NCBI GenBank assembly: GCA_963750125.1
Contig: CAVVPT010000010.1
Span: 16,147 to 80,146, forward strand
Length of the DNA: 64,000 nt
Source of the DNA: an uncultured Chloroflexia bacterium
GTDB lineage: Bacteria; Chloroflexota; Limnocylindria; Limnocylindrales; CSP1-4
Reading direction: 5' to 3'
Shown here: piece after piece, positions 1-64,000 of the stretch
Position numbering within the stretch: the first letter of the stretch is position 1
Layout: every line of letters starts with the position of its first letter
Translations under genes and position numbers: made by a program
Notes under the pieces: generated by a model
Seen by the model: the letters and a program-made list of their open reading frames with translations, nothing else
Databases searched by the model: none
Told to the model about the DNA's origin: nothing

Positions 1-122
1 GCTCCTTCGATCACACTTCCCGGGACGCGGCTGAGGGTATGAGCCTAGGCCGCTGTCAGCAACTTGTCAGGATCGGCGCCCAACATCGCGACAGCTTCGA
101 CCCATCCCGGAGGCCCGTCTTG

Positions 123-968
123 ATGATGCAGTCCCCGCCCGCGCACGATCACCATGAGCACGAGGAGCACGACCGCGGGCTCGTCTACGACCTCGGGACG
201 CTGGACCGGCGGCGCGTCCTGAAGATGCTCGGGTTCGGTGGGCTCAGCGCCGGGCTCTTCACGCTCGTCGGTTGCGGGCCAACTGGAGCGACCGGCAGCA
301 CGAGCGCCGCGGTAGCGGCGACGGACGCGACCGGGGCCAGCTGTGCGCTGGTTCCGGAGGAGACCGCCGGCCCATTCCCGGGCGACGGGTCGAACGGTCC
401 GAACATCCTCGCCCAGAGCGGCGTCGTCCGCAGCGACATCCGCTCGAGCTTCGGCTCGTCGACGACCGTGGCCGAGGGCGTCCCGCTCACGATCCAGCTG
501 ACCGTCCAGGACGCAGAATGCGCACCGCTGGCGGGCGCGGCGGTCTACCTGTGGCACTGCGACCGGGATGGCGACTATTCGATGTACTCCGAGGCGGCAG
601 CCGACGAGAACTACCTGCGCGGTGTCCAGGAGGCCGACGACACGGGTCTCGTCACCTTCAGCAGCATCTTCCCAGCCTGCTACCAGGGCCGCTGGCCGCA
701 TATCCATTTCGAGGTGTACCCGAGTCTCGAGCTGGCGACCGACGAACAGAACAAGATCGCCACGTCGCAGATCGCGCTGCCGCAGGACGCGTGCGAGACC
801 GTGTACGCGACTGCCGGATATGAACAGAGCGTGCGGACGCTCGACCAGGTATCTCTCGACAGCGACATGGTCTTCAGCGACGACGGCGGGGTGCGCCAGC
901 TCGGCACCGTGACCGGCAGCGCGGCGGACGGCTACACGGTGGCGCTCACGGTGGCCGTGGAGGGCTGA
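123..968 (+). CDS. Intradiol ring-cleavage dioxygenase (protocatechuate 3,4-dioxygenase-like), likely a TAT-exported lipoprotein
   Basis: C-terminal HIHFEV / WHCDRDGDY intradiol dioxygenase motifs. Twin-arginine motif DRRRVLKMLGFGG is followed by lipobox LVGC. GGAGG lies ~10 nt upstream of the ATG at 123; the track ORF starts at 39. Confidence 0.75.
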   Translation: MMQSPPAHDHHEHEEHDRGLVYDLGTLDRRRVLKMLGFGGLSAGLFTLVGCGPTGATGSTSAAVAATDATGASCALVPEETAGPFPGDGSNGPNILAQSGVVRSDIRSSFGSSTTVAEGVPLTIQLTVQDAECAPLAGAAVYLWHCDRDGDYSMYSEAAADENYLRGVQEADDTGLVTFSSIFPACYQGRWPHIHFEVYPSLELATDEQNKIATSQIALPQDACETVYATAGYEQSVRTLDQVSLDSDMVFSDDGGVRQLGTVTGSAADGYTVALTVAVEG

Positions 969-1020
969 CCCCGGTCGCAGCCTCAGGTATCGTGTCGGTG
1001 ACCCCTTCGGATCCCGCCAA

Positions 1021-2331
1021 ATGCCCGATCATCGTGCTCTGTCGCGCCGAGGTGCATGGCGCGTCCCGGCCACCGTGCTCCTGTTCGCGTTCGCGGTGCC
1101 CGGCTGCGCACAAGGCGAACGGGTCACCTCGGCCGGACCGACGGTCCCGCCGCTCCCGGCTTCGGCAGCTCCTGCCACGCCCGCACCATCAGAGGACTCC
1201 ATGCCAGCCGCTCCCACGGGGGATTTCTACGCAGTACCGGACACGCTGCCGGCCGGCCCGCCCGGCTCCCCGATCTGGGCGGAGCGAGTCGCCGCACCAC
1301 CGGGCGCGCTCGCCTGGCGGGTCCTCTACCACTCGCGCACCATCCACGACGAGGACATCGCCGTCTCGGGCCTCGTCGTCGCGCCGGACGCAGCGCCGCC
1401 GGCCGGCGGATTTCCGGTGATCGCCTACGCCCACGGAACGACGGGCCTCGCCGATCCGTGCGCTCCCTCGAAAGCGGCACGGCCGCTGTCCGACGCCGAC
1501 GGCGATGGCAACGACGCGTTGGGCGACCTCCCGCTCCCACCGATGTGGGAGGACGGATACGTGGTTGTGGCGACCGATTACGAAGGGCTCGGGACGCCGG
1601 GCCGGCATCCCTACATCGTCGGAGGCAGCGAAGGTCGGGGCGTCCTCGACAGCATCCGCGCCGTCCGCGCGCTCCCCGAGGCGCACGCGGGCGATCAGGC
1701 GGTGGTGGTCGGCATCTCGCAGGGAGGGCATGCGGCCCTCTTCACGGGCGAGCTGGCCGACACGTACGCACCCGACGTCGGCCTGCTCGGGGTCGTGGCC
1801 CTGGCACCCGGTGCCGAGCTCGCGCAGGCTGCCATGTTGCTGCTCGGCGACGAGTCGGTCGTCGGGTTCGCAGTGGCGATCGGCGCCGGGTTCGATGCCG
1901 CCTACCCGGAGGTTCGACTCGAGGACATCCTGACGCCGGAGGCGCTCGCGGCGGTCGATGTGATCGAAACCGGCTGCATCGACGACATCCTCGCGACGTA
2001 CGCAGGACCGGTCGCGGAAACGCTTCAACTCGAGGGCCTCATGCAGCCGCCGTGGCCGGCCCTGCTCGACGAGAACACGCCCGGTCGGGTGAAGACGAGC
2101 ATGCCGATCTTCGTCGGCCAGGGCGAGGCCGACGCCCTCGTCGTCCCCGAACTCACCGATGCGCTCGTCGCGCGGCTGTGCGCGATCGGCGACGAAGTCA
2201 CGTATCGCCGCTACCCCGGGGCCTCGCACGGAGGCGTCGTGGAGTCGAGCCGCGAGGACGTCCTCGACTGGATCGAGGACCGGCTTGCCGGCCGCCCGAC
2301 AGCGACGGCCGGCGGCGACTGCCCCGGCTGA
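1021..2331 (+). CDS. Secreted lipase/esterase (secretory-lipase LIP family, alpha/beta hydrolase), putative lipoprotein
   Basis: Signal peptide with Cys (LLFAFAVPGCAQG). GISQGGHAAL nucleophile-elbow motif. Overall similarity to actinobacterial secretory lipases. Confidence 0.7.
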   Translation: MPDHRALSRRGAWRVPATVLLFAFAVPGCAQGERVTSAGPTVPPLPASAAPATPAPSEDSMPAAPTGDFYAVPDTLPAGPPGSPIWAERVAAPPGALAWRVLYHSRTIHDEDIAVSGLVVAPDAAPPAGGFPVIAYAHGTTGLADPCAPSKAARPLSDADGDGNDALGDLPLPPMWEDGYVVVATDYEGLGTPGRHPYIVGGSEGRGVLDSIRAVRALPEAHAGDQAVVVGISQGGHAALFTGELADTYAPDVGLLGVVALAPGAELAQAAMLLLGDESVVGFAVAIGAGFDAAYPEVRLEDILTPEALAAVDVIETGCIDDILATYAGPVAETLQLEGLMQPPWPALLDENTPGRVKTSMPIFVGQGEADALVVPELTDALVARLCAIGDEVTYRRYPGASHGGVVESSREDVLDWIEDRLAGRPTATAGGDCPG

Positions 2332-2334
2332 GCG

Positions 2335-4813
2335 TCAGCCGACCGACGGGTTCGGGGCGAGCGAGCCGCTGGTCCGTGGGCGCCGGCGGCGCGCCGGCTG
2401 CTTGCCCGCAACGGGGTCACTCGGCGCCGGTTCGGCGGGTGCGGTCTGTCGGACGATCGGGTCGCTGACCTGCGTTCGGAACTGTGCACCGGCGAGCGGG
2501 CGGCTGAACAGGTAGCCCTGGCCGTACGCGCAGCCGAGCGAACGCATGCGCTCGGCCTGCTCGACCGTCTCGATGCCTTCGGCCACGGCCTGGATGTCGA
2601 GCGAGCCCCCGAGCGCCACGATGGCGCCGGCCAGCGCCGACGAGCGGTCGCCGGCATCGGCACCCTGGACGAACTCGCTGGCGATCTTGAGCACATCGAC
2701 CGGGAACTGGCGGAGATGGCTCAGCGAGAAGTAGCCGGTGCCGAAGTCGTCGATGGAGATCCGGACGCCGAGCTCGCGCAGCTCGTCGAGCGTGGCGACC
2801 GTCGCCGGGGTTGCCCGCAGGAGAGCAGTCTCCGTGATCTCGAGGACGAGCCGCTTCGGATCGATGCCGGATTCGCCGAGCGTCTCCTTCACACCTTCGA
2901 CGAAATCTGCGTGCTGGACCTCACGGGCGGAGACGTTGACGCTGAGGAACAGGTCGTCAGGTACCGCGCCATCGCGCTGCCACGCCCCTGTCTGCCGGCA
3001 GGCCTCGCGGAGGACCCAGCGACCGATCGGCAGGATCGCGCCGTTCTCCTCGGCGATCTCGATGAACTTTCCCGGCGGGATCGTGCCGCGTGTCGGGTGG
3101 TCCCAGCGGACCAGCGCCTCGGCGCCGGCCATCCGGCGCGTCTCGAGCTCGACGATGGGCTGGTAGACGAGCCGAAGCTGGTCGAGTTCGACCGCCAGCT
3201 GCAAGTCTCCGGCGAGCTCATGGCGGTCGCGGATGGCGGCGTGCATGCCGGGGTCGAAGACCGCGAAGGCGGCCTTGCCATTGGCCTTGGCCATGTACAT
3301 CGCCACGTCGGCATTGCGCACGAGGTCGCGCGCACCATCGACCGCGTCGCGGGCACTCGCAACGCCGATGCTCGCGCTGACGTGGACGGGCTTCCCGTCG
3401 ATCATGTATGGCGCACGCAGCTCGCGCACGAGACGATCGGCCATGGCGCGGGCCCGGGCCAGGTCGGGCTGGTCCACGGTGAGGACGGCGAACTCGTCGC
3501 CGCCGAGGCGGGCCACGAGGTCGTTTCCACGGACGAGGCTGGAGATCCGTTCCGTGACGGCGACGAGAAGGGCGTCGCCGGTCGCGTGACCGAGCGTGTC
3601 GTTGACGACCTTGAAGTCGTCGAGGTCGATGAAGAGCACGGCGCTGACGGTGTCCGCGAGGTGCGGCGCAGCGTGCGGATCGAGCACCCGCTCGAGGCTC
3701 AGCTGGAACATGCGGCGGTTCGCCGCCCCGGTGAGCGAGTCACGCTCGGCGAGGTCCTGGACGTGCCGCAGGAGCACCGCATTGCGCAGGTTGAGTGCGG
3801 CGATCGCGCCGAGCTGGCCGACCACCGACACGACGCGTCGTTCGATGCCGAGCGAGCGCCGTCGCCCGTACTCGAGGACGATCGCGCCGACCGCGCGGCC
3901 GTCGGCGAGCATGGGCGAGACGAGCACGTTCCGGGCATCCGGCAGCACCGACGCGAGGAACGGGTTCGCCGCCCCGTCCAGCCGACGGACCGGCAGCGGA
4001 TGGCGCTCGTCCCAGGAGCGGGTCACGATGGCGTCCGGGTCGACAAGGGTCGTTGGGGCATCGTCGACGCCGTGCGACGCAAGCACCAGGAGCTGGCCCT
4101 CGGAGGCCCCCAGGATGAGGCCGCGGACGAACCCGAAGCGGTCGATGAGGCCGTCGAGGACGATCCTGGATTGGACGACGGGATCGCGAGCCTCGTCGAG
4201 GCGAGCGCCGATGTCGACCATCGCCTGCAGGTCGCCCCGCCGCTGGCGGAGCTCACGCTCGTTGATCGCCGAGAAGACTGATGTGGCCAGCGCGAAGAGC
4301 CAGAACGAGGTCACGCTCAGGAGGGGCATGCGCTCGAACTCGATCTCGCGTCCGGGAACGACGTCCACCGGCGGCAGGAGATGCGCCGCTTGCGCGTACA
4401 GGACGACGAACAGCAGCAGCGAGTGCCACAGGGCGATCTTGAGGCCGGTCCGATACGACGCCAGGAGCGACACGGCGACGAGGTGCAGGTAGATGAAGAA
4501 GCGGAATGGGCTCTCGGGTTCCCCCGGTCACGTACATCGCCGTTGCCAGGAAGGCACCGTCGATCAGGAGCATGACCGTGAGGAGGCTGTAGTTGAAGCG
4601 CGTGGAACGTCGCCGGGCGGCCTCGAAGACGATCGAGATCGCGGCGTAGCCGACCACCACCGAGGCGACCGTGCCGTACGGCACACCCAGGGCCTCGGGC
4701 CTGATCGCCCCGCCGATCAGCGTGACGACTGCGACGGCGATGCGGATCCCGAAGAGGTAGCCCATACGGTCGTTGAGGGACGCGTGGTCATCGCGGTCCT
4801 GCGGCACGTTCAC
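2335..4813 (-). CDS. Membrane-sensor GGDEF-EAL protein (diguanylate cyclase/phosphodiesterase); reading frame broken by an apparent 1-nt insertion near 4521-4525
   Basis: The 712-aa ORF 2335..4473 carries RLGGDEF (GGDEF) and [10 protein letters not shown]...EALVRWDHP (EAL) domains. Upstream ORF 4253..4813 encodes ~95 aa of TM helices and then turns into Arg/Pro garbage. Removing one C from the C5 run (4521-4525) joins both into one continuous multi-TM N-terminal sensor (..[29 protein letters not shown]..). Confidence 0.8.
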
Positions 4814-6090
4814 GGAGCACCTTCCTCTTCGAACTGGACGAGGGTTTCGCCGGCGGTGCGCGGTGCGTTGCGCAGCTTCGGGTCGCGGCCGTCGATGCGC
4901 GGCTGCACGACCAGGAAGAAGAGCACGGCCAGCATCAGGATCAACGGGAAGGCGAAGCTCGCGGCGACCGCGGCCGCGGCGGCCGGCTTGACGATGATCG
5001 CGGCCTGGTCGGCGGCTGCATCAGCGACATAACTGAGCATCCCGCCGAGGTCCACGGGGCCGCCGCCCGTGGGCAGGCCGGGTGTCTCTGCGCCGGTCCG
5101 GTCGAGCGAACCCGAACCTCCGGGCGTGGCCGGACCAGTTGAGGAGCCCAGACCGACGATCGGGCTCGGCGTCGGCGTCGGTGTCGGCGTCGGTGTCGGC
5201 GTCGGTGACTGAGCAGGGGTCGGGGAAGGCGTGGGCTCCGGCGTTTGATCGGGCGTCGGGTCCGGCGTCGGCGTCGGATTCGGCGTCGGCGTCGGATCGG
5301 GCGTTGGGGATTGCGTGGGCGTAGGCGTCGGCGTCGGGGTTGGAGTTGGAGTTGGCGTGGGCGTTGGAGTTGGAGTTGGAGTTGGCGTGGGCGTTGGAGT
5401 TGGAGTTGGCGTGGGCGTGGGCGTGGAGGTAGGCGTCGGCGTTGGATCCGGGGTTGGGTTCGGCGTCGGATCCGGGGTGGGCGTGGGGGTCGGTTCGGGG
5501 GTAGGCGTCGGCGTTGGATCCGGGGTTGGGGTCGGCGTGGGATCCGGCGTGGGCGTGGGGGTGGGTTCGGGCGTCGGCGTCGGCGTTGGATCCGGGGTTG
5601 GCGTGGGAGTCGGTTCAGGCGTCGGCGACACAATCCGCCGGACGGTGTCGTCCCCGTTGTCGAGCTCGGGATCGTTCCACGACTCGGTGCACTGATTCCG
5701 CGACCCGCCGATCGACGCACAGATCAGGTCGGTACCGCTGCTGGATGCGACATAGCTGACGCTGCATTGACCGTCCGCCGCCGTGGTGCAGTCCAGGTCG
5801 GTGCTGCCGCCAGGGCTGTGGGGATCATTCGGGCCGCTCAACCACCACAGCTTTACGCGCGACCCGCCGGCGTACGGCTGGCCATCCTCGTCATACACCG
5901 TGGCCGTGAGGACGACGGTGCTTCCGGCGCTGACGTCGGCCGTTTCGGCCTCGACGTCAAGGAATGTGGCCTTCGGGTTGGCTGCCATGGCATGCATCGC
6001 GAGTGGCGCCGGCATCAACGTCAGGACGGAACCGAGGAGCGCCGAAAGGACGACAGTCCGCCCCCGGCTCGCTCGCGACATCTCCTTCAT
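4810..6090 (-). CDS. Secreted cell-surface protein with a long Pro-Thr repeat linker and a C-terminal LPTGG-like motif plus hydrophobic anchor
   Basis: Signal peptide begins at [34 protein letters not shown]. ~160 aa of [14 protein letters not shown] repeats. C-terminal ..GLPTGGG..(~35 aa)..[38 protein letters not shown]. The track ORF extends to 6156. Confidence 0.7.
5136..5625. repeat. Near-perfect tandem DNA repeats (6/18/36-nt periodicity, ggcgtcggcgtcggtgtc-type) encoding the Pro-Thr linker of the surface protein
   Basis: Visible tandem periodicity in the sequence. All three alternative frames are open (PT repeats on minus; GVGV and RRRR on the other frames). Confidence 0.85.
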
Positions 6091-6405
6091 CCCCGGACCT
6101 CTCGTACGTCCCACGAAGCCCAACAGCGGGCCCAACGATCTGAGTGGCTGCGCCACCCCCGGATGGCGCGAGCAATGAATACGGCACTAGCCGTAGCCCA
6201 CTCCACTGCTCGTTGGTCGCCTCTATGCCTATGTGCACGCGCGCACCTCGGTGGGGCGCGGCGGCACCGGCCACTCGAGTACCACGTGAGACTTGGTACG
6301 AATTCGGGGCCCATGCCCGACGGAGACAGCACGAAACCATCCGGGACCGATCCGATCCAACCCAACGGCTGACCGCGTATCAGGGTCGGGGCGAGGGTGA
6401 TCCCG

Positions 6406-7635
6406 TCAGAAGAACGTCGAGCACCATGGCTCGTCGGACGTTCGCAGCAGCGCCTCGACCGTCGCGAGCGCACCATTCCGGTGCTCCTGGACACCGTGGG
6501 CACGGATCGCGTCGCGCAACCGCGTCCCACCCAGGTAGGCTGCACCGAGTGCCGCAATGTCGAGCGTAAGATCAGGGTTCCGGTCGGTGGCCCGGCACGA
6601 TGTGCCAGCGGGACTGGCATCGAGGTCGACCCGGATGCGGCCGGACGGCGCCTCGGCGTCAATGACCTCCAGGACGACTCGTGCCTCCCGGTCGTACGTC
6701 CGCGCTTCGAGCGCACGGGGAACATCGAAGATGCGGACCCACACCCCATCGCCGACGTCCGACACGACGGCCGCGCGACCATTCGTGAGCAACCATGGCA
6801 GCGAGTCGGACGGGCTGCGCCGTGAGGCCTTGACAGTGGCGACCCAGTCGACCTCGGCGAGGAACTGCCACAACGCCGTGCGGGCGTTCTCGGTCAGGCC
6901 GTGGAGCTCGTCCACCTGCAGGGTGTTGCGTGGCTGGCGCTGCTCCCAACGCTCCTCGGCGCGGTAGCGCGCATAGCCGTCCACCTCCCCGGCGCCGTTC
7001 CGGTGGAGGGCCAGGAATCCGCTCCACTTCGAACCCCAGAACTCGTCGCGCAACCCGAGCTCGAAGTCCCAGGTATGTTCGCGTCGTCGGATCTCGCCGA
7101 CCTGCCGGCCTCGCCACGCATCGAAGACGCTGCGAATGGCAGCGCGCGTTTCCTCGCCCGGTGTCACCAGCTCCACCGAGCCCTCAGGCGCCGCGTGGAA
7201 GGTCGTTCGCTCGGCATCCAGCGTCCATGTCGCCTCGCGGCAGGCAGGCCCGTAGCCGAAGCGTCCGTAGATCCGGTACTCCGACGCGTACAACAGGCCG
7301 AAGACCTGGCCCTGCTCGCGGATCGCCGCGTGCTCGGTCGCAGCCATTGAGCGGAGCACGCCACGCCGGCGATGCGTCGGTAGCACCGTGACGCCCGACA
7401 CGCCTGCGGCAGGAAGGCAGGCCAGACCTGGAACGGTGATCTCGGTCGGCCAGCTGCGGAACGTGCCGCAGATCTGCCCGTCGACGATTGCGGCCCAGGT
7501 TCGGCCGCTTTCCCACAGCGGCCAGATCTCACCGGCGACCCGCTCGACATCCGGTCGGTGGAGGAACCCGGTACTGAGAGCTTCGACGTACGAGGCGGCC
7601 TCGTCCTCGCGGACCGGGCGAATCTCCAGGGCCAT
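6406..7635 (-). CDS. eis: GNAT family N-acetyltransferase of the Eis type (GNAT N-domain plus SCP2-like C-terminal domain)
   Basis: MALEIRPVREDEAASYVEAL...HRRRGVLRSM (acetyl-CoA binding). ~410 aa and Eis-like domain order. Track ORF 6406..8070 carries a spurious Arg-rich N-terminal extension; internal ATG at 7635. Confidence 0.75.
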   Translation of the reverse strand: MALEIRPVREDEAASYVEALSTGFLHRPDVERVAGEIWPLWESGRTWAAIVDGQICGTFRSWPTEITVPGLACLPAAGVSGVTVLPTHRRRGVLRSMAATEHAAIREQGQVFGLLYASEYRIYGRFGYGPACREATWTLDAERTTFHAAPEGSVELVTPGEETRAAIRSVFDAWRGRQVGEIRRREHTWDFELGLRDEFWGSKWSGFLALHRNGAGEVDGYARYRAEERWEQRQPRNTLQVDELHGLTENARTALWQFLAEVDWVATVKASRRSPSDSLPWLLTNGRAAVVSDVGDGVWVRIFDVPRALEARTYDREARVVLEVIDAEAPSGRIRVDLDASPAGTSCRATDRNPDLTLDIAALGAAYLGGTRLRDAIRAHGVQEHRNGALATVEALLRTSDEPWCSTFF

Positions 7636-7703
7636 CAAGCGGACGATAGCATCGGACCGCCGGTGCGGTCCGATACGAGCGCCGGGCGAGCGCGCGGCGG
7701 CTC

Positions 7704-9083
7704 CTAGGCCGCGAAGACGTCCTTCGGCTCGCCGATCTCGATCGGGTTGTTGACGGGGTCCGCGCTCCACTCGAACCAGCCCCCGTCGTAGACGGCTGCG
7801 CGCGGCCAGTCCTGGAGGTAGGCGTAGAACCACGTCTCGCTGGCCCGCCAGCCGGTGCCGCAGTAGAACGCGACCCACTTCTCGGGGACGATCCCGGCCT
7901 CCGCCCAGTTGGCGGTGATCTCTGGATACGGCCGCATCGTGTTGTCGATGTTCCGGTAGTGCTGCATGTGGTACGCGTCGGAGCCGCAATTGCCCCACAC
8001 GTCGCCCTTGATCCGCCCGGCCGGGCCGATGTAGTTGTAGCCGCTTACCGCGCCGATGTGCTCGCGCCACGTCCGGATGCTGACAAGTGCCGCGCCGTCG
8101 TGGTCGGCCAGGATCTGCTTTGCCTCGCCGATGTCGAGGATCAGCTCCGGGCGGACCGGGATCGCCGCGCCGAACTCGGGTACCGATACTGGCTGGCGTG
8201 GCGTCGTCTCGACCGGGTTGCCTTCACGGACCCACCAGTCGTACCCGCCATCGAGCAGGCGCACGTCATCGACGCCTGCGTAGCGCAGGATCAGGGCGGC
8301 TCGGGTGGCGGCGATCTGCCCCGCCCGGCGCCCCGGCCACTTCTCGTTCGCGTCGCCCTCCGTATCGCGGCCGTAGAGGATCACGGTCGTATCGGCCGTG
8401 ATCCCGAGCGACCGCAGCGCATGGTCAAGCTCGGCGGGCGTCCGCCGGTTCCAGTCGGCCGGCGACTCGAGCCAGTTCGTGTCGAGGAAGTGGGCGCCGG
8501 GGATGTGACCGTCGGCGTACTCCTCGGGGACCCCAAAGTTGACGTGGAATAGCACGTGGCGGGTCGCCGGGGCCGCCTCGGGCCGTTCCCCCGCGAGCAC
8601 GGCACGCAACCAGTCAATGTGCACCAGCTTGTCGTAGTTCGGCAGGGCCTCGAGCGGCAGGCCCTCGTCTACCGCCCACGCGGGCCAGCCAGCGTCATAG
8701 GTGCGCACGTCTTCGACGCCGCTTGCAAGCAGGTGACTTGCGAGCGGGACCGCTTCGTCCGGCCCGTTGCCATAGATCACGATCGAGCGACCCGGCTCGA
8801 CGCCCTTCGAACGAAGGAGGCGCTCGATCTCGGGTGCGTCGATGGATCGCAACCAATCGGCGGGGAAGGCCACGGCCCCAGGGATGTGGCCGCCTCGGGG
8901 CTCGCCACGCAGGCGCCAGCCATTGAACGCGGCCAGCGGACGCACGTCGACGATCGTCAGCTCCGGGTCGCCCAGGCTGCCGCGAAGTTCCTCGGTCGAG
9001 ATTGCCAGGCCGGTCCCCTCCTGGACGATATGGAGTGTTGTCATCGCTCGGATCCCTTCCAGTGTCGCGTCGCAGTCAAACAA
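7704..9083 (-). CDS. Multi-domain rhodanese-like sulfurtransferase
   Basis: Three rhodanese repeats (GGHIPGAVAFP, DGHIPGAHFLD). C-terminal catalytic loop CGTGWRAS followed by GGWFEW. The start may instead be the internal MTTLHIV (~9044). Confidence 0.8.
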   Translation of the reverse strand: MFDCDATLEGIRAMTTLHIVQEGTGLAISTEELRGSLGDPELTIVDVRPLAAFNGWRLRGEPRGGHIPGAVAFPADWLRSIDAPEIERLLRSKGVEPGRSIVIYGNGPDEAVPLASHLLASGVEDVRTYDAGWPAWAVDEGLPLEALPNYDKLVHIDWLRAVLAGERPEAAPATRHVLFHVNFGVPEEYADGHIPGAHFLDTNWLESPADWNRRTPAELDHALRSLGITADTTVILYGRDTEGDANEKWPGRRAGQIAATRAALILRYAGVDDVRLLDGGYDWWVREGNPVETTPRQPVSVPEFGAAIPVRPELILDIGEAKQILADHDGAALVSIRTWREHIGAVSGYNYIGPAGRIKGDVWGNCGSDAYHMQHYRNIDNTMRPYPEITANWAEAGIVPEKWVAFYCGTGWRASETWFYAYLQDWPRAAVYDGGWFEWSADPVNNPIEIGEPKDVFAA

Positions 9084-9498
9084 AAACCCCGCTCGGACGG
9101 AGCAGGGATGACGGTGGGTGCTGCGCGGATCGTCAGGCGCGTTCCGCGCTCATGGACACCATTTGCCCTGCTCGGCAGCGGCGCAACACGAACAGCTGAA
9201 GCGGATGCCTGTCGCGTGATCCATCTGGCGCGGCATTGTGCCACTTTGAACCCCGATAAGCAAGGTAGCACTTGCGCTGATCCCGGGTCGATCGTGCTCG
9301 TGATCCACGATTCAGCGGTCGGGCAGGCGTGCGACCGCATCGTGAGGGTGCGGGACTGGCGGATCGGCACATTCGACGCGGTGGCGCATGTCAGCATGCC
9401 CAGATCATGTTGCCGACCGGGGATCGTTCGGAACTCCAGCCCGTCGGATAGACAATCGCAAGCACCACGAGGCCATCCTTGCGAGAAGGAGGCCACGA

Positions 9499-9891
9499 AT
9501 GCCACACGCGATCGGCACGTTCGAGATCACGGGGATACACGAAGACCCCTGGCATCAGGACGACGATGAGCCGCGCCTCACGCGGGCCGGTGGCACGCAG
9601 CGGTTCAGCGGCGACATCCAGGGTGACGGCGTGGTCGAGTGGGTCGCCTGTTACGGCAACGTCGGCGCGCGGCTCGTTGGCTTGCAGCACATCCACGGGA
9701 CGATCGACGGGCACCGTGGCGCGTTCGTGATCGAGGCAACGTCCGACCATGATGGCAAGCAGTCATCCGGAACGTGGAAGGTCGTCGGTGGCAGCGGCAG
9801 CGGCGAGCTTGCCGGGATCGCAGGAAGCGGCGGCTTCGAGGCCGCCGGCGGCCGGTCCGTCAGCTACCGACTCGACTACGAGCTCCGCTGA
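9499..9891 (+). CDS. Small hypothetical protein (DUF3224-like)
   Basis: GGAGG-ATG start at 9499 (MPHAIGTFEITGIHEDPW...). Conserved-looking small beta-rich protein. The annotated upstream extension is Arg-rich. Confidence 0.5.
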   Translation: MPHAIGTFEITGIHEDPWHQDDDEPRLTRAGGTQRFSGDIQGDGVVEWVACYGNVGARLVGLQHIHGTIDGHRGAFVIEATSDHDGKQSSGTWKVVGGSGSGELAGIAGSGGFEAAGGRSVSYRLDYELR

Positions 9892-9980
9892 CGCCCCGAT
9901 CCGGCGGTTTCCCATTCGGGTCGGGCGCCGGTCGCGACCCATCCTCGCTCTTTTCGGCGTCCGCGCCGGTCAACGCGTAC

Positions 9981-10304
9981 GTGGATCTGGGCAAAGACCT
10001 GGATGCCCGGTTCGGGTTCTTCGGCGTGAAGACGCCCGTGGGCAACCTTGCAGGCTGGCGGATCGAGGGTCCATGGCATTGGATCACCGCGATCGGCGTG
10101 CGCCGCAGTTTTCGCCACGGCGACATCTCGTTCGACGGGACGCACACCGGTGGCGTGCGGCTCGACTTCCACGAGCCAATCCCCTTCGGGCCGTTCCGCC
10201 AGACTGCCCTCTACGTGACGGTCGAGGATCTTGAGGGCTTCGCCGCGGCGCTTGCCGCACTTGGGATCTCCGGCGCCGACGCGCGGACCGGCCCGACGCA
10301 CTGA
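9981..10304 (+). CDS. Small hypothetical protein (possibly VOC/glyoxalase-like); start uncertain
   Basis: Protein-like composition (..DLGKDLDARFGFFGVKTPVGNLAGWRIEGPWHWITAIG..YVTVEDLEGFAAALAALGI). Its 5' part overlaps the previous gene, so the real start must be internal; GTG at ~9981 is a guess. Confidence 0.3.
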   Translation: MDLGKDLDARFGFFGVKTPVGNLAGWRIEGPWHWITAIGVRRSFRHGDISFDGTHTGGVRLDFHEPIPFGPFRQTALYVTVEDLEGFAAALAALGISGADARTGPTH

Positions 10305-10323
10305 GGCGGTGGCCCCGCGGCGG

Positions 10324-11970
10324 TCAGCTCCCGGCGCGGGCCAACGCGTCCGTCACGAGCTGTTGGGCTTCGTCGATCAGTTGGACGAGGTGGTCCTCGC
10401 CGCGGAAGCTCTCCGCGTAGACTTTGTAGACGTCCTCGGTCCCGGACGGCCTCGCAGCGAACCAGCCCGATTTCGTCGCGACCTTGAGGCCGCCGATCGG
10501 GGCGCCGTTCCCAGGGGCCGTTGTGAGGATCGCGCTGATCGGTTCGCCGGCAAGGGTGGCGGCACGCACCGCGTCCGGTGCCAGCCGGCCCAGCACTGCC
10601 TTCTCTGCAGGCGTCGCGCGCGCGTCGATCCGGCGGTAGGCGGGCGACCCGAAGCGCGCAGTGAGCTCCGCGTATGCGGCACCCGGATCCCGCCCGGTCC
10701 GCGCCGTCAGCTCGGCAGTCAGCAGGCACGCGATGATGCCGTCCTTGTCGGTGGTCCACACCGTCCCGTCGCGGCGCAGGAACGACGCCCCGGCACTCTC
10801 CTCGCCTCCGAAGCCCACCGTCCCGTCGACGAGCCCGTCGACGAACCACTTGAAGCCGACCGGAACCTCCAGGAGGGGCCGTCCGAGGTCCGCGGTCACA
10901 CGGTCGATCATCGCGCTCGACACGAGCGTCTTGCCGACAGCGACCTTGGCGTCCCAGACGCGACCGCCGCCGAACAGATACCCGACCGCTGTCGACAGGA
11001 CGTGATTCGGGTTGAGCAGCCCGTTGGACGGCGTGACGATCCCATGGCGGTCGGCGTCGGCGTCGTTCCCGAACGCGATGTCGAAGCGATCACGCAACCC
11101 GACCAGGCGGGCCATGGCGTAGGGCGACGACGGATCCATCCGGATGCGCCCGTCCCAGTCGACGGTCATGAACCCGAACTGCGGGTCGACGACATCGTTC
11201 GTCACGGTCAGGTCGATGCCGTAGCGCTCCGCGATGGCCGGCCAGTAGTCGACTGAAGCACCCCCGAGCGGGTCGACCCCGATGCGCAGGCCCGACGAGC
11301 GAATCGCGTCCATGTCGAGGACCGAGTCGAGATCGTCAACGTAGCGCGCAACGAAGTCGTAGCGGCCTGCCCGGGCGATCGCGCGCTCGAACGGCAGTCG
11401 TTCGATCTTCTCGACCCCGGACTCGAGGAGGCGGTTTGCTTCCCCCTGGATCCAGCCGGTCACATCGGTGTCGGCCGGACCGCCGTTCGGCGGGTTGTAT
11501 TTGAAGCCGCCGTCCTCGGGCGGGTTGTGCGATGGCGTGACCACGATGCCATCGGCCAGCCCGCCGTGCCGGCCGCGATTGTGGGCCAGGATGGCGTGGG
11601 ACAGCGCCGGCGTCGGTGCCGGGCGGTCCGCGGTGTCGACCAGGACGTCGACACCTCCCGCCACGAGAACTTCGACGGCGGTCCGCGTGGCGGGCTCCGA
11701 GAGCGCGTGCGTGTCACGGGCTAAGAACAGCGGCCCGTCGATGCCCTGCGTGCGGCGATAACGCGCGACGGCTTCGCTCGTGGCGAGGATGTGCGCCTCG
11801 TTGAACGACGTGCGAAACGAGGAACCGCGGTGCCCCGACGTGCCGAATGCAATCCGCTGGCCGGCGACCGCCGGGTCCGGCACCTCGTCGTGGTACGCGG
11901 CGAGCAGGCGCCCGACGTCGACGAGCGCAGCCGGATCGGCCGGCTGTCCGGCCCGGGTGTCGACGGTCAT
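10324..11970 (-). CDS. pgm: Phosphoglucomutase, alpha-D-glucose phosphate-specific
   Basis: TSGHRG active-site Ser loop. GGEESAG sugar-binding loop. ~548 aa, Pgm-like along the full length. Confidence 0.9.
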   Translation of the reverse strand: MTVDTRAGQPADPAALVDVGRLLAAYHDEVPDPAVAGQRIAFGTSGHRGSSFRTSFNEAHILATSEAVARYRRTQGIDGPLFLARDTHALSEPATRTAVEVLVAGGVDVLVDTADRPAPTPALSHAILAHNRGRHGGLADGIVVTPSHNPPEDGGFKYNPPNGGPADTDVTGWIQGEANRLLESGVEKIERLPFERAIARAGRYDFVARYVDDLDSVLDMDAIRSSGLRIGVDPLGGASVDYWPAIAERYGIDLTVTNDVVDPQFGFMTVDWDGRIRMDPSSPYAMARLVGLRDRFDIAFGNDADADRHGIVTPSNGLLNPNHVLSTAVGYLFGGGRVWDAKVAVGKTLVSSAMIDRVTADLGRPLLEVPVGFKWFVDGLVDGTVGFGGEESAGASFLRRDGTVWTTDKDGIIACLLTAELTARTGRDPGAAYAELTARFGSPAYRRIDARATPAEKAVLGRLAPDAVRAATLAGEPISAILTTAPGNGAPIGGLKVATKSGWFAARPSGTEDVYKVYAESFRGEDHLVQLIDEAQQLVTDALARAGS

Positions 11971-12293
11971 CGGTCCGCACCCGGTGGCCGGGAGCCCGTG
12001 GCGTGGCGCAGGAACCGGTACTCGGGGTGGCCGACGCCGATGATCACGATCCAGACAAGGCCACCGAGCAGCCGCACGGCGGTGGCCCCCGGCCCATCCT
12101 GGCCCATCGCGAGCGCGACGGCATGCACGCCCATCGCGGCGACGAGCACGATCGTTGCCAGGAAACCGAGCCGGAGCGCGAGCGGTTCAGCGCCCAATTC
12201 GGCGAGGGTTGGCCGGGCCCGTCGAACCCAGAACCAGCTCGCTGCGATCATCACGACGGCGTCGAACAGGAGCTGGACGGTCGTACCGGTCAT
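11967..12293 (-). CDS. Small membrane protein (hypothetical)
   Basis: Three predicted TM helices. 4-nt overlap (ATGA) with the pgm start suggests co-transcription. Confidence 0.4.
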   Translation of the reverse strand: MTGTTVQLLFDAVVMIAASWFWVRRARPTLAELGAEPLALRLGFLATIVLVAAMGVHAVALAMGQDGPGATAVRLLGGLVWIVIIGVGHPEYRFLRHATGSRPPGADR

Positions 12294-12654
12294 TGTCGAC
12301 AGGATAGCCGCGAGTCAGCCGGCCTGGACGCCCCCAAAGCGACGGACGATCTCGCGGAGCTGGGGGTCGCGCCAGGTGTGCGCCGGCAGCGTCATCTGGG
12401 CACGATCCCCTACCCGCCGCACTTCGATGTCACCCCAGGTCTGGGCGGTGTACAGGCGCTTCAGCTCGGCGGCGGCACCGTACGCGTTGGCGGCGGCAAC
12501 GAAAACGATGGTCACCAAAGATTGCTGCTCTCCCTCCGAGTTGTGTGACGGGCTTGACTGCCATGCGGACGGACCGGCCGATCCTTCGAACTGGAGCCTG
12601 ACGGGTCACGGGTGACAGGAACGTGAATGCATGGCGCGATCGGGCGACAGCCCG

Positions 12655-12692
12655 GAAAAGATCAGCGCCCGGGCCACTGGCTCGGGCGCTGC
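12655..12692 (-). terminator. Putative intrinsic terminator downstream of the GlsB-family gene
   Basis: 9-bp GC stem CAGCGCCCG..CGGGCGCTG followed on the minus strand by AUCUUUUCC. Confidence 0.45.
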
Positions 12693-12713
12693 GTCTGTCA
12701 CGGTGCTGGAGCG

Positions 12714-12995
12714 TCAGACCGCCCCGCGTCCCGATCCACTCCTGCTGGTGAAGAAGTTGTAGGCGACGACCACGATTACCGCGCCGATCGTGGCGACGAT
12801 GATCGTGGGCACGTTGATTCCGGTGACGTAATCCGAACCCGGAAGCAGCAGGCCGGCGATGAACCCGCCGACCACCGCGCCGACGATCCCGAGCAGGACC
12901 CGACCGATGATCCCGAGGCCCTCGTCACCCGTGACGAGGAACCCTGCGAGGACGCCGGCGATCGCGCCGACGACGATCCATGCGACAATTCCCAT
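12714..12995 (-). CDS. GlsB/YeaQ/YmgE family stress-response membrane protein (transglycosylase-associated protein)
   Basis: MGIVAWIVVGAIAGVLAGFLV...GIIGRVLLGIVGAVVGGFIAG, the typical Gly-zipper TM pattern. ~93 aa from the internal ATG. Confidence 0.7.
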   Translation of the reverse strand: MGIVAWIVVGAIAGVLAGFLVTGDEGLGIIGRVLLGIVGAVVGGFIAGLLLPGSDYVTGINVPTIIVATIGAVIVVVAYNFFTSRSGSGRGAV

Positions 12996-13293
12996 TCTTG
13001 CTCCTTTTCTTCGGCGACGGGGCGGCCGCCGCCTTCGCATTCATTGCCCAATTGCCCCAGCAGAGCGTGCGCGATGCCCCATTGCGCGCCCGCCACAGCG
13101 CGGGTACCGGGAGATTGCGTGCGACTGACGAACGGGCCCGGTGGTGCACGAACGCCGCGCGCGCAGGTGCGACGCGCAATGGTTCTGCAATGTCGCCGCG
13201 CCGGGCACGGGGCGGACCGCAACCGGACGCTGGCGATCCTGAAGGTATTGGCCTCGGGTGACCGCGCGTCGTCGTCGCCCGAGTGGAGGAGAC

Positions 13294-13641
13294 ATGCCTG
13301 ATCGGCCAGCAACCGCCGCTACGGGCCCGCTCCTCCCCGAACTGCAGCCCGGGGAGGACGTGTGGGCCATGCTCGCGCTGCCTTCGCTCACGCTGCTCGC
13401 CACGGACCGACGGCTTCTCACGCGGAGCGGGGACCGCGTCGAGACCTGGGACTACCGGGCGATCACGCAGGTCGGCCCGGCCGGGATCGAGGGTGACGTG
13501 GTGATCTCGTTCCTCGACGGCCACCGGCCCCTGGTCGTTCACGCAAAGGGGGACGAAGGGGCGATGCAGGCACTCACCGTCATCGGGCTGCTGGTCGCCC
13601 AGTCGCGCCGCCTCGAACGCGTGCAGGCCGCGACGCGCTGA
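13294..13641 (+). CDS. Hypothetical protein (possible bacterial PH-domain-like)
   Basis: GGAGG + ATG at 13294 (MPDRPATAATGP...). No recognisable motif. Confidence 0.4.
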   Translation: MPDRPATAATGPLLPELQPGEDVWAMLALPSLTLLATDRRLLTRSGDRVETWDYRAITQVGPAGIEGDVVISFLDGHRPLVVHAKGDEGAMQALTVIGLLVAQSRRLERVQAATR

Positions 13642-13688
13642 GCTCGGCGCTGATCCCCGGCGCGCGCCCCGCATAGACTCGGGCGCAT

Positions 13689-14546
13689 ATGCATGAGCCC
13701 TCAGCCGAAACCGACGACATCCGCCCCGCCTCAGATAGCGAGCGAGCGGATGCGGCTGGCATGCACCGATCCAACCGCGCCGCATGGGACGAGGCCGCCG
13801 AACGCTATGAGCGCTGGCTGCCCGAGGCCATTGAGCTGATCAAGTCGGGAGGCAGCAACCTGTTCACCGTCGAGGAGGCGCTCATCGGGGACCTGCGCGG
13901 CAACTGCCGGCGCGCCGTACACCTGCAGTGCGCAGGCGGACGGGACACGCTGTCGCTCTGGAACCTGGGTGCGGACGAGGTCGTGGGCATCGATTTCAGC
14001 CCGCGAATGCTCGAGCTCGCAGGGAGGCTGTCCGAGGCCGTCGGTGCGCCGGCCCGCTGGATCCTGGCCGACGTCGTGGACACTCCGGCCGAGCTGGATG
14101 GCACGGCGAACCTTGTGTACACGGGCCGGGGGGCACTCATCTGGCTACACGACCTCGACGCGTGGGCCGCCGTGATCGCCCGCCTCCTCGCACCCGACGG
14201 CCGGCTCGTCCTGTTCGATGGCCACCCCGCCGAGTGGCTCTTCGATGGCGATGCCGACGGCCACTGGGTCGCCACCGGATACGACTATTTCGGCGGCGCG
14301 GAGGCGTCGCGCGGATGGGCGCCCGAGTACATCGACCGGTTGTCGATCCCCGACGCTGAACAGAGCTGGAAATTCGCCCGGGCTTGGACGATCGGTGAGG
14401 TGGTCACCGCACTCGTCGGCGCGGGGCTCCGGCTCGAGCGGCTCGCGGAACACTCAGTCGACTGGTGGGGCGGTCACCGCGACGTCCGGCCCGAGGAGCG
14501 CGGCCGCGTTCCGCTGTCGTTCTCGGTTGTCGCGAGGCGCGGCTGA
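13689..14546 (+). CDS. Class I SAM-dependent methyltransferase
   Basis: VVGIDFSPRMLELA and ILADVVD SAM-binding motifs (motif I/II-like) with a Rossmann-fold pattern. Confidence 0.75.
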   Translation: MHEPSAETDDIRPASDSERADAAGMHRSNRAAWDEAAERYERWLPEAIELIKSGGSNLFTVEEALIGDLRGNCRRAVHLQCAGGRDTLSLWNLGADEVVGIDFSPRMLELAGRLSEAVGAPARWILADVVDTPAELDGTANLVYTGRGALIWLHDLDAWAAVIARLLAPDGRLVLFDGHPAEWLFDGDADGHWVATGYDYFGGAEASRGWAPEYIDRLSIPDAEQSWKFARAWTIGEVVTALVGAGLRLERLAEHSVDWWGGHRDVRPEERGRVPLSFSVVARRG

Positions 14547-14555
14547 CGACCGCGT

Positions 14556-16514
14556 TCAGCGCTCCGGCCGGTCGCCCACCGATACCCAGGCCTGGTCGAG
14601 CGCGACCTGGATGACTGATGACCGTTCGGCGACGAGCGCCTGTCGAAGGGCCGGCTCGAACTCGTCGTCGCGCTCCACGACGGCGCCCCGCGCGCCAAAG
14701 GCGCGGGCAATGGCGGCGAAATCCACAGGACCGAGCTCGGTCGCGACACCCTGGCCGCTGCCGCGCCGCTCCTGCCACATCCGGATCGTGCCGTACCGCT
14801 GGTTGTCGAACACCACGACGATCACACGGGCCCGCTCGCGCACGGCGGTTTCGAGCTCGGCGAGCGTCATCCCGAGACCACCGTCACCCACGAGCGCCAC
14901 CGCCGGGCGATCGCGGTGGACGAGCGCAGCGGCGATCGCGGCCGGCAGCCCATAGCCCATCGCCCCCGATGTCGGACCCAGGAACGTGCCCGGCTTGCGG
15001 AAGCGGAACCCGCGGTTCAGCCAGCCCGCGAAGTTGCCGGCGTCGCTCGTCACGATCGCGTCGTCGGGCAGCACCCGGCGAAGAGTCGCGATCGCCCGTC
15101 CCGGGTGGACGCCCGGTCCGTCCCACGCACCGTAGTCGACGATCGTGGCCGCCTCCCAGGCAGCCCGGTCTGCCTCGTTTCGGGCCTGCCGTTCGTCGAC
15201 TGACGCGACGTCGAGCACCGCGTGGTTCAGGAGCCGGTCGATCGAAGCGCGGAGGAACGACCGTGCGTCGCTGGCGATCGAGAGCGAAGGCGCGGGCAGG
15301 CCCGGCGGCACGCGAGGATCGATGTCGACGTGTGCCCAGCTGCTCGCGGCCGCCGGGACGTTGTATCCAAAGGTCGTCGTCTCGGACAGGCGGCAACCGA
15401 GGACGAGGAGCGCGTCCGCGGCCTCGATCCGCTCGCGCACGATCTCGGGCGCGCCGAGGCCGGCCATGCCCAGATAGAGCGGGTTCTCGTTCGAGATCAC
15501 GTCCCCGCGGCGCCACGAGGCAACGACCGGGACGCGCAGCAGCTCCGCGAAGCGCGTCAGGTCGGTCGAGGTGCGGGCACGGAGGACGCCCGCCCCGGCC
15601 AGGATCAGAGGCCGCTCCGCAGCCGTGAGCAGCCGGAGCACGGCACGGACGTCATCGTCGGTCGGCCGGGCCGTCGGCGGTCGGCTGAGCTCGACCCGGG
15701 TTTCCGCCGGGACGGTCTCATCGAGCAGGTCCTCGGGCAGCGACAGCAGGACGGGACCCGGCCGGCCACCGAGCGCCTGCCGAACGGCTTCCGGGAGCGC
15801 GCTCGCAAGTTCATCGACGGATGAAGGCTCGGCGCTCCACTTGGCCAGCCGCCCGAAGGACTCGGTCTGGTCGACCTCCTGGAATGCCTCCCGGCCGCGA
15901 TAGGTGCGCTCGACCTGGCCGACGATCGCGAACATCGGCGTGGAGTCCTGCATCGCGGTGTGGATCCCGATCGCAAGGTTCGCCGCTCCGACCGCTCGCG
16001 TCCCGAGGCATGCCGCCGGTCGCCCGGTCAGCTGGCCGTAGGCCTCCGCCATGAAGGCCGCCGCACCCTCGTGGCGAGTCGCAACGACCCGGATCCCCAC
16101 ATCGCCGAGCGCCTCGAGGACGCCGAGGAAGCTCTCCCCGGGGACGGTGAACGCGTACCGGACACCGGCGGCGCGCAGGGCCTCGGCCACGAGATGACCG
16201 GCCGAACGCGGCTGTGGCGGTGCCTCGATCGCGGCCGACTCGGCTGCGACAGCTGCCTCCTCGGCCGGCCGGCGGACGTGCTCATCCGGCTCGGGCTCAT
16301 CGGCGTCCGGCTCGAGCTCATCGGCGTCCGGCTCCGAAACCTCGGGTTCGACCGCCGGTGGCGCCTCGAATCGAGATGGTGCGTCGAGGGCCGGGCTCAG
16401 ATCGAATTCGTGCGGTTCGGGCGCCGGCGGCGCCTCGAGGGTCGGGTTCTGCTCCGCCGGGGCGGGCTCGAGATCGTTGATCTCGAGCGGGGCGGCCGGC
16501 TGCTGCGGTTCGGT
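14556..16514 (-). CDS. Thiamine-diphosphate-dependent enzyme of the acetolactate synthase large-subunit family with a ~110-aa acidic Pro-rich N-terminal extension
   Basis: Pyr, central and PP domains are present (GDGGLGMTLAELETA TPP motif). No ilvN or ilvC nearby. The true start is probably GTG (~16514) after a GGAG. The Ser-rich first 40 aa of the track ORF are antisense to a small membrane ORF. Confidence 0.8.
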   Translation of the reverse strand, partial: TEPQQPAAPLEINDLEPAPAEQNPTLEAPPAPEPHEFDLSPALDAPSRFEAPPAVEPEVSEPDADELEPDADEPEPDEHVRRPAEEAAVAAESAAIEAPPQPRSAGHLVAEALRAAGVRYAFTVPGESFLGVLEALGDVGIRVVATRHEGAAAFMAEAYGQLTGRPAACLGTRAVGAANLAIGIHTAMQDSTPMFAIVGQVERTYRGREAFQEVDQTESFGRLAKWSAEPSSVDELASALPEAVRQALGGRPGPVLLSLPEDLLDETVPAETRVELSRPPTARPTDDDVRAVLRLLTAAERPLILAGAGVLRARTSTDLTRFAELLRVPVVASWRRGDVISNENPLYLGMAGLGAPEIVRERIEAADALLVLGCRLSETTTFGYNVPAAASSWAHVDIDPRVPPGLPAPSLSIASDARSFLRASIDRLLNHAVLDVASVDERQARNEADRAAWEAATIVDYGAWDGPGVHPGRAIATLRRVLPDDAIVTSDAGNFAGWLNRGFRFRKPGTFLGPTSGAMGYGLPAAIAAALVHRDRPAVALVGDGGLGMTLAELETAVRERARVIVVVFDNQRYGTIRMWQERRGSGQGVATELGPVDFAAIARAFGARGAVVERDDEFEPALRQALVAERSSVIQVALDQAWVSVGDRPER

Positions 16515-16545
16515 CACGACACGCTCCTGAAGGGATTTGCGGGCG

Positions 16546-16647
16546 CTACAGGGCCATCGGCGCGATGACGGCGGACAGGATGAGCCCGAAGATGACGACG
16601 ATGACCACCACGAACATGACGACGCGGCTGACGCGCTCACTCGGCAT
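16546..16647 (-). CDS. 33-aa single-TM membrane peptide (MPSERVSRVVMFVVVIVVIFGLILSAVIAPMAL), not in the ORF track as a separate gene
   Basis: ATG-started ORF lying between the yajQ stop and the ALS-like gene start. Its strongly hydrophobic helix explains the nonsense Ser/Trp-rich N-terminus of the overlapping 694-aa track ORF. Confidence 0.5.
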   Translation of the reverse strand: MPSERVSRVVMFVVVIVVIFGLILSAVIAPMAL

Positions 16648-16658
16648 TGACGTTGCCC

Positions 16659-17150
16659 TCAGCGGTAGTTCTGGAACTGGAGGGGAACCGGCTCGTCGAG
16701 CTCGCGCAGGCGGGTGATCACCTTCTGCAGGTCGTCCTTGCTCTTGCCCGACACCCGGACCGAGTCGCCCTGGATCTGCGACTTGACCTTCGGGAACTCG
16801 TCGCGGATCAGCTTCGTCAGCCGCTTCGCCAGGTCGTCAGGCAGGCCGCGCCGCAACCCGATCTCCTGGCGGACCCTTTTCCCGCCTGCCGGTTCGACCG
16901 TGCCCCAGTCGAAGATCTTGAGCGACAGGTTGCGGCGGATCGCCTTCGATTCGATGAGGTCACGAACGGCGGCGGCACGATGCTCGTCGTCGGTGAGCAG
17001 GGTCAGCTCGGTCTTGCTCTGGGTGATCTCGACGGTGACGCCCTTGAAATCGTAGCGCTGCTGGACTTCGCGACGCACCTGGTCCAGCGCGTTGCGCAGC
17101 TCCTGCTCGTCGAAGTCGCTGACGACGTCGAAGGAACTCTCCCCTGCCAT
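16659..17150 (-). CDS. yajQ: YajQ family nucleotide-binding protein (UPF0234)
   Basis: MAGESSFDVVSDFDEQELRNALDQ... 163 aa, colinear with YajQ. Strong GGAGGAGG RBS before the ATG at 17150. The remainder of the 490-aa track ORF is Arg-rich garbage. Confidence 0.85.
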   Translation of the reverse strand: MAGESSFDVVSDFDEQELRNALDQVRREVQQRYDFKGVTVEITQSKTELTLLTDDEHRAAAVRDLIESKAIRRNLSLKIFDWGTVEPAGGKRVRQEIGLRRGLPDDLAKRLTKLIRDEFPKVKSQIQGDSVRVSGKSKDDLQKVITRLRELDEPVPLQFQNYR

Positions 17151-17185
17151 GGATCCTCCTCCTGCGGCACGCCAGTATGCCCGGA

Positions 17186-18766
17186 TCAGCCGGTTCGAGG
17201 CGACCCCAGCCGTTCGAGGAGCAGTTCCGCGATGCGGTAGCTCCGGCCGCCGCCCATGACGAGCACGGTGTCCCCGCTGCGGACCTCTCCGGCCAGCCAC
17301 GCCGCGGTGTCCTCCACGGATCCCGGGGCCGCGACCGGGATCCCGGGGCGGCGAGCCGCGACGGCCTCGGCGAGGCCCGCTGCAGAAGCAATGGTCGTGT
17401 CCGGGTCGCGACCTGCCCATATGTCGGCCACCGCCACGGCGTCCGCGCCGGCGAGGACCGCCGCGAATTGGTCCAGCATGGCCGCCGTACGGTGGAAGGT
17501 CAGTGGCTCGTACACGGCCCACAGCCGGCGGCCAGGTTCGCGCTGGCGCAACGCGCCGATCGTTTCGCGGATCGCCGTCGGATGGTGCCCGTAGTCGTCG
17601 TACACGGTGACGCCGCCCGCCTCGCCCTTCCGTTCGAGGCGCCGTCCGACGCCGACGAACGAGGCTGCGGCGGCGAGCACGGCGTCCGAAGGGATGTCCA
17701 GCGCACGTGCCGCAGCGACGACGCCCAGCGCATTGGCGACGTTGTGGCGCCCCGCCGTCGCAAGGCGAATGGTGCGAGGCTCGCCGAGGAGCGCGCGACT
17801 GAAGAGCTCGACCGTCGTGCCCTCGCTGTCGGCCTCCGCGATCCGGGCGAGGAGGACCGGCACGGGATCCGGCCCTTCGGCGAACTCCTCGGCGAGTCCA
17901 CGGGCGAAGCCGTCGAGTCGCTGCGAAGAGGCGTCGATCACCGCGGTGAGGACCAGCCTCCCTGTCCACGAGCCGACGAGGCGGCGTCCGAGCGCCGCCA
18001 CGTTGGGGTCGCCGACATTGGCAATGAGCGTCGGGCCGGGGCCGCTCCGGCCGGCCGCAGCGGACCGGACCCACGTCTCGAATGCGCCGCTCACGGCGGC
18101 GGTGTCGGCGAACACGTCGGGGTGATCCCACTCGACCGAGGTCAGCACGGTGAGGTCCGGCCGATACGGGTCGAAGTTGCCGGCGTACTCGTCTGCCTCG
18201 ACGACGAACGGCCCCGGGCCCCAGCGGGCCGTGGCAGGCGCTCCACCGGTCACCGAAGTCGGCAGCAGTGCGCCGACGAACGCCGCGGGATCGGCACCGG
18301 CCGCCACGAGGGTATGGACGAGCCAGCCCGAGGTGGTGCTCTTGCCGTGCGTCCCGGCTACCGCCACGAGCGTCCGTCCCGCCGCCGCGTCCGCAACCAC
18401 CTGCTGCCAGGGCTCCAGCGGGATTCGCGCCGCACGGGCGGCGACGAGCTCCGGGTGGTCGGGGTCGACTGCGGTGAGGGCCTTCGTGACCGCTAGCCGG
18501 TGCGGCCGCTCCGGGCCGGTAACGTGCGCGGGATCATGCGCCCAGGCAAGCGGTATCCCGGCCGACTGGAGTGCCGGCGTGTACTGCGACGGGCCACCGG
18601 GATCACAGCCGCTCGCGGTCCCACCCGCGCGTTGGGCGAGGAGTGCCGCGGCGCTCGCCCCGGCCCCCGCGGCGCCGACCACGTGGATCCGCTCACCGGC
18701 AACGATCGGCCGGGCGGCGCGCGTGCGGGCGAGGCCCGACCCGACGGCCGCGGCGTCACGCGTCAC
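17186..18766 (-). CDS. Mur ligase of the MurC/Mpl type (UDP-N-acetylmuramate--L-alanine ligase-like)
   Basis: N-terminal Rossmann HVVGAAGAGASAAALL...GCD. P-loop GTHGKSTTS. C-terminal VYDDYGHHPTAI. Not located in a dcw cluster. Confidence 0.75.
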   Translation of the reverse strand: MTRDAAAVGSGLARTRAARPIVAGERIHVVGAAGAGASAAALLAQRAGGTASGCDPGGPSQYTPALQSAGIPLAWAHDPAHVTGPERPHRLAVTKALTAVDPDHPELVAARAARIPLEPWQQVVADAAAGRTLVAVAGTHGKSTTSGWLVHTLVAAGADPAAFVGALLPTSVTGGAPATARWGPGPFVVEADEYAGNFDPYRPDLTVLTSVEWDHPDVFADTAAVSGAFETWVRSAAAGRSGPGPTLIANVGDPNVAALGRRLVGSWTGRLVLTAVIDASSQRLDGFARGLAEEFAEGPDPVPVLLARIAEADSEGTTVELFSRALLGEPRTIRLATAGRHNVANALGVVAAARALDIPSDAVLAAAASFVGVGRRLERKGEAGGVTVYDDYGHHPTAIRETIGALRQREPGRRLWAVYEPLTFHRTAAMLDQFAAVLAGADAVAVADIWAGRDPDTTIASAAGLAEAVAARRPGIPVAAPGSVEDTAAWLAGEVRSGDTVLVMGGGRSYRIAELLLERLGSPRTG

Positions 18767-19251
18767 GAGCCGAGCCGTTCGAGCAGCAGGTCGAGCGCGG
18801 CAACCGCGCTGTCGCGCTTGTTGGCTGAGCGGTCACCGGTCCACAGGTGGCGCCGGACGTCGGCGCCCGCCTCATCGGCCACCGCGACGTACGTGAGCCC
18901 CACGGGCTTCTCGTCGCTCCCGCCGCCGGGTCCGGCGACGCCCGTGATCGACACGGCGATCGTCGCCGCGAGCCGCTCCCGTGCGCCTTCGGCCATGGCT
19001 CGCGCGACCTGGGCCGACACAGCGCCGTGCGAGGCGAGGAGCTCAACGGAAACGCCGAGCTGCTCACGCTTGGCGTTGTCGGCGTACGTGACGAAGCCGC
19101 CGAGGAAGTACGCGCTGGAGCCGGCGACCTCGGTGATCGCGTGGGCCACGAGGCCGCCGGTGCACGACTCGGCGGTGGCGACCGTCAGACCGCGGTCGAC
19201 GCAGACAAAGAACAGGCGCTCGGCCAGGGCGACGAGGCGATCGTCGGTCAC
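18763..19251 (-). CDS. CinA C-terminal domain protein / NMN amidohydrolase PncC
   Basis: LTVATAESCTGGLVA...AVSITGVAGPGGG, typical CinA_C. 4-nt overlap with the upstream gene. Confidence 0.8.
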   Translation of the reverse strand: MTDDRLVALAERLFFVCVDRGLTVATAESCTGGLVAHAITEVAGSSAYFLGGFVTYADNAKREQLGVSVELLASHGAVSAQVARAMAEGARERLAATIAVSITGVAGPGGGSDEKPVGLTYVAVADEAGADVRRHLWTGDRSANKRDSAVAALDLLLERLGS

Positions 19252-19257
19252 CGGCTG

Positions 19258-20613
19258 CTAGCGGCGATTGGTCTTCTGCGGTTCGTCCGGAGGCTCGAAG
19301 AGCCAGGTCTCCGGGATCCCCGACTTGCCCAGCGCGCCGAGCTTCGTGCCATTGAGCGTGAACAGCGTCACGCCGGACGAGCCGGTGCGGACCTCGACCG
19401 ACTTCCTGCCCTGGAACGTCAGCGTCTTGCCGTTCTTGTACACGGTCCCGGCCGAACCCACCTTCTTGTCGACCTTACCGTCGACCCAGACCTTGATCCA
19501 CGCGCGCCCGCCCTTGACGCGGACGACGAGGTTCACGCCCTTGTAGGCCACTGTGACGTTGCGCGTCAGCGACGTGGTCTTGCCCGCGTCGCTTGAGGCC
19601 GTGACGGTGAGCGACCACCGGCCGGTCGTCAGCTCATAGGGTGCGCTGAACGTCCCGTCCTCGGCCACGGCAACCTTGACCTGGGCCGGGGTCGGCGTCC
19701 TGGACGGCCCGGTATCGCCCTCGGCGGGGCCTGTGTACTTCGCGTGGACCACGACCTCCTTCGCGTTGGTCGCGGTGCCCTGGACAGGGATTGCGCCGTT
19801 CTCGAACGTGGCCCCGTCGGCGGGCTGGTCGACGCTCAGCGTCGGCGTCTCGATCTCGCGGAACGGGACCGTGATGAAGATGCGCTTCGTCTCGTCCGAG
19901 GTCTTCTGCGTCGTCGGGTCGCGGGCACTGATGTCGAACTGATTGCGGCCGCGGCGGAGGTCGATGTCGGCGATCCATGCGCCACTCGTGTCGGCGGTCA
20001 CGTGCATCGGCTGGTCCCAGCTCGGCGAGACGATCGAGACCGTTGCTCCCGGGATCGACGAGCCACGCAGGACGTACGACGTGGCCGTCTCGTCGACGTC
20101 GACGACTGCGGTAGGTGGCTGCGTGACCGCGATCGTGGGCGGCTCGACGTAGCGCTGGATCTGCATCGCAAGGTAGAACGCGAAGGCGGCCACCGCGACG
20201 GTCATGATCGCGGCCACGATGATGGCCGGCGAGAAGGTCAGGCCCTTGCGAGGAGCGGCGATCGGGCGCGGGACGACAATGACCGGCTCCGTCTCCTTGA
20301 TCTCGCCGCGCTCGCGGCGCCACTGGAGCAGGACGTCATCAGGATCGAGGCCGAGGTACAGCGCGTAGTTGCGCAGGAAGCCCTTGGTGTAGACCGCCCC
20401 GGGCAACTCCTTGTAGTCGCCCCGCTCGAGGGCCGCCAGGTACCGCGCCCGGATCTTGGTGTCGCGTTCGGCGCGGTACAGGTCCACGCCCTTGCGCTCG
20501 CGAGCCGTGAACAGCCGCTCCGGCAGGTTCGGACCGTAATCGGGCGTGGAGCCGCGCGCCGACTCGCTGCGGTCGATGCCGACCGCACGCTTCACCTGGT
20601 CTCGCGTGGTCAT
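19258..20613 (-). CDS. RodZ-like membrane protein: XRE-type HTH, single TM helix, C-terminal DUF4115-like domain
   Basis: N-terminal HTH (LRNYALYLGLDPDDVL). TM segment (AIIVAAIMTVAVAAFAFYLA). Long extracytoplasmic beta-rich C-terminus. ATGA overlap with the ftsK stop. Confidence 0.65.
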   Translation of the reverse strand: MTTRDQVKRAVGIDRSESARGSTPDYGPNLPERLFTARERKGVDLYRAERDTKIRARYLAALERGDYKELPGAVYTKGFLRNYALYLGLDPDDVLLQWRRERGEIKETEPVIVVPRPIAAPRKGLTFSPAIIVAAIMTVAVAAFAFYLAMQIQRYVEPPTIAVTQPPTAVVDVDETATSYVLRGSSIPGATVSIVSPSWDQPMHVTADTSGAWIADIDLRRGRNQFDISARDPTTQKTSDETKRIFITVPFREIETPTLSVDQPADGATFENGAIPVQGTATNAKEVVVHAKYTGPAEGDTGPSRTPTPAQVKVAVAEDGTFSAPYELTTGRWSLTVTASSDAGKTTSLTRNVTVAYKGVNLVVRVKGGRAWIKVWVDGKVDKKVGSAGTVYKNGKTLTFQGRKSVEVRTGSSGVTLFTLNGTKLGALGKSGIPETWLFEPPDEPQKTNRR

Positions 20614-22970
20614 TCGTCTTCCCCGTCATCCCCCGCCCCGGCCGGTGACGGATTGTCCCGCCGGAGCACCGCTCGAGCATTCGACCCGTCGAAGGCGCCG
20701 ATATACCCCCGCGCCTCGAGCTGGTCGATCATCCGCGCTGCGCGAGCATAGCCCACCTTCAACCGTCGCTGTAATAGCGAAGCGGATGCACGATCGTACT
20801 CCCGGATCACCTCGATCGCGTCGGGCAGCAGTCGGTCGGCCTCCTCGTCGTCGGCGTCGCCCGCGCGACCGCTTCCCTCATCGCCGGTCTCGATGATCGA
20901 CAGGTCGTAGTGCGGGTCGTCGATCTGGTCCTTCCAGTGCTCGACGACCTTGGCGATCTCGTGGTCGGACACGAAGACGCCCTGCATGCGGATCGGGCGC
21001 GGCAGGTCGGACGGCTGGTAGAGCATGTCGCCGCGACCGATCAGGTCCTCCGCCCCGGGTGCGTCGAGGATCGTCCGCGAGTCGATCTGCGAGGCCATGG
21101 CAAACGCGATGCGACTCGGGAAGTTGGCCTTGATGAGGCCGGTAACGACGTTGACCGACGGGCGCTGCGTGGCCAGGACCATGTGGATCCCGACCGCGCG
21201 CGCCTTCTGGGCCAGGCGGACGATCGGATCCTCGACATTCTTGCCCTCGCGCATCATCAGGTCGGCCAGCTCGTCGATGACGATGACGATGTACGGCATC
21301 CGGTCGGCCGGGTCGGCGCGCGTCTCGTTGAAGGCGCGGATGTTGCGTGCCGTGGCGCCCGCCAACCGCCGGTAGCGGCCCTCCATCTCGTTCATCGCCC
21401 AGAGCAGCGCCGCCTTGGCCTTCTCGGGCTCGGTGATGACCGGCACGAGCAGGTGCGGCAACCCGTTGTAGGCGGCCAGCTCGACGCGCTTGAGGTCCAT
21501 CAGGATGAGCCGGATCTCAGCCGGCGTGGCCTTGCACAGCAGGCTCGTGATGAGCGCGTTGACCATGACGCTCTTGCCTGACCCGGTGGCGCCGGCGATC
21601 AGCAGGTGGGGCATCCGCGCGAGGTCGACGGCTTGGGCCTTGCCGGCCACGTCGCGGCCCAGGGCGAATGTCAGCTTCGAACCCGTCGCCTCGAAGTCGA
21701 GCTCGTCGAGGATCCGCCGCAGCGCGACGATGTTGAAGTCCTTGTTGGGGATCTCGATGCCGACCGCGCTCTTGCCCGGGATCGGCGCCTCGATGCGCAG
21801 CGAGCGGGCCGCCAGCGCCATGGCCAGGTCGTCGGCGAGCGCCTCGATCCGGCTGACCTTGATGTCCGGCGCCGGCTGGACCTCGTACTGGGTCACGACC
21901 GGGCCGGCGTTGCGGCTGGTGATCTCGGCCGGGATGCCGAAGCCGGCCAGCTTCTTCTTGATGATCTCCTCGTTGTGGCGATGGATCGTCTCTTCCCCGC
22001 TGCCGTTCACGGGCAGCGGGAGGTCATCGAGGATCGCCGTGTCCGGGAGGCGGTACTCGGCCTCGCGCGTCGGGGCCGAGTCGCCGGCCTCGGTGATGTC
22101 GTCAAGCGGGCGCACCGGACGCGGCGCGGTTGCCACGGCGGCCGCACCGGCGGCGCGAGCGGGCGCGAAGGTGGCCGAGGTTGGCGTCGGGCTCGGGATG
22201 GCGACCGGGATGCTGGTCGCCTGATCGCCGTTCTCGCCCCACATGCCAGTCTGGCCGTCTGACGTCCCGCCCGCGACAGCGGCCGCTCCACGCCGGCCCT
22301 TTGCGGGAGCCGTCGCGGCGGCAGCCCCGTTCGGCGATCCGCCGTTCGCGGCGTTGGGCGACTCCCGCTTCATGCTCGCCGCCGTGACCCCGCCCAGCCA
22401 GCGGGCGGTGCCGGTCAGGGGCCGTGCCAGCTCGGCCGGACGCAAGGCAAACGCGATCATGAGGCCGATCACGATCAGGCCCGCGAGCAGGATGAATGCA
22501 CCCGGCCCGGTGACGAGCGGGACGAGGAGCTCTTCGAGGAACCGGCCGATTCGCCCGCCGCCGCGCTCGACCCCCAGGAGCTCGAAGCTGAGGACCTCGA
22601 GGCAGCCGAGGAAGCCGATGAACGCGATGGTCAGACCGATGACCGTTGCGCCCCAGCCGGAGTTGGGCTTTCGACCGGGACCCCATTCGAGGTACCAGCC
22701 GGCGCTGAGCAGCAGGAACGGCAGGAGCCAGCGGCCGGTCTCGAACCACGGCGCGATCGAGTCGCGGTAGCGGTCGGTGAGCTCGCCCTCGCCCGGCAAC
22801 AGCAGCGCGATCAGCGTCACGGCGCCGAGCAACAGGAACGTGATGCCGATGATCGAGCGCGCAATCTCGGGGCTGATCGTGGGCAGGCGTACGGTGGGTA
22901 TCCCGCTGTTGCGGCGTCGTCGCCGCGGGGTCGCCTGCCGGCTGGTCGAGGTGCGCCGTCGGGTCGCCAC
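20610..22970 (-). CDS. ftsK: DNA translocase FtsK
   Basis: N-terminal TM helices and a Pro/Ala linker. Motor domain with Walker A GATGSGKS. C-terminal winged-helix gamma domain. GTG start 2 nt after the rnj stop. Track ORF 20610..24644 is an artefactual fusion. Confidence 0.9.
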   Translation of the reverse strand: MATRRRTSTSRQATPRRRRRNSGIPTVRLPTISPEIARSIIGITFLLLGAVTLIALLLPGEGELTDRYRDSIAPWFETGRWLLPFLLLSAGWYLEWGPGRKPNSGWGATVIGLTIAFIGFLGCLEVLSFELLGVERGGGRIGRFLEELLVPLVTGPGAFILLAGLIVIGLMIAFALRPAELARPLTGTARWLGGVTAASMKRESPNAANGGSPNGAAAATAPAKGRRGAAAVAGGTSDGQTGMWGENGDQATSIPVAIPSPTPTSATFAPARAAGAAAVATAPRPVRPLDDITEAGDSAPTREAEYRLPDTAILDDLPLPVNGSGEETIHRHNEEIIKKKLAGFGIPAEITSRNAGPVVTQYEVQPAPDIKVSRIEALADDLAMALAARSLRIEAPIPGKSAVGIEIPNKDFNIVALRRILDELDFEATGSKLTFALGRDVAGKAQAVDLARMPHLLIAGATGSGKSVMVNALITSLLCKATPAEIRLILMDLKRVELAAYNGLPHLLVPVITEPEKAKAALLWAMNEMEGRYRRLAGATARNIRAFNETRADPADRMPYIVIVIDELADLMMREGKNVEDPIVRLAQKARAVGIHMVLATQRPSVNVVTGLIKANFPSRIAFAMASQIDSRTILDAPGAEDLIGRGDMLYQPSDLPRPIRMQGVFVSDHEIAKVVEHWKDQIDDPHYDLSIIETGDEGSGRAGDADDEEADRLLPDAIEVIREYDRASASLLQRRLKVGYARAARMIDQLEARGYIGAFDGSNARAVLRRDNPSPAGAGDDGEDE

Positions 22971-22972
22971 GG

Positions 22973-24644
22973 TCAGACCTCGACCACGACCGGGAAGACC
23001 ATCGGACGGCGCTTCGTCTGCTCGTACAGGTAGCGCGACAGGCCGTCCTTGATCTGGCTCTTGAGCAGGCCAATCTCGCTGATGTGGTCGCCGGGGTTGT
23101 CGACCGCGGCGAGGACCCGGTCGACCGCCTCCTCCATGAGCGGGTCGCGCTCGTTCAGCGGGACGAAGCCTCGCGTGATGATCTCGGGACGCCCAACCAC
23201 CGAGCCGGTCTGCTTGTCGACCGTGACGACGACCATGAAGATTCCGTCGTTGGCCAACGCGCGCCGGTCGCGCAGCACGACCTCGCCGACCTCGCCGACC
23301 GAGAGGCCGTCGACGAAGACGTACCCCGCCTGGACCGGCGTGCCGCGCCTGGCGCTGCCGTCGGCCGAGATCTCGATCGGCGTGCCGTTCTCGATGATAA
23401 ACACGTTCTCGGGCAGGACCCCGGTCTCGATCGCGAGGCGACCGTGCTGGACCTGCATCCGGAACTCGCCGTGGATCGGGATGAAGTGTTTCGGTTTCGT
23501 CAGCCCCAGCATCAACTTGAGCTCTTCCTGGCTCGCGTGGCCGGAGACATGCGCTCGCTTGATCGTGTGGTAGAAGACGTTGGCGCCGACCTTGAAGAGG
23601 TTGTCGATCGTGCGCGAGACGTATTCCTCGTTGCCGGGGATCGGGCTGGCCGACACGATCACGGTGTCGCCGGGCTGAATCTCGACGAAGCGATGGTCGC
23701 GGTTGGCCATCCGGGCAAGGCCCGCCATCGGTTCGCCCTGGGCGCCCGTCGTGGCGATGACCAGCTTCCCGTCGGGCTGGTCCTTGATGCGGTCCTTCGA
23801 CAGGACCTTGGCCGGGTCGTACGTCAGGTAGCCGAGGTCGGTCGCGATCCGGAAGTTCTGCTCCATCGAACGCCCGATCACGACCGTGCTGCGGTCCATG
23901 TCGGCGGCTGCGTCGAGCACTTGCTGGATGCGCGCGATGTTGCTCGCGAAGGTGGCGACGATGACCCGGCCCTCGAGCGGCTCCATGATCTCGCGGAAGG
24001 CCTCGCCGACGGTGCGCTCCGAGGGCGTGTAGCCGGGGTTCTCGGCACGGGTCGAATTCGGAGAGCAGGCAGACCACGCCTTCTTCGCCGAGCCTGGCGA
24101 GGATCGCGAAGTCGGACAGCTTGCCGTCGACGGGCGTGTGGTCGAACTTGAAGTCGCCCGTGTGGACGACGGTCCCGACTGGCGTGCGGATTGCGACGCC
24201 CATGGCGTCCGGGATCGAATGGCCGACGCGGAATGGAATGATGCGGAACGGCCCGATCTCGACCTCGTCGCCCGGATCGAGCGCAAGCAGCGGGTTGTTG
24301 TGGAGCTTGTGCTCCTTGATCTTGTTGCCGAGCAGGCCACGGGCGAGCGTCGAGGCGTAGATCGGGACGCCCGGGAAGCCGGGCAGGACGTATGGCAGAC
24401 CGCCGACGTGGTCTTCGTGCGCGTGCGTGATCACGAAGGCGCGGACGTCCTCGCGCCGCTCGCGGAGGTAGGTCACATCCGGGATCACGAGGTCGATCCC
24501 GAACATCTCCTCGTCCGGGAACATCAGTCCGCAGTCGACGACGACGATGTCGGAGCCGTACTCGAAGATGTACATGTTCTTGCCGATCTCCCCCACCCCG
24601 CCGAGCGGGATGATGCGGAGCGGCGTATCAGGTGTATCTGGCAT
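22973..24644 (-). CDS. rnj: Ribonuclease J (beta-CASP metallo-beta-lactamase RNase); frame interrupted by a 1-nt insertion at ~24054-24059
   Basis: N-terminus MPDTPDTPLRIIPLGGVGEIGKN...HAHEDHVGG lies in one frame. The C-terminal part from STRAENPGYTPSERTV onward lies in the frame ending at 22973. The conserved motif L-L-S-E-S-T-N/R-A-E is split exactly at gaaTTcgac (a GAATTC site); deleting one T restores ..VVCLLSESTRAENPGY.. Confidence 0.9.
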
Positions 24645-25453
24645 GCGGTTCCTGTGGATTGGTGGTCAGAAGAGGGTGAGCTGGTCCGTCGGGACGAGTT
24701 CGGCCGAGGCCGGTTGCGGCTCGACGACAGGTTCGAGTTCGTGCGTGTGGCGCCAGGCTCCGACTCCGGCTCGGGCTCCGGCTCCGGCGCCGTGGCGACG
24801 GCCGGCGCAGCGACCGCCACACCGACGGCGGCAGACACCGCGGATCGCTCGCGCGCCGCCCGCCGCTCGCGTGAGGCGATCAGCGCGGTGGGAACCTGGG
24901 CGACGTCGTCGTAGCTTTCGCGTTCGATGGCCGGCGTGCGCAACGCGGCCGCAGGGTGGTACATCGCGAACACCAACGCGTCACGAGCGCCCGTCGCGGG
25001 ATCTGCGGGACGCATCGTGCCGTGGGCCTGCGAGATCCGGGCACCCGGCATGAAGCGGCCCATCGAGTGACGACCGAGCGTCACGATGACGGCCGGGTCG
25101 AGCACGTCGAGCTGGCGTCGAAGGTACGGCTCGCACGCTGCGATCTCGTCTGCTTCGGGATCGCGGTTGTCGGGTGGACGGCACTTCACGACGTTCGTGA
25201 TGAACACGTCCTCGCGGCGCCAGCCGATCGATCCGAGCAGGCGGACCAGCAGATCGCCGGCACGGCCGACGAACGGGCGTCCCTGGCGGTCCTCGTTGAA
25301 ACCCGGACCCTCACCGACGAAAACGACCTCGGTCGAGGGATCACCTTCACCGGGCACGGCCTGCGTGCGGGTCTCGTGGAGACGACACCGGGTGCACGCC
25401 CGTACCTCGCCGGCGATGACCTCGAGCGCCGCCTGGCGCTCGGCCCGTGTCAC
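24524..25453 (-). CDS. udg: Uracil-DNA glycosylase, family 4
   Basis: GEGPGFNEDRQGRPFVGRAG motif. CxxC...C Fe-S cysteines. HPAAALR motif. Probable GTG start at 25453. Low-complexity C-terminal tail overlaps the rnj start by 120 nt. Confidence 0.7.
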   Translation of the reverse strand: MTRAERQAALEVIAGEVRACTRCRLHETRTQAVPGEGDPSTEVVFVGEGPGFNEDRQGRPFVGRAGDLLVRLLGSIGWRREDVFITNVVKCRPPDNRDPEADEIAACEPYLRRQLDVLDPAVIVTLGRHSMGRFMPGARISQAHGTMRPADPATGARDALVFAMYHPAAALRTPAIERESYDDVAQVPTALIASRERRAARERSAVSAAVGVAVAAPAVATAPEPEPEPESEPGATRTNSNLSSSRNRPRPNSSRRTSSPSSDHQSTGTACQIHLIRRSASSRSAGWGRSARTCTSSSTAPTSSSSTAD

Positions 25454-26556
25454 GCGGTTCCCCCACCCGCCGGTTCCGGCACGGGCCCTCGGTAGCGCGG
25501 CGCACCACGCCTTGACGCGTGCGTGACCCAATCGCGCTCGACAAGCGCCTCGGCCAGCTCCACGGCGTTCGTTGCCGCGCCCTTGCGCAGGTTGTCCGAT
25601 ACGACCCACACGGCCAGCCCGCGCCCGTCAGGGATCGATGGATCGCGGCGCACCCGTCCGACGAAGATCTCGTCACGGCCGGCGGCATCGCTCGCGAGCG
25701 GGTATTCGTGTTCTTCGGGGTTGTCGCGGACGACGACGCCCGGGACCGCGGCGAACAGCTCGCGTGCGCGCTCCGGGGTGATCGGCTCATGCGTCTCGAC
25801 GTGGACGGCCTCCGAGTGGCTCACGTGGACGGGGATGCGCACGGCGGTGCACGAGATGCGCAGGTCGGGCAGGCCGAGGATCTTGCGACTCTCGGTGACG
25901 ACCTTCCACTCCTCCTTCGTGTAGCCGTTCGGGAGGAAGACGTCGATCTCGGGCAGCGCGTTGAACGCGATGGGGTGCGGATACACCGAGGCCTGTTTCG
26001 GCTCGCCGGCCACGTGGGCGCGAATCTGGCCCTCGAGCTCGGCCAGCGCGTCGGCGCCGGTCCCGGAGACGGATTGGTACGTGTCGACGACGACGCGCTC
26101 CAGCCCGACGGCATCGCGCAGCGCCATCAGCACTGGGACGAGCTGCATCGTGGAACAGTTCGGGTTCGCGATGATGCCCTCGTGGCCCTCCATGTCGTCG
26201 GGATTGACCTGCGAGACGACCAGCGGGATGCCGGGGTCCATGCGCCACGCGGACGAATTGTCGATGACCGTTGCCCCGCAGGCCACCGCAGCCGGGGCGA
26301 GGACGCGCGACGCACCGGCTCCTGCCGAGAACAACGCCACGTCGACCCCCTCGAACGCGGCCTCGGTGGCTTCGTCGATCTCGTGGGTCTGGCCGTCGAT
26401 CGACAGCATCCTGCCGGCCGATCGCGCCGAGGCGAGCAGCCGCAGTTCCCCAACGGGGAATTCTCGTTCGTTCAGGACCTGGATCATCGTCCGGCCGACG
26501 ACGCCAGTGGCGCCGACGACTGCGACGGTGAGGTGTCGGCGGTTCATCGAAGGCAT
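25450..26556 (-). CDS. asd: Aspartate-semialdehyde dehydrogenase
   Basis: N-terminal VAVVGATGVVG Rossmann motif. Active-site IIANPNCST (Cys). ~369 aa. No ask gene adjacent. Confidence 0.9.
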   Translation of the reverse strand: MPSMNRRHLTVAVVGATGVVGRTMIQVLNEREFPVGELRLLASARSAGRMLSIDGQTHEIDEATEAAFEGVDVALFSAGAGASRVLAPAAVACGATVIDNSSAWRMDPGIPLVVSQVNPDDMEGHEGIIANPNCSTMQLVPVLMALRDAVGLERVVVDTYQSVSGTGADALAELEGQIRAHVAGEPKQASVYPHPIAFNALPEIDVFLPNGYTKEEWKVVTESRKILGLPDLRISCTAVRIPVHVSHSEAVHVETHEPITPERARELFAAVPGVVVRDNPEEHEYPLASDAAGRDEIFVGRVRRDPSIPDGRGLAVWVVSDNLRKGAATNAVELAEALVERDWVTHASRRGAPRYRGPVPEPAGGGTA

Positions 26557-26708
26557 GGCTCCGCGCGTACTTACCGGGGCGGGCACGCCGGGAGTATAGC
26601 CGGTCAGGCAGGCCAAACCGAAGGTCGCGCATGCCCGGCGGACCCTCCACGGCGGCCCCGCCTGCGCCCTGCCGTTTCGAACGCTCGCCGTTCCAGGGAC
26701 GGATCAGG

Positions 26709-26739
26709 AATTAGAACGGCCGACCCTCGCGGGTCGGCC
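26709..26739 (-). terminator. Putative intrinsic terminator downstream of pnp
   Basis: Hairpin GGCCGACCC-ucgc-GGGUCGGCC, followed on the minus strand by GUUCUAAUU. Confidence 0.45.
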
Positions 26740-26759
26740 GTCTCGTGTGGCTTCTTCGT

Positions 26760-29342
26760 TCAGACCGGTTCCTTGGCCAGGTGGCGCTGCATCGCTGCCT
26801 TGCGCGAGAGGTTGACGCGACCCTGCCGGTCGATCTCGGTCACGACCACCATCACCTCGTCGCCGACGGACACGACGTCCTCGACGGTCGGCACGTGGTA
26901 GTCGGCGAGCTCGCCGATCCGGACGAGGCCTTCCTTGCCCGGCAGGATCTCGACGAACGCGCCGAAGCCCATGATCCGGGTGACCTTGCCGAGGTACAGC
27001 GAGCCGACTTCGACCTCGCGCGTCAGGGACTCGATCCACTGGATCGCCTTTCGCGAGTTCTCGCCGGAAACGGCCGCGATCTCGACCGTGCCGTCGTCCT
27101 CGACGTTGATCTCGGTCTGGGTCTCCTCCTGGATCTTGCGGATCATTGAGCCACCCTTGCCGATGATCTCGCGAATCTTCTCGGGGTTGATCTTGATCGT
27201 GATGATGCGCGGAGCGAACTCGCTCATCTCGGTGCGTGCCGTCGGCAGCGTCTCGGTCATCTTGTCGAGGATCGTGAGGCGCGCCTCGCGGGCCTGGGCG
27301 AGGCCATCACGGATGATCGCCTCGCTGATGCCACGGACCTTGATGTCCATCTGCAGGGCGGTCACGCCGTCCCGCGTCCCGGTCACCTTGAAGTCCATGT
27401 CGCCGATCGAGTCCTCCTTGCCGAGGATGTCGGTGAGGACGACGAACCGGCCGTCGGGCTCGCTGATCAGGCCCATCGCCGCGCCGGCGACCGGAGCCTT
27501 GATCGGCACGCCTGCGTCCATCAACGCGAGCGTTGATCCGCAGGTCGACGCCATCGATGTCGAGCCGTTGGAGGTCACGCACTCCGACACGAGCCGGATG
27601 ACGTACGGGAACTCCTCCTGGCTCGGCAGGACGGGCACGAGCGCCCGCTCGGCGAGATGGCCGTGACCGATGTCACGCCGACTGGGACCACGCATCATCT
27701 TGTTCTCGCCGGTGCTGTACGGCGGGAAGTTGTAGTGATGGAGGTAGCGCTTCTCGGTCTCCGGGCTGATGGTGTCGATGCGCTGGACGTCCGAGGACGC
27801 GCCGAGCGTGGCGACGGTCAGCGCCTGCGTCTCACCACGGGTGAACAGGCCGGAGCCGTGTGCGCGCGGGATCAGCCCGACCTCGACCGAGATCGGCCGG
27901 ATGTCGGTCAGCCCCCGCCCGTCGATCCGGATCCCCTCGTCGAGGACGAGCCGGCGCACGGTCTTTTTCTGGATGAGGCTGAACAGGCCCTTGCTGACGC
28001 GGGCGTTACGGCGCGCCTGCTCGAGGAGCGCGTTGGTGTCGCCCCCGGTCCGGTTGGCGCGGACGGCCTCGGCGATGCTCTCGCGCAGCGCGGAGACACG
28101 GCCCGGCAGGTCATTCGCGAACCACAGCAGCAGGTTGGCGGTCGCCTCGGCATCGGGCAGGGCCCGATGGCTCTGGGTCAGGTCGATGCCAAAGAAGTTC
28201 GACAGCGTCGGCAGCTTGTAGTTCTCAAGATCCGGGTAGCCCTCGCGGGCAATCACCAGGGTGTCGAGATAGCGACCCGGTTCGATCTTGGTGCCATCGC
28301 CGAGTGCAGCCTCGATGAAGGCGATGTCGAACCCGACGCTGTGGCCGACGATCATCGCGTCGCCGGCGAAGTCGAGCGCCTTGCGGGCCGCCTCGGCGGG
28401 CGACGGGGCGCCGCGGATGTCGTCATTGGTGATGCCGTGCATCTGGTTGCCGACGATCGGACGCCCCGGATCGACGAAGGTCGACCAACGGTCGACGATC
28501 GCGTTCCCCTTGACCTTGACCGCGGCGATCTCGACGAGGTCGGCCATCTTCGGGTCCGTGCCGGTCGTCTCGACGTCGATGACGACGAGCTCGCGCTCGG
28601 CATCGGTGGCAGCCGCGAAGTCGAGCACCGACTCGATCGGCGGCTCGAGGTACGGGATCCGCTTGGCCTTCCCGACCGCCTTCTGGAGCTCCTCCTGCAG
28701 GTCGATGAGCGGCTGGAGCGAACGGTGGCCGAAGAGGATGGCTTCCGCCATGACCGCCTCGGGCAGCAGCTTCGCGCCGGCCTCGACCATCATGATCGCG
28801 TCACGCGTGCCGGCGACGATCAGGTCGAGCTCCGAGTCGGCAAGCTCAGTGTGCGTCGGGTTGACGACGAACTGGCCGTCGATCCGTCCGACGCGGACAG
28901 AGGCAATCGGGCCGAGGAACGGGATCTCGCTGATCGTCAGCGCAGCCGATGCGGCGAGGGTACCGACGACGTCGGGGTTGTTCTCCTGGTCCGTCGAGAG
29001 GACCGTGATGACGAGCTGGATGTCGTCCTTGTAGCCCGTCGGGAAGAGCGGCCGGATGGGCCGGTCGGTCTGGCGAGCGGCGAGGATCGCGTGCTCGGAC
29101 GGGCGCGCCTCGCGCTTGATGAAGCCGCCGGGGATCTTGCCGGCTGCATACATCCGCTCCTCGAAGTCGACCGTGAGCGGAAAGAAGTCGAGGCCGGGGC
29201 GCGGCTCCGACCGGTTGGCGGTGCCGAGCACCATAGTGTCGCCGTAGCGGACAGTGACCGAACCGCCGGCGAGGCGGGCGAGCTTGCCGGTCTCGATGGT
29301 CAGCGTGCGACCACCGAACTCGGTCTCGAAAATCTGGGACAA
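26760..29342 (-). CDS. pnp: Polyribonucleotide nucleotidyltransferase (PNPase) with an inserted DEDDh-type 3'-5' exonuclease domain
   Basis: RNase PH 1 and 2 (..[14 protein letters not shown].., ..[22 protein letters not shown]..), KH ([12 protein letters not shown]) and S1 domains all present. The protein is 860 aa instead of ~700-750. Residues ~248-433 carry Exo[10 protein letters not shown], Exo[11 protein letters not shown] and Exo[14 protein letters not shown] motifs. Confidence 0.9.
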
Positions 29343-29422
29343 GGGAACCGTTCCTCCTTGTCGCGGAGGAGGGCCCGACCTATGAGCGGATGAGCCGGTT
29401 TCGCCGGTGACGCGTGATGCGA

Positions 29423-29449
29423 GAAACCCCGGGAACGACCCGGGGTTCG
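29423..29449 (-). terminator. GC-rich hairpin between rpsO and pnp (attenuator / partial terminator candidate)
   Basis: CCCCGGG-ucguu-CCCGGGG followed by UUUCUC on the minus strand. This is the same position as the E. coli rpsO-pnp intercistronic hairpin. Confidence 0.4.
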
Positions 29450-29461
29450 CAGTGACGGCGC

Positions 29462-29746
29462 CTAGCGGCGGAGTCCGAGCCGTCCGATGACGACTCGATA
29501 GCGCGCGCTGTCCTTCTTCATCAGGTATGCGAGAAGGCGGCGGCGCTGGCCCACGAGCTTGAGGAGGCCGCGGCGCGAATGGTTGTCCTTCGGGAAGCTC
29601 CGGAGATGCCCGGTCAGTTGCTTGATCCGCTCCGTCAGGAGCGCGATCTGGACCTCCGGGGAACCGGTGTCACCTTCCTTGGTGGCATACCCGGTAATGA
29701 TCTCCTGCTTCTCTTCCCGCGCGAGCGGCACTCGGTCCTCCGACAC
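29462..29746 (-). CDS. rpsO: 30S ribosomal protein S15
   Basis: ..[64 protein letters not shown].. S15 signature. Confidence 0.9.
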
Positions 29747-30070
29747 GAACTTGTTTGCTAACCAATCCTGTTATATGACCGACGGATGGTAGCAGGCGGG
29801 CCGAAATCCGGGCAAACGTGGGTGTCGCCGCGTCCCTCACGCGACGGCTCATCAGAGGCAGAAACAAATGCCGGCGACCGCCCGACCCCAGGTCCTTTTC
29901 CGTCAAGATGCCCGCCGGGTGAGCACTGGACAAGGTCTCAGCTGGTTGAGGCTGGGCCTCCACGCTCAGCCGAACGGGAAAAAGCTGTCACCTGCTCACA
30001 CCAGGCAACATCTCGCAACAGATCGCAGACTCATGCTCATGCGGCGTGCATTTGGCACGAACCCCGTGGA

Positions 30071-30853
30071 TCAGCCGACCTCCGCCGGCCCGTGAAGGAC
30101 GACTCGCAGCGGCGTCCCCAGACCCGTGCGGTCAACGGCGGGTCGAATGCTTGCCCTTCCGTCGTCTCCGACTTCGAGTTCGACATCCCGGCCATCGGTT
30201 GAGGCCAGGTAGGTGCCGGCCGGCGGCAGCGCGATCGGCAACTCGAACTCCACGGTCGTGCCGCCATCGTTCGACCGCGCCGTCCCGGTCACGGTTACCT
30301 CACGTCCGAGCAGCTCGCGCGCCGTGGCCAGGTCGCCGGCCGCTATCGCGCTCCGGATGTCGCTGCTGCGAACCGGCCGCCCGTCGAGCGTGAACGGCGC
30401 GATCACCACGACGTCGAACCCGTCACGCCGTCCGAGCTCGGCGACCGTCTCCGGCGTGCCGCGGCGCTCGAACCCAAAGGCGGCATCGGGGGTCATGAGG
30501 AAGCCCGCGAGGTCAACGCGCGAGCTGATTGCCCCGACGAATGCGTCGTACGGCGTGCGGCGCACCGCCTCATCGAAATGCTGGACGACGGTGACGGCAA
30601 CGCCGGCTGCCTCGAGGAGGTCCAGGCGTTCGGCCGGATGGAGCAGGAGCGACGGCGCAGAGCCGCGGATGATCTCGTCAGGATGGTGGTCGAAGGTGAT
30701 CACCGCGGGGCGAGCGTCGCGCTTGGAAGCCTCGCTCGAGAGGTGCTCCAGCAGGTAGGCGTGCCCGCGGTGGATCCCGTCGAACACGCCGATGACCACG
30801 AACAGCCGGCCGTGGCCGGCGTTGAGCGCCTCGACCCCCTCGACGACGTCCAT
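30071..30853 (-). CDS. ribF: FAD synthetase (FMN adenylyltransferase) RibF-like, 260 aa, with a short degenerate C-terminal riboflavin-kinase-like region
   Basis: N-terminal VIGVFDGIHRGHAYLL nucleotidyltransferase motif. The C-terminal ~75 aa lack the kinase PTAN / GxY / E motifs. TGATG overlap with the truB stop. Confidence 0.7.
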   Translation of the reverse strand: MDVVEGVEALNAGHGRLFVVIGVFDGIHRGHAYLLEHLSSEASKRDARPAVITFDHHPDEIIRGSAPSLLLHPAERLDLLEAAGVAVTVVQHFDEAVRRTPYDAFVGAISSRVDLAGFLMTPDAAFGFERRGTPETVAELGRRDGFDVVVIAPFTLDGRPVRSSDIRSAIAAGDLATARELLGREVTVTGTARSNDGGTTVEFELPIALPPAGTYLASTDGRDVELEVGDDGRASIRPAVDRTGLGTPLRVVLHGPAEVG

Positions 30854-31803
30854 CAGTCCATGCGCGTCAGCGCGCCCGCGTCGACGAACACCTTGTCCGG
30901 CGCCAGCCGGTCGCCCTGGGCCGCGGCGATCCCGACCAGCGTGTCCGTGGGACCAACGAGCCGGTAGCGCTCCGCCTGACCCGGAATGCCGGCTGCGGGG
31001 CGGACGAACTGGCCGCGCGCGACGGCCGCGACCTCCGCCTCGGTCAGGCGGACCTCCGGGAAGGCATCGAGCCCCGTGTCGACCGGACGGAGCAACTGCC
31101 CGAGGCCGGCGGCTCCATCTGCGGCGGCCTCCCGCACCGCATCGAGCGTGACCGCGTCGTCGAGCGTGAACGGACCCGAGGCCGTCCGGGTCAGCGCGCC
31201 AAGATACGCGCCGCTGCGCATGGCCGCGCCGAGGTCACGGGCAAGCGCGCGGACGTACGTCCCGGCCGAGCACTCGACGTCAAGGATCGCCACGGGCCGG
31301 TCCGGCTCCGAATCGTCCCACGACAGCAGGCCGAGCCGATGGATGGTGACCTCGCGCTCTGCGAGCTCGACGGTCCCGCCGGCCCGGGCGATCGCGTACG
31401 CGCGGCGGCCATCCAGCTTGATCGCGCTGTAGGCGGGCGGGCGCTGGCGGATGGTGCCCTTCATGCTGGTGAGTGCCGACTCGACCGAGGCACGATCCGG
31501 AGCCGGCGCCTCGCCAGGGGTCAACTCCCCCTCGAGGTCGTCCGTCGTCGAGGACGCACCGAAGCACACCGTGGCGCGGTACCGCTTGCGATCGCCCATG
31601 TGGAACTCGACCACGCGGGTCGCCTTGCCGAGGAACACCGGAAGCACCCCGGCGGCGAACGGGTCCAGCGTCCCGCCATGCCCGACCCGCTTCGTGGCCG
31701 CGAGGCGCCGAACGAGCGCCACGATGTCGTGCGACGTCGGACCGGGCGGCTTGGCGACGACGAGGATGCCGTCAAACCCCGGCCCGAGCGACGCGTGTGC
31801 CAC
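30853..31803 (-). CDS. truB: tRNA pseudouridine(55) synthase
   Basis: GILVVAKPPGPTSHDIV...GHGGTLDPFAAGVL, with the catalytic Asp in GTLDP. Confidence 0.9.
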   Translation of the reverse strand: MAHASLGPGFDGILVVAKPPGPTSHDIVALVRRLAATKRVGHGGTLDPFAAGVLPVFLGKATRVVEFHMGDRKRYRATVCFGASSTTDDLEGELTPGEAPAPDRASVESALTSMKGTIRQRPPAYSAIKLDGRRAYAIARAGGTVELAEREVTIHRLGLLSWDDSEPDRPVAILDVECSAGTYVRALARDLGAAMRSGAYLGALTRTASGPFTLDDAVTLDAVREAAADGAAGLGQLLRPVDTGLDAFPEVRLTEAEVAAVARGQFVRPAAGIPGQAERYRLVGPTDTLVGIAAAQGDRLAPDKVFVDAGALTRMD

Positions 31804-31805
31804 GC

Positions 31806-32828
31806 TCAGCGCGAGACGGCGGCGGCCAGGCGGGCCGCCTCGGCGAGCACGACCGGGCGTGCCTCGTCCGGAGGGAGCTCGATCGTCGCACCGGCGGCCC
31901 TTGCGTGGCCGCCGCCCCCGAAGCGTCCCGTGAGGACCGTCGCATCGACCCCGCCCGGCTTCGTCCGAACGCTCAGCCTAGTCCCGGCCGAAGCCTCCTT
32001 GAAGAGGATCGCTACCTCCGCGGTCTCCGCCTGGGCGAGCAGGTCGATGATCCCTTCGGAGTCGGACGGGACGGTGCCCGTGTCCGCGAGGTCGGCGTCC
32101 GCCAGCATGGACCACACGATCCGCCCGTCCTCGCTCGTGGCCAGCCGGTCGAGCACGCGGCCGAACAGCTTGAGCTGCCGTTCCGGCTTGGAGCGGTAGA
32201 GGCGGCGAGAAATGTCGGACAGCGGCGCGCCCGCCTCGACGAGCGCCGCCGAAACGACCAGCGTTCGCGGAGTCGCGTTCGGATGGGCGAACGTGGCCGT
32301 GTCCATGACGATGCCGGCCATGAGCGCGGCTGCCAGCGACCCGTCGCCGGTATCGAGCGGAATGCCGAGGCGAGCGGCGAGCAGCGTTGCCATCTCGCAA
32401 GTGGCGGCGGCTGCCGGATCGACCCAGTCGGCGGGCCGGCGTTCGTCGTCGTTCGACGCGTGGTGGTCGATGACGACCCGCGGCAGCCGATCGAAGAGCT
32501 CGGCATGCCGCTCGCGCACAGCGCCCACCCGATCGAGCGTGCCGCAGTCAGAGATCACGAGCAGGTCGTAATCTACGTCGGGCTCGGGGTCCGTGCGGAA
32601 CCGCTCGATTCCCGCCAGGAAGCCGTACAGCTCGGGAACAGGGTCCGTGCAGACAGGGTCGGCGCGGCCGCCACACGCCTCCACGATCGCGGTCACGGCG
32701 AGGGTCGCGCCGAGCGTGTCTGCATCCGGGTTCTCATGCCCGACGGCCAGCACCCGTCGCGCCTCTCGCAGGCGCTCAACGACCGGGCTCGGAACCACCT
32801 CGAGGTATGCGCCGAGGTCGACGCTCAT
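31806..32828 (-). CDS. nrnA: DHH/DHHA1 phosphoesterase NrnA (oligoribonuclease / pAp phosphatase)
   Basis: HENPDADTLG, DCGTLDR and VIDHH DHH-family motifs. C-terminal GGGH (DHHA1). Confidence 0.8.
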   Translation of the reverse strand: MSVDLGAYLEVVPSPVVERLREARRVLAVGHENPDADTLGATLAVTAIVEACGGRADPVCTDPVPELYGFLAGIERFRTDPEPDVDYDLLVISDCGTLDRVGAVRERHAELFDRLPRVVIDHHASNDDERRPADWVDPAAAATCEMATLLAARLGIPLDTGDGSLAAALMAGIVMDTATFAHPNATPRTLVVSAALVEAGAPLSDISRRLYRSKPERQLKLFGRVLDRLATSEDGRIVWSMLADADLADTGTVPSDSEGIIDLLAQAETAEVAILFKEASAGTRLSVRTKPGGVDATVLTGRFGGGGHARAAGATIELPPDEARPVVLAEAARLAAAVSR

Positions 32829-33349
32829 CGGCGGTGCGTCCGGGACGACGTCTTCGTCTTCCGCGGGTGTGCACCGCCTCGGCGACGCGGCGCCGGCTTT
32901 GGCGGGACGGCGGCGGACGGCGGCTCGTCCGCGAGGTCACCTTCGTGATGCAGCCGCGCGACCGGAGTCGGCAGCGACTCGCCCGGCGGCACTTCGGACT
33001 CCACGTCGCCGCCTCCCTCGAGATCGTGCAGGAGCCGCAGCACACGCGTGCCGCGCTCTGCGGTGTCGTCCAGGCGAACGTGCAGGTCGGGGATGCGCTT
33101 GAGCCGAAGCCTCCGGCCCAGCTCACGCCGCACGAACGGCATCGCCCGGCCGAGGGCGGCGATGGTCGCATCGCGTTCCTTCGGCTGACCGATGACGCTC
33201 ACCCAGACCTGCGCATGGCGCAGGTCGGGCGTGGTTTCCACGTCCGTGATCGTCGTGAAGCCGATCCGGGGATCGGCCACGTCCCGCGTCACGATCCCCG
33301 CGATTTCCTGCCGCAACAGCTCGTCGAGCTGCTTCGTCCGTTCGCTCAT
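32825..33349 (-). CDS. rbfA: Ribosome-binding factor A with an extended basic C-terminal tail
   Basis: MSERTKQLDELLRQEIAGIV..RIPDLHVRLD. ATG at 33349. 4-nt overlap with nrnA. Track ORF 32825..33463 is over-extended. Confidence 0.85.
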   Translation of the reverse strand: MSERTKQLDELLRQEIAGIVTRDVADPRIGFTTITDVETTPDLRHAQVWVSVIGQPKERDATIAALGRAMPFVRRELGRRLRLKRIPDLHVRLDDTAERGTRVLRLLHDLEGGGDVESEVPPGESLPTPVARLHHEGDLADEPPSAAVPPKPAPRRRGGAHPRKTKTSSRTHRR

Positions 33350-33512
33350 TCGAACCGCCCCGCCTCGGCGGCTGGCTGGCCGTTCAGGCAGAGGCGCGAC
33401 CGAGCACGGGAGCGAGCGCAGAACGGTCGCTCCGAGGTCCGAGGCGACGCTCCCGCGAGCCATCGGTCCGAGGATGGGCGCAACGCATGCATGGACGGTC
33501 AGGCAGTCGCCG

Positions 33513-35417
33513 CTACGCGGTCGCGACGCGGCTCACTGTCTGCGACGAGAAGCACTCGATGATGTCGCCCTCTTCCAGGTCGTGGAAGCCGGCGAGCCCG
33601 ATGCCGCACTCGTAGTTCGCCGCAACCTCACGGACGTCGTCTCGGAACCGCCGGAGCGATTCGATCCGGTCGGTCGCGATGATCTTGCCGCCACGCCAGA
33701 CGCGTGCACCGCCACGGACGATGCGTCCCTCGGTCACGTACGAGCCGGCGATGACCGTGCTCTTGCCGACGCGGAAGATCTGGCGCACCTCGGCGCGACC
33801 CTCGACCACCTCGACGATTTCCGGCTCGAGCAGGCCCTTGAGGGCCGCATCGATGTCGTCGGTCAGCTTGTAGATGATGTCGTACAGCCGGACGTCGACA
33901 CCCTCGGAATCGGCGGCGCGCCGTGCGGTGTCGGTGATCTTCGTGTTGAAGCCCACGACGATCGCGTTCGACGCGGCCGCGAGCATGATGTCGTTGTCGG
34001 TGATGTCGCCGGCGCCCTCGTGGAGGACGTTGACGCGGATCTCCTCCTGGTCGAGCTGTTCCAGCGAGTGCGAGATCGCACCGAGCGAGCCTGAGACGTC
34101 GGCCTTGAGAATGATGCGCAGCTCCTTGGCCTGGCCGGCCTGGATCTGCCGGTACAGGTCCTCGAGGGTCGCGCGACCGCTCCCGTCCCCGGCTTTCGCG
34201 GCAGCCTCGGCTTTGCGCGCCTCTACCATCGTGCGGGCTTCCTTGTCGTCCTTGACGACCCGCAGGATGTCACCCGCCTGAGGCACCTCGGACAGCCCGA
34301 GCACCACCACCGCCGACGCCGGGCCGGCCTTCGGGACCCGCTTCCCCTTGTCGTTCTCGAGCGCACGGACGCGGCCGAACGTCTCGCCCACGACGATGAT
34401 GTCGCCGACCTTGAGCGTGCCGGTCTGCACGAGCGCGGTCGCGACCGCACCGCGGCCCTTGTCGAGCTGCGCTTCGACGATCGTCCCGATGGCCGATCGC
34501 TTCGGGTTCGCCTTGAGCTCCTGGAGGTCAGAGACGAGCAGCAGGATCTCGATCAGCTCATCGAGCCCAACGCGCGTCTTCGCCGACACGGGCACGAGCG
34601 GCACGTCGCCGCCGAACTCCTCGATGACGACGCCAGCCTCGGTCAGCTCGGTCTTTACCCGGTCGGGGTTCGAATCCGGCTTGTCGATCTTGTTGAGGGC
34701 GATGACGATCGGGACCTTGGCCGCCTTGGCGTGGCTGATGGCCTCGAGGGTCTGAGGCATGACCCCGTCATCGGCGGCCACCACGATGACGGCGATGTCC
34801 GTGACGCGCGCGCCGCGGGCGCGCATCGCGGTGAACGCCTCGTGGCCCGGCGTGTCCAGGAACACCACGCGCTTGCCGTCCTTGACGACCTCGCTCGCAC
34901 CGATGTGCTGGGTGATGCCTCCGCGCTCGCCGGCCGCCACTTCGGTCGTCCTGATCGCATCGAGCAGGCTCGTCTTGCCGTGGTCGACGTGACCCATGAC
35001 CGTGACGATGGGCGCGCGGGGCTGGAGGAGCGACGGATCGTCCTCCTCGAACAGCGGTTCCTTGGTCGCCTCGCTGACGGCCTCGTCGCCGGCGCCATCG
35101 GCGCCGTCGGTGCCATTGGTATGGACGGCCTCGGCCACTTCGTAGCCGAGCTCGCTCGAGACGAGCGATGCAGTATCGCGATCGATCAGCTGGTTGATCG
35201 TCGCGAAGATGCCGCTCTTGATGAGTTCACGGATGACGTCCGCAGGGTTGACCGCAAGCAGGTCCGCGAGCTCTTTTACGGTGATGGTTGCTGGCAGTTC
35301 GATGGGTCCGCGTTCGCGCGGATCGGCAACCTGGACGGGCCCGCCGAACGCGCCGTCGCGGCGCGGCGGCTTGCGCGGGCCGCGTCGGCCGCGGGTGCCG
35401 CTCCTACTCCTGGCCAC
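33513..35417 (-). CDS. infB: Translation initiation factor IF-2 (short form, 634 aa)
   Basis: G domain [26 protein letters not shown], then domains II-IV (C-terminal ..[13 protein letters not shown]..). No long N-terminal extension. Confidence 0.9.
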
Positions 35418-35741
35418 GGGCTCCTCCTTCGGTGTTCAGTGTGGTCATGTCGGTTGGGTGGTCGTTGGTGATCGCGCCGGCGAGCGCAGCGCACACATCG
35501 TCCGGCAATCGGGTCGAGAGCGCTCGCCCGAGTGCTCCGCTGGTGATCGCTCGGTCGAGGCAGGCGTTGCTTCGGCACACATAGGCGCCGCGACCGGCAG
35601 CCCGGCCGGTCACGTCGATCGCGACGGCTCCATTCGGCGAACGGACGACACGCAGCAAGTCACGTTTCGGCCGGACGGTTCGGCACGCGACGCAGGACCG
35701 GTTCGGGACGCGCCGGACGGGTCCGGCGACCGCGGGCCGGC

Positions 35742-35751
<10 letters not shown>
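35404..35751 (-). CDS. ylxR: YlxR/DUF448 family protein (RnpM-like RNA-binding protein); no canonical start codon in frame
   Basis: Conserved ..VPNRSCVACRTVRPKRDLLRVVRSPNGAVAIDVTGRAAGRGAYVC.. The conserved Cys motif lies upstream of the only TTG (35658). The in-frame stretch back to a TGA contains no ATG/GTG/TTG/CTG; an ATC sits 2 nt after AGGAGGT at ~35751. Confidence 0.6.
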
Positions 35752-37220
<1,469 letters not shown>

Positions 37221-37379
37221 GATGGCCTCCGTTGTGGTTCGTTCGCTATGCAACCGGCCGCTCAAAGAAGAAACGTGGGGGTCACCCACGTCACGGAGCG
37301 GCCGTTCAGTTGCGCGAAGTATACACCCGGAGGGGTGAATCACTCACGGACCACCCTCTCCCGATGCCCGGGCCGCAAT

Positions 37380-38123
37380 CTACGCCGGTGTGCGCGTGGC
37401 CGGGTCCTCGAGCCCCATCTGCTCCCGCATCGCCGCCAGCCTGGACGCGGCTTCGGCCTCCGTTTGTGCGCGCTCCACCTCGAGCATGCCGATGTCGACC
37501 GACGCGCCCGACACCTCCGTCATCGCCTGCGCCGTCGCGAGGCGACGATCGACCTTCGTACGGATCTCATCGAGGGACGGCGTATCGCCACCGACCGGTT
37601 GGGACAACTGGCGCATCGCCGAGTTCATCTGCTCCTGCATTTTGGCCTGGTCGAGACGGCTGAGGAGCCGCTCGCGTTCGGACAGCGTGCGCTGTAGCGC
37701 CACGGCATTGTCCGCGACGACGTGCTTGGCGCGATCCGACGCCTCGGCCGCGCCGACAAGCGCGCCTTTGAGGTCCTCGACCCTTCCTTCGAGCTCGACG
37801 ATGCGTGTCGCGTAGCTGGCGGCGGCCCGCTCGTAGTCGGCCGCCTTTTCGGTGCGCTCGGCCTTCCGGGCTTCGTCGGCGAGGACGAGCGCCTGACGCG
37901 CCGACGCCGTCGCCTTCGCATAGTCATCCAGCGCGCGGTCGAGCCGCATCTGCAGCTGGGTCTGATTGGCGATGACATTCGCCGCCTGCTCTGCCAGCAT
38001 TCGGTGCTGGTCGCGAGCATCAGCGATCGCCTGCTCCAGTTGCACCTTGGGATCGGCACTCTCCTCCAGGGTCATACCGATCTTCGTCCCCAGATAGCGC
38101 CACCATCGTCCGATCGTGCTCAT
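37380..38123 (-). CDS. pspA: PspA/IM30 (phage shock protein A / Vipp1) family protein
   Basis: MSTIGRWWRYLGTKIGMTLEESADPKVQLEQAIADAR.. plus long coiled-coil heptads, 247 aa. Confidence 0.85.
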   Translation of the reverse strand: MSTIGRWWRYLGTKIGMTLEESADPKVQLEQAIADARDQHRMLAEQAANVIANQTQLQMRLDRALDDYAKATASARQALVLADEARKAERTEKAADYERAAASYATRIVELEGRVEDLKGALVGAAEASDRAKHVVADNAVALQRTLSERERLLSRLDQAKMQEQMNSAMRQLSQPVGGDTPSLDEIRTKVDRRLATAQAMTEVSGASVDIGMLEVERAQTEAEAASRLAAMREQMGLEDPATRTPA

Positions 38124-39946
38124 GCTTGTCTCCTTCCTGGATCCACGTCACTGATTCCGCGGGCGCGCCGGCGCCGCCCGATTTGCCTGATCGCCTCCGC
38201 GGGCGCATCTTCGCCAGGGTCATCGGCGTCGCCGCCGTGATGGCCGGCCACGGATTGCTCGTCGCCGCGGCCACTCAAGCCACGAACGGCCGCCCGAGCC
38301 TCCCCGAAGGCCTGACGGATGCCAGCCGCAGCCTCAGAGGCAGCAGCCCGGAGCCCTGTCGTGGCCTCGCGGACGGACCGTCGCACGCCCCTCGTTGCCT
38401 CGGACAAGGCTGCTCGCACAGCGTTGGCGGCGCGGCGCGCCGCGTCCCGCATGGCGTTCGTGGCGGATCGGATCGACGCCCCCGCCGCTCGCGCCGCCGC
38501 TCCGATCGCGCGACCGATGATCACGACCGGCGCCGCGACGGCGATGAGCGCGGCGATGGCCAATCGCCGCGTCCCGCGGGCTGCGGGCTGGAGCACCGCG
38601 CGATCGAAGGTCCTGGCAGCGGCGACGAGGCCTCGGCCGGTCGCTCGTGCGATCCGGTCAAGGCGGAACACGACGTCTCGCCCCAGGACGACGATCCGTG
38701 CCACCAAAGGCGCCGTCCTTCGAGCGAACCATCGGATGACGGCCGCCAACGCCCGGGCGGCTGCGGTCGTCAGCCGGCCTGCCGTGCGGAGCATGGTCAC
38801 CACGCCAGCGGCGCCGCGTTCCAGGCCGACGAGGGCAGCATGTCCGAGCACCGCCATCCGGGCCTCCAGCCCGCGCCTGGTCGCGTCGACGCCTCGGCGC
38901 ATCCAGTGGAAGAGGCGCACGAGCCCGGCAGCGAGCACGCGAGCCGGTCGAGCGAAGCGGCGGGCAACGGTGCGCAAAACGACGATGAACCGCGCTCCGA
39001 CGGCACGGAGGGACTTCCACGTGAAGCGAAGAAGGTCGGCCATGGCGTGCCCAGCCGCGCGCGCGACGACCGCGATCCGTGAACCGAGCGCTCGCGCCGC
39101 ATGCCAAGTCGCGTTGAGTGTCTCGGCGGTCGCCCGGCCCGCGGCTCGAACGATCACGGCGATGCGTGCTCCGACGGCGCGAACCGATCGCCAGGCGGCT
39201 CGGATCGCGTCGGCGGCCTGGTGCCCGAGCGCGCGCCCCATGACCGCCATCCGCATGCCAACGGCCACGGTCAACCGCCAGGTGGCACGAAGGAGGGCGA
39301 CAATCGGGGCAGCGGCGGCCCGCAGGATCACCGCGATGCGGGCTCCGGCTAGGCGGAGGCCAGCGGCGATGGTGCGAACGACGCGCACGATGAGGTCGCC
39401 GATCGGGCTGAGGAGGACGACTGACCGGGTCAATCCGGCCCGCACCGCGGCGGACGCCAGGCGCGTCGCGGCATTGACGACGCTCGCTGCCGAGCGCATG
39501 AGCACGACGAGTCGCCGCCCGGCGGCGGCAAGGGTCCACCCCAGCATCCGAAGGACGACGGCCGCCTCGTGCTCGAGGAGGCGCAGCATCCGGGCCGTCG
39601 CTCGACCGAAAGCCCGCAACGTGACGAGAATGGCGCGTCCGACGAGCGCCACGGTTTGACCCAAGGCTGCCGCCAGTCGTCGAGCGGCCGGCGGCCCCAC
39701 GCGAGCGAGCCACCGCCAGGCGAGGTAGATGGCCACGAACGGCGCGAGCAGGATGGCGAGCATCCGGGTCCACGGCGATCCATCGACGCCCTGCGGGACG
39801 GGATCCAGCGGCGGGCTCATGACGGAAGTTCCGGACGGCGTCGGTGGCCTTGGCGGGGCGGCGCCAGCCGTCTCGCTGGTCGACGATCGACGCCCTCGAC
39901 GCAATGGCGGCGGCGGAAGCTTGGGCGGACGCTCAACGGTCGCCAT
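38120..39946 (-). CDS. Ala/Arg-rich membrane protein: Pro-rich N-terminus, one TM helix, then ~500 aa of ~22-residue amphipathic repeats; translationally coupled to pspA
   Basis: RBS GGGAGGAGGG + ATG at 39946 (MATVERPPKLPPPPL). TM segment WTRMLAILLAPFVAIYLAWRWLARV. Repeats of the type W..R..RAVGARIAVIVRAAGRATAETLNAT. GC3 periodicity supports this frame over the antisense ORFs. ATGA overlap with pspA. Confidence 0.55.
   Translation of the reverse strand: MATVERPPKLPPPPLRRGRRSSTSETAGAAPPRPPTPSGTSVMSPPLDPVPQGVDGSPWTRMLAILLAPFVAIYLAWRWLARVGPPAARRLAAALGQTVALVGRAILVTLRAFGRATARMLRLLEHEAAVVLRMLGWTLAAAGRRLVVLMRSAASVVNAATRLASAAVRAGLTRSVVLLSPIGDLIVRVVRTIAAGLRLAGARIAVILRAAAAPIVALLRATWRLTVAVGMRMAVMGRALGHQAADAIRAAWRSVRAVGARIAVIVRAAGRATAETLNATWHAARALGSRIAVVARAAGHAMADLLRFTWKSLRAVGARFIVVLRTVARRFARPARVLAAGLVRLFHWMRRGVDATRRGLEARMAVLGHAALVGLERGAAGVVTMLRTAGRLTTAAARALAAVIRWFARRTAPLVARIVVLGRDVVFRLDRIARATGRGLVAAARTFDRAVLQPAARGTRRLAIAALIAVAAPVVIIGRAIGAAARAAGASIRSATNAMRDAARRAANAVRAALSEATRGVRRSVREATTGLRAAASEAAAGIRQAFGEARAAVRGLSGRGDEQSVAGHHGGDADDPGEDAPAEAIRQIGRRRRARGISDVDPGRRQA
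38300..39700. repeat. Degenerate tandem DNA repeats (~66-nt units) under the Ala/Arg repeat protein
   Basis: Recurrent gatcac(g/c)gcgatgcg(t/g)gctccg-like units. Several overlapping long ORFs are open on both strands. Confidence 0.5.
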
Positions 39947-41012
39947 CGCGCATTCCCTCCTCCCCCTCCCGAGTGCGATCGCCGAACCGGGCCGCGATGT
40001 CGCCCAACTGGTCGACCGACCCGACCCCGGTCGCCGTTTCGAGCTCTTCGCGGGCGCGCACGATGGCATCTCGAACGAGCGTGTCGTCCGGCATCGAGGT
40101 CGACGCCACACCAACGCTTCTGGCGCTCGACGCGTGCTTCCCCTTCAGCGCGTCCGTGACCCCGCGGATCGCCTCGCTGCGTTTCCGAACGTAAGCGACC
40201 TGTGCGGAGCTCTGGGGCGGCATGCCCTCCAGGAGGGAAGCCACCTCGACGACCGCCTGATGTGCGATGGCCACGGCCTCGGCGCCCGTCTCGTGGCTGG
40301 GCCCTCTGGCCGGCTCGGTGCTAAGCAACGCACCATAGGCGGTCACGAGCGAACGGACGACGTGATCGGTCGTATCGAGCGGAAGGCCACGCCCGACGGC
40401 TTGGCGGCGGAGACGGTTCTCGCGCCGTGCGGATCGGTGTCGGCCGAGCGCCCGCAGGGGAAGGGCGAGACCAAGGAGGACCGCGATGACGCCCAGCCAG
40501 AGCCCCAGCGTCGAGCCACCCAGGAGCGACCAGGCGAACAGGACGCTGCCGCCGACGACGAGCAGGACGTCGAACGGCCCGGGACGTGCCTGTGGCGACG
40601 GCCCGAAGACCTCGTCGATGAGAGCATCCAGTTCGTCCGGCGGACGGTCACCGGCGAACATCGGGACGAGCGGACCGGGATCGCGCGGGACGATGACGAT
40701 CCGGGACGGGTCGCCCCGGCCCCCATCACGATCCAGATCGGACGCTGCCCCGTTCGAGGCCTCGCGTGCCGTGGATGGCCCCGGCTCGTCACGGACGCGG
40801 GTCATGTTGACACCGGCCGTTGCCCTGATCGTCGTGGTCGCACGCCGGTCGTTCTCGATCCGGATCCCATGGTGGTCGGCATCCATGAACGGATGACGCG
40901 CACCCAGGCAGCGTGTTTCACGCTTGCGACGCGCGTCCTCCCTGCGGAGGAGTACGGCCCAGAGCTGACGACGAACGCGATCGTCCGATGGAGCGTCGTC
41001 GCCGACGCGCAA
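39933..41012 (-). CDS. Membrane protein with two adjacent TM helices and a ~170-aa cytoplasmic C-terminal domain (hypothetical); start uncertain
   Basis: FDVLLVVGGSVLFAWSLLGGSTLGLWLGVIAVLLGLALPL TM hairpin with good GC3 phasing. 14-nt overlap with the downstream repeat-protein gene. Possible starts are at 41012, ~40886 or ~40805. Confidence 0.45.
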   Translation of the reverse strand: MRVGDDAPSDDRVRRQLWAVLLRREDARRKRETRCLGARHPFMDADHHGIRIENDRRATTTIRATAGVNMTRVRDEPGPSTAREASNGAASDLDRDGGRGDPSRIVIVPRDPGPLVPMFAGDRPPDELDALIDEVFGPSPQARPGPFDVLLVVGGSVLFAWSLLGGSTLGLWLGVIAVLLGLALPLRALGRHRSARRENRLRRQAVGRGLPLDTTDHVVRSLVTAYGALLSTEPARGPSHETGAEAVAIAHQAVVEVASLLEGMPPQSSAQVAYVRKRSEAIRGVTDALKGKHASSARSVGVASTSMPDDTLVRDAIVRAREELETATGVGSVDQLGDIAARFGDRTREGEEGMRDGDR

Positions 41013-41023
41013 GTCGGGCGAGA

Positions 41024-42310
41024 TCAGCCCTCGACCGTCGCCTCGGCGCCAGCACCACCTGCGTCACGAACGGTGGCCTCGGGCCCCGGGTAGCGCTGCG
41101 ACACGTACTCCTCGAGGAGCACGATGAACTCGTCGACCAGCCCCTCGCCGCGGAGCGTCCGATCCAGCCTCCCATCGACGAACACCGGAGCGACCGGCGC
41201 CTCGAAGGTACCCGGCAGGCTGATCCCGATGTCGGCGTGCTTCGACTCTCCTGGGCCGTTCACGACGCAGCCCATTACCGCGACCCGGAGATCCTCGACG
41301 CCCGCGTAGGTCTCGCGCCATTCCGGCATCCGGTCCTTCAGATATGTCTGGATCTGCAGCGCCATCTCCTGGAAGAACGTCGATGTCGTCCGGCCGCACC
41401 CGGGACACGCAGAGACCTGCGGCAGGAACGAACGGAGCCCGAGCGACTGGAGGACTTGCTGGGCGACCTCGACCTCGCGTTCGCGCGGCGCGCCGGGCTC
41501 GGGCGTGAGCGACACGCGGATCGTGTCGCCGATCCCCTCGTTGAGCAGGATGGCCAGCCCGGCCGTCGAGGCGATGACTCCCTTGTCGCCCATCCCGGCC
41601 TCGGTCAACCCGAGATGGAGCGGATAGTCACAGCGCGCCGCGAGCAGGCGGTACACGTCGACGAGGTCGCGCACGCCGGAGACCTTGGCGCTGATGATGA
41701 TCCGGTCGTGGCGCAGGCCGGTCCGCTCGGCCAGCTCCGCCGAGCGGAGCGCCGACTCGAGCATTGCGTCGATCATGACGTCGCGCGCGTCGCGCGGTTC
41801 GGCCGCGGTCGCGTTCGCATCCATGAGCTCGGTCAGGAGCTGCTGGTCGAGCGAGCCCCAGTTGACCCCGATCCGGACAGGCTTGTCGTTGTCGATGGCG
41901 ACCTGGACGATCGTCGCGAAGTGCTCGTCGTGGCGCTTGGCGCCGACATTGCCGGGGTTGATCCGGTACTTCGCAAGCAGCGCGGCAGTCTCCGGATATT
42001 CGACGAGGAGCTTGTGCCCGTTGTAATGGAAGTCGCCGATCACCGGTACATCGACCCCCAGGCCACGGACCTTGCGGACCATCTCCGGCACCGCGGCCGC
42101 GGCCTCCTCGGTGTTGACCGTGACGCGGACGAGCTGCGAGCCGGCATGCGCCAGGCGGGCGACCTGGATCGCGGTCGCGTCGGCGTCCACGGTGTCGGTG
42201 TTCGTCATCGACTGGACGACGATGGGATGGGCGGAGCCAACGAGGACCCCGCCGACGTCGACGCTGACCGTCGGCCGGCGGGAGGGCCTCAGCTGATCGG
42301 GCGTGGACAA
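41024..42310 (-). CDS. ispG: 4-hydroxy-3-methylbut-2-en-1-yl diphosphate synthase (flavodoxin)
   Basis: ..[27 protein letters not shown].. (4Fe-4S Cys). 428 aa from the TTG at 42310. Track ORF 41024..43591 is an out-of-frame artefact. Confidence 0.9.
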
Positions 42311-42321
42311 GGGGGGTCCTG

Positions 42322-43428
42322 TTACGTGCCGCCGCCAAGCTGGCGGATGATGTCGGAGCCGGTCACCCAGATCAGGAACGCGAACAGGAAGACGAACCCA
42401 ACCATGTACGTGAGCTGCTCGGCGCGCAGGCTGATCCGCGGCCCGAACAAGGACTTGAGCGTGATCATCAGCATCCGGCCGCCGTCGAGGGGCGGGAACG
42501 GCAGGATGTTCACGACGGCCAGGTTCGCCGACAGGATGGCCGCGACGTAGAGGGTGAGGATGGGGCCGGCGCCCCAGAAGATGTCCCCGAGCTGCGTGGC
42601 GATGCCCACCGGACCGGCTACCGGTGGCAGCTGGGTCGGATTCGACGCCACCGAGCTCACGAGCGTGCCGAGCCCGCCGAGGATCAGACCGAGCGCCCCG
42701 ACAAGATGCCGCCCGCCGGTCGCCAGGGCGTTCGCCGGGTCGTTCTGCGCGTATTCGCCCGACCAGTAGATCTCGAACCCTGTGGGCGAGGCCTTGACCC
42801 CCAGCGCGCCCTGCTTGGCCTTGATCGCGGCTGCGTCGCGCAGCGTGACCTCGACGTCGCGACGGGCTCCGTCCGTGCCGACGATGGTGAGCGTGACCGT
42901 TTCGCCCGGTCGTGCTGCGAGGTCCTCCAGGATCGTCTCGCCGAGCATGAACTGGTAGCGCTTGCCATCGAGCGCGTAGATCGACTCGCCGTCCTGCAAC
43001 CCGGCGGCCTGCGCCGGCGAATCGGGCACAACGGTGCCGATCTTCACACCGGCGTAGGGCGACGCGAACCACGCGATCGCGGCGAACAGCACGAACGCCA
43101 GGATGATGTTCATCAGGACGCCGGCGACCAGGATCCACAGGCGGGTCAGGAGGTTCTGGCTTGAGAAGGAACGCGGATCGCCCTTCCCCTCGCCGTCCTC
43201 GCCCTCGAGCTTGACGAACCCGCCGATCGGCAGCCAGTTGAGGGTGTAGAGGGTCTCGCCCCTGGACCTGAGCACCTTCGCCCGCGGAGGGAAGCCGATT
43301 CCGAACTCGAGCACGCGCACGTTCGCCGCCCGCGCGGTCAGGAAGTGACCCAGCTCGTGAATGAGCACGAGCATGCCGAGCACCACGAAGAACAGGAGGA
43401 TCGTGATCAGGGACTGGACGACGGGCAT
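42322..43428 (-). CDS. rseP: RIP zinc metalloprotease RseP (site-2 protease)
   Basis: HELGHF zinc motif in TM1. PDZ domain. C-terminal LDGG motif ([14 protein letters not shown]). Confidence 0.85.
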
Positions 43429-44645
43429 CAGTGCGTGCCTCCGATGGGTCCGGAAGCGAAGACAGCCCGGACGGCCTGGTCGAGTTCAATGAGCCCCTCG
43501 ACGTCGGGGTCGGCCCCGCCGGTTCCACCGAACCGTTCGACGGCCGTCTCGAGCAGGCGCGGGATGCCGGGAAAGTCGAGCGTCCCGTCAAGGAACCGCT
43601 TCACGGCGACCTCGTCGGCGGCGATCAGGGCCGCCGACGCTCGCGGTCCGGAGCGGCCCGCCTCGCGCGCGATGCGCAACGCGGGGAACCGCGCCTCGTC
43701 GGGCGCCTCGAAGTCGAGTCGGCCGGTGGCGATGAGGTCTGCGGCCGCCGCCGGCGAGGGCAGGCGGTCCGGATAGGTCATGGCGTACTGGATCGGTAGT
43801 CGCATATCAGGGGTGCCCAGCTGGGCCTTGAGGGAGCCGTCGACGAACCGGACGGCCGAGTGGACGACGCTCTGCGGATGGATGACCACCTCGATCGCGT
43901 CGTAGCCAACATCGTACAGCCAGTGCGCCTCGATCACCTCCAGGCCCTTGTTCGCGAGGGTGGCCGAGTCGATGGTGATCTTCGCGCCCATCGACCAGGT
44001 CGGGTGTCGAAGCGCCCGTTCCGGGGTCGCTGCGGCCATCTCCTCCGGGGCCGCCTCCCGAAACGGTCCGCCGGACGCGGTCAGGATGAGGCCGTCCACG
44101 GTTGGCATCCGCTCGCCCACGAGGCACTGCCAGATCGCCGAATGCTCGGAATCGATCGGGCGCAGCCAGGCAAGCGGGCTTCGCATGTGGGGGTCCGAGG
44201 CGCCGTCCGCGAGGCGACGAGCGACCGGCATCACGAGATGCCCGCCGGCCACGAGCGTTTCCTTGTTCGCGGTCGCGACTGTCTTGCCGGTCCCGAGCGC
44301 AGCGAGCACCGGGCGGAGGCTGACCATGCCGCCGGTAGCCACCACAACCAGATCGACGTCGTCGCGGGTGGCCAACCCGACCAGCGCGTCAGGACCGCTC
44401 GCACGGGCGGTCTGGGCCGGCAGCTCGAGTGCAGTGATCGTCATCTCGTCGGCGAGGGCGACCACGGCGGGTCGCAGCAACGCCGCCTGTTCAGCGAGAA
44501 GCGGTCCATTGCTGCCCGCTGCCAGCGCCACGACCCGGAACGCGTCCGGGTGCGCAGCGAGCACGTCGATCGCCTGACGTCCAATCGATCCGGTTGAACC
44601 GAGGAGGGCGACTCGACGCGGCTCAGTTGAGGGCGACGATGACAT
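43428..44645 (-). CDS. dxr: 1-deoxy-D-xylulose 5-phosphate reductoisomerase
   Basis: [21 protein letters not shown]-binding motif. ..[10 protein letters not shown].. and ..[11 protein letters not shown].. ATGA overlap with rseP. Confidence 0.9.
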
Positions 44646-45453
44646 ACAGGAAGACCACCGGGCCGGCAAAGAGGAACGAGTCGATCCGGTCGAGCATGCC
44701 GCCGTGGCCCGGGATGAGATTGCCCGAGTCCTTGGTGGCGGCGGCGCGCTTGATCATCGACTCGGCCAGGTCACCCGCCTGGGCGGCGAGGGCTGCGAGG
44801 GGTCCAAGGAGCAGGCCATGAATCGGCTGCTGGCCCAGGCCCCACAGCAGCACGGTCACGACGATCGTCGACGCGACCATCCCGCCAATGAGCCCGGCGT
44901 ACGTCTTCGACGGGGAGATGTGGGTCAGGAATTTCGCCCGGCCGAATTGCTTGCCGACGAGGAGGGCCCCGGTGTCGTACGACCAGACGGCAAGGAGCAG
45001 GAGCAGGATCCAGCCGCGCTCCCCGCCGAGGAACTCCAGCGGCGCGCCATCCGGCACGGTCGGCGCCACGTTGCCGAGGCGGATGACGAACGCCGTCAGG
45101 GAGACGTAGAACGCCCCGAACACCGTTGCGATCCAGGCGACCAGGCCGTCTCGCGGATCCGGGCGAGTGAACGCGGCTACCGCGACGAGCACGATCCCGA
45201 TTGCCGACAGCAGCAGGCCGCTGCCATCGAGGACGTCCGGGAATGCCGCGTCGAGCACGAGCGTGAGCGCCAGGACAGTGCCGAGCGCGGGGAACGAATC
45301 GTGGCCGGCAGCGCGTAGCAGCCGGAACAGCTCAATGGCCGCGATGGCGGTGATGATCGCGATCGCCAGCGCGAGCACGGCGCCGCCGAATGCGAGCACG
45401 ACGAGGAGGACGGGCACAAGGACCGCAGCGCTAATCGCCCGTTCGCGCATCAC
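44623..45453 (-). CDS. cdsA: Phosphatidate cytidylyltransferase
   Basis: Multi-TM protein. C-terminal signature ..KRAAATKDSGNLIPGHGGMLDRIDS.. Confidence 0.8.
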   Translation of the reverse strand: MMRERAISAAVLVPVLLVVLAFGGAVLALAIAIITAIAAIELFRLLRAAGHDSFPALGTVLALTLVLDAAFPDVLDGSGLLLSAIGIVLVAVAAFTRPDPRDGLVAWIATVFGAFYVSLTAFVIRLGNVAPTVPDGAPLEFLGGERGWILLLLLAVWSYDTGALLVGKQFGRAKFLTHISPSKTYAGLIGGMVASTIVVTVLLWGLGQQPIHGLLLGPLAALAAQAGDLAESMIKRAAATKDSGNLIPGHGGMLDRIDSFLFAGPVVFLYVIVALN

Positions 45454-45472
45454 ATCCCTCCGGGCGGCGCGA

Positions 45473-46279
45473 TCAGCGACCGTAACGCCGATGTCGTCGC
45501 GCGAACTCCAGGAGCGCCGCGTCGAATGCCTCGGGCCCGAAGTCGGGCCAGAGCGTCTCGCACCAGTAGAACTCGGCGTAGGCAGATTGCCAGATCAGGA
45601 AGTTCGACAGGCGTTGCTCCCCGCCGGTGCGGATCACGAGGTCCGGATCGGGCATGCCGGCCGTGTACAGCGCGTCGCTGATCGTCGTCTCGTCGACCGT
45701 CTCGGGATCGACCCCCGATGCAACCAGCTTGCGGACCGCGTCGACGAGCTCGGTGCGCCCCGCGTAGTTGAAGGCGACGTTGAGGAGCAGCCGGCCCCCG
45801 TCGGACGTCTCGCGCAGCGCATCGCCGATCGATTCACGCGTCGCCGCGGGCAGCTCGTCGAGTCGCCCGAGGAGCTGGACGCGGACGCCTTGCGCCCTGA
45901 GCTCCGGTGTCTCGCTCCGGATCGCGTCCTCGAGCAGGCCGAACAGCCCGATGACCTCGTCGTCGGAGCGAGCCCAGTTCTCGCGGCTGAACGCGTACAA
46001 CGTCAGGACCGGCACCGCGCGCCGGACCGCGTGCTTGAGCAGGGCCCGGATCGCCTCGACGCCGGCGGCATGGCCCTCGATCTCCTGCAAGCCCTGCTGG
46101 CGGGCCCACCGCCGGTTTCCGTCCATGATGATCGCCACGTGACGGGGAAGCTCGTCGCCCGGCGCGAACCCCGGGTCGGGTGGGGCGGCGTCCGGGACGA
46201 CGCGAGGCTCTGGTTCAGGCACGGTCTCATGCGCCTGAGGCGGCGCATCGGTTGGCCGGGCCAGCGGGGTGCGGGCCAC
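45473..46279 (-). CDS. uppS: Isoprenyl transferase (undecaprenyl diphosphate synthase) with a ~45-aa Pro-rich N-terminal extension
   Basis: HVAIIMDGNRRWA and ..FSRENWARS.. cis-prenyltransferase motifs. Confidence 0.85.
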   Translation of the reverse strand: MARTPLARPTDAPPQAHETVPEPEPRVVPDAAPPDPGFAPGDELPRHVAIIMDGNRRWARQQGLQEIEGHAAGVEAIRALLKHAVRRAVPVLTLYAFSRENWARSDDEVIGLFGLLEDAIRSETPELRAQGVRVQLLGRLDELPAATRESIGDALRETSDGGRLLLNVAFNYAGRTELVDAVRKLVASGVDPETVDETTISDALYTAGMPDPDLVIRTGGEQRLSNFLIWQSAYAEFYWCETLWPDFGPEAFDAALLEFARRHRRYGR

Positions 46280-46836
46280 TAGACTGCGAGGACCTCCTCC
46301 TCCTTGGCGCCACCGAGGCGATCCACGTCCGCGATGAACCGGTCGGTCAGGCGCTGCACCTGGTCGTGCTGGCGATGCGCCTCGTCGGCCCCGACGTCGC
46401 CCTCGCGCTCTTCGCGCTTGAGCGCATCGGCCGCCTCGCGTCGCAGGTTGCGGATCTCGACGCGTGCCTCTTCCATGCGTTTGTGGACGACTCGGACGAT
46501 CTCCTTGCGACGTTCCTCGGTCAGTGGCGGGATGTTCAAGCGGACGACTGTGCCGTCGACTTGTGGCATCAGTCCGATGTCGCTCTTGATGATCGCCTTC
46601 TCGATGGCACCCAGGACCCCGCGGTCCCAGGGCTGGATCACGATCTGGTGCGCCTCCGGAACGCTGATACCGGCCAGCTGGTTGAGCGGCGTTTGCGTTC
46701 CGTAGTACTCGACGTGGATGCGTTCCACGAGCGAGGTCGATGCGCGTCCGGTCCGGATTCCCTGGAAATCACGCTCCATGGCCTCGACGGCACGCGCCAT
46801 CTTGTGCTCGGCGGCGGACAGGGTCTCGGTGCTCAT
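46279..46836 (-). CDS. frr: Ribosome recycling factor
   Basis: GGAGG + ATG at 46836 ([32 protein letters not shown]..). 185 aa. Confidence 0.9.
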
Positions 46837-47612
46837 TCGGTCGCACCTCCTGCGGCGCTCGGGGCGCCCGAGATGAGAGTACCCACCGGCTCGCCGGCGG
46901 CAACCCGTGTGATGTTGTCGGGCTGGTTGAGGTCGAAGACCACGATCGGCAGGTCGTTCTCCATGCACAGGGAGACGGCCGTCGCGTCGAGGACCTTGAG
47001 CTGGTCGCGGAGGAGGTCTGCGTATTCGAGTCGAGCGTAACGGCGGGCCCCCTCGTTGGTGAGGGGGTCGCGGTCGTACACCCCGTCGACCTTGGTGGCC
47101 TTGAGGAGGACCTCGGCGTTGATCTCGACGGCGCGCAGGGCCGCGGCCGTGTCGGTGGTGAAATAGGGGTTCCCGGTGCCGGCGACGTAGATCGTCACGC
47201 GGCCCTTCTCGAGGTGGCGGATGGCGCGGCGGCGGATGTACGGCTCGGCGACCTCGTTCATGGCGATCGCGGTCATGACCCGCGTCGGCACGCCGGCCCG
47301 TTCGAGGGCGTCCTGCAGGGCGAGGCCGTTCATGACCGTCGCGAGCATGCCGATGTAATCGCCTGTCGCGCGGTCCATGCCCTTCGCGGCGGCGGCCAGC
47401 CCGCGGAAGATGTTCCCGCCGCCAACGACGATGCCGATCTGGACGCCGAGCTGGTGGACCTCGGCCACCTGGCGCGCGATAAACGCGCAGAAGGTGGGAT
47501 CAACGCCGTAGGCCCGATCGCCGAGCAGCGCCTCTCCGGAAAGCTTGAGCAGGATCCGGCCGTAGCGCACGTCCTGCCGCGGGGGCGCGCTGGCAGTCGC
47601 GGACTCGCTCAT
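46833..47612 (-). CDS. pyrH: UMP kinase
   Basis: [43 protein letters not shown] overlap with frr. Confidence 0.9.
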
Positions 47613-48208
47613 TGGTCTTCCCCGAGCGAGTAGCGGGTGAACCGCCGGACCCGGATGTTCTCGCCGATCGTCGCGATGCGCTCGGTGATGAGCTCGCGGA
47701 CCGTGCGCTCCTCGTCGCGGAACGGCTGGTCGTACAGGCACACCTGGGCGAACCACTTCTTGACCTGGCCCTCGACGATCTGCCCGCGGATGTTCTCGGG
47801 CTTCTTCGCAACGGACTCGTCAGCGAGCAGCTCGGCCTTCCTGGCCGCCAGGTCCACTTCCGGGATGGCGTCGGCGTCGACGTACAGGGGCGACAGTCCC
47901 GCGACCTGCATCGCGAGGTCCCGCACGAGCTTCTGGAACTCCTCGGTCCTGGCCACGAAGTCCGTCTCGCAGTTGACCTCGATCAGGACGCCGACCTTGC
48001 CACCGGTGTGGATGTAGCTGCCGATCAGGCCCTCGCGGGCCTCGCGACCGGCCTTCTTCTCTGCGGCCGCGACACCGCGCTCGCGCAGCAATGCGACGGC
48101 CTTGTCGAGGTCGCCCCCGGTTTCCTCGAGCGCGCGCTTGCAGTCCATAAAGCCGGCGCCGGTGCGCTCGCGCAGTTCCTTGACCAGTCCGGCAGAGATC
48201 TCCGCCAT
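47609..48208 (-). CDS. tsf: Elongation factor Ts (short ~199-aa form)
   Basis: [29 protein letters not shown] (UBA-like N-terminus). 4-nt overlap with pyrH. Confidence 0.9.
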
Positions 48209-48287
48209 GCTCGTTCGTTACTCCTGTGGTGTTCCCGGCCGGCCGCTGCCGGCGGGCGTGGGGTACGTGTCTGGGCGTTGCCCGGTG

Positions 48288-49271
48288 TCAGGCCGGGGTG
48301 GAGGGAGTGGCCGACGCGTCTTCTGCCGCCTCAGCCGCCTCGCGGGCGAGCTCGGCGGCGACGTCCTCCGGGGTTGCCTCCGCGTCGGCCTCGGCCGCGG
48401 CCGCCTCGGCACGTGCGACCCGGTCGCCGGGCAGCAGGTCATCCTCCTCATCCGCGTCGGGCTCGAAGGTGAGTGCAGCGCCACCGGCCAGGGCCGCGAC
48501 CAGCTCGTCGGCCGCACCCGGCTCTTCGTCCTCCTCGGGCAGGATGACCGCCTCGATCACCTCGGGTTCGCGCTCGGCGCGCACGGCGCGCTCATTGGCG
48601 CCCTCGATCGCGGCCTCGGCGACGAGCGAGCAGAGCAGCCGGATCGAGCGGATGGCGTCGTCGTTGGCCGGGATGATGTAGTCGAGCTCATCCGGGTCCA
48701 CATTCGTGTCGCCAGTGCCGATGACCGGGATCTCGAGCTTGTTCGCCTCGGTCACCGCGATCCGCTCTCGGTGCGGATCGATCACGAAGATCGCACCGGG
48801 GGCGCGCTTCATCTTGCGCATGCCGCCGAGCGTCATCTGCAACTTGATCATGGTCTCGGTGAGCTTGGCCGCTTCCTTCTTGGTCATGCGGTCGAAGTCG
48901 CCGGCCTGCTGGCGCGCCTCGAGCTGCTCGAGCAGCCCGATCCGCTTGCGGATCGTGACGAAATTGGTGAGCATGCCGCCGAGCCAGCGCTTGTTGACGA
49001 AGGGCATGCCGGCGCGGGCGGCCTCCGCAGCGATCGGCTCCTGGGCCTGCTTCTTCGTGCCGATGAACAGCACGAGCTCGCCGCGGGCGACGGTCTCGCG
49101 CACGAAGTCGAGCGCGACCTCCAGCCGCTGTGCGGTCTGGGCGAGGTCGATGATGTGGATCCCGTTGCGCTCCGCGAAGATGTACGGGCGCATCTTGGGG
49201 TTCCAGCGGCGTGTCTGATGGCCGAAATGCATCCCGGCCTCGAGCAACTGCCGCATCGAAACGGTCGGCAC
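48288..49271 (-). CDS. rpsB: 30S ribosomal protein S2 with an acidic C-terminal tail
   Basis: GGAGG + GTG start giving MPTVSMRQLLEAGMHFGHQTRRWNPKM. The upstream part of track ORF 48288..49775 is spurious. Confidence 0.9.
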   Translation of the reverse strand: MPTVSMRQLLEAGMHFGHQTRRWNPKMRPYIFAERNGIHIIDLAQTAQRLEVALDFVRETVARGELVLFIGTKKQAQEPIAAEAARAGMPFVNKRWLGGMLTNFVTIRKRIGLLEQLEARQQAGDFDRMTKKEAAKLTETMIKLQMTLGGMRKMKRAPGAIFVIDPHRERIAVTEANKLEIPVIGTGDTNVDPDELDYIIPANDDAIRSIRLLCSLVAEAAIEGANERAVRAEREPEVIEAVILPEEDEEPGAADELVAALAGGAALTFEPDADEEDDLLPGDRVARAEAAAAEADAEATPEDVAAELAREAAEAAEDASATPSTPA

Positions 49272-49471
49272 GGTGCGTGACCTCCTGTTCGGTTGGTTCC
49301 TCCGTGGACCTCGTCGCCGGGGGCCGGCTGCCTTGCGGTCTGCCGGCACCGTCCCGGTCGGAACGGTCCACGTGTGTGCTCCGCGCTTGTGGCGCGGGCG
49401 GTGATCTGCTCGCAGGGTCCCGCGAGCCCGGCGGAGTGTAGCACGGGTTGGTGCAGCGGCCCCGAAGGCGG

Positions 49472-49858
49472 TCAGAACGCTGCGCGGTAGTGGCGAATCC
49501 GGCCGTTCGGTTCGAGGACCACAAGGTCGAAGCGCAGCGGAGCGCGCGGCAACGGCGAGCCGTCCGGCAGGGTGCCGCGATCGAGCAGCCCGTAGGCACC
49601 GGCACGGATCCGCGCCCGCTTGCGGTGATCGACGGTCTCCTCGGGCAGGCCGAAAGCGCGCGTACGACGCCAGCGGACCTCCACGATGACGAGCATCGCC
49701 GGGGGACCCGCATCGACCGCGACCAGGTCGAGCTCGTAACGGCCCATCCGCACGTTCCTGGCCAGGACAGTCCACCCGGCGGCCTGCAGCTGTTCGGCGA
49801 CGCGATCCTCGGCCGCATCGCCGAGACGTTGCGCATCGGTCCTGTGCCGGTCGTCCAT
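49472..49858 (-). CDS. YraN family (UPF0102) endonuclease-like protein
   Basis: ..GEDRVAEQLQAAGWTVLARNVRMGRYELDLVAVD.. restriction-endonuclease-like fold motif. Confidence 0.7.
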   Translation of the reverse strand: MDDRHRTDAQRLGDAAEDRVAEQLQAAGWTVLARNVRMGRYELDLVAVDAGPPAMLVIVEVRWRRTRAFGLPEETVDHRKRARIRAGAYGLLDRGTLPDGSPLPRAPLRFDLVVLEPNGRIRHYRAAF

Positions 49859-49894
49859 CTGGCGGCAGTTTCGCCGCCGGGACTTATCGGTCGC

Positions 49895-50623
49895 TCAACC
49901 GGCGGCGGCAACCAGCTCGAATTCGGCGGCGGCCTCCGGAGAGACCTCCAGGTCGGGCTGCTGGCCTTCCCCGAACAGGTCCAGTTCGATCTGGTCGCCC
50001 GCGAGCGTCCGCTGCAGCGCCAGGAACGAGCGGCGATGGAACGGCGTCAGCCCGAATTCGCGGATCGCGGCCCTGTGGTCGCGTGTGGCGTAGCCCTGGT
50101 TGTGTTCCCACCCGTAGCCCGGGTATCGCGCCGCCAGCTTGGCCATCATCCGATCGCGGATGACCTTGGCCACAACGGATGCGCAGGCGATCGAGTAGAC
50201 CTTCGCGTCGCCGTCGACGATGTTCGTATACGGCCCGACCTGCGCCTCGAAGCCGGCGATCCGGTTGCCGTCGACGAGGACGTGCTCGTGGCCGCCGAGG
50301 CGTGCGATCGCTCGGCGCATTGCGAGATGCGTCGCGTGATAGATGTTGAGACGGTCGATCTCCGTCACGGACGCGGCCCCGACGCCGATCCCAACGGCCC
50401 GTTTGCGGATGATCGGTGCGAGGCGTTCGCGCTGGGCCATCGACAGCGTCTTTGAGTCGCGGACGCCTGGGATCCGGTGGCAGCCGGGCCTCATGATGAC
50501 GGCCGCCGCGACGACGGCCCCGCAGGTCGGCGCGACCCCGACCTCGTCGACCCCCGCGATGCGCACGAGGCCCTCGTTCCACAGGCGGCGCTCATAGCGG
50601 AGTGTCGGGACCTTCAGGGTCAT
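49895..50623 (-). CDS. rnhB: Ribonuclease HII
   Basis: GVDEVGVAPTCGAVVAAAV (DEDD catalytic site motif). Confidence 0.9.
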   Translation of the reverse strand: MTLKVPTLRYERRLWNEGLVRIAGVDEVGVAPTCGAVVAAAVIMRPGCHRIPGVRDSKTLSMAQRERLAPIIRKRAVGIGVGAASVTEIDRLNIYHATHLAMRRAIARLGGHEHVLVDGNRIAGFEAQVGPYTNIVDGDAKVYSIACASVVAKVIRDRMMAKLAARYPGYGWEHNQGYATRDHRAAIREFGLTPFHRRSFLALQRTLAGDQIELDLFGEGQQPDLEVSPEAAAEFELVAAAG

Positions 50624-50781
50624 CGGCGTCTAGCCTAGCGCGCGACCCGGCCGGCCGTCGGCCGGGCTCGCCGCGGTTCGGCATCCGGAGAGCTCGCCGC
50701 GGCCAAGGGCGCAGATACGAACCGGGGTGGTGCTAACGCCAACGCGGGCCCGGATTTCGGCATCGCAGGCTGTGGACCGCG

Positions 50782-51132
50782 TCAGTTGTTCGAGCGGCGC
50801 TCGCGGAGGGTTGCCGCCTTGCCGACGCGCTTGCGCAGGAAGTACAGCTGGGCGCGCCGCGCGACGCCGTGCCGGACCACCTCGATCTTGTCGATGCGCG
50901 GGCTATTGATCTTGAACGTGCGCTCAACGCCGACCCCCGAGGCGATCCGGCGGACCGTGATCGTGCGGGTGATGCCGCCGCCGCGGAGGCGCATCACGGT
51001 GCCCTCGAAGACCTGGATGCGCTCGCGGTTGCCTTCAACGACCCGTGCCGAAACCTTGACCGTGTCGCCCGTGGCGATCTCCGGAAGGTCGGTTCGAAGC
51101 TGGTCCTTGACGATCTCGTCGAGCACGTTCAC
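50782..51132 (-). CDS. rplS: 50S ribosomal protein L19
   Basis: ..[32 protein letters not shown].. Confidence 0.9.
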
Positions 51133-51229
51133 GTTGCGGTTCCTGACTGGCGTGGGCAGCCGAGACTGCGGGATTAGCGTCGGAAAGGGGCCGCGAGGTG
51201 GCGACCGGTGGCGGAGTATAGCACGCGTC

Positions 51230-51976
51230 CTAGTCGCGACCGGCCGAACCGTCCCCTTCGTGGTCGAGCTCGTCGAGCACGCGCCGCTCCTCGGGGCTTG
51301 CCGGCCGGTCGACGAGGAGATCCGGGCGGCGCTCCAGTGTCCGGCGCAGCGACTCCTTGAGGCGCCAGCGGCGCACCGCGCCGTGATCGCCAGAGACCAG
51401 GATCGGCGGGACGTCCGCGCCGTCGAACGATGGCGGGCGGGTGTACTGCGGGTACTCGAGGAGGCCGTGGGTGAATGACTCCTCGGCGGTGGACGCTTCG
51501 TCGATGGCGCCCGGCAGCAGCCGGATGACCGAGTCGATGACGACGAGCGCCGCCAGCTCGCCGCCGGTCAGGACATAGTCGCCGATGGACAGCTCGAGAT
51601 CGACCATCGAGCGGATCCGCTCGTCGACACCCTCGTAGCGGGCGCACACCAGGAGCAGGTGCTCCCGGGCGGCGAGCTCGACGGCTCGCGACTGGCGGAA
51701 CACCTCACCGGCCGGGTCGAGCAGGATCGAGAGCGTGTCGGGACGGCGGAGTGCGGCGAGTGCCGCCGCGACGGGTTCCGGGCGGAGGACCATGCCCGCT
51801 CCCCCACCGTATGTCATGTCGTCGACCGTCCTGTGACGGCCGAGGCCCCAGTCCCGCAGGTCGTGGACCCGAACGGTGGCGAGACCCCGTTCCTGGATGC
51901 GGCCTGGGATGCTCCCCGCAAGCGGCCCTTCGACCATCGCCGGGAAGAGCGTGAGGATGTCGATCTCGAGGGCCAT
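51230..51976 (-). CDS. trmD: tRNA (guanine37-N1)-methyltransferase
   Basis: [19 protein letters not shown]...[21 protein letters not shown], a SPOUT-fold (trefoil-knot) methyltransferase. Confidence 0.9.
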
Positions 51977-52575
51977 CAGGACGCTCCGTCCGTGGCCGGC
52001 TTTCCGCGGGCCATTCGGCGGTTGTTTCGACGGCGGGGAGCGCGCGCCCGCTCGTCCGGGGCTCCGCGGTCGGGCGGCATCTGGAGGTCGAGGGCCTCCG
52101 CGTCGACGACGATCTCGCCGCGGCGCGGGGCGAAGACGCGGATGAAGTCGCGGACCGCAGGGAGATCGAACGGCCCGACCGGGCCGCCGGCGACCTCGAA
52201 CACTTCGGTCTCGGCCACCCGATACACGTCGCGCACGGTCCCGAGCTCCGCGCCATCCACGCCCCGGACGGCGGACCCGACGACCTCGTGCCAGTAGTAC
52301 TCGCCGCGCGTGAGCTCGCGGGCGGGGTCGACGACCGCCTCGAGAAAGGTGGAGCGCAACGCGTCCGCTGCGTTCCGGTCAGGGATTTCGCGGAACCGCA
52401 CCCGCCAGCCGGGCCCGTCGGCGACCGGCTCGGCGGAGACGATGGTCAGTGGATCGTCGGCGCCCTCGCGGTGCAGCACCGAACCCGCGGCGAAGCGCTT
52501 CTCCGGATCGTCCGTCAGGACTTCGACGCGGACCGCTCCCCGGAGCCCGTGGACACCCCGCACGAGGGCGACCAC
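51976..52575 (-). CDS. rimM: Ribosome maturation factor RimM
   Basis: VRGVHGLRGAVRVEVLTDDPE.. plus PRC-barrel C-terminus. 1-nt overlap with trmD. Confidence 0.85.
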   Translation of the reverse strand: MVALVRGVHGLRGAVRVEVLTDDPEKRFAAGSVLHREGADDPLTIVSAEPVADGPGWRVRFREIPDRNAADALRSTFLEAVVDPARELTRGEYYWHEVVGSAVRGVDGAELGTVRDVYRVAETEVFEVAGGPVGPFDLPAVRDFIRVFAPRRGEIVVDAEALDLQMPPDRGAPDERARAPRRRNNRRMARGKPATDGAS

Positions 52576-52592
52576 GAGCCGTTGAGGCTCGC

Positions 52593-52826
52593 TCAGAGGA
52601 TCTCGAGCGAGACCGGCTCGCCGTCGCGGGCGGCCGTCACCTTGAGCAGGGTGCGCAGCGCCTTCGCGACGCTCCCGTTGCGGCCGATCACCTTGCCCAT
52701 GTCGTCTTCGGCGACGTGGAGCTCGATGATTGTCGTCCCGTCCTCGTGAACGACCTCAACCGTGACCGCATCAGGGTCGTCGACCAGCGACTTCGCGACG
52801 TATTCGACCAGTTCCTTCGCTGCCAT
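52593..52826 (-). CDS. khpA: KH-domain RNA-binding protein (KhpA/YlqC)
   Basis: 77 aa with a GxxG loop (VIGRNGSVAKAL), between rpsP and rimM. Confidence 0.8.
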   Translation of the reverse strand: MAAKELVEYVAKSLVDDPDAVTVEVVHEDGTTIIELHVAEDDMGKVIGRNGSVAKALRTLLKVTAARDGEPVSLEIL

Positions 52827-52837
52827 ATCGGTGACCC

Positions 52838-53092
52838 CTACTTGGACGCGGGCAGGATGCCCGCATTGCGGAAGAGCCGGGCGACGGTGTCGGACGGCTG
52901 GGCGCCCTTGGCGAGCCAGGCCTTGGCCTTGTCCTCATCGACCGCGAACTCGACGGGCTCGGTGCGCGGGTTGTAGTGGCCCAGCGTCTCGATCGAGCGC
53001 CCGTCACGCGCATTGCGCGAGTCGGACACGACGACGCGATACGACGGCTGCTTGGTCGCGCCGACGCGCGTCAACCTGATTCGAACTGCCAT
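52838..53092 (-). CDS. rpsP: 30S ribosomal protein S16
   Basis: [42 protein letters not shown]. Confidence 0.9.
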
Positions 53093-53112
53093 GGGTGATG
53101 CATCTCCTCCCG

Positions 53113-55002
53113 TTACTTGACCGTAATCAGGAACGTAGCCTTGTCGGGATTCGAACCGCCGATGACCGTCGACCCGACGAGCGCGTCGAACGGCTCGAGG
53201 AAGGGCTTGACCTCACGCTCGTACTTCTGGAGCATCTCCGGCGCGTCCGGGGCCACCTCCTCGAGCGCCAGCCGGATCGCCGCGACGTCCACGAAGAACT
53301 GCCCGGTGTTCTCGGTGCCGGTGCGCCCGAGCAGGCTCTCGAAGCGATCGCTCTGCGCGAGCGACGCGCCCGGTTCGGTGTCGAGCACGTGACGGACGAA
53401 ATCAGGGCCAAAGCCGATGACCACGAGATCGTCGGTCACCGTCCACGAAAGCTGCAGGTGCGCGTCGCGACCACCGAAGACGTCGAGGTCCTCGGCGCCG
53501 TATTCCGAGCCGGCCATTTTCAGCAGCGCGCCGAGCTCGCCGAAGTCGACGGTCGTGATCGTGGCGTCACCATGCTGCTCGTCGGTGACCGTCAGGCCCA
53601 GGCTCGCGCCACCGAGGCTGAGCGCGCCGCGGATCGTCAGGAAGAGGTTCTCGGCTTTCGTTGCATCGGTGGGCTGGATCAGGATCCCGCCTTCGAGGCC
53701 CTCGCCGGGGTCGTTGACCACGACCGCGACGTCGCCGATCCAGCCGACGAGGCCTTCGACACCGCCGAACATGCCGACGACCTGGTTCAGCTGCTGGGTC
53801 GCCTCCTCGGGGATCTCAACACCGTCGTACAGGCCGAGCATGTCGGTGATGACCTTGCCGTAGTCGTGGGTCTCGCCGTAGACGATGGTGGTGCCGGGTG
53901 CGCGGGAGGCCAGGGTGGACGCCCGGTTCTCGGTCACGCCGAGGCGCTGCTTCGGCGGCGCCGACGTCACCTGGAACGACAGCGCGTCGCCCTCCACGCG
54001 GGTCCACAACGCGCCCCATGCGGGCAGGGTGTCGCGGAAGGTCTCAGCGACCGCAGCGGCCGGCATCGCGCCGATCTCGACATTGCCGTTGTTCTCGGCC
54101 AGGCCCATCGCCCAGTCCCAGTAGGCCGCGAAGTCGTAGTAGACGAAGCCGATGTGGTCGCCGTTCCCGCTGTTGAGCGCCGCGGAGAAGGAAGGATCGT
54201 CGGTGAGTGGGCTAGCGCCCTTCGTGTCGAGGACTTCCTTGACGGCGCCCACCTCGCCCAGCACCGCGACGTCGCCCGTCATCGCGTACCCGTACTCTTC
54301 GTTGCGCGTACCTTCCGGGGCGGGAACCGTTGTGATCGTGACGCCGTCGTAGTCCTGGGTTGTCGAGTTCGCGTCGCTGACCGCGCCGTCGAACCAGGCC
54401 CGGGCGAGCTCGACGTCCTTGACCGACAGGAGCACGACGGCGCTGCCGGTATCGAACGACTCGGCGTCTGGGGCCGCGCCGGGGTTCGGCAGGTCGCTCG
54501 CAACGAAGCCGACCTCGCCGTCGAACCACGGCTCGATGTCCGCGGTGTACGACTGGTCGCCATTCGTGGCCGAGGTGAGGAACTGGTCGAGCGCCTCGTC
54601 GAGCTTGGTGTCGATGGCCGCCTGGTCGTCGAAGCCCGGGAAGTGCGACAGGAACTCGGCGAGGTTGTCGTGCTGGTCGCCGGGCAGGTCGAGTCGGAAC
54701 TCGCCGTAAATGATCAAATCGGCTGGCGCCCAGGCGAGGATCTTGGCGTTCGGGGCGCGGCCCGCCAGCAGGGCGGCGGCCACCCCCGACACGACAACGA
54801 CGATCGCCACCACCGCAAGCGCGGCGGCCCACCGGACGCGGCTCGGCCGGCCCTTGGTTGGCGGCGGGACCGCGGGTGCGGTGGGCGCCGGGCTTGTGAC
54901 GCCGTTCTCGTAGGGAGCGGCCGGCGGCGTCGCTGGAGCGCGGTAGGCCTCGGTCGGCAAATCAGCGCCGAGCAGCGGTTCGTTTGGATCCCGGTACGTC
55001 AC
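53113..55002 (-). CDS. Pro-rich, membrane-anchored extracytoplasmic protein (possibly DUF3352 family)
   Basis: N-terminal Pro-rich stretch then TM anchor ([22 protein letters not shown]). ~550-aa acidic extracytoplasmic domain. RBS + GTG at 55002 avoids overlap with ffh. Confidence 0.5.
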
Positions 55003-55021
55003 CTCGTGGCCCCTTCCATGG

Positions 55022-56356
55022 TTAGCGCGGTCCCAGCAGGCCGCCGAGCGCGGCGCGACGACCGCCACTCCCCGCCAGCTGCTTCATGAGCTTCTGCATT
55101 TCGGCGAACTGCTTGATGAGACGGTTCACGTCGGGGAGTGTGGTCCCCGAGCCTGCAGCAATTCGACGGCGGCGCGAGCCGTTGAGGATGTGCGGATCAC
55201 GCCGTTCGGCCGGCGTCATCGCGCGGATGATCGCCTCGACCCGCTTGAGGTCGCCCCGGTCCACCGCGGCCTGCGCCTCGTTCGCCATTCCGCCCATTCC
55301 CGGGATCATCCCCATGATCTGGCCAAGCGGCCCCATCTTCTGGACCTGCTGGAGCTGATCGAGGAAGTCCTCGAGCGTGAAGGTGGCCCTGCGAAGCTTT
55401 TCCTCCATCTTCGCTGCCTGTTCCTGGTCAACGTGCTCCTGGGCGCGCTCGACGAGCGTGAGGACGTCGCCCATCCCGAGGATCCGGCCGGCGAGGCGAT
55501 CGGGGTGAAACACCTCGAGGGCATCCGTCTTCTCGCCGGTACCCATGAACTTCACCGGCACGCCTGTCACCGCGGTGATCGACAGCGCGGCACCGCCACG
55601 GGCATCGCCGTCGATCTTGGTCAGGACCAGGCCGGTCACCGGCACTGCGGCGGCGAATGCCTGTGCGACGGCGACGGCCTCCTGACCGGTCATCGCATCG
55701 ACGACAAGCAGCGTCTCGACCGGCTTGACCGCTTCGTTGACGGCCGAGATTTCGGCCATCAGCGCTTCGTCGACCGTGAGGCGGCCGGCGGTGTCGAGGA
55801 TCACGACGTCACGTACCTGGCGCTTCGCGGCCTCGACGCCTCCGCGGGCGATGTCGACGACCGCGGTGCCAACCGGTGCGCGATAGACCGGGACTTCGAG
55901 CTGGCGACCGAGCGTCTCGAGCTGGTCGGCGGCAGCCGGCCGGTACGGGTCCGCGGCCACGAGCAGCGGGCGACGACCCTGCTTGATCACGTGCCTGGCC
56001 AGCTTGGCCGTCGAGGTGGTCTTGCCCGAGCCCTGCAGACCGACCATCGCCACGACCGCGGGGTTGCCGGTGAGGTGGAATACCCGGTCCCCGGCCGACA
56101 GGAGCTCGACGAGCTCATCGTGGACGATCTTCACGACCTGCTGGCCGGCGGTGATGCTCTCGAGCACCTCGGCACCGACCGCGCGTTCCCGAACGCGCGC
56201 CACGAAGTCCTTGACGACCTTGAAGTTGACGTCCGCCTCAAGGAGCGACAGGCGGATCTCGCGCATGGCGGCGTCGACGTCGGCCTCGCTGATCCGGCCG
56301 CGACCGGTCAGGCCATCGAGTGTCTTGCGCAGTCGCTCGCTGAGCGTGTCGAACAT
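55022..56356 (-). CDS. ffh: Signal recognition particle protein Ffh
   Basis: ATG at 56356 (MFDTLSERLRKTL). G domain GLQGSGKTTS..DTAGR..TKIDGDARGG. Met-rich M domain. Confidence 0.9.
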   Translation of the reverse strand: MFDTLSERLRKTLDGLTGRGRISEADVDAAMREIRLSLLEADVNFKVVKDFVARVRERAVGAEVLESITAGQQVVKIVHDELVELLSAGDRVFHLTGNPAVVAMVGLQGSGKTTSTAKLARHVIKQGRRPLLVAADPYRPAAADQLETLGRQLEVPVYRAPVGTAVVDIARGGVEAAKRQVRDVVILDTAGRLTVDEALMAEISAVNEAVKPVETLLVVDAMTGQEAVAVAQAFAAAVPVTGLVLTKIDGDARGGAALSITAVTGVPVKFMGTGEKTDALEVFHPDRLAGRILGMGDVLTLVERAQEHVDQEQAAKMEEKLRRATFTLEDFLDQLQQVQKMGPLGQIMGMIPGMGGMANEAQAAVDRGDLKRVEAIIRAMTPAERRDPHILNGSRRRRIAAGSGTTLPDVNRLIKQFAEMQKLMKQLAGSGGRRAALGGLLGPR

Positions 56357-56500
56357 GGTCGGGTGCGGAGCTCCGTGACTGGATGAACCTGACCGACACC
56401 TGGCCGGCCCGGGTGGTGCGCGAGTTCTGACGCACCGAGGCAGGCGGAGTGTAGCGCAGGCCCGTCTGCGACGCGACCGGCCGGTTAGGCTTGCGAGCCC

Positions 56501-57811
56501 GTGCGCAACCCGTTCGCAGCCCCACTCTGGCAGAACAGCGCGTTCGTCCGGGTGTGGTCGGCGGCGACGATCTCGATCTTCGGATCGCTGATCACCCGGA
56601 TGGCGCTCCCGTTCGTGGCGATCCTCGTGCTCGGCGCCGGGGCGTTCGAGGTGGCGCTCGTACGCTCCATCGACCTCCTCGCCGCGCTGATGTTCGGGCT
56701 GATCGTGGGCGCCTGGGTCGATCGGCTGCGGCGTCGTCCGGTGATGGTCTGGGCGGACCTCGGTCGGGCGGTGCTGCTCGTGACGATCCCGATCGCGGCC
56801 ATCGGCGGATGGTTGACCCTCGCCCACCTGCTACTCGTCACATTCGTGGTCGCAATCCTCAGCACGTTCTTCGACGCCGCCGACAACGCATACCTCCCGT
56901 CGATCGTCCGGCGCGACGAGCTCGTGCGCGCGAACGGCGCGCTCGCGGCATCGGGCTCTGCCGCCGAGTTCACGGCTTTCGGGATCAGCGGCTTCCTCGT
57001 CCAGCTGCTGAGCGCCCCGATCACGATCTTCATCGACGCCATCTCGTTCGTCGTCTCGGCCCTGCTGCTCGGTTCTATCCGGCGGCGGGAACCGCCGCCA
57101 CCGCCCAAAGCGGACCGCGAGCCGGTCCTCAGCGAGATACGCGAGGGTCTGGCGATCATCGCGCGCGACCCGATCATCCGGGCATTCACGCTTGCCGAGA
57201 TGGCCATGTCTACGCTGTGGGGCGTCTTCGGTGCTATCTGGATCCTGTTCGCCGTTGATGAGCTCGGACTCGGCGCCGCTGCGATCGGGGTCATCGCCGG
57301 CTTCGGTGGCCTGAGCTCGCTCGTCGGGGCGATGATCGCCGAGCGTGTCACGCGGCGTCTCGGCGTCGGGCGGGCCGCCATCGCGTCGATGCTCGTGGCG
57401 TCGGTCGGGTTCGCCCTCATCCCGCTCGCGCCCGCCGGCCTCCCACTCATTGCCTTTGGATTTCTCGTTGGCCAGCAGCTCATCGGCGACGGGGCGGTCA
57501 CACTGTTCGACGTCGCGGAGACCTCGGTTCGCCAGGCGCGCGTCCACGATCGCGCGCTCGGGCGTGTGGCCGCGACCGTCCAGGTCGGATCGGGCGGCGC
57601 CCAGCTGGCGGCGACCCTTGCTGCGGGATTGTTGGCCGAGGTCATCGGCCTCCGAGCGACGGCAATCCTTGCGCCCCTGGGAACGCTCGTGGCCGCCGGC
57701 ATCCTCGTCGCGTCACCGGTCCGCCGCCTGCGCGAGTTGCCGACGACGGACGGCCGCTCGCCAGCCGAAGTGGTCGTCGACGTGGAGCGTGATCAGCCGG
57801 TCGGCGCGTAG
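56501..57811 (+). CDS. MFS transporter (EntS/enterobactin-exporter-like)
   Basis: 12 predicted TM helices and an MFS motif (GAWVDRLRRRPVM). Its 3' end overlaps the 3' end of ftsY by ~19 nt. Confidence 0.8.
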   Translation: MRNPFAAPLWQNSAFVRVWSAATISIFGSLITRMALPFVAILVLGAGAFEVALVRSIDLLAALMFGLIVGAWVDRLRRRPVMVWADLGRAVLLVTIPIAAIGGWLTLAHLLLVTFVVAILSTFFDAADNAYLPSIVRRDELVRANGALAASGSAAEFTAFGISGFLVQLLSAPITIFIDAISFVVSALLLGSIRRREPPPPPKADREPVLSEIREGLAIIARDPIIRAFTLAEMAMSTLWGVFGAIWILFAVDELGLGAAAIGVIAGFGGLSSLVGAMIAERVTRRLGVGRAAIASMLVASVGFALIPLAPAGLPLIAFGFLVGQQLIGDGAVTLFDVAETSVRQARVHDRALGRVAATVQVGSGGAQLAATLAAGLLAEVIGLRATAILAPLGTLVAAGILVASPVRRLRELPTTDGRSPAEVVVDVERDQPVGA

Positions 57812-59031
57812 GGTTCCGCGAACAGGGCGTCGACGAACGCGTCGGGATCGAACGGCAGGAGGTCGCCGACCTGCTCACCCACACCGACGAATCGGACGGG
57901 CACGTCGAGGGCGTCCTCGATCGCGAACACGATGCCGCCCTTCGCCGTCGAGTCGAGCTTGGTGAGGACGATCCCCGTCAGGCCGACCGCCTCGTGGAAT
58001 GCACGTGCCTGCGCGAGACCGTTCTGGCCGGTTGTGGCGTCCAGGACGAATAGCGTCTCGGCCTCGGCGCCGGGCAGGCGCTTGTCCACGATCCGTCGGA
58101 TCTTTGAGAGCTCGTCCATCAAGTTGGACTTGGTATGGAGCCGGCCCGCGGTATCCGCGATGACGAGATCGGCATTTCGGGCGACGGCCGCGTCGAGGGC
58201 GTCGTACACGACGGCGCCAGGGTCAGCTCCCGGGGCGTGGGCCACGACCGGCACACCGGCGCGCTCGGCCCAGATCTGGAGCTGGTCGATGGCCGCCGCA
58301 CGGAACGTGTCGGCAGCGGCCAGGATCACCGAGCGGCCCTCCCCCGCGTAGCGGGTTGCGAGCTTTCCGATCGTCGTCGTCTTGCCGGTGCCGTTGACCC
58401 CGACGACGAGAACGACCGCCGGCTGGCCTTCGCCCGCCGGACGCGGTTCCCATGCGACGTCCCGCGCCACGAGGAGCGCGCCGAGCTGCTCCCGTACCGC
58501 GGCTTCCGTGCCTTCCGGGTGCCGTGCCGCGCGAGCCTTCTCGACCACGTCCATGGCGAGGGCCGCGCCGACGTCGCCCGCGATCAGCGTCTCCTCGACG
58601 TCGTCCCACGAGGTGTCGCCATCCTCGCCGATCGCCTCCCGAAGTCGGGTCATGAACCCGCCGCGGGACCGGGCCAGGCCGGCGTCGAGCCGTTCGCGAT
58701 CCGCGGGGGCGGCGGCCATGCTGGACGCCGACCAGCCGGGCTGGGCGAACGGCGAGGCGGGGGCGGTCGGGGGTGCCGAAGTGGGCTTCACGGCGGCGTC
58801 TGCCTGAGGTACCGGAGCAGGTTCTGCCAGCGGTTCGGGCTCGGGCTCCGGTTCGACCTCGGGATCGACGTCCGCATCGATCGGTGCCTCGTCTGCCGGG
58901 GTAACCGGATCCTCCGCCTCGGTCTCCGGCGGCCGCGCGACCGTTTCCGGTGGCACGGACAGGTCGACGGTCGGCTCGAGGTCGAGGTCGGCAACCTCGG
59001 TCTCGGCTTGCTTGCGGCGGCGCCAGAACAA
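57793..59031 (-). CDS. ftsY: Signal recognition particle receptor FtsY
   Basis: Acidic EPEPEP N-terminus. NG domain [25 protein letters not shown]. Confidence 0.9.
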
Positions 59032-59050
59032 CGGGCGGGCTCCTGTCGGG

Positions 59051-62000
59051 TCAGCCCGCCGGCGCGAGCTCCTCGCGTCGGTCGGCGAGGGCCTGGGCCT
59101 CGTCGAGCCGGAGGCTGATCACGCGGCTTACCGAGTCGTCGCCGACGGTCACGCCATACAGCGCGTCGGCGGCCTCGATCGTGCCGCGGTTGTGGGTGAT
59201 GACGATGAACTGGGTCTGGTGGGCCAGGCTCCGCACAGCATCGGCGAAACGACCGATGTTCGCTTCGTCAAGCGCGGCGTCGACCTCGTCGAGCACGCAG
59301 AACGGCACCGGGCGGACTTCGAGCATCGCCAGCAGCAGCGCGACCGCGGTCAGTGCGCGCTCCCCGCCCGAGAGCATCGCCAGAGCCTGAGTCTTCTTGC
59401 CCGGCGGCCGCGCGACAATGTCCACGCCGGTCGCGCTCAAGTCGCCCGGGTCGGTCAGGGCCAGTGTGGCGTGGCCGCCGCCGAACAGCTGCTGGAAGCG
59501 GGCGCCGAACGCGGTCTCGAGCGCGGCGAACGTGCGCCGGAACTGGTCCGCGATCATCGTGTTCAGCTCGTCGATCAAGCTGCGCGTTCCGGCGATCGCC
59601 GCCTGCAGGTCGGCCGTCTGACCCTCGAGCAGCTCAAGGCGGGCCTTGACCTCGGCGTACTCCTCGACCGCGAACGGGTTGACGGCGCCCAGCTCGTGGA
59701 ACCGCCGACGCAGCGTCGAAAGGCGGCCCGGGGAGGGAGGCTCGCCCGTGGGGGCCGCGGCCGACCATGGGCCGGCGACCATGTCGAGCGCGGCCGCGAG
59801 GGCGTCGATCTCGACGTCCTCGTCGGGTTCGCCGTCGTCCGCGCCTGGCTCGTCGATCCGTGCCTCGGTTTGCGGCGGCTCGCTGTCCTCGATGCCAGCC
59901 TCCTCGCGCAGCCGGGCGAGCCCCAACGCGCCGAGTCCGGCCAGCTCGACGAGAAGCTGCTCCCGCAGCGCGTCCAGGGCCAGACGCGCCTCGAGCCGAG
60001 CGTGGTCTGCGTTGCGTAATCGCTCGTCGGCGGCGCGCAACCGCTCGCGGGCGCCGGTCGCGGCACGCTCGGCGGCGGACAGCCGCTCGCGGTCGGCCGC
60101 GTCCGCGGCGCGGACCTCTTCGACTGCCGTCCGCGCGGTCTGCTCCCGGGAGGCCGCAGTCGCGAGCTCCGTCCGGACCCGCTCGCGTTCGCTCTCGAGC
60201 GCCTGCTCCCGTTCGGCGAGCGCGACCGTTTCGCGGTCCACGCGAGCGATTCGCTCCTCGTCCATGGCAAGTGACGCCTCGGCTCGCGCATGCTGGCCAT
60301 CGGCCTCACGCCGCTCCGCGTCGTGGGTGGCGACCTGTGCAGCCAAGCGGTCACGCCGCGACCGCAGTTCGGCGATGCGTGCCTCCCACGCTGCGACGGC
60401 AGCCCCGTCGGTCGCCCTGTCGCCATCGGCGACGCCGGCTGTTGCTTCGCCCGAGGTTCCCGCACCCGCTGTCCCGTCGAGAACCGCCAGCGCAGCGCGA
60501 GCCCTGGCGGCCTCCGCCTCCAGTCGTTCGGCCTGCGCCTCGTGCCAGCCGCGCTCGCGGAGGTTCGCTTCGTGCTCCCGAACGGCGATCCGCTCGGCGT
60601 CTTCGGCCCGTCTCCGCGCAGCGGCAGCTTCAGCCTCCTCGTCGCGCCGGCGTTCAGCCTCCTCCCGGGCGGACGTCGCGGTTTTCGCCGCCGCGGCGGC
60701 AGCCGACCGGAGCGCTTCGACCTCGGCCTCGAGGCGGGCGACATCCGCCGTCAGCCGCTCGGTCTCTGCGCGCCGTTCCAGGAGACCCTCCGCGGCGCCG
60801 AGCTGCACGGTCCGATCCGTGACGACGGCCGCGCCGTCACGCGGCACGGCAACCCAGCCCGGCGGCAGGTCCCGTTGAACTGCGAGACAGTCATCCAGGT
60901 CAGTCAGCCAGACGGCCCGGCCTAGCAGGCGGCGGGCGGCCCCGTGTCCGTCACGGCGAACCGCCTCGGCGAGGATGCCCCCGCCGCGCTCGATCACCCG
61001 TTCACGGATGGTCGCGTCGGCAAGCGCGCCCGCCTGGCGGCGGGCCCCAGCCTCGTCCGTCCGGTCGGTGACGACAATCCCGCGCTCGGTGGCAAGGCCC
61101 GGGACGGCCGAAGGGTCGACGAGATATCCCCGCGCCGCCTCGCCCAACGCCGCCTCGACCGCGGCCCGGAGCCCCGGATCAACGACGAGATCCTCATCGA
61201 GCCGCCGGCCACCCACGCGTCGCGCGGCCTTGGCGATGCCCCGAGCCTCTTCATCGGCCTGGCGCGCGAGCAGCGCGTCGAGCCGGCCCCGGAGTTCCGC
61301 CACGGCACTCGCCGCGGCGACGCTCCGTTCGGCAGCGGCCCTGCTGGTTCCGTCAGCCTCGTCTGCTCCGGCCCGAGCCCCCTCGCGGGCGACCGCTGCC
61401 CGCCGTTCGGCGCCCATGGCCTCGACGAGCGCCTTCTGCGCGGCTTCCAAAGTCGCTTCGACCGTGGCCTGCTGCTCGCCAGCCGAGTCGACCTGGACCG
61501 CGGCCTCGGTCGCACGTCGCTCGACGTCGGCCAGTCGCCTCCGCGCCGTCTCGAGCTCGGCCTGGCGGACCGCTTCAGCCCGCCGAACGGCAGCGAGATC
61601 CTCGCCCCGCGCCCGGTGCTCCGCGCGGAGCGTCGCCAGCTCGGCCAGCGCATCGGATAGCGCGCGTTCGGCCTCGCTGAGCTCGCCGTCGAGGTCCACG
61701 TCACGCGCGACGATCGGCCGTGACAGCGCCCGCCGCTGTATCACGAGGCTCGCCTCCGCGACGGCACGTTCGTCGTGCAATCGACCGCGGTCGCGCGTGA
61801 TGCCATCGAGATCCGCCGCCGCTCGCTCTTCGCGCAGGCGGAGAGCCGTGACCGCGGCCTGGGCCGCGTCGAGCGTCACCCGCCGCTCGGTCTCGACGAC
61901 CGATCGCGCACCGAGCTCCGCTGCCAGCCCGGAGGCGGCCTCCTCCGCCGTTTGGAGCTCCTGCATCGCGGCGTCCGCTTCGGCCTGTGCTTTCGCACGG

Positions 62001-62770
62001 CGGTCGGCGGCTTCGCCGGCTCGGGCGCTGGCCTCGAACCACCGGGCATGTGCCGCCAACAGCAGCGCGGCGGACAGGTCGTCTGCCGCGCTGACACGCG
62101 TGGCCTGTTGCTCGGCCTGGGCCGCGAGCCGCCGCGCCTGCGGGCGGAGCTCAGCGACGATGTCCTCGACGCGGGCAAGGTTCGCCTCCGATTCGGCCAG
62201 CTGCTCCTCCGCTTTCCGTCGCCGTCGCTCATGGCGCCGGACCCCGGCGACCTCCTCGAAGAGGGGACGCCGCTCCTCGGGTCGCAAGGCGAGGGCCTGG
62301 TCGACCATGCCCTGGCCGATGAACAGGAAGGCGTTGTCGGCGAGGTGCGCTCCGTCGAGCAGGTCCACGAGGTCCCGCAGACGGACCCGCTGCTTGTTCA
62401 GCAGGTAGTCGTTCTCACCGGAGCGGTACAGCCGGCGGCCCAGCTCGAGCACCTGGTAGTCGACCGGAAGCAGCCCGTCCGCGTTGTCGAGCAGGATGGT
62501 CACGTCCGCCATACCCTGCGCGGCCCGCCGCTCCGAGCCGGCCCAGATGACGTCCTCGGCTTTGCGCGAGCGAAGGGCCCGGCCCTGCTCGCCGAGCGCC
62601 CAGCGGAGCGCGTCGGCCAGGTTCGACTTGCCCGAGCCATTCGGACCGACGACCGCGCTGATGCCGGCGCCAAATTCGACGACCGTCCGTTCGGCGAACG
62701 ACTTGAAGCCGTGCAGGCGGAGTGCGAGCAGCCGGGCGGGTGCCGGGCCGTCCATCGGATCGATGGTCAT
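59051..62770 (-). CDS. smc: Chromosome segregation protein SMC
   Basis: ATG at 62770 ([26 protein letters not shown]). Long coiled coils. Hinge domain. C-terminal [17 protein letters not shown] overlap with the rnc stop. Confidence 0.9.
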
Positions 62771-63516
62771 GAGTGCGTCGTCCGCGGCGCGCGCTCGACG
62801 ACGGCCGTGGCCGTGCCGCCGGCGCGGTCCTTCCAGAGCCGATCGAGTGCCTCCGACGCCGCCGCGGTCTCGGCCACGCGTCGTGACGGCCCCTCGCCTG
62901 CGCCGAGCACCTCGCCCTCGACCCAGACTTCGACCCGGAACACGCGCTCGTGATCCGGCCCGACCATGTCGAGCACCCGGTAGTCGGGCCGCGACCCGGT
63001 TCGCCGCTGCGTGTACTCCTGGAGGCGGCTCTTGGGGCTCTTGAGGGCCGCCGGCGGCCCGTCGGACAGGAGTTCGGGAGACGCGATTGACGTCAGCCAG
63101 TCGCGGACGGGCGCCCAACCGAGGTCGAGATAGAGCGCTCCGACGAGCGCCTCGAACGACGACGCGAGCAGCGAGGGCCGGCGGCGCCCGCCGCGCTGCG
63201 ATTCACCCTCGCCGAGCAGCAGCAGCTCGCCGAGGTCGATGCGCGACGCAAGGCGGGCGAGTCCAGGGGTCGAGACGATGGCCGCCCGGCGGGCGGAGAG
63301 GACGCCCTCGTCGTCACGGGGATGGCGGGCGTAGAGCGCCTCGGAGATGGCGAGGCTGACGACGACGTCGCCGAGGAACTCGAGCCGCTCGTTGTGGCCG
63401 CGGGTTACCTCGCGGTGCTCGTGCAGCCAACTCGAATGCGTCAGCGCCTGCTCGAGCAGGTCGAGGTCGCCGACGGGAAGGGCGAGCCGCGTCGCGAGCG
63501 TCCGTGCCTGGTCCAC
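62767..63516 (-). CDS. rnc: Ribonuclease III
   Basis: [14 protein letters not shown] (catalytic signature) plus C-terminal dsRBD. Confidence 0.9.
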
Positions 63517-63534
63517 GACTCCTGTGCCGGCCGG

Positions 63535-63771
63535 CTAGGAGGAGTGTTCCTCGATGTAGTCGGCGGCGTCCTGGACGGTGCGGATCTTCTCCGCATCCTC
63601 GTCCGAGATCTCCGTCCCGAACTCCTCCTCGAGGCTCATGATCAACTCAACGAGGTCCAGCGAGTCGGCGTTGAGGTCGTCGACGAACGACGCTTCGGGC
63701 TTGACCTCTTCCTCGTCGACGCCGAGCTGCTCGACGACGATCTTCTTGAGCCGATCGTACGTTGTGGCCAC
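63535..63771 (-). CDS. acpP: Acyl carrier protein
   Basis: GGAGG + GTG start ([18 protein letters not shown]). ..[20 protein letters not shown].. phosphopantetheine attachment site (DSL). Confidence 0.85.
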
Positions 63772-63802
63772 TGACTCCCTCCTCGGAGTTGGGTGGTGGG
63801 GT

Positions 63803-64000
63803 TTACGGTTGGGTCCCGCCGGGCTGTGTTGCGATCTTGCCGAGCACCCCATTCATGAGGCGTCGCATCGGCTCGCCACTGTATATCCGTGCCAACTCGA
63901 CCCACTCGGCGATGGCCACCCGGGCCGGCGTGGCGGAGTGTAGCACCTCGGATATGGCCGTACGGAGCAGTGCGCGGTCCATGCGCGCCAGTCCGACCAC
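63803..64000 (-). CDS. nusB: Transcription antitermination protein NusB (3' part only; the gene continues beyond the window end)
   Basis: C-terminal match ..[45 protein letters not shown], compared with the NusB ..VAINEAIELAK..FVNGVLDK.. consensus. Confidence 0.55.

Follow-up and report, generated by a model that had tools for sequence, protein, structure and literature searches.

A polynucleotide phosphorylase with a DnaQ-like DEDDh exonuclease domain inserted in its helical linker in Limnocylindrales (Chloroflexota)

Polynucleotide phosphorylase (PNPase) is among the best-studied RNA-decay enzymes, and in every solved PNPase structure that we retrieved the helical linker between the two RNase PH-like cores is small and lacks a catalytic centre. 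The pnp gene in the 64-kb stretch of DNA analysed here (64,000 nucleotides of contig CAVVPT010000010.1, hereafter the window) encodes 860 aa and carries a much longer linker. This locus therefore raises the question of what occupies the linker, whether it is real and shared with related bacteria, and what it could contribute to an enzyme that degrades RNA by phosphorolysis.

The PNPase framework and the extent of the insert

The 860-aa ORF, which starts with TTG, is the housekeeping, rpsO-linked PNPase, an ortholog located downstream of rpsO. The canonical rpsO-pnp pair stands in the cluster nusA-infB-rbfA-DHH-truB-ribF-rpsO-pnp (Table 1), and the exact protein sequence is present in public collections. 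The protein scored 956.8 bits against TIGR03591 (cut-off 525) in two stretches with the insert between them, and Pfam recognized RNase_PH and RNase_PH_C twice each, KH_1 and S1, in agreement with the preliminary description of this DNA, which had regarded PH1, PH2, KH and S1 as intact. The PH1 region aligns with residues 18–239 of S. epidermidis PNPase 5yjj. Residues D644, D650 and K652 of the phosphorolytic site, which we take to be the equivalents of E. coli PNPase D486, D492 and K494, were invariant in 47 sequences, down to 67% identity. A trimeric ring and phosphate-dependent 3'-5' degradation are predicted from membership of the PNPase family. The full-length model had a moderate mean pLDDT of 70.7, and parts of PH1, KH and S1 were modelled with low confidence.

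Canonical PNPases (S. epidermidis 5yjj, E. coli 3gcm/7ogk and C. crescentus 4am3) have the same PH1-linker-PH2-KH-S1 order, 38–41% identity by structural alignment (phmmer E=4e-218), and the catalytic motif and rpsO-pnp pair in common with the protein described here. They differ in the linker: 249 aa separate the PH1 and PH2 anchors in the 860-aa protein, as against 80–120 aa in canonical PNPase and in nearly all of 125 other representatives, and relative to PNPases that lack the insert the protein shows a net gain of about 155–160 aa. The PNPase chains among the listed matches are too short to hold the insert: they comprise 546–784 aa in the sequence search, and the Foldseek search with the full-length model brought up ordinary PNPases, with at most 730 modelled residues among its 50 best matches.

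Helices flank the insert on either side according to the AF2 secondary structure, with predicted helices at 210–223 and 237–247 in the N-terminal part of the linker, and in the C-terminal part up to 432 and then at 436–447 and 451–469. The linker profile PF03726 is split, and only its positions 48–80 match, at aa 444–476 (25.1 bits, cut-off 24.6). The block had been placed at residues 248–433; a domain is indeed located there, but the folded part comprises about residues 250–412, and 413–433 belong to a linker helix. The position of PF00929 between linker helices and the split of TIGR03591 corroborate the earlier interpretation of an in-frame insertion inside the all-alpha domain rather than an end-to-end fusion.

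Table 1. Features of the pnp locus. Positions are those of the window; all features are encoded on the reverse strand.
Feature	Position	Strand	Basis
pnp CDS, 860-aa PNPase with inserted DEDDh domain	26760..29342	-	ORF, TIGR03591
S1 domain, aa 777-848	26799..27014	-	Pfam S1, E=3.1e-17
KH domain, aa 714-771	27030..27203	-	Pfam KH_1, E=6.2e-11
Second RNase PH-like core, aa ~481-690, phosphorolytic site	27273..27902	-	Pfam
PH2 phosphorolytic-site motif with D644, D650, K652	27387-27431	-	translation
Helical linker, C-terminal part, aa 413-476	27915..28106	-	PF03726 and predicted helices
Inserted DnaQ-like DEDDh 3'-5' exonuclease domain, aa 250-412, ~160 aa	28107..28595	-	PF00929
ExoIII (H392, D397; H-x4-D, DEDDh type)	28137..28169	-	translation
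ExoII (D339)	28317..28352	-	translation
ExoI VVIDVETTG (D256, E258)	28560..28586	-	translation
Helical linker, N-terminal part, aa 208-249	28596..28721	-	AF2 secondary structure; alignment to insert-free PNPases
First RNase PH-like core (RNase_PH and RNase_PH_C), aa ~12-207	28722..29309	-	Pfam
pnp leader hairpin (UCCUCC ... GGAGGA) pairing the Shine-Dalgarno	29352..29370	-	MFE folds
rpsO (ribosomal protein S15), directly upstream of pnp	29462..29746	-	Pfam Ribosomal_S15, E=6.9e-35
DHH/DHHA1 gene, 2.5 kb from pnp	31806-32828	-	both domains present by profile search

Identity and relatives of the inserted domain

The inserted block matched RNase_T (PF00929), the Pfam family expected for it, at aa 253–405 with E=2.3e-26 (93.7 bits, cut-off 24). 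The ExoI, ExoII and ExoIII motifs occur in the expected order within the insert, at exactly the positions where they were first placed. On its own, the insert matched the NCBIfam DEDD exonuclease model NF005906 with E=2.5e-41 and, among PDB sequences (phmmer), best matched the PolC exonuclease with E=3.5e-25 (92 bits, 35% identity), so that its identity as a DEDD domain is far above chance. The match to TIGR00573 ('dnaq') was marginal, at 74.6 bits for the insert alone and 70.6 for the whole protein against a cut-off of 71.5. A 241-aa construct around the exonuclease domain was modelled with a pLDDT of 93.8, and Foldseek superposed the modelled domain on the PolC exonuclease 9qrn with an rmsd of 2.0 Å over 163 columns; the Foldseek probability was 1.00 for PolC exonuclease, DinG, epsilon and RNase T. 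With profile and Foldseek matches of this strength, the block can no longer be suspected of lacking a DEDD match or fold.

The insert is most closely related to proofreading exonucleases of the PolC, DinG and epsilon type, and not to Orn or RNase T. Its best NCBIfam models were NF005906, PolC and DinG, and its best PDB matches, both by sequence and by Foldseek, were the PolC exonuclease followed by DinG; PRK07883-type DEDD exonuclease, epsilon, Cas2-DEDDh and ExoX are further relatives among the DNA enzymes. The insert shares superfamily and motif order with Orn/REXO2 and RNase T, but no Orn/REXO2 chain was found by phmmer in the PDB at E<=1e-3, among the top 50 Foldseek matches, or among the best 25 NCBIfam families (of 67 for the whole protein and of 30 for the insert). 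RNase T resembles the insert weakly in sequence (25 bits, E~1e-4 in the PDB phmmer search), and its chains are Foldseek neighbours (E~1e-9) at the superfamily level only.

The exonuclease of PolC (9qpc/9qrn, 2p1j), the closest relative in both sequence and fold, is itself a DEDDh domain of epsilon type that interrupts the chain of a larger nucleotidyl-transferring enzyme. In PolC, however, the host is a DNA polymerase without a PH ring, and a DNA primer terminus serves as substrate. The second-best relatives, the N-terminal DEDD exonucleases of DinG from S. aureus (8zef) and B. subtilis, likewise place an epsilon-like domain on a nucleic-acid enzyme, but as a terminal fusion to a helicase with a role in replication stress and not as an internal insertion.

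Distribution, conservation and origin

At least 293 species-level genomes encode a PNPase of the same architecture, some of them on contigs of 1–2.9 Mb, and it recurs in well over 200 protein/metagenome clusters from independent JGI, ENA and NCBI assemblies. Sequence searches thus showed that the PNPases of related genomes carry the same insertion, and this recurrence excludes a chimeric assembly, which had been considered as a possible source of the gene. All insert-bearing genomes have the label Candidatus Limnocylindrales or Ca. Limnocylindrus, or the coarser Chloroflexota; the insert-bearing PNPase of Ca. Limnocylindrus has 68% identity. The closest insert-free PNPases, those of the sister clade, have only the label Ca. 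Limnocylindria. Among the best 150 representatives, which were drawn from 1.84 billion 50%-identity clusters and listed down to about 43% identity, the insert was confined to P0121 and to fragmentary members of the same family; ten representatives (P0121, those matching in three to four stretches and five of the longest) were scanned with Pfam and six expanded linkers were inspected by eye. The other long PNPases among these had further copies of S1 or KH, or linkers expanded by helical or low-complexity sequence, and no RNase_T; the linker expansions include non-catalytic ones of 55–130 aa at the place of the insert. Among PNPases below about 43% identity, a second independent insertion may conceivably exist.

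We found no paper on a PNPase with an inserted DEDDh domain in the searchable literature. The architecture is nevertheless widespread in one lineage and has been annotated by machine: databases list precomputed PF00929 matches for these proteins and name them PNPase or, in many JGI entries, 'DNA polymerase III epsilon subunit family exonuclease'. The earlier statement that the architecture is undescribed consequently holds for papers only.

The five DEDDh residues D256, E258, D339, H392 and D397 were invariant in 66 species genomes, and likewise in the 47 sequences in which the phosphorolytic site was compared. With both sets of residues conserved, the two catalytic centres look intact, as judged from sequence. 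The insert is under purifying selection, with a dN/dS of 0.30, compared to 0.14 in the PH cores and 0.34–0.55 in the linker helices. Its divergence correlates with that of the core (r=0.83), and the insertion junctions are almost free of indels. Purifying selection and co-divergence with the core point to one old insertion that has been retained since. A recent horizontal transfer was rejected on account of this co-divergence and of the lack of a GC anomaly, and no paralog of the insert was found elsewhere within the window. We propose that an epsilon/PolC-type DEDDh domain was inserted once, in an ancestor of the Limnocylindrales lineage, between linker helices 2 and 3. The insert is a clear molecular synapomorphy for this abundant, uncultured group of soil and freshwater bacteria.

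Proposed role and alternative explanations

The helical domain of PNPase lies on the face opposite S1/KH, where it forms a pore to the active site; it is thought to modulate the access of NDPs and phosphate, and the authors of the E. coli structure considered this pore an unlikely conduit for RNA substrates (PMC2723993). The last exonuclease helix is predicted to run on into the linker as one 39-residue helix (394–432; AF2), which suggests that in the model the exonuclease is fixed in its mounting on the linker. The insert is most likely an active, hydrolytic 3'-5' exonuclease with a predicted metal-dependent activity. The trimer would accordingly hold three Mg2+-dependent hydrolytic modules on the face opposite the S1/KH entry of RNA, beside the side pore over the phosphorolytic site. 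Since one trimer would combine the PNPase site with these modules, single-stranded 3' ends could be shortened in two ways, by phosphorolysis to NDPs and by phosphate-free hydrolysis to NMPs.

As the likeliest role, the insert would finish the short oligonucleotide products of PNPase, or 3' ends at which phosphorolysis stalls, so that product inhibition would be relieved at its source, much as mitochondrial PNPase is relieved by free REXO2. The tetranucleotides that remain after degradation by PNPase-SUV3 are removed by REXO2, a DEDDh enzyme, and the degradosome is inhibited by an excess of nanoRNA (PMC7261184). We give a probability of about 0.55 to this explanation as a whole, that is, a housekeeping PNPase with an anciently inserted hydrolytic exonuclease that most likely acts as a finisher. 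The substrate that is cut, whether short RNA leftovers, blocked RNA ends or single-stranded DNA, we infer only. The Orn-like nanoRNase role put forward in the preliminary description is likewise a hypothesis; in Orn, a leucine wedge and a 5'-phosphate cap confine the site to dinucleotides (PMC9779919). Moreover, a nanoRNase may already be supplied by the NrnA-like gene in the pnp cluster. This gene had been called an nrnA-type DHH nanoRNase; both DHH and DHHA1 are present, but it scored 82.8 bits against the NrnA model NF053633, for which the cut-off is 350.

Cooperation between a PH-type ring and a hydrolytic DEDD exonuclease is also known from the exosome with Rrp6, which sits on its ring, from the Caulobacter degradosome, which holds PNPase and RNase D, and from PNPase-SUV3 with REXO2 (PMC4245959, PMC7261184). 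In those systems the exonuclease is a polypeptide of its own, of the DEDDy (RNase D, Rrp6) or Orn type, whereas here an epsilon-subfamily DEDDh domain is covalently joined, in frame, to the PNPase chain. More tentatively, the protein could be a single-chain bacterial counterpart of the exosome, in which a 3' end or leftover is routed to the phosphorolytic or to the DEDDh site; this stronger version we regard as doubtful.

That the insert acts before PNPase instead of after it, as an RNase T- or Rrp6-like trimmer of 3' overhangs or tails on structured RNA, seems unlikely to us. Such trimming of rRNA/tRNA precursors or terminator hairpins would give phosphorolysis a usable end or mature stable RNAs, and the structural proximity of the RNase T chains is in keeping with it. 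The weak sequence likeness, with 25 bits for RNase T against 92 for the PolC exonuclease, speaks against it. RNase T and Orn work as (homo)dimers, moreover, a mode that is hard to fit with a 3-fold ring. RNase D in the Caulobacter degradosome and Rrp6 have been proposed to serve small structured RNAs beside a PH ring (PMC4245959), but with the insert opposite the S1/KH entry face a direct hand-off into the channel is not obvious (PMC2723993). A role on DNA, in single-stranded 3'-end resection or repair or in R-loop clearing by means of the nucleic-acid binding of PNPase, we judge unlikelier still. In Bacillus and mycobacteria, PNPase has been linked to DNA repair, which favours such a role, and the closest relatives of the insert by HMM and by structure are DNA enzymes. 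B. subtilis DinG prefers single-stranded DNA to single-stranded RNA and also degrades RNA within RNA-DNA hybrids (PMC12525004). With these nearest relatives the substrate could be DNA, but sugar specificity is not predictable from membership of the DEDDh family, the gene is the housekeeping pnp next to rpsO, its RNA-binding domains KH and S1 are intact, and none of its neighbours is a DNA-repair gene.

A catalytically silent insert that acts as a docking platform, or that covers the NDP/phosphate pore as a lid with a structural or regulatory function, would suit the modulating function ascribed to the helical domain (PMC2723993) and the non-catalytic expansions that other PNPases tolerate at this place. 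In a scaffold, however, the lineage-wide invariance of all five metal- and water-activating residues and of the epsilon-family motifs would be unexpected, and we consider this improbable. An artefact, whether from chimeric assembly or from an ORF wrongly joined in GC-rich DNA, is suggested by two faulty-looking ORFs elsewhere in the window (described below), but is practically negligible in view of the same 858–878-aa protein in hundreds of independent assemblies, including the Mb-scale contigs, and of coding-frame statistics and selection that are consistent across the junctions.

If the proposed role is true, this would be the first PNPase in which a single chain carries out both phosphorolysis and hydrolysis, with a lineage-wide conserved, predicted second catalytic centre in the linker. 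It would offer a natural experiment for studying the exit of 3' ends and nanoRNA products from a PH ring, a bacterial parallel to the cooperation of the exosome with Rrp6/Rrp44 and of PNPase with REXO2, and a candidate enzyme for the full degradation of RNA to mononucleotides. Should the comparison with the exosome apply, RNA would be degraded completely and regardless of the phosphate/NDP balance in the cell, which could be of importance where this lineage lives, in freshwater and soil poor in phosphorus.

The pnp leader and the surrounding window

The DNA of the window has a GC content of 68%, at which GC3-based gene calling is too unspecific. A metallo-beta-lactamase-FtsK fusion was rejected as a read-through artefact, the 1344-aa 'MBL-FtsK' ORF being long and spurious, and the neighbouring RNase J gene looks frameshifted.

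The pnp start codon is preceded at 8–9 nt by the Shine-Dalgarno AAGGAGGA, and was TTG or GTG at the same aligned position in the first 15 of 65 related genomes. Single-sequence MFE folds paired the Shine-Dalgarno in 33 of the 35 distinct pnp leaders from related genomes. RNAalifold did not recover this hairpin in the pnp leaders, because the leader variants pair in a shifted register; pairing is retained in a CUCUGC/GCAGAG variant.

A DEDDh exonuclease in the PNPase linker

The pnp product is a complete PNPase that carries a DEDDh exonuclease domain (the insert, residues ~250–412) in the helical linker between its two RNase PH cores, PH1 and PH2. As the preliminary description held, the PNPase is otherwise intact. 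The full Pfam domain set was present, including two RNase_PH and two RNase_PH_C domains, and the NCBIfam PNPase equivalog scored 956.8 bits (cut-off 525), its match being divided into two stretches on either side of the insert. The TTG start codon is preceded by the ribosome-binding site AAGGAGGA, and the aligned start was TTG or GTG in all 15 relatives listed of 65 related genomes.

The predicted Pfam match to RNase_T was found amid the PNPase domains, and all three Exo motifs quoted earlier agreed exactly with the translation. Judged by its residues, the insert has a complete, conserved DEDDh site (D256 and E258 in ExoI, D339 in ExoII, H392 and D397 in ExoIII). The inserted block had been put at 185 residues; the folded domain is shorter, the remainder being linker helix. 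Alone, the insert matched NCBIfam DEDD exonuclease models (E=2.5e-41) and passed the TIGR00573 'dnaq' domain cut-off (74.6 versus 71.5 bits). The predicted structure of residues 232–472 alone (pLDDT 93.8) superimposed on the PolC exonuclease domain with an rmsd of 2.0 Å over 163 columns, followed by DinG, CRISPR-associated DnaQ, epsilon, RNase T and ExoX. PolC exonuclease and DinG again ranked highest in sequence searches, and Orn and REXO2 were absent among the matches listed in either search. The ancestry of the insert lies among DNA-acting exonucleases.

The position of the insert within the linker is fixed. The spacer between the PH1 and PH2 anchors measures 249 residues, versus 80–120 in nearly all of 125 other PNPase representatives of 50%-identity clusters. 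In the full-length AlphaFold model (mean pLDDT 70.7; insert region 85–96), linker helices 210–223 and 237–247 precede the beta-alpha exonuclease fold, and the ExoIII helix, unbroken over 394–432, is followed by linker helices 436–447 and 451–469. In this layout the second linker helix precedes the insert and the third follows it. Because the ExoIII helix runs uninterrupted into the linker, the modelled insert is probably mounted rigidly.

Length variation seems to concentrate in the PNPase linker. Six other representatives are expanded at the same site by 55–130 residues, in the form of helical repeats or low-complexity sequence with no enzyme domain. The P0228 insert is a Cys-rich CxC repeat; P0133 and P0136 have three S1 matches each, and P0149 and P0189 two to three KH matches.

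Features of the window, its PNPase and related representatives
Feature	Position	Strand	Remarks
1344-aa ORF	20610–24644	minus	apparent metallo-beta-lactamase + FtsK
RNase J gene	~22973–24644	minus	two reading frames; frameshift at GAATTC 24054–24059
pnp	26760–29342	minus	860 aa, TTG start
ExoIII motif	28137–28169	minus	
ExoII motif	28317–28352	minus	
ExoI motif	28560–28586	minus	
pnp leader hairpin	29352–29370	minus	in rpsO–pnp spacer 29343–29461
GC-rich stem-loop + U run	29422–29446	minus	ACCCCGGG-TCGTT-CCCGGGGTTTCT; directly after rpsO stop codon
ribF-like ORF	30071–30853	minus	260 aa
DHH/DHHA1 gene	31806–32828	minus	between rbfA and truB
RNase_T (PF00929)	aa 253–405		Pfam, E=2.3e-26
Helical 'PNPase' domain, C-terminal third	aa 444–476		Pfam
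KH_1	aa 714–771		Pfam
S1	aa 777–848		Pfam
Linker expansions, other PNPase lineages	P0149, P0143, P0167, P0228, P0189, P0241, P0133, P0136		55–130 aa, helical or low-complexity

Conservation and distribution

The PNPase–exonuclease architecture is real and conserved. A first protein search found at least 120 clusters (859–878 aa, 87–97% identity) from JGI, ENA and NCBI assemblies, and all 120 listed contained PF00929 and PNPase domains. When one genome per species was scanned with the insert and both junctions (255 residues), at least 293 genomes matched; the best 80 showed 71–98% identity, 79 spanning the entire query and one residues 3–255, many on contigs of 1–2.9 Mb. The exact window protein is also on public record, on a 287-kb contig.

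Among the matches listed from 1.84 billion cluster representatives, with PNPases inspected down to ~43% identity, the sole full-length carrier was P0121 (864 aa, 68% identity) from a Candidatus Limnocylindrus clade. The next-best PNPase listed, P0126 (741 aa), lacks the insert and likewise lies downstream of rpsO; its relatives are labelled only 'Candidatus Limnocylindria bacterium'. Most named carriers (examples of named proteins are HEU5204636.1, HSL33792.1 and MFZ9698539.1) are labelled 'Candidatus Limnocylindrales'; one is labelled 'Ca. Limnocylindrus', and a few have no finer label than 'Chloroflexota'. Going by these submitters' labels, the insertion characterizes the order Limnocylindrales, part of the class Limnocylindria.

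The five DEDDh residues showed zero variation in 66 species-level genes and, together with the PNPase catalytic residues D644, D650 and K652, were invariant in 47 sequences down to 67% identity. The dN/dS of the exonuclease domain was ~0.30, compared with 0.14 for the PH cores and 0.34–0.55 for the linker helices. Invariant residues, co-divergence of insert and core (pairwise r=0.83), junctions almost free of indels and the lack of a GC anomaly fit one ancient insertion followed by vertical descent, with apparently continued function of both active sites.

The architecture had been thought undescribed. We found no mention of it in the literature searched, including a recent Limnocylindria genomics paper, but the domain already appears in automatic annotation, where the proteins are named 'polyribonucleotide nucleotidyltransferase' or 'DNA polymerase III epsilon subunit family exonuclease', and fragments 'exonuclease domain-containing protein'. 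The insert therefore appears to have been detected yet never interpreted.

Proposed role of the insert

In the E. coli PNPase structure, the helical domain lies on the torus face opposite S1/KH and is part of a pore through which the active site can also be reached, proposed to carry NDP and phosphate and not incoming RNA (PMC2723993). A trimer would carry three hydrolytic 3'-5' exonuclease modules beside its active-site pores, on the ring face away from RNA entry, and could offer two product routes in one enzyme, NMPs without phosphate and NDPs with it. We favour a finishing role, in which the insert would act on the short oligonucleotides or stalled ends left by phosphorolysis, by analogy with mitochondria, where tetranucleotides left by PNPase–SUV3 are cleared by the DEDDh enzyme REXO2 and PNPase-dependent decay suffers when nanoRNA is in excess (PMC7261184). 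The Caulobacter degradosome and the exosome likewise team a PH ring with a DEDD enzyme, RNase D in the former and Rrp6 in the latter (PMC4245959).

Counting against a pure nanoRNase are the kinship with DNA-acting exonucleases, the ssDNA preference of the close relative DinG, which cuts free ssRNA only with Mn2+ (PMC12525004), and the NrnA-like DHH/DHHA1 gene already within the pnp cluster. Pre-trimming of structured 3' ends and DNA-end processing are unlikely alternatives to the finishing role, of roughly equal weight. That the domain is a silent lid is very improbable beside its invariant catalytic residues.

Neighbouring genes and the pnp leader

The gene cluster reads nusA-infB-rbfA-truB-ribF-rpsO-pnp, with the DHH/DHHA1 gene inside. 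The preliminary description had called the latter nrnA; the gene is present, but its name is not secure, since the protein's NrnA equivalog score was only 82.8 bits, short of the 350-bit cut-off. In the ribF-like ORF, the FAD synthetase domain was the sole match at E<=1e-5, and no riboflavin kinase domain was reported at that threshold.

Just upstream of the pnp start codon, UCCUCC pairs with the GGAGGA Shine-Dalgarno in the leader hairpin, which may serve in translational (auto)regulation. Among 35 distinct leaders of related genomes, 33 had the Shine-Dalgarno paired in their MFE fold; one variant, CUCUGC/GCAGAG, preserved the pairing. The stem-loop after rpsO looks like an rpsO terminator or an attenuator ahead of pnp.

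When a single T is deleted at GAATTC, the two frames of the RNase J gene join into a 556-aa protein with an end-to-end match to the RNase J model TIGR00649 (593 bits, cut-off 400); the split reflects a sequencing indel or else a genuine frameshift. An overlapping apparent metallo-beta-lactamase–FtsK fusion was rejected as a read-through ORF in stop-poor, GC-rich DNA; codon-position GC shows a frame switch past residue ~195, up to which the ORF is the RNase J N-terminus. As read from the translated sequence, FtsK proper appears to begin around residues 560–600 of the ORF.

Follow-up and report, generated by a model that had tools for sequence, protein, structure and literature searches.

The window analyzed here, a 64,000-nucleotide stretch of DNA from an uncultured Chloroflexia bacterium, carries a tightly packed three-gene block, up-rep-pspA, on the minus strand (37380-40886). 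We lean toward reading this operon as a phage-shock-type module for membrane stress that is specific to a Limnocylindria-like lineage of Chloroflexota; up and rep would form a platform for PspA in it. Judged by sequence, up and rep are previously undescribed membrane proteins outside the known Pfam, NCBIfam, and PDB families and are probably uncharacterized membrane partners of PspA, co-transcribed with pspA; we infer their function from synteny and sequence physics, and the link to PspA from synteny. The core of a preliminary description of this locus, which had proposed a translated, anchored amphipathic-repeat protein and a 2-TM protein as partners of PspA, is supported as far as sequence allows. 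On this reading, the block would be a form of the bacterial phage-shock response to membrane stress that is both new and specific to this lineage.

Organization of the up-rep-pspA block

The features of the block, all on the minus strand, are as follows.

39933..40886 (-), up, the first gene in the block; 317 aa as called, 290 aa from the ATG at 40805
40452..40577 (-), up 2-TM hairpin, residues ~77-118 (290-aa numbering); Kyte-Doolittle windows 1.89-2.24
39933..39970 (-), up/rep junction: Shine-Dalgarno run GGGAGGGGGAGGAGGG, rep ATG at 39946, up stop at 39933
38120..39946 (-), rep, 608 aa, Ala/Arg/Val/Leu-rich, net charge +68, predicted to be all-helical and membrane-anchored
39701..39766 (-), rep N-terminal anchor, residues ~61-82, RMLAILLAPFVAIYLAWRW; Kyte-Doolittle 1.84; PFV motif
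38492..39694 (-), rep amphipathic repeat region, residues ~85-485; 29-residue repeats (11+18)
38273..38491 (-), rep C-terminal hendecad module, residues ~486-558; Arg every 11 residues (R500, R511, R522, R533, R544, R555)
38123..38272 (-), rep tail, residues 559-608; acidic, then basic
38120..38137 (-), rep/pspA junction: Shine-Dalgarno GGAAGGAG and ATGA stop/start overlap
37380..38123 (-), pspA, encoding a 247-aa PspA/IM30 (bacterial ESCRT-III) protein, PF04012
37272..37292 (-), terminator-like hairpin with T-rich tail, located after the pspA stop and before the nusA start; consensus match only

The pspA product matches the PF04012 PspA_IM30 profile with an E value of 6e-30 and a score of 104.9 bits (cut-off, 33.9), residues 6-235 aligning to profile positions 5-217 of 220, and shares 48-64% identity with the PspA proteins of MAGs from Limnocylindrales and Acidimicrobiia; the gene has a dN/dS of 0.14. 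Its N terminus, MSTIGRWWRYLGTKIG, looks amphipathic by eye. In PspA/IM30 proteins, the N-terminal amphipathic helix α0 serves membrane binding. The pspA ATG (38123-38121) and the rep TGA together form ATGA, with GGAAGGAG 6 nt upstream of the pspA start; both the identity of pspA and the overlap reported earlier are verified. At the other junction, the up open reading frame runs past the rep ATG (39946) to its stop at 39933, giving a 14-nt overlap. The rep and pspA starts are each preceded by a strong Shine-Dalgarno sequence, and these internal sites together with the stop/start overlaps permit coupled translation across up-rep-pspA. For up, the preliminary description had proposed an open reading frame of 39933..41012; its 14-nt overlap with rep stands, but the called starts and the alignment place the start most likely at 40886 (as called) or 40805 rather than 41012. 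The called protein is identical to P0002, a 317-aa protein called in public assemblies. Downstream of pspA, the three-gene unit probably ends at the hairpin at 37272..37292, a consensus match for which shuffled sequence would give 0.9 sites per region; nusA starts at a GTG near 37220 with GGAGG.

Conservation of the gene order

The up-rep(-pspA) order is found in about a dozen Limnocylindria-type (Chloroflexota) contigs and in at least five unrelated neighborhoods. up-rep is present at all loci examined; of the 10 independent loci with enough contig sequence beyond rep, 9 have pspA directly next. The complete order occurs in the window, L083/L082, L001, L002, L084, L085, L086, L087, L091, and L095, and probably in L088, where the contig is frameshifted; L096, L092, and L094 carry up-rep up to the contig end. 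It is kept across genomes whose PspA proteins are just 57 to 64% identical. The flanks are unrelated (ispG/nusA; UvrA and a two-component system; glutamate dehydrogenase; CorC/polyprenyl synthase). The ispG-nusA location, described earlier as the slot of rimP, is limited to the window and its close relatives L082/L083, and the block lies in unrelated neighborhoods in L002, L084, L085, L086, and L092-L095; its position beside nusA is therefore incidental, and the rimP slot carries no significance.

The coupling between up and rep is tighter and better conserved than that between rep and pspA, which counts against the PspA-platform reading. An up/rep overlap of 8 to 14 nt is also present in L083, L084, L085, L087, L088, L091, L095, L096, and the P0024 contig, that is, at nearly all loci, whereas the 4-nt rep/pspA overlap is kept in L083 and more distant relatives show 12- to 50-nt gaps or a 16-nt overlap. 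In addition, an unrelated gene comes after one up-rep pair (P0024 contig, JGI 3300041967), where pspA is not called. These observations would fit an autonomous membrane-shaping or membrane-coating module formed by up and rep, with PspA as a safeguard against stress caused by rep, a massively cationic helix with a wide hydrophobic face, and not as its client. We consider this unlikely, because pspA directly follows in nine-tenths of the informative loci and no other conserved gene points to an independent function.

Evidence that rep is translated

Several long overlapping open reading frames are open here at 70 to 74% GC, and an Ala/Arg/Gly/Pro composition is what off-frame GC-rich DNA yields; 38120-39946 might thus be a chance, untranslated open frame. 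The preliminary description had preferred the rep frame on GC3 phasing and hydrophobic periodicity. The choice of frame holds, but GC3 alone (0.82) fails to separate it from the antisense open reading frame 38319-39659 because the two share third positions. What distinguishes the rep frame is GC1 (0.76) exceeding GC2 (0.60), which is seen in no other frame, and a dN/dS of 0.60, the lowest among the six frames although just moderately under 1. The single indel relative to L083 over 3.4 kb is 3 nt long and in-frame for rep. Scoring thus favored no competing frame, and rep homologues are present in relatives. The frame is called by gene callers, a 608-aa gene lies at the same place in an independent public assembly, and the strong Shine-Dalgarno with ATG and the precise ATGA junction also argue against chance, as does an amphipathic helical signal 10 SD over shuffles, unexpected from a shadow frame. 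The PFV anchor and the C-terminal Arg columns are kept across members that are ~30% identical, and these members always sit between up and pspA. A shift of the GC-frame signal in the rep tail stems from Gly/Asp/Glu codons and not from a frame change; the tail is conserved in-frame in L083, and a PAEAI motif is common to the window rep and P0023. By these measures, the rep frame is under purifying selection, though weak, and rep is a real translated gene; the chance-frame explanation is largely refuted and scarcely credible.

Architecture of rep

The 608-aa rep protein is composed of 23% Ala, 16% Arg, 10% Val, and 10% Leu. As described earlier, its N terminus is Pro-rich and followed by one hydrophobic segment (residues 62-81), in which P69, F70, and V71 do not vary across 10 aligned members and recur in two more; the flanking charges are ambiguous on topology, including whether the anchor spans the bilayer. 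The repeat region, exemplified by W(R/H/K)xxRA(V/L)G(A/S)R(I/F)(A/I)V(V/I)xRAAG(R/H)xxA(D/E)xL, shows autocorrelation peaks at lags 29 (z 3.4), 58, 11 (z 2.6), and 40, with weaker ones at 18 and 22. The repeat of ~22 residues proposed previously is thus replaced by a dominant period of 29, on which autocorrelation, homologues, and register display agree. Peaks of the 11/29-residue lag series occur in 10/10 members (z 8-12), 29 being among the top lags in 9/10, and no tandem repeat was found at the DNA level in this region. The mean hydrophobic moment peaks at 98 to 100 degrees, 10 SD above shuffled sequence, bearing out the earlier amphipathic-helix reading.

The AF2 model shows a near-continuous helix over residues 58-558 at low confidence (pLDDT 54). 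The C-terminal hendecad module, a candidate protein-interaction site, is the best-conserved and best-predicted part (pLDDT 70-82); R522, R533, R544, and R551 never vary and eight Ala columns hardly do in the 10-member alignment. Polar residues recur about once per helical turn in the clearest repeats, from which ~3/4 of the helix surface appears apolar, and the polar face of ~100 degrees is narrower than that of known surface-lying lipid-binding helices; it could instead reflect helix-helix bundling. A narrow polar stripe with a wide apolar face is typical of "lytic class," membrane-perturbing helices, a resemblance that speaks for the autonomous membrane-shaping module, whereas the C-terminal module looks like an interaction surface and not a lipid wedge.

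The proposed rep family comprises 12 proteins (303 to 608 aa) with an invariant PFV anchor, a variable repeat number, and a conserved C-terminal Arg-hendecad module. The anchor, the 29-residue repeats, the hendecad module, and the position between up and pspA, the four defining features, are all found in the window protein. All features are present in the proteins of the window, L083, L002, L084, L085, P0020, P0023, P0024, P0025, and P0027; L095 and L096 are counted on the anchor, composition, and gene position at least. rep evolves fast, and once composition is corrected for, its distant members lose significant similarity (BLASTP E = 1.1); composition thus accounts for part of the family signal. 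No Pfam family was matched above threshold in 10 members, and no NCBIfam family by the window protein.

The extreme Arg content and a net charge of +31 to +79 in all members analyzed (n = 10), together with nusA-infB adjoining the block in the window, might suggest a membrane-tethered binder of polyanions (DNA, RNA, polyphosphate) whose link to pspA is secondary. We regard this as highly doubtful: the nusA neighborhood is not conserved, no nucleic acid-binding family was matched by rep in Pfam or NCBIfam, and a helix with such a largely apolar surface is ill-suited to a soluble nucleic acid binder.

Architecture of up

up starts with an N-terminal region of ~75 aa containing the motifs VVVPRxPGPL and DELDALIDE(L/V)FG. 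Next comes a tight 2-TM hairpin, and ~170 aa of helical bundle form the C-terminal part; the dN/dS of up is 0.44. The hairpin is followed by an Arg-rich stretch, which by the positive-inside rule would place both termini in the cytoplasm, and up is predicted to be a membrane hairpin of N-in/C-in topology whose helical-bundle domain is cytoplasmic. An alignment of 16 members has 23 invariant columns and a conserved GLALP(A)R motif, in which L111, G112, L115, and P116 are invariant. The AF2 model (mean pLDDT 72) has helices at residues 77-96 and 99-139 and reaches 88 to 98 over residues 140-225. Profile searches gave no Pfam or NCBIfam family match for up (Pfam in 16 members), and all 17 homologues are without a name and without a Pfam domain; weak, sporadic TM-hairpin matches to DUF202, NfeD_membrane, and DUF308 appear in 1 or 2 of the 16 members.

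The well-ordered, conserved cytoplasmic bundle of up would also suit a sensor or signal transducer, comparable to LiaF or PspB/C, with up and rep reporting membrane state to a two-component system or titrating PspA. In L084 (with a GerE-type regulator) and L088, a LiaS-type HisKA_3 kinase gene directly precedes the block in the same orientation, and a His recurring in the rep repeat (GH motif) could respond to cytoplasmic pH. Such a role seems improbable, since the kinase is found in just 2 of ~11 neighborhoods and none accompanies the window block, ~500 repeat residues in variable copy number are unusual for a signaling domain, and LiaF, Toastrack, PspC, and HAAS-type models were unmatched.

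Proposed mechanism

In the platform reading that we favor, rep would be tethered at the membrane by its PFV helix, and its ~500 residues, as a straight amphipathic helix with 11/29-residue periodicity, would rest on or within the leaflet facing the cytoplasm. The wide Ala/Val/Leu face would be buried, and the narrow Arg/His stripe would bind anionic lipid head groups. up and rep would be produced in fixed proportion and act jointly as a membrane platform that recruits, nucleates, or organizes PspA polymers at the stressed membrane, a role that is filled elsewhere by the nonhomologous partners PspB/C, LiaI, and PspM. By inserting into the inner leaflet, rep would favor the same curvature as PspA rods enclose. 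As a precedent, the accessory membrane proteins of Psp systems are specific to a phylum and govern how PspA associates with the membrane (PMC11237479; PMC13622631).

Comparison with known systems

The analogy drawn earlier was to mycobacterial Rv2743c and Rv2742c. In clgR-pspA-pspM(-pspN) (Rv2745c-Rv2742c), pspA likewise shares an operon with a lineage-restricted 2-TM protein, and the M. tuberculosis complex has an additional Arg-rich protein; these accessory proteins control PspA membrane association (PMC11237479; PMC13622631). This is no more than an analogy: the genes are in the opposite order, the partners here being upstream of pspA; no ClgR-type regulator is present here; the rep TM anchor with ~500 residues of 29-residue repeats has no mycobacterial counterpart; and neither DUF3046 (the C-terminal domain of PspN/Rv2742c; no match at E <= 1 among the 10 rep and 16 up members) nor another Psp-partner Pfam model was matched. 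PspM (Rv2743c) is an integral membrane protein with little beyond its two TM helices, and its gene follows pspA in clgR-pspA-pspM; PspM/N homologues are reported only in Actinobacteria (PMC11237479). up was considered as a PspM and, by description, set apart: it has 2 TM helices but large cytoplasmic domains, lies upstream of pspA, and occurs on Chloroflexota-type contigs.

In the Bacillus subtilis LiaI-LiaH/LiaFSR system, a small membrane protein just upstream of the PspA homologue serves as its membrane anchor, and a HisKA_3/GerE-type two-component system is adjacent, as in L084 and L088 but not at the window block; rep has no equivalent in the Lia system. Escherichia coli PspB and PspC are inner-membrane partners co-transcribed with pspA that bind PspA under stress; unlike up and rep, they are encoded downstream of pspA, are small (~75 and ~120 aa), and are regulated by PspF/sigma-54. 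Pfam models for LiaI, PspB, and PspC, raised earlier as possible relatives, found no counterpart: LiaI-LiaF-TM, DUF2154, Toastrack/DUF4097, PspB, and PspC gave no match at E <= 1 in the 10 rep and 16 up members, and NCBIfam gave no PspB or PspC match among the window proteins.

The best PDB sequence match of the repeat profile is 5cwb, a de novo designed helical repeat (E 1.7e-4); as a match to a synthetic protein, it cannot reflect common ancestry. Both are idealized Ala/Leu/Val/Arg-rich helices with a regular repeat, but 5cwb-type designs are compact helical-hairpin solenoids with mixed charges, whereas the rep AF2 model lacks confident tertiary packing. rep also weakly resembles the Apolipoprotein, Phasin, and apolipophorin-III profiles, every match falling well short of the family threshold. 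As Apolipoprotein PF01442 it was rejected (13.3 bits; cut-off, 90), the sub-threshold matches occurring in 4 of 10 members and confined to the C-terminal module; the 11/22 amphipathic periodicity of PF01442 is found in rep, with 29 as the dominant super-period. Apolipoproteins, apolipophorin III, alpha-synuclein, perilipins, and phasins share with rep an 11-residue periodicity (3 turns per 11), which gives a straight amphipathic face suited to a lipid surface. rep differs from these helices in its 29-residue super-period, TM anchor, and net charge, and its polar face is a single Arg/His stripe in place of a broad zwitterionic one.

Organization of the locus

The region is GC rich (67 to 74%), and its minus-strand genes run in the order dxr, rseP, ispG, up, rep, pspA, nusA, a ylxR-like open reading frame (ORF), and infB, where up encodes a protein with two transmembrane (TM) helices and rep a 608-residue Ala/Arg-rich protein.

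Features of the locus (coordinates in the window, all on the minus strand)
43428-44669: dxr
42322-43428: rseP
Stop at 41024: ispG
39933-40886: up as called; a second possible start is the ATG at 40805
38120-39946: rep
37380-38123: pspA (PF04012, E 6e-30, 104.9 bits against a cut-off of 33.9)
37272-37292: terminator-like hairpin with a T-rich tail, a consensus match only, in the ~160-nt pspA-nusA spacer
Near 37220: GTG start of nusA, with GGAGG upstream

The up-rep-pspA block is confirmed, and the product of its third gene is clearly a PspA/IM30 protein. The rep ATG (39946) lies 14 nt within up and is preceded by GGGAGGGGGAGGAGGG, while the rep TGA and the pspA ATG overlap as ATGA, preceded by GGAAGGAG. 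A sigma-70 promoter scan gave no match, and an Rfam search gave no RNA element. The pspA-nusA spacer is too short for rimP, which adjoins nusA neither in the window nor in L082, a contig of a close relative; no RimP domain is recorded among the genes of the orthologous L082 stretch. The preliminary description was thus correct as to gene order, overlaps, pspA identity, and the absence of rimP before nusA. The 3' end of nusA itself (~35760-36110, minus strand) holds three copies of P(A/V)KPKRASRAKTA, a basic motif, with spacers rich in Ala, Gly, and Pro between them, giving NusA an unusual repetitive and cationic C-terminal tail; its L082 orthologue is called at 488 aa.

Coding potential of the rep frame

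An antisense ORF of 446 aa (38319-39659, plus strand) is open across rep because its third codon positions coincide with those of rep; it is a shadow frame of the kind typical of GC-rich DNA and may lead annotation astray. GC content by phase in the rep frame is 0.76, 0.60, and 0.82 (GC1, GC2, and GC3). GC3 phasing had been put forward in favor of this frame, but since the two frames share third positions, GC3 alone cannot discriminate between them; what does favor rep is that GC1 exceeds GC2 in its frame only. Measured against the orthologous DNA of L083, another close relative (91% nucleotide identity over 3.4 kb), dN/dS is 0.60 in the rep frame, the lowest of the six, compared with 0.74 in the antisense frame sharing third positions and at least 1.0 in the remaining frames; the values for up and pspA are 0.44 and 0.14. 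The sole indel between the two sequences is 3 nt long and falls inside rep, and in an independent assembly of this organism the gene called here is likewise 608 aa long. In addition, the hydrophobic moment of rep is maximal at 98 to 100 degrees per residue, 10 standard deviations over shuffled controls, which a shadow frame would not give. The long antisense ORF is what a reading of rep as an untranslated frame would have on its side; set against it, the lowest dN/dS, the in-frame indel, the independent gene call, and the amphipathic moment lead us to conclude, in line with the original proposal, that rep is translated and under weak purifying selection.

The GC phase shifts over the last 180 nt of rep because the tail is rich in Gly, Asp, and Glu. 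The shift might suggest that the frame changes near the 3' end of rep (38120-38300); this was rejected, as the tail's frame is retained in L083 and, in part, in P0023, a diverged relative.

Relatives of rep and up

An exhaustive phmmer search of 1.84 billion representatives with rep recovered just 10 proteins at E ≤ 1e-3, comprising four fragments that hop between frames, which come from the error-prone long-read contigs of close relatives, one spurious match, and five diverged full-length members (P0020, P0023, P0024, P0025, and P0027). Word-indexed searches with rep, alone or as a profile, returned frameshifted fragments only, because low-complexity words filled the limit of 8000 candidates. 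With only ~10 relatives in such a collection, annotation pipelines can be expected to go on listing rep as hypothetical or even to doubt the ORF. The four fragments (P0001, P0019, P0021, and P0022) are pieces of one rep gene and result from long-read frameshift errors, which affect the whole of L001 and positions 6941-8764 of L082, both metagenome contigs of close relatives, and explain why the call for the middle gene of L082 is 547 aa long rather than 607. For up, 17 relatives were found among 5.8 billion clusters, none of them carrying a name or Pfam domain, and a metagenome scan with the up profile yielded two short loci only.

The RxLT..V.PFV anchor is common to all 12 rep-like proteins. 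Lag-series peaks at 11/29 residues occur in all 10 members analyzed (29 is among the top lags in nine), together with moment z values of 8 to 12, net charges of +31 to +79, and shared C-terminal Arg columns. Outside these features sequence similarity is weak: BLASTP of the window rep against that of L002, a Limnocylindrales MAG, gives E = 1.1 after composition adjustment, with a collinear alignment. Across the triad loci, identity is 57 to 64% for PspA, 37 to 45% for up, and ~30% for rep.

Gene order across loci (product lengths of up and rep, then presence of PspA)
Window: up 317 aa, rep 608 aa, PspA present
L083 and L082: up 317 aa, rep 607 aa, PspA present
L001: up partial, rep frameshifted, PspA present
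L002: up present, rep 518 aa, PspA present
L084: up 279 aa, rep 303 aa, PspA present
L085: up 262 aa, rep 510 aa, PspA present
L086: up 273 aa, rep 471 aa, PspA present
L087: up 267 aa, rep 414 aa, PspA present
L091: up partial, rep 376 aa, PspA present
L095: up 252 aa, rep 444 aa, PspA present
L088: up 179 aa (frameshifted contig), rep 342 aa, PspA probable (tblastn, 61% identity)
L096, L092, and L094: up present, rep cut by contig end, pspA position not reached
P0024 contig (JGI 3300041967): up 275 aa, rep 572 aa, no pspA called, unrelated gene next

Context look-ups and locus reads gave the same up-rep(-pspA) order at every locus examined, with an up/rep overlap of 8 to 14 nt at nearly every one. 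The flanks vary by lineage: ispG and nusA in the window and L082, UvrA and a HisKA_3/GerE two-component system in L084, glutamate dehydrogenase in L085 and L092-L094, and CorC and polyprenyl synthase in L086. The block is therefore self-contained, and its location in the slot usual for rimP, to which the preliminary description had drawn attention, is incidental.

The P0024 contig holds the sole up-rep pair without a called pspA after it. Such a pair would suit a less likely reading in which up-rep is an autonomous module acting on the membrane and PspA serves only as a safeguard; pspA comes directly after rep in 9 of the 10 independent loci with long enough contigs, which points instead to up and rep as PspA partners. 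On this contig, a 512-nt gap separates the pair from a gene for a Cys/Met-metabolism PLP enzyme, and a MoxR-type AAA ATPase is divergent upstream.

In L084 (3547-5893) and L088 (2245-3891), the gene immediately 5' of the block, in the same direction, encodes a HisKA_3 histidine kinase, accompanied by a GerE-type response regulator in the former and fused to a receiver domain in the latter. This neighborhood recalls LiaSR beside liaIH. Up and rep might accordingly be pictured as passing signals to a LiaS-like kinase, as its sensor or transducer, a reading that fits these two loci, the flanks of L085, L086, and the window being of other kinds.

Predicted architecture of rep and up

The rep protein is composed of 23% Ala, 16% Arg, 10% Val, 10% Leu, and 9% Gly, with 97 Arg versus 2 Lys and a net charge of +68.

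Regions of rep
Residues 1-58: Pro-rich, predicted disordered
Residues 61-82: hydrophobic anchor with the PFV motif (KD 1.84)
Residues 85-485: repeats
Residues 486-558: module with one Arg per 11 residues
Residues 559-608: tail, acidic then basic

Autocorrelation peaks at lags 29 (z 3.4), 58, 11, and 40, and more weakly at 18 and 22, so that the unit is 29 residues (11 + 18), which with 3.625 residues to a turn makes ~8 turns of helix; the ~22-residue period originally described corresponds to a weaker peak only. Aligned in register, the repeats follow the pattern W(R/H/K)xxRA(V/L)G(A/S)R(I/F)(A/I)V(V/I)xRAAG(R/H)xxA(D/E)xL, and in the clearest copies polar residues are spaced about one per turn. 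Rep is predicted to be a straight, non-supercoiled amphipathic helix that, judged by eye, would carry a narrow Arg/His stripe, estimated at ~100 degrees wide, and a wide Ala/Val/Leu/Ile face. No tandem repeat is found in rep at the DNA level, and the repeats are therefore old. The AlphaFold2 (AF2) model from a 7-sequence alignment is essentially one continuous helix (58-558) with no confident tertiary packing, and its mean pLDDT is 54, rising to 70 to 82 in the anchor and C-terminal module. Hydropathy and the conserved PFV segment predict membrane anchoring. A net charge this high would also be compatible with rep as a polyanion tether; its wide apolar face, ill suited to a soluble nucleic-acid binder, makes this unlikely. 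Residues 458-486 were considered as a further TM helix and rejected: their hydrophobic character is seen in the window and its close relatives but is not a conserved feature of the family.

The alignment of 16 up members has 23 invariant columns, located in the motifs VVVPRxPGPL, DELDALIDE(L/V)FG, ERPGxFD, the hairpin ...LGLALPAR, G(Y/L)xLD, HxAxxExAxLLxGxxP....Y...R..A, and AR.EL. Its AF2 model (pLDDT 72; 88 to 98 over residues 140-225) has adjacent TM helices at 77-96 and 99-139, the second protruding from the membrane, a small sheet linking the N-terminal motif with residues 141-144, and a C-terminal helical bundle. Because an Arg-rich stretch follows TM2 and the N- and C-terminal elements are paired, both termini are probably cytoplasmic.

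Comparison with known Psp systems

Pfam and NCBIfam searches at E ≤ 1, which cover PspB, PspC, LiaI/LiaF, Toastrack, and DUF3046, gave nothing beyond noise for up or rep. In their accessible portions, two systematic surveys of Psp partners name PspB/C, PspM/N, LiaI/F/G, Toastrack, PspAA/AB, HAAS, and SHOCT, as well as band-7, TPM, CesT, thioredoxin, and AAA+ partners, and those portions hold no counterpart of the up/rep pair (PMC11237479, PMC9239133). For Chloroflexi, the same portions give PspA-PspAA fusions only in one survey and are silent on the phylum in the other (PMC11237479, PMC9239133). The literature, searched for PspA in Limnocylindria, gave no match. De novo designed helical repeat proteins match the rep profile at E 1.7e-4, and apolipophorin III does so weakly (E 0.45), with sub-threshold Apolipoprotein and Phasin matches in the C-terminal module; this is a resemblance of idealized or lipid-surface helices and no evidence of membership. 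Up and rep can be likened, as putative PspA partners, to PspB/C, LiaI, and PspM, which are nonhomologous and belong to other phyla. Of the earlier comparison with mycobacterial PspM/PspN, the analogous operon logic holds and nothing beyond it, there being no DUF3046 match.

Possible role in PspA targeting

PspA/Vipp1 proteins are bacterial ESCRT-III, and the way in which they reach damaged membrane is an open question; the known targeting partners, PspB/C, LiaI, and PspM, are mutually unrelated and lineage specific. The interpretation of up and rep as membrane partners of PspA, uncharacterized as first suggested, is supported by the conserved operon; neither protein matches a known partner family. 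The block appears to be a narrowly distributed Psp version with two undescribed predicted partner families, of which rep is physically unusual. It would represent a fourth, structurally different answer to PspA targeting, in an abundant but poorly studied class of soil and freshwater Chloroflexota. Both families are missing from Pfam, NCBIfam, and the accessible parts of the published Psp-partner catalogues (PMC11237479, PMC9239133).

Three points come from the present analysis itself: that rep is translated, that the operon is conserved, and that the helix has amphipathic 11/29-residue physics. Rep would lie within the cytoplasmic leaflet or on its surface, where its Arg/His stripe would contact anionic head groups. 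Amphipathic helices wedge into membranes and PspA forms rods, and on this basis leaflet insertion of rep may favor curvature of the sign enclosed by those rods. The 8- to 14-nt overlaps suggest that up and rep are produced in fixed proportion and work together, and the pair may recruit or organize PspA, as PspB/C, LiaI, and PspM (PMC13622631) do elsewhere.

A bolder proposal, to which we give little credence, is that rep acts as a nucleator of ESCRT-III/PspA of a new type. Its membrane-anchored helix would be tens of nanometers long (~75 nm if fully extended, 500 residues at 0.15 nm), the stripe would sense exposed anionic lipid, defects in leaflet packing, or a cytoplasm that turns acidic once PMF is lost, and the length of rep (5 to 14 repeats, depending on species) would, in concert with the up hairpin protein, template or measure out the assembly of PspA polymers. 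If so, rep would correspond in bacteria to nucleators of the CdvA or ESCRT-II/Vps20 type, with a wholly different fold. Rep is also an extreme natural single-stripe cationic amphipathic helix of 29-residue periodicity and a possible model for helices that read or shape lipid leaflets.

Acidimicrobiia pspA loci

A PspA-seeded genome scan returned mostly Acidimicrobiia loci lacking up and rep, and the closest PspAs from outside the triad are also from Acidimicrobiia (48 to 59% identity). Upstream of pspA these have a MurJ-like gene or another conserved TM protein of 250 to 300 aa (MG.I(D/E).LPEHLK...), whose alignment has 61 invariant columns and whose loci include L007:9079-9843, L011:2269-3024, L013:9082-9987, L021:8790-9644, and L035:9194-9949, among others. 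This protein was rejected as a distant up relative (hhalign probability 0.6%); it may be another undescribed lineage-specific PspA partner.
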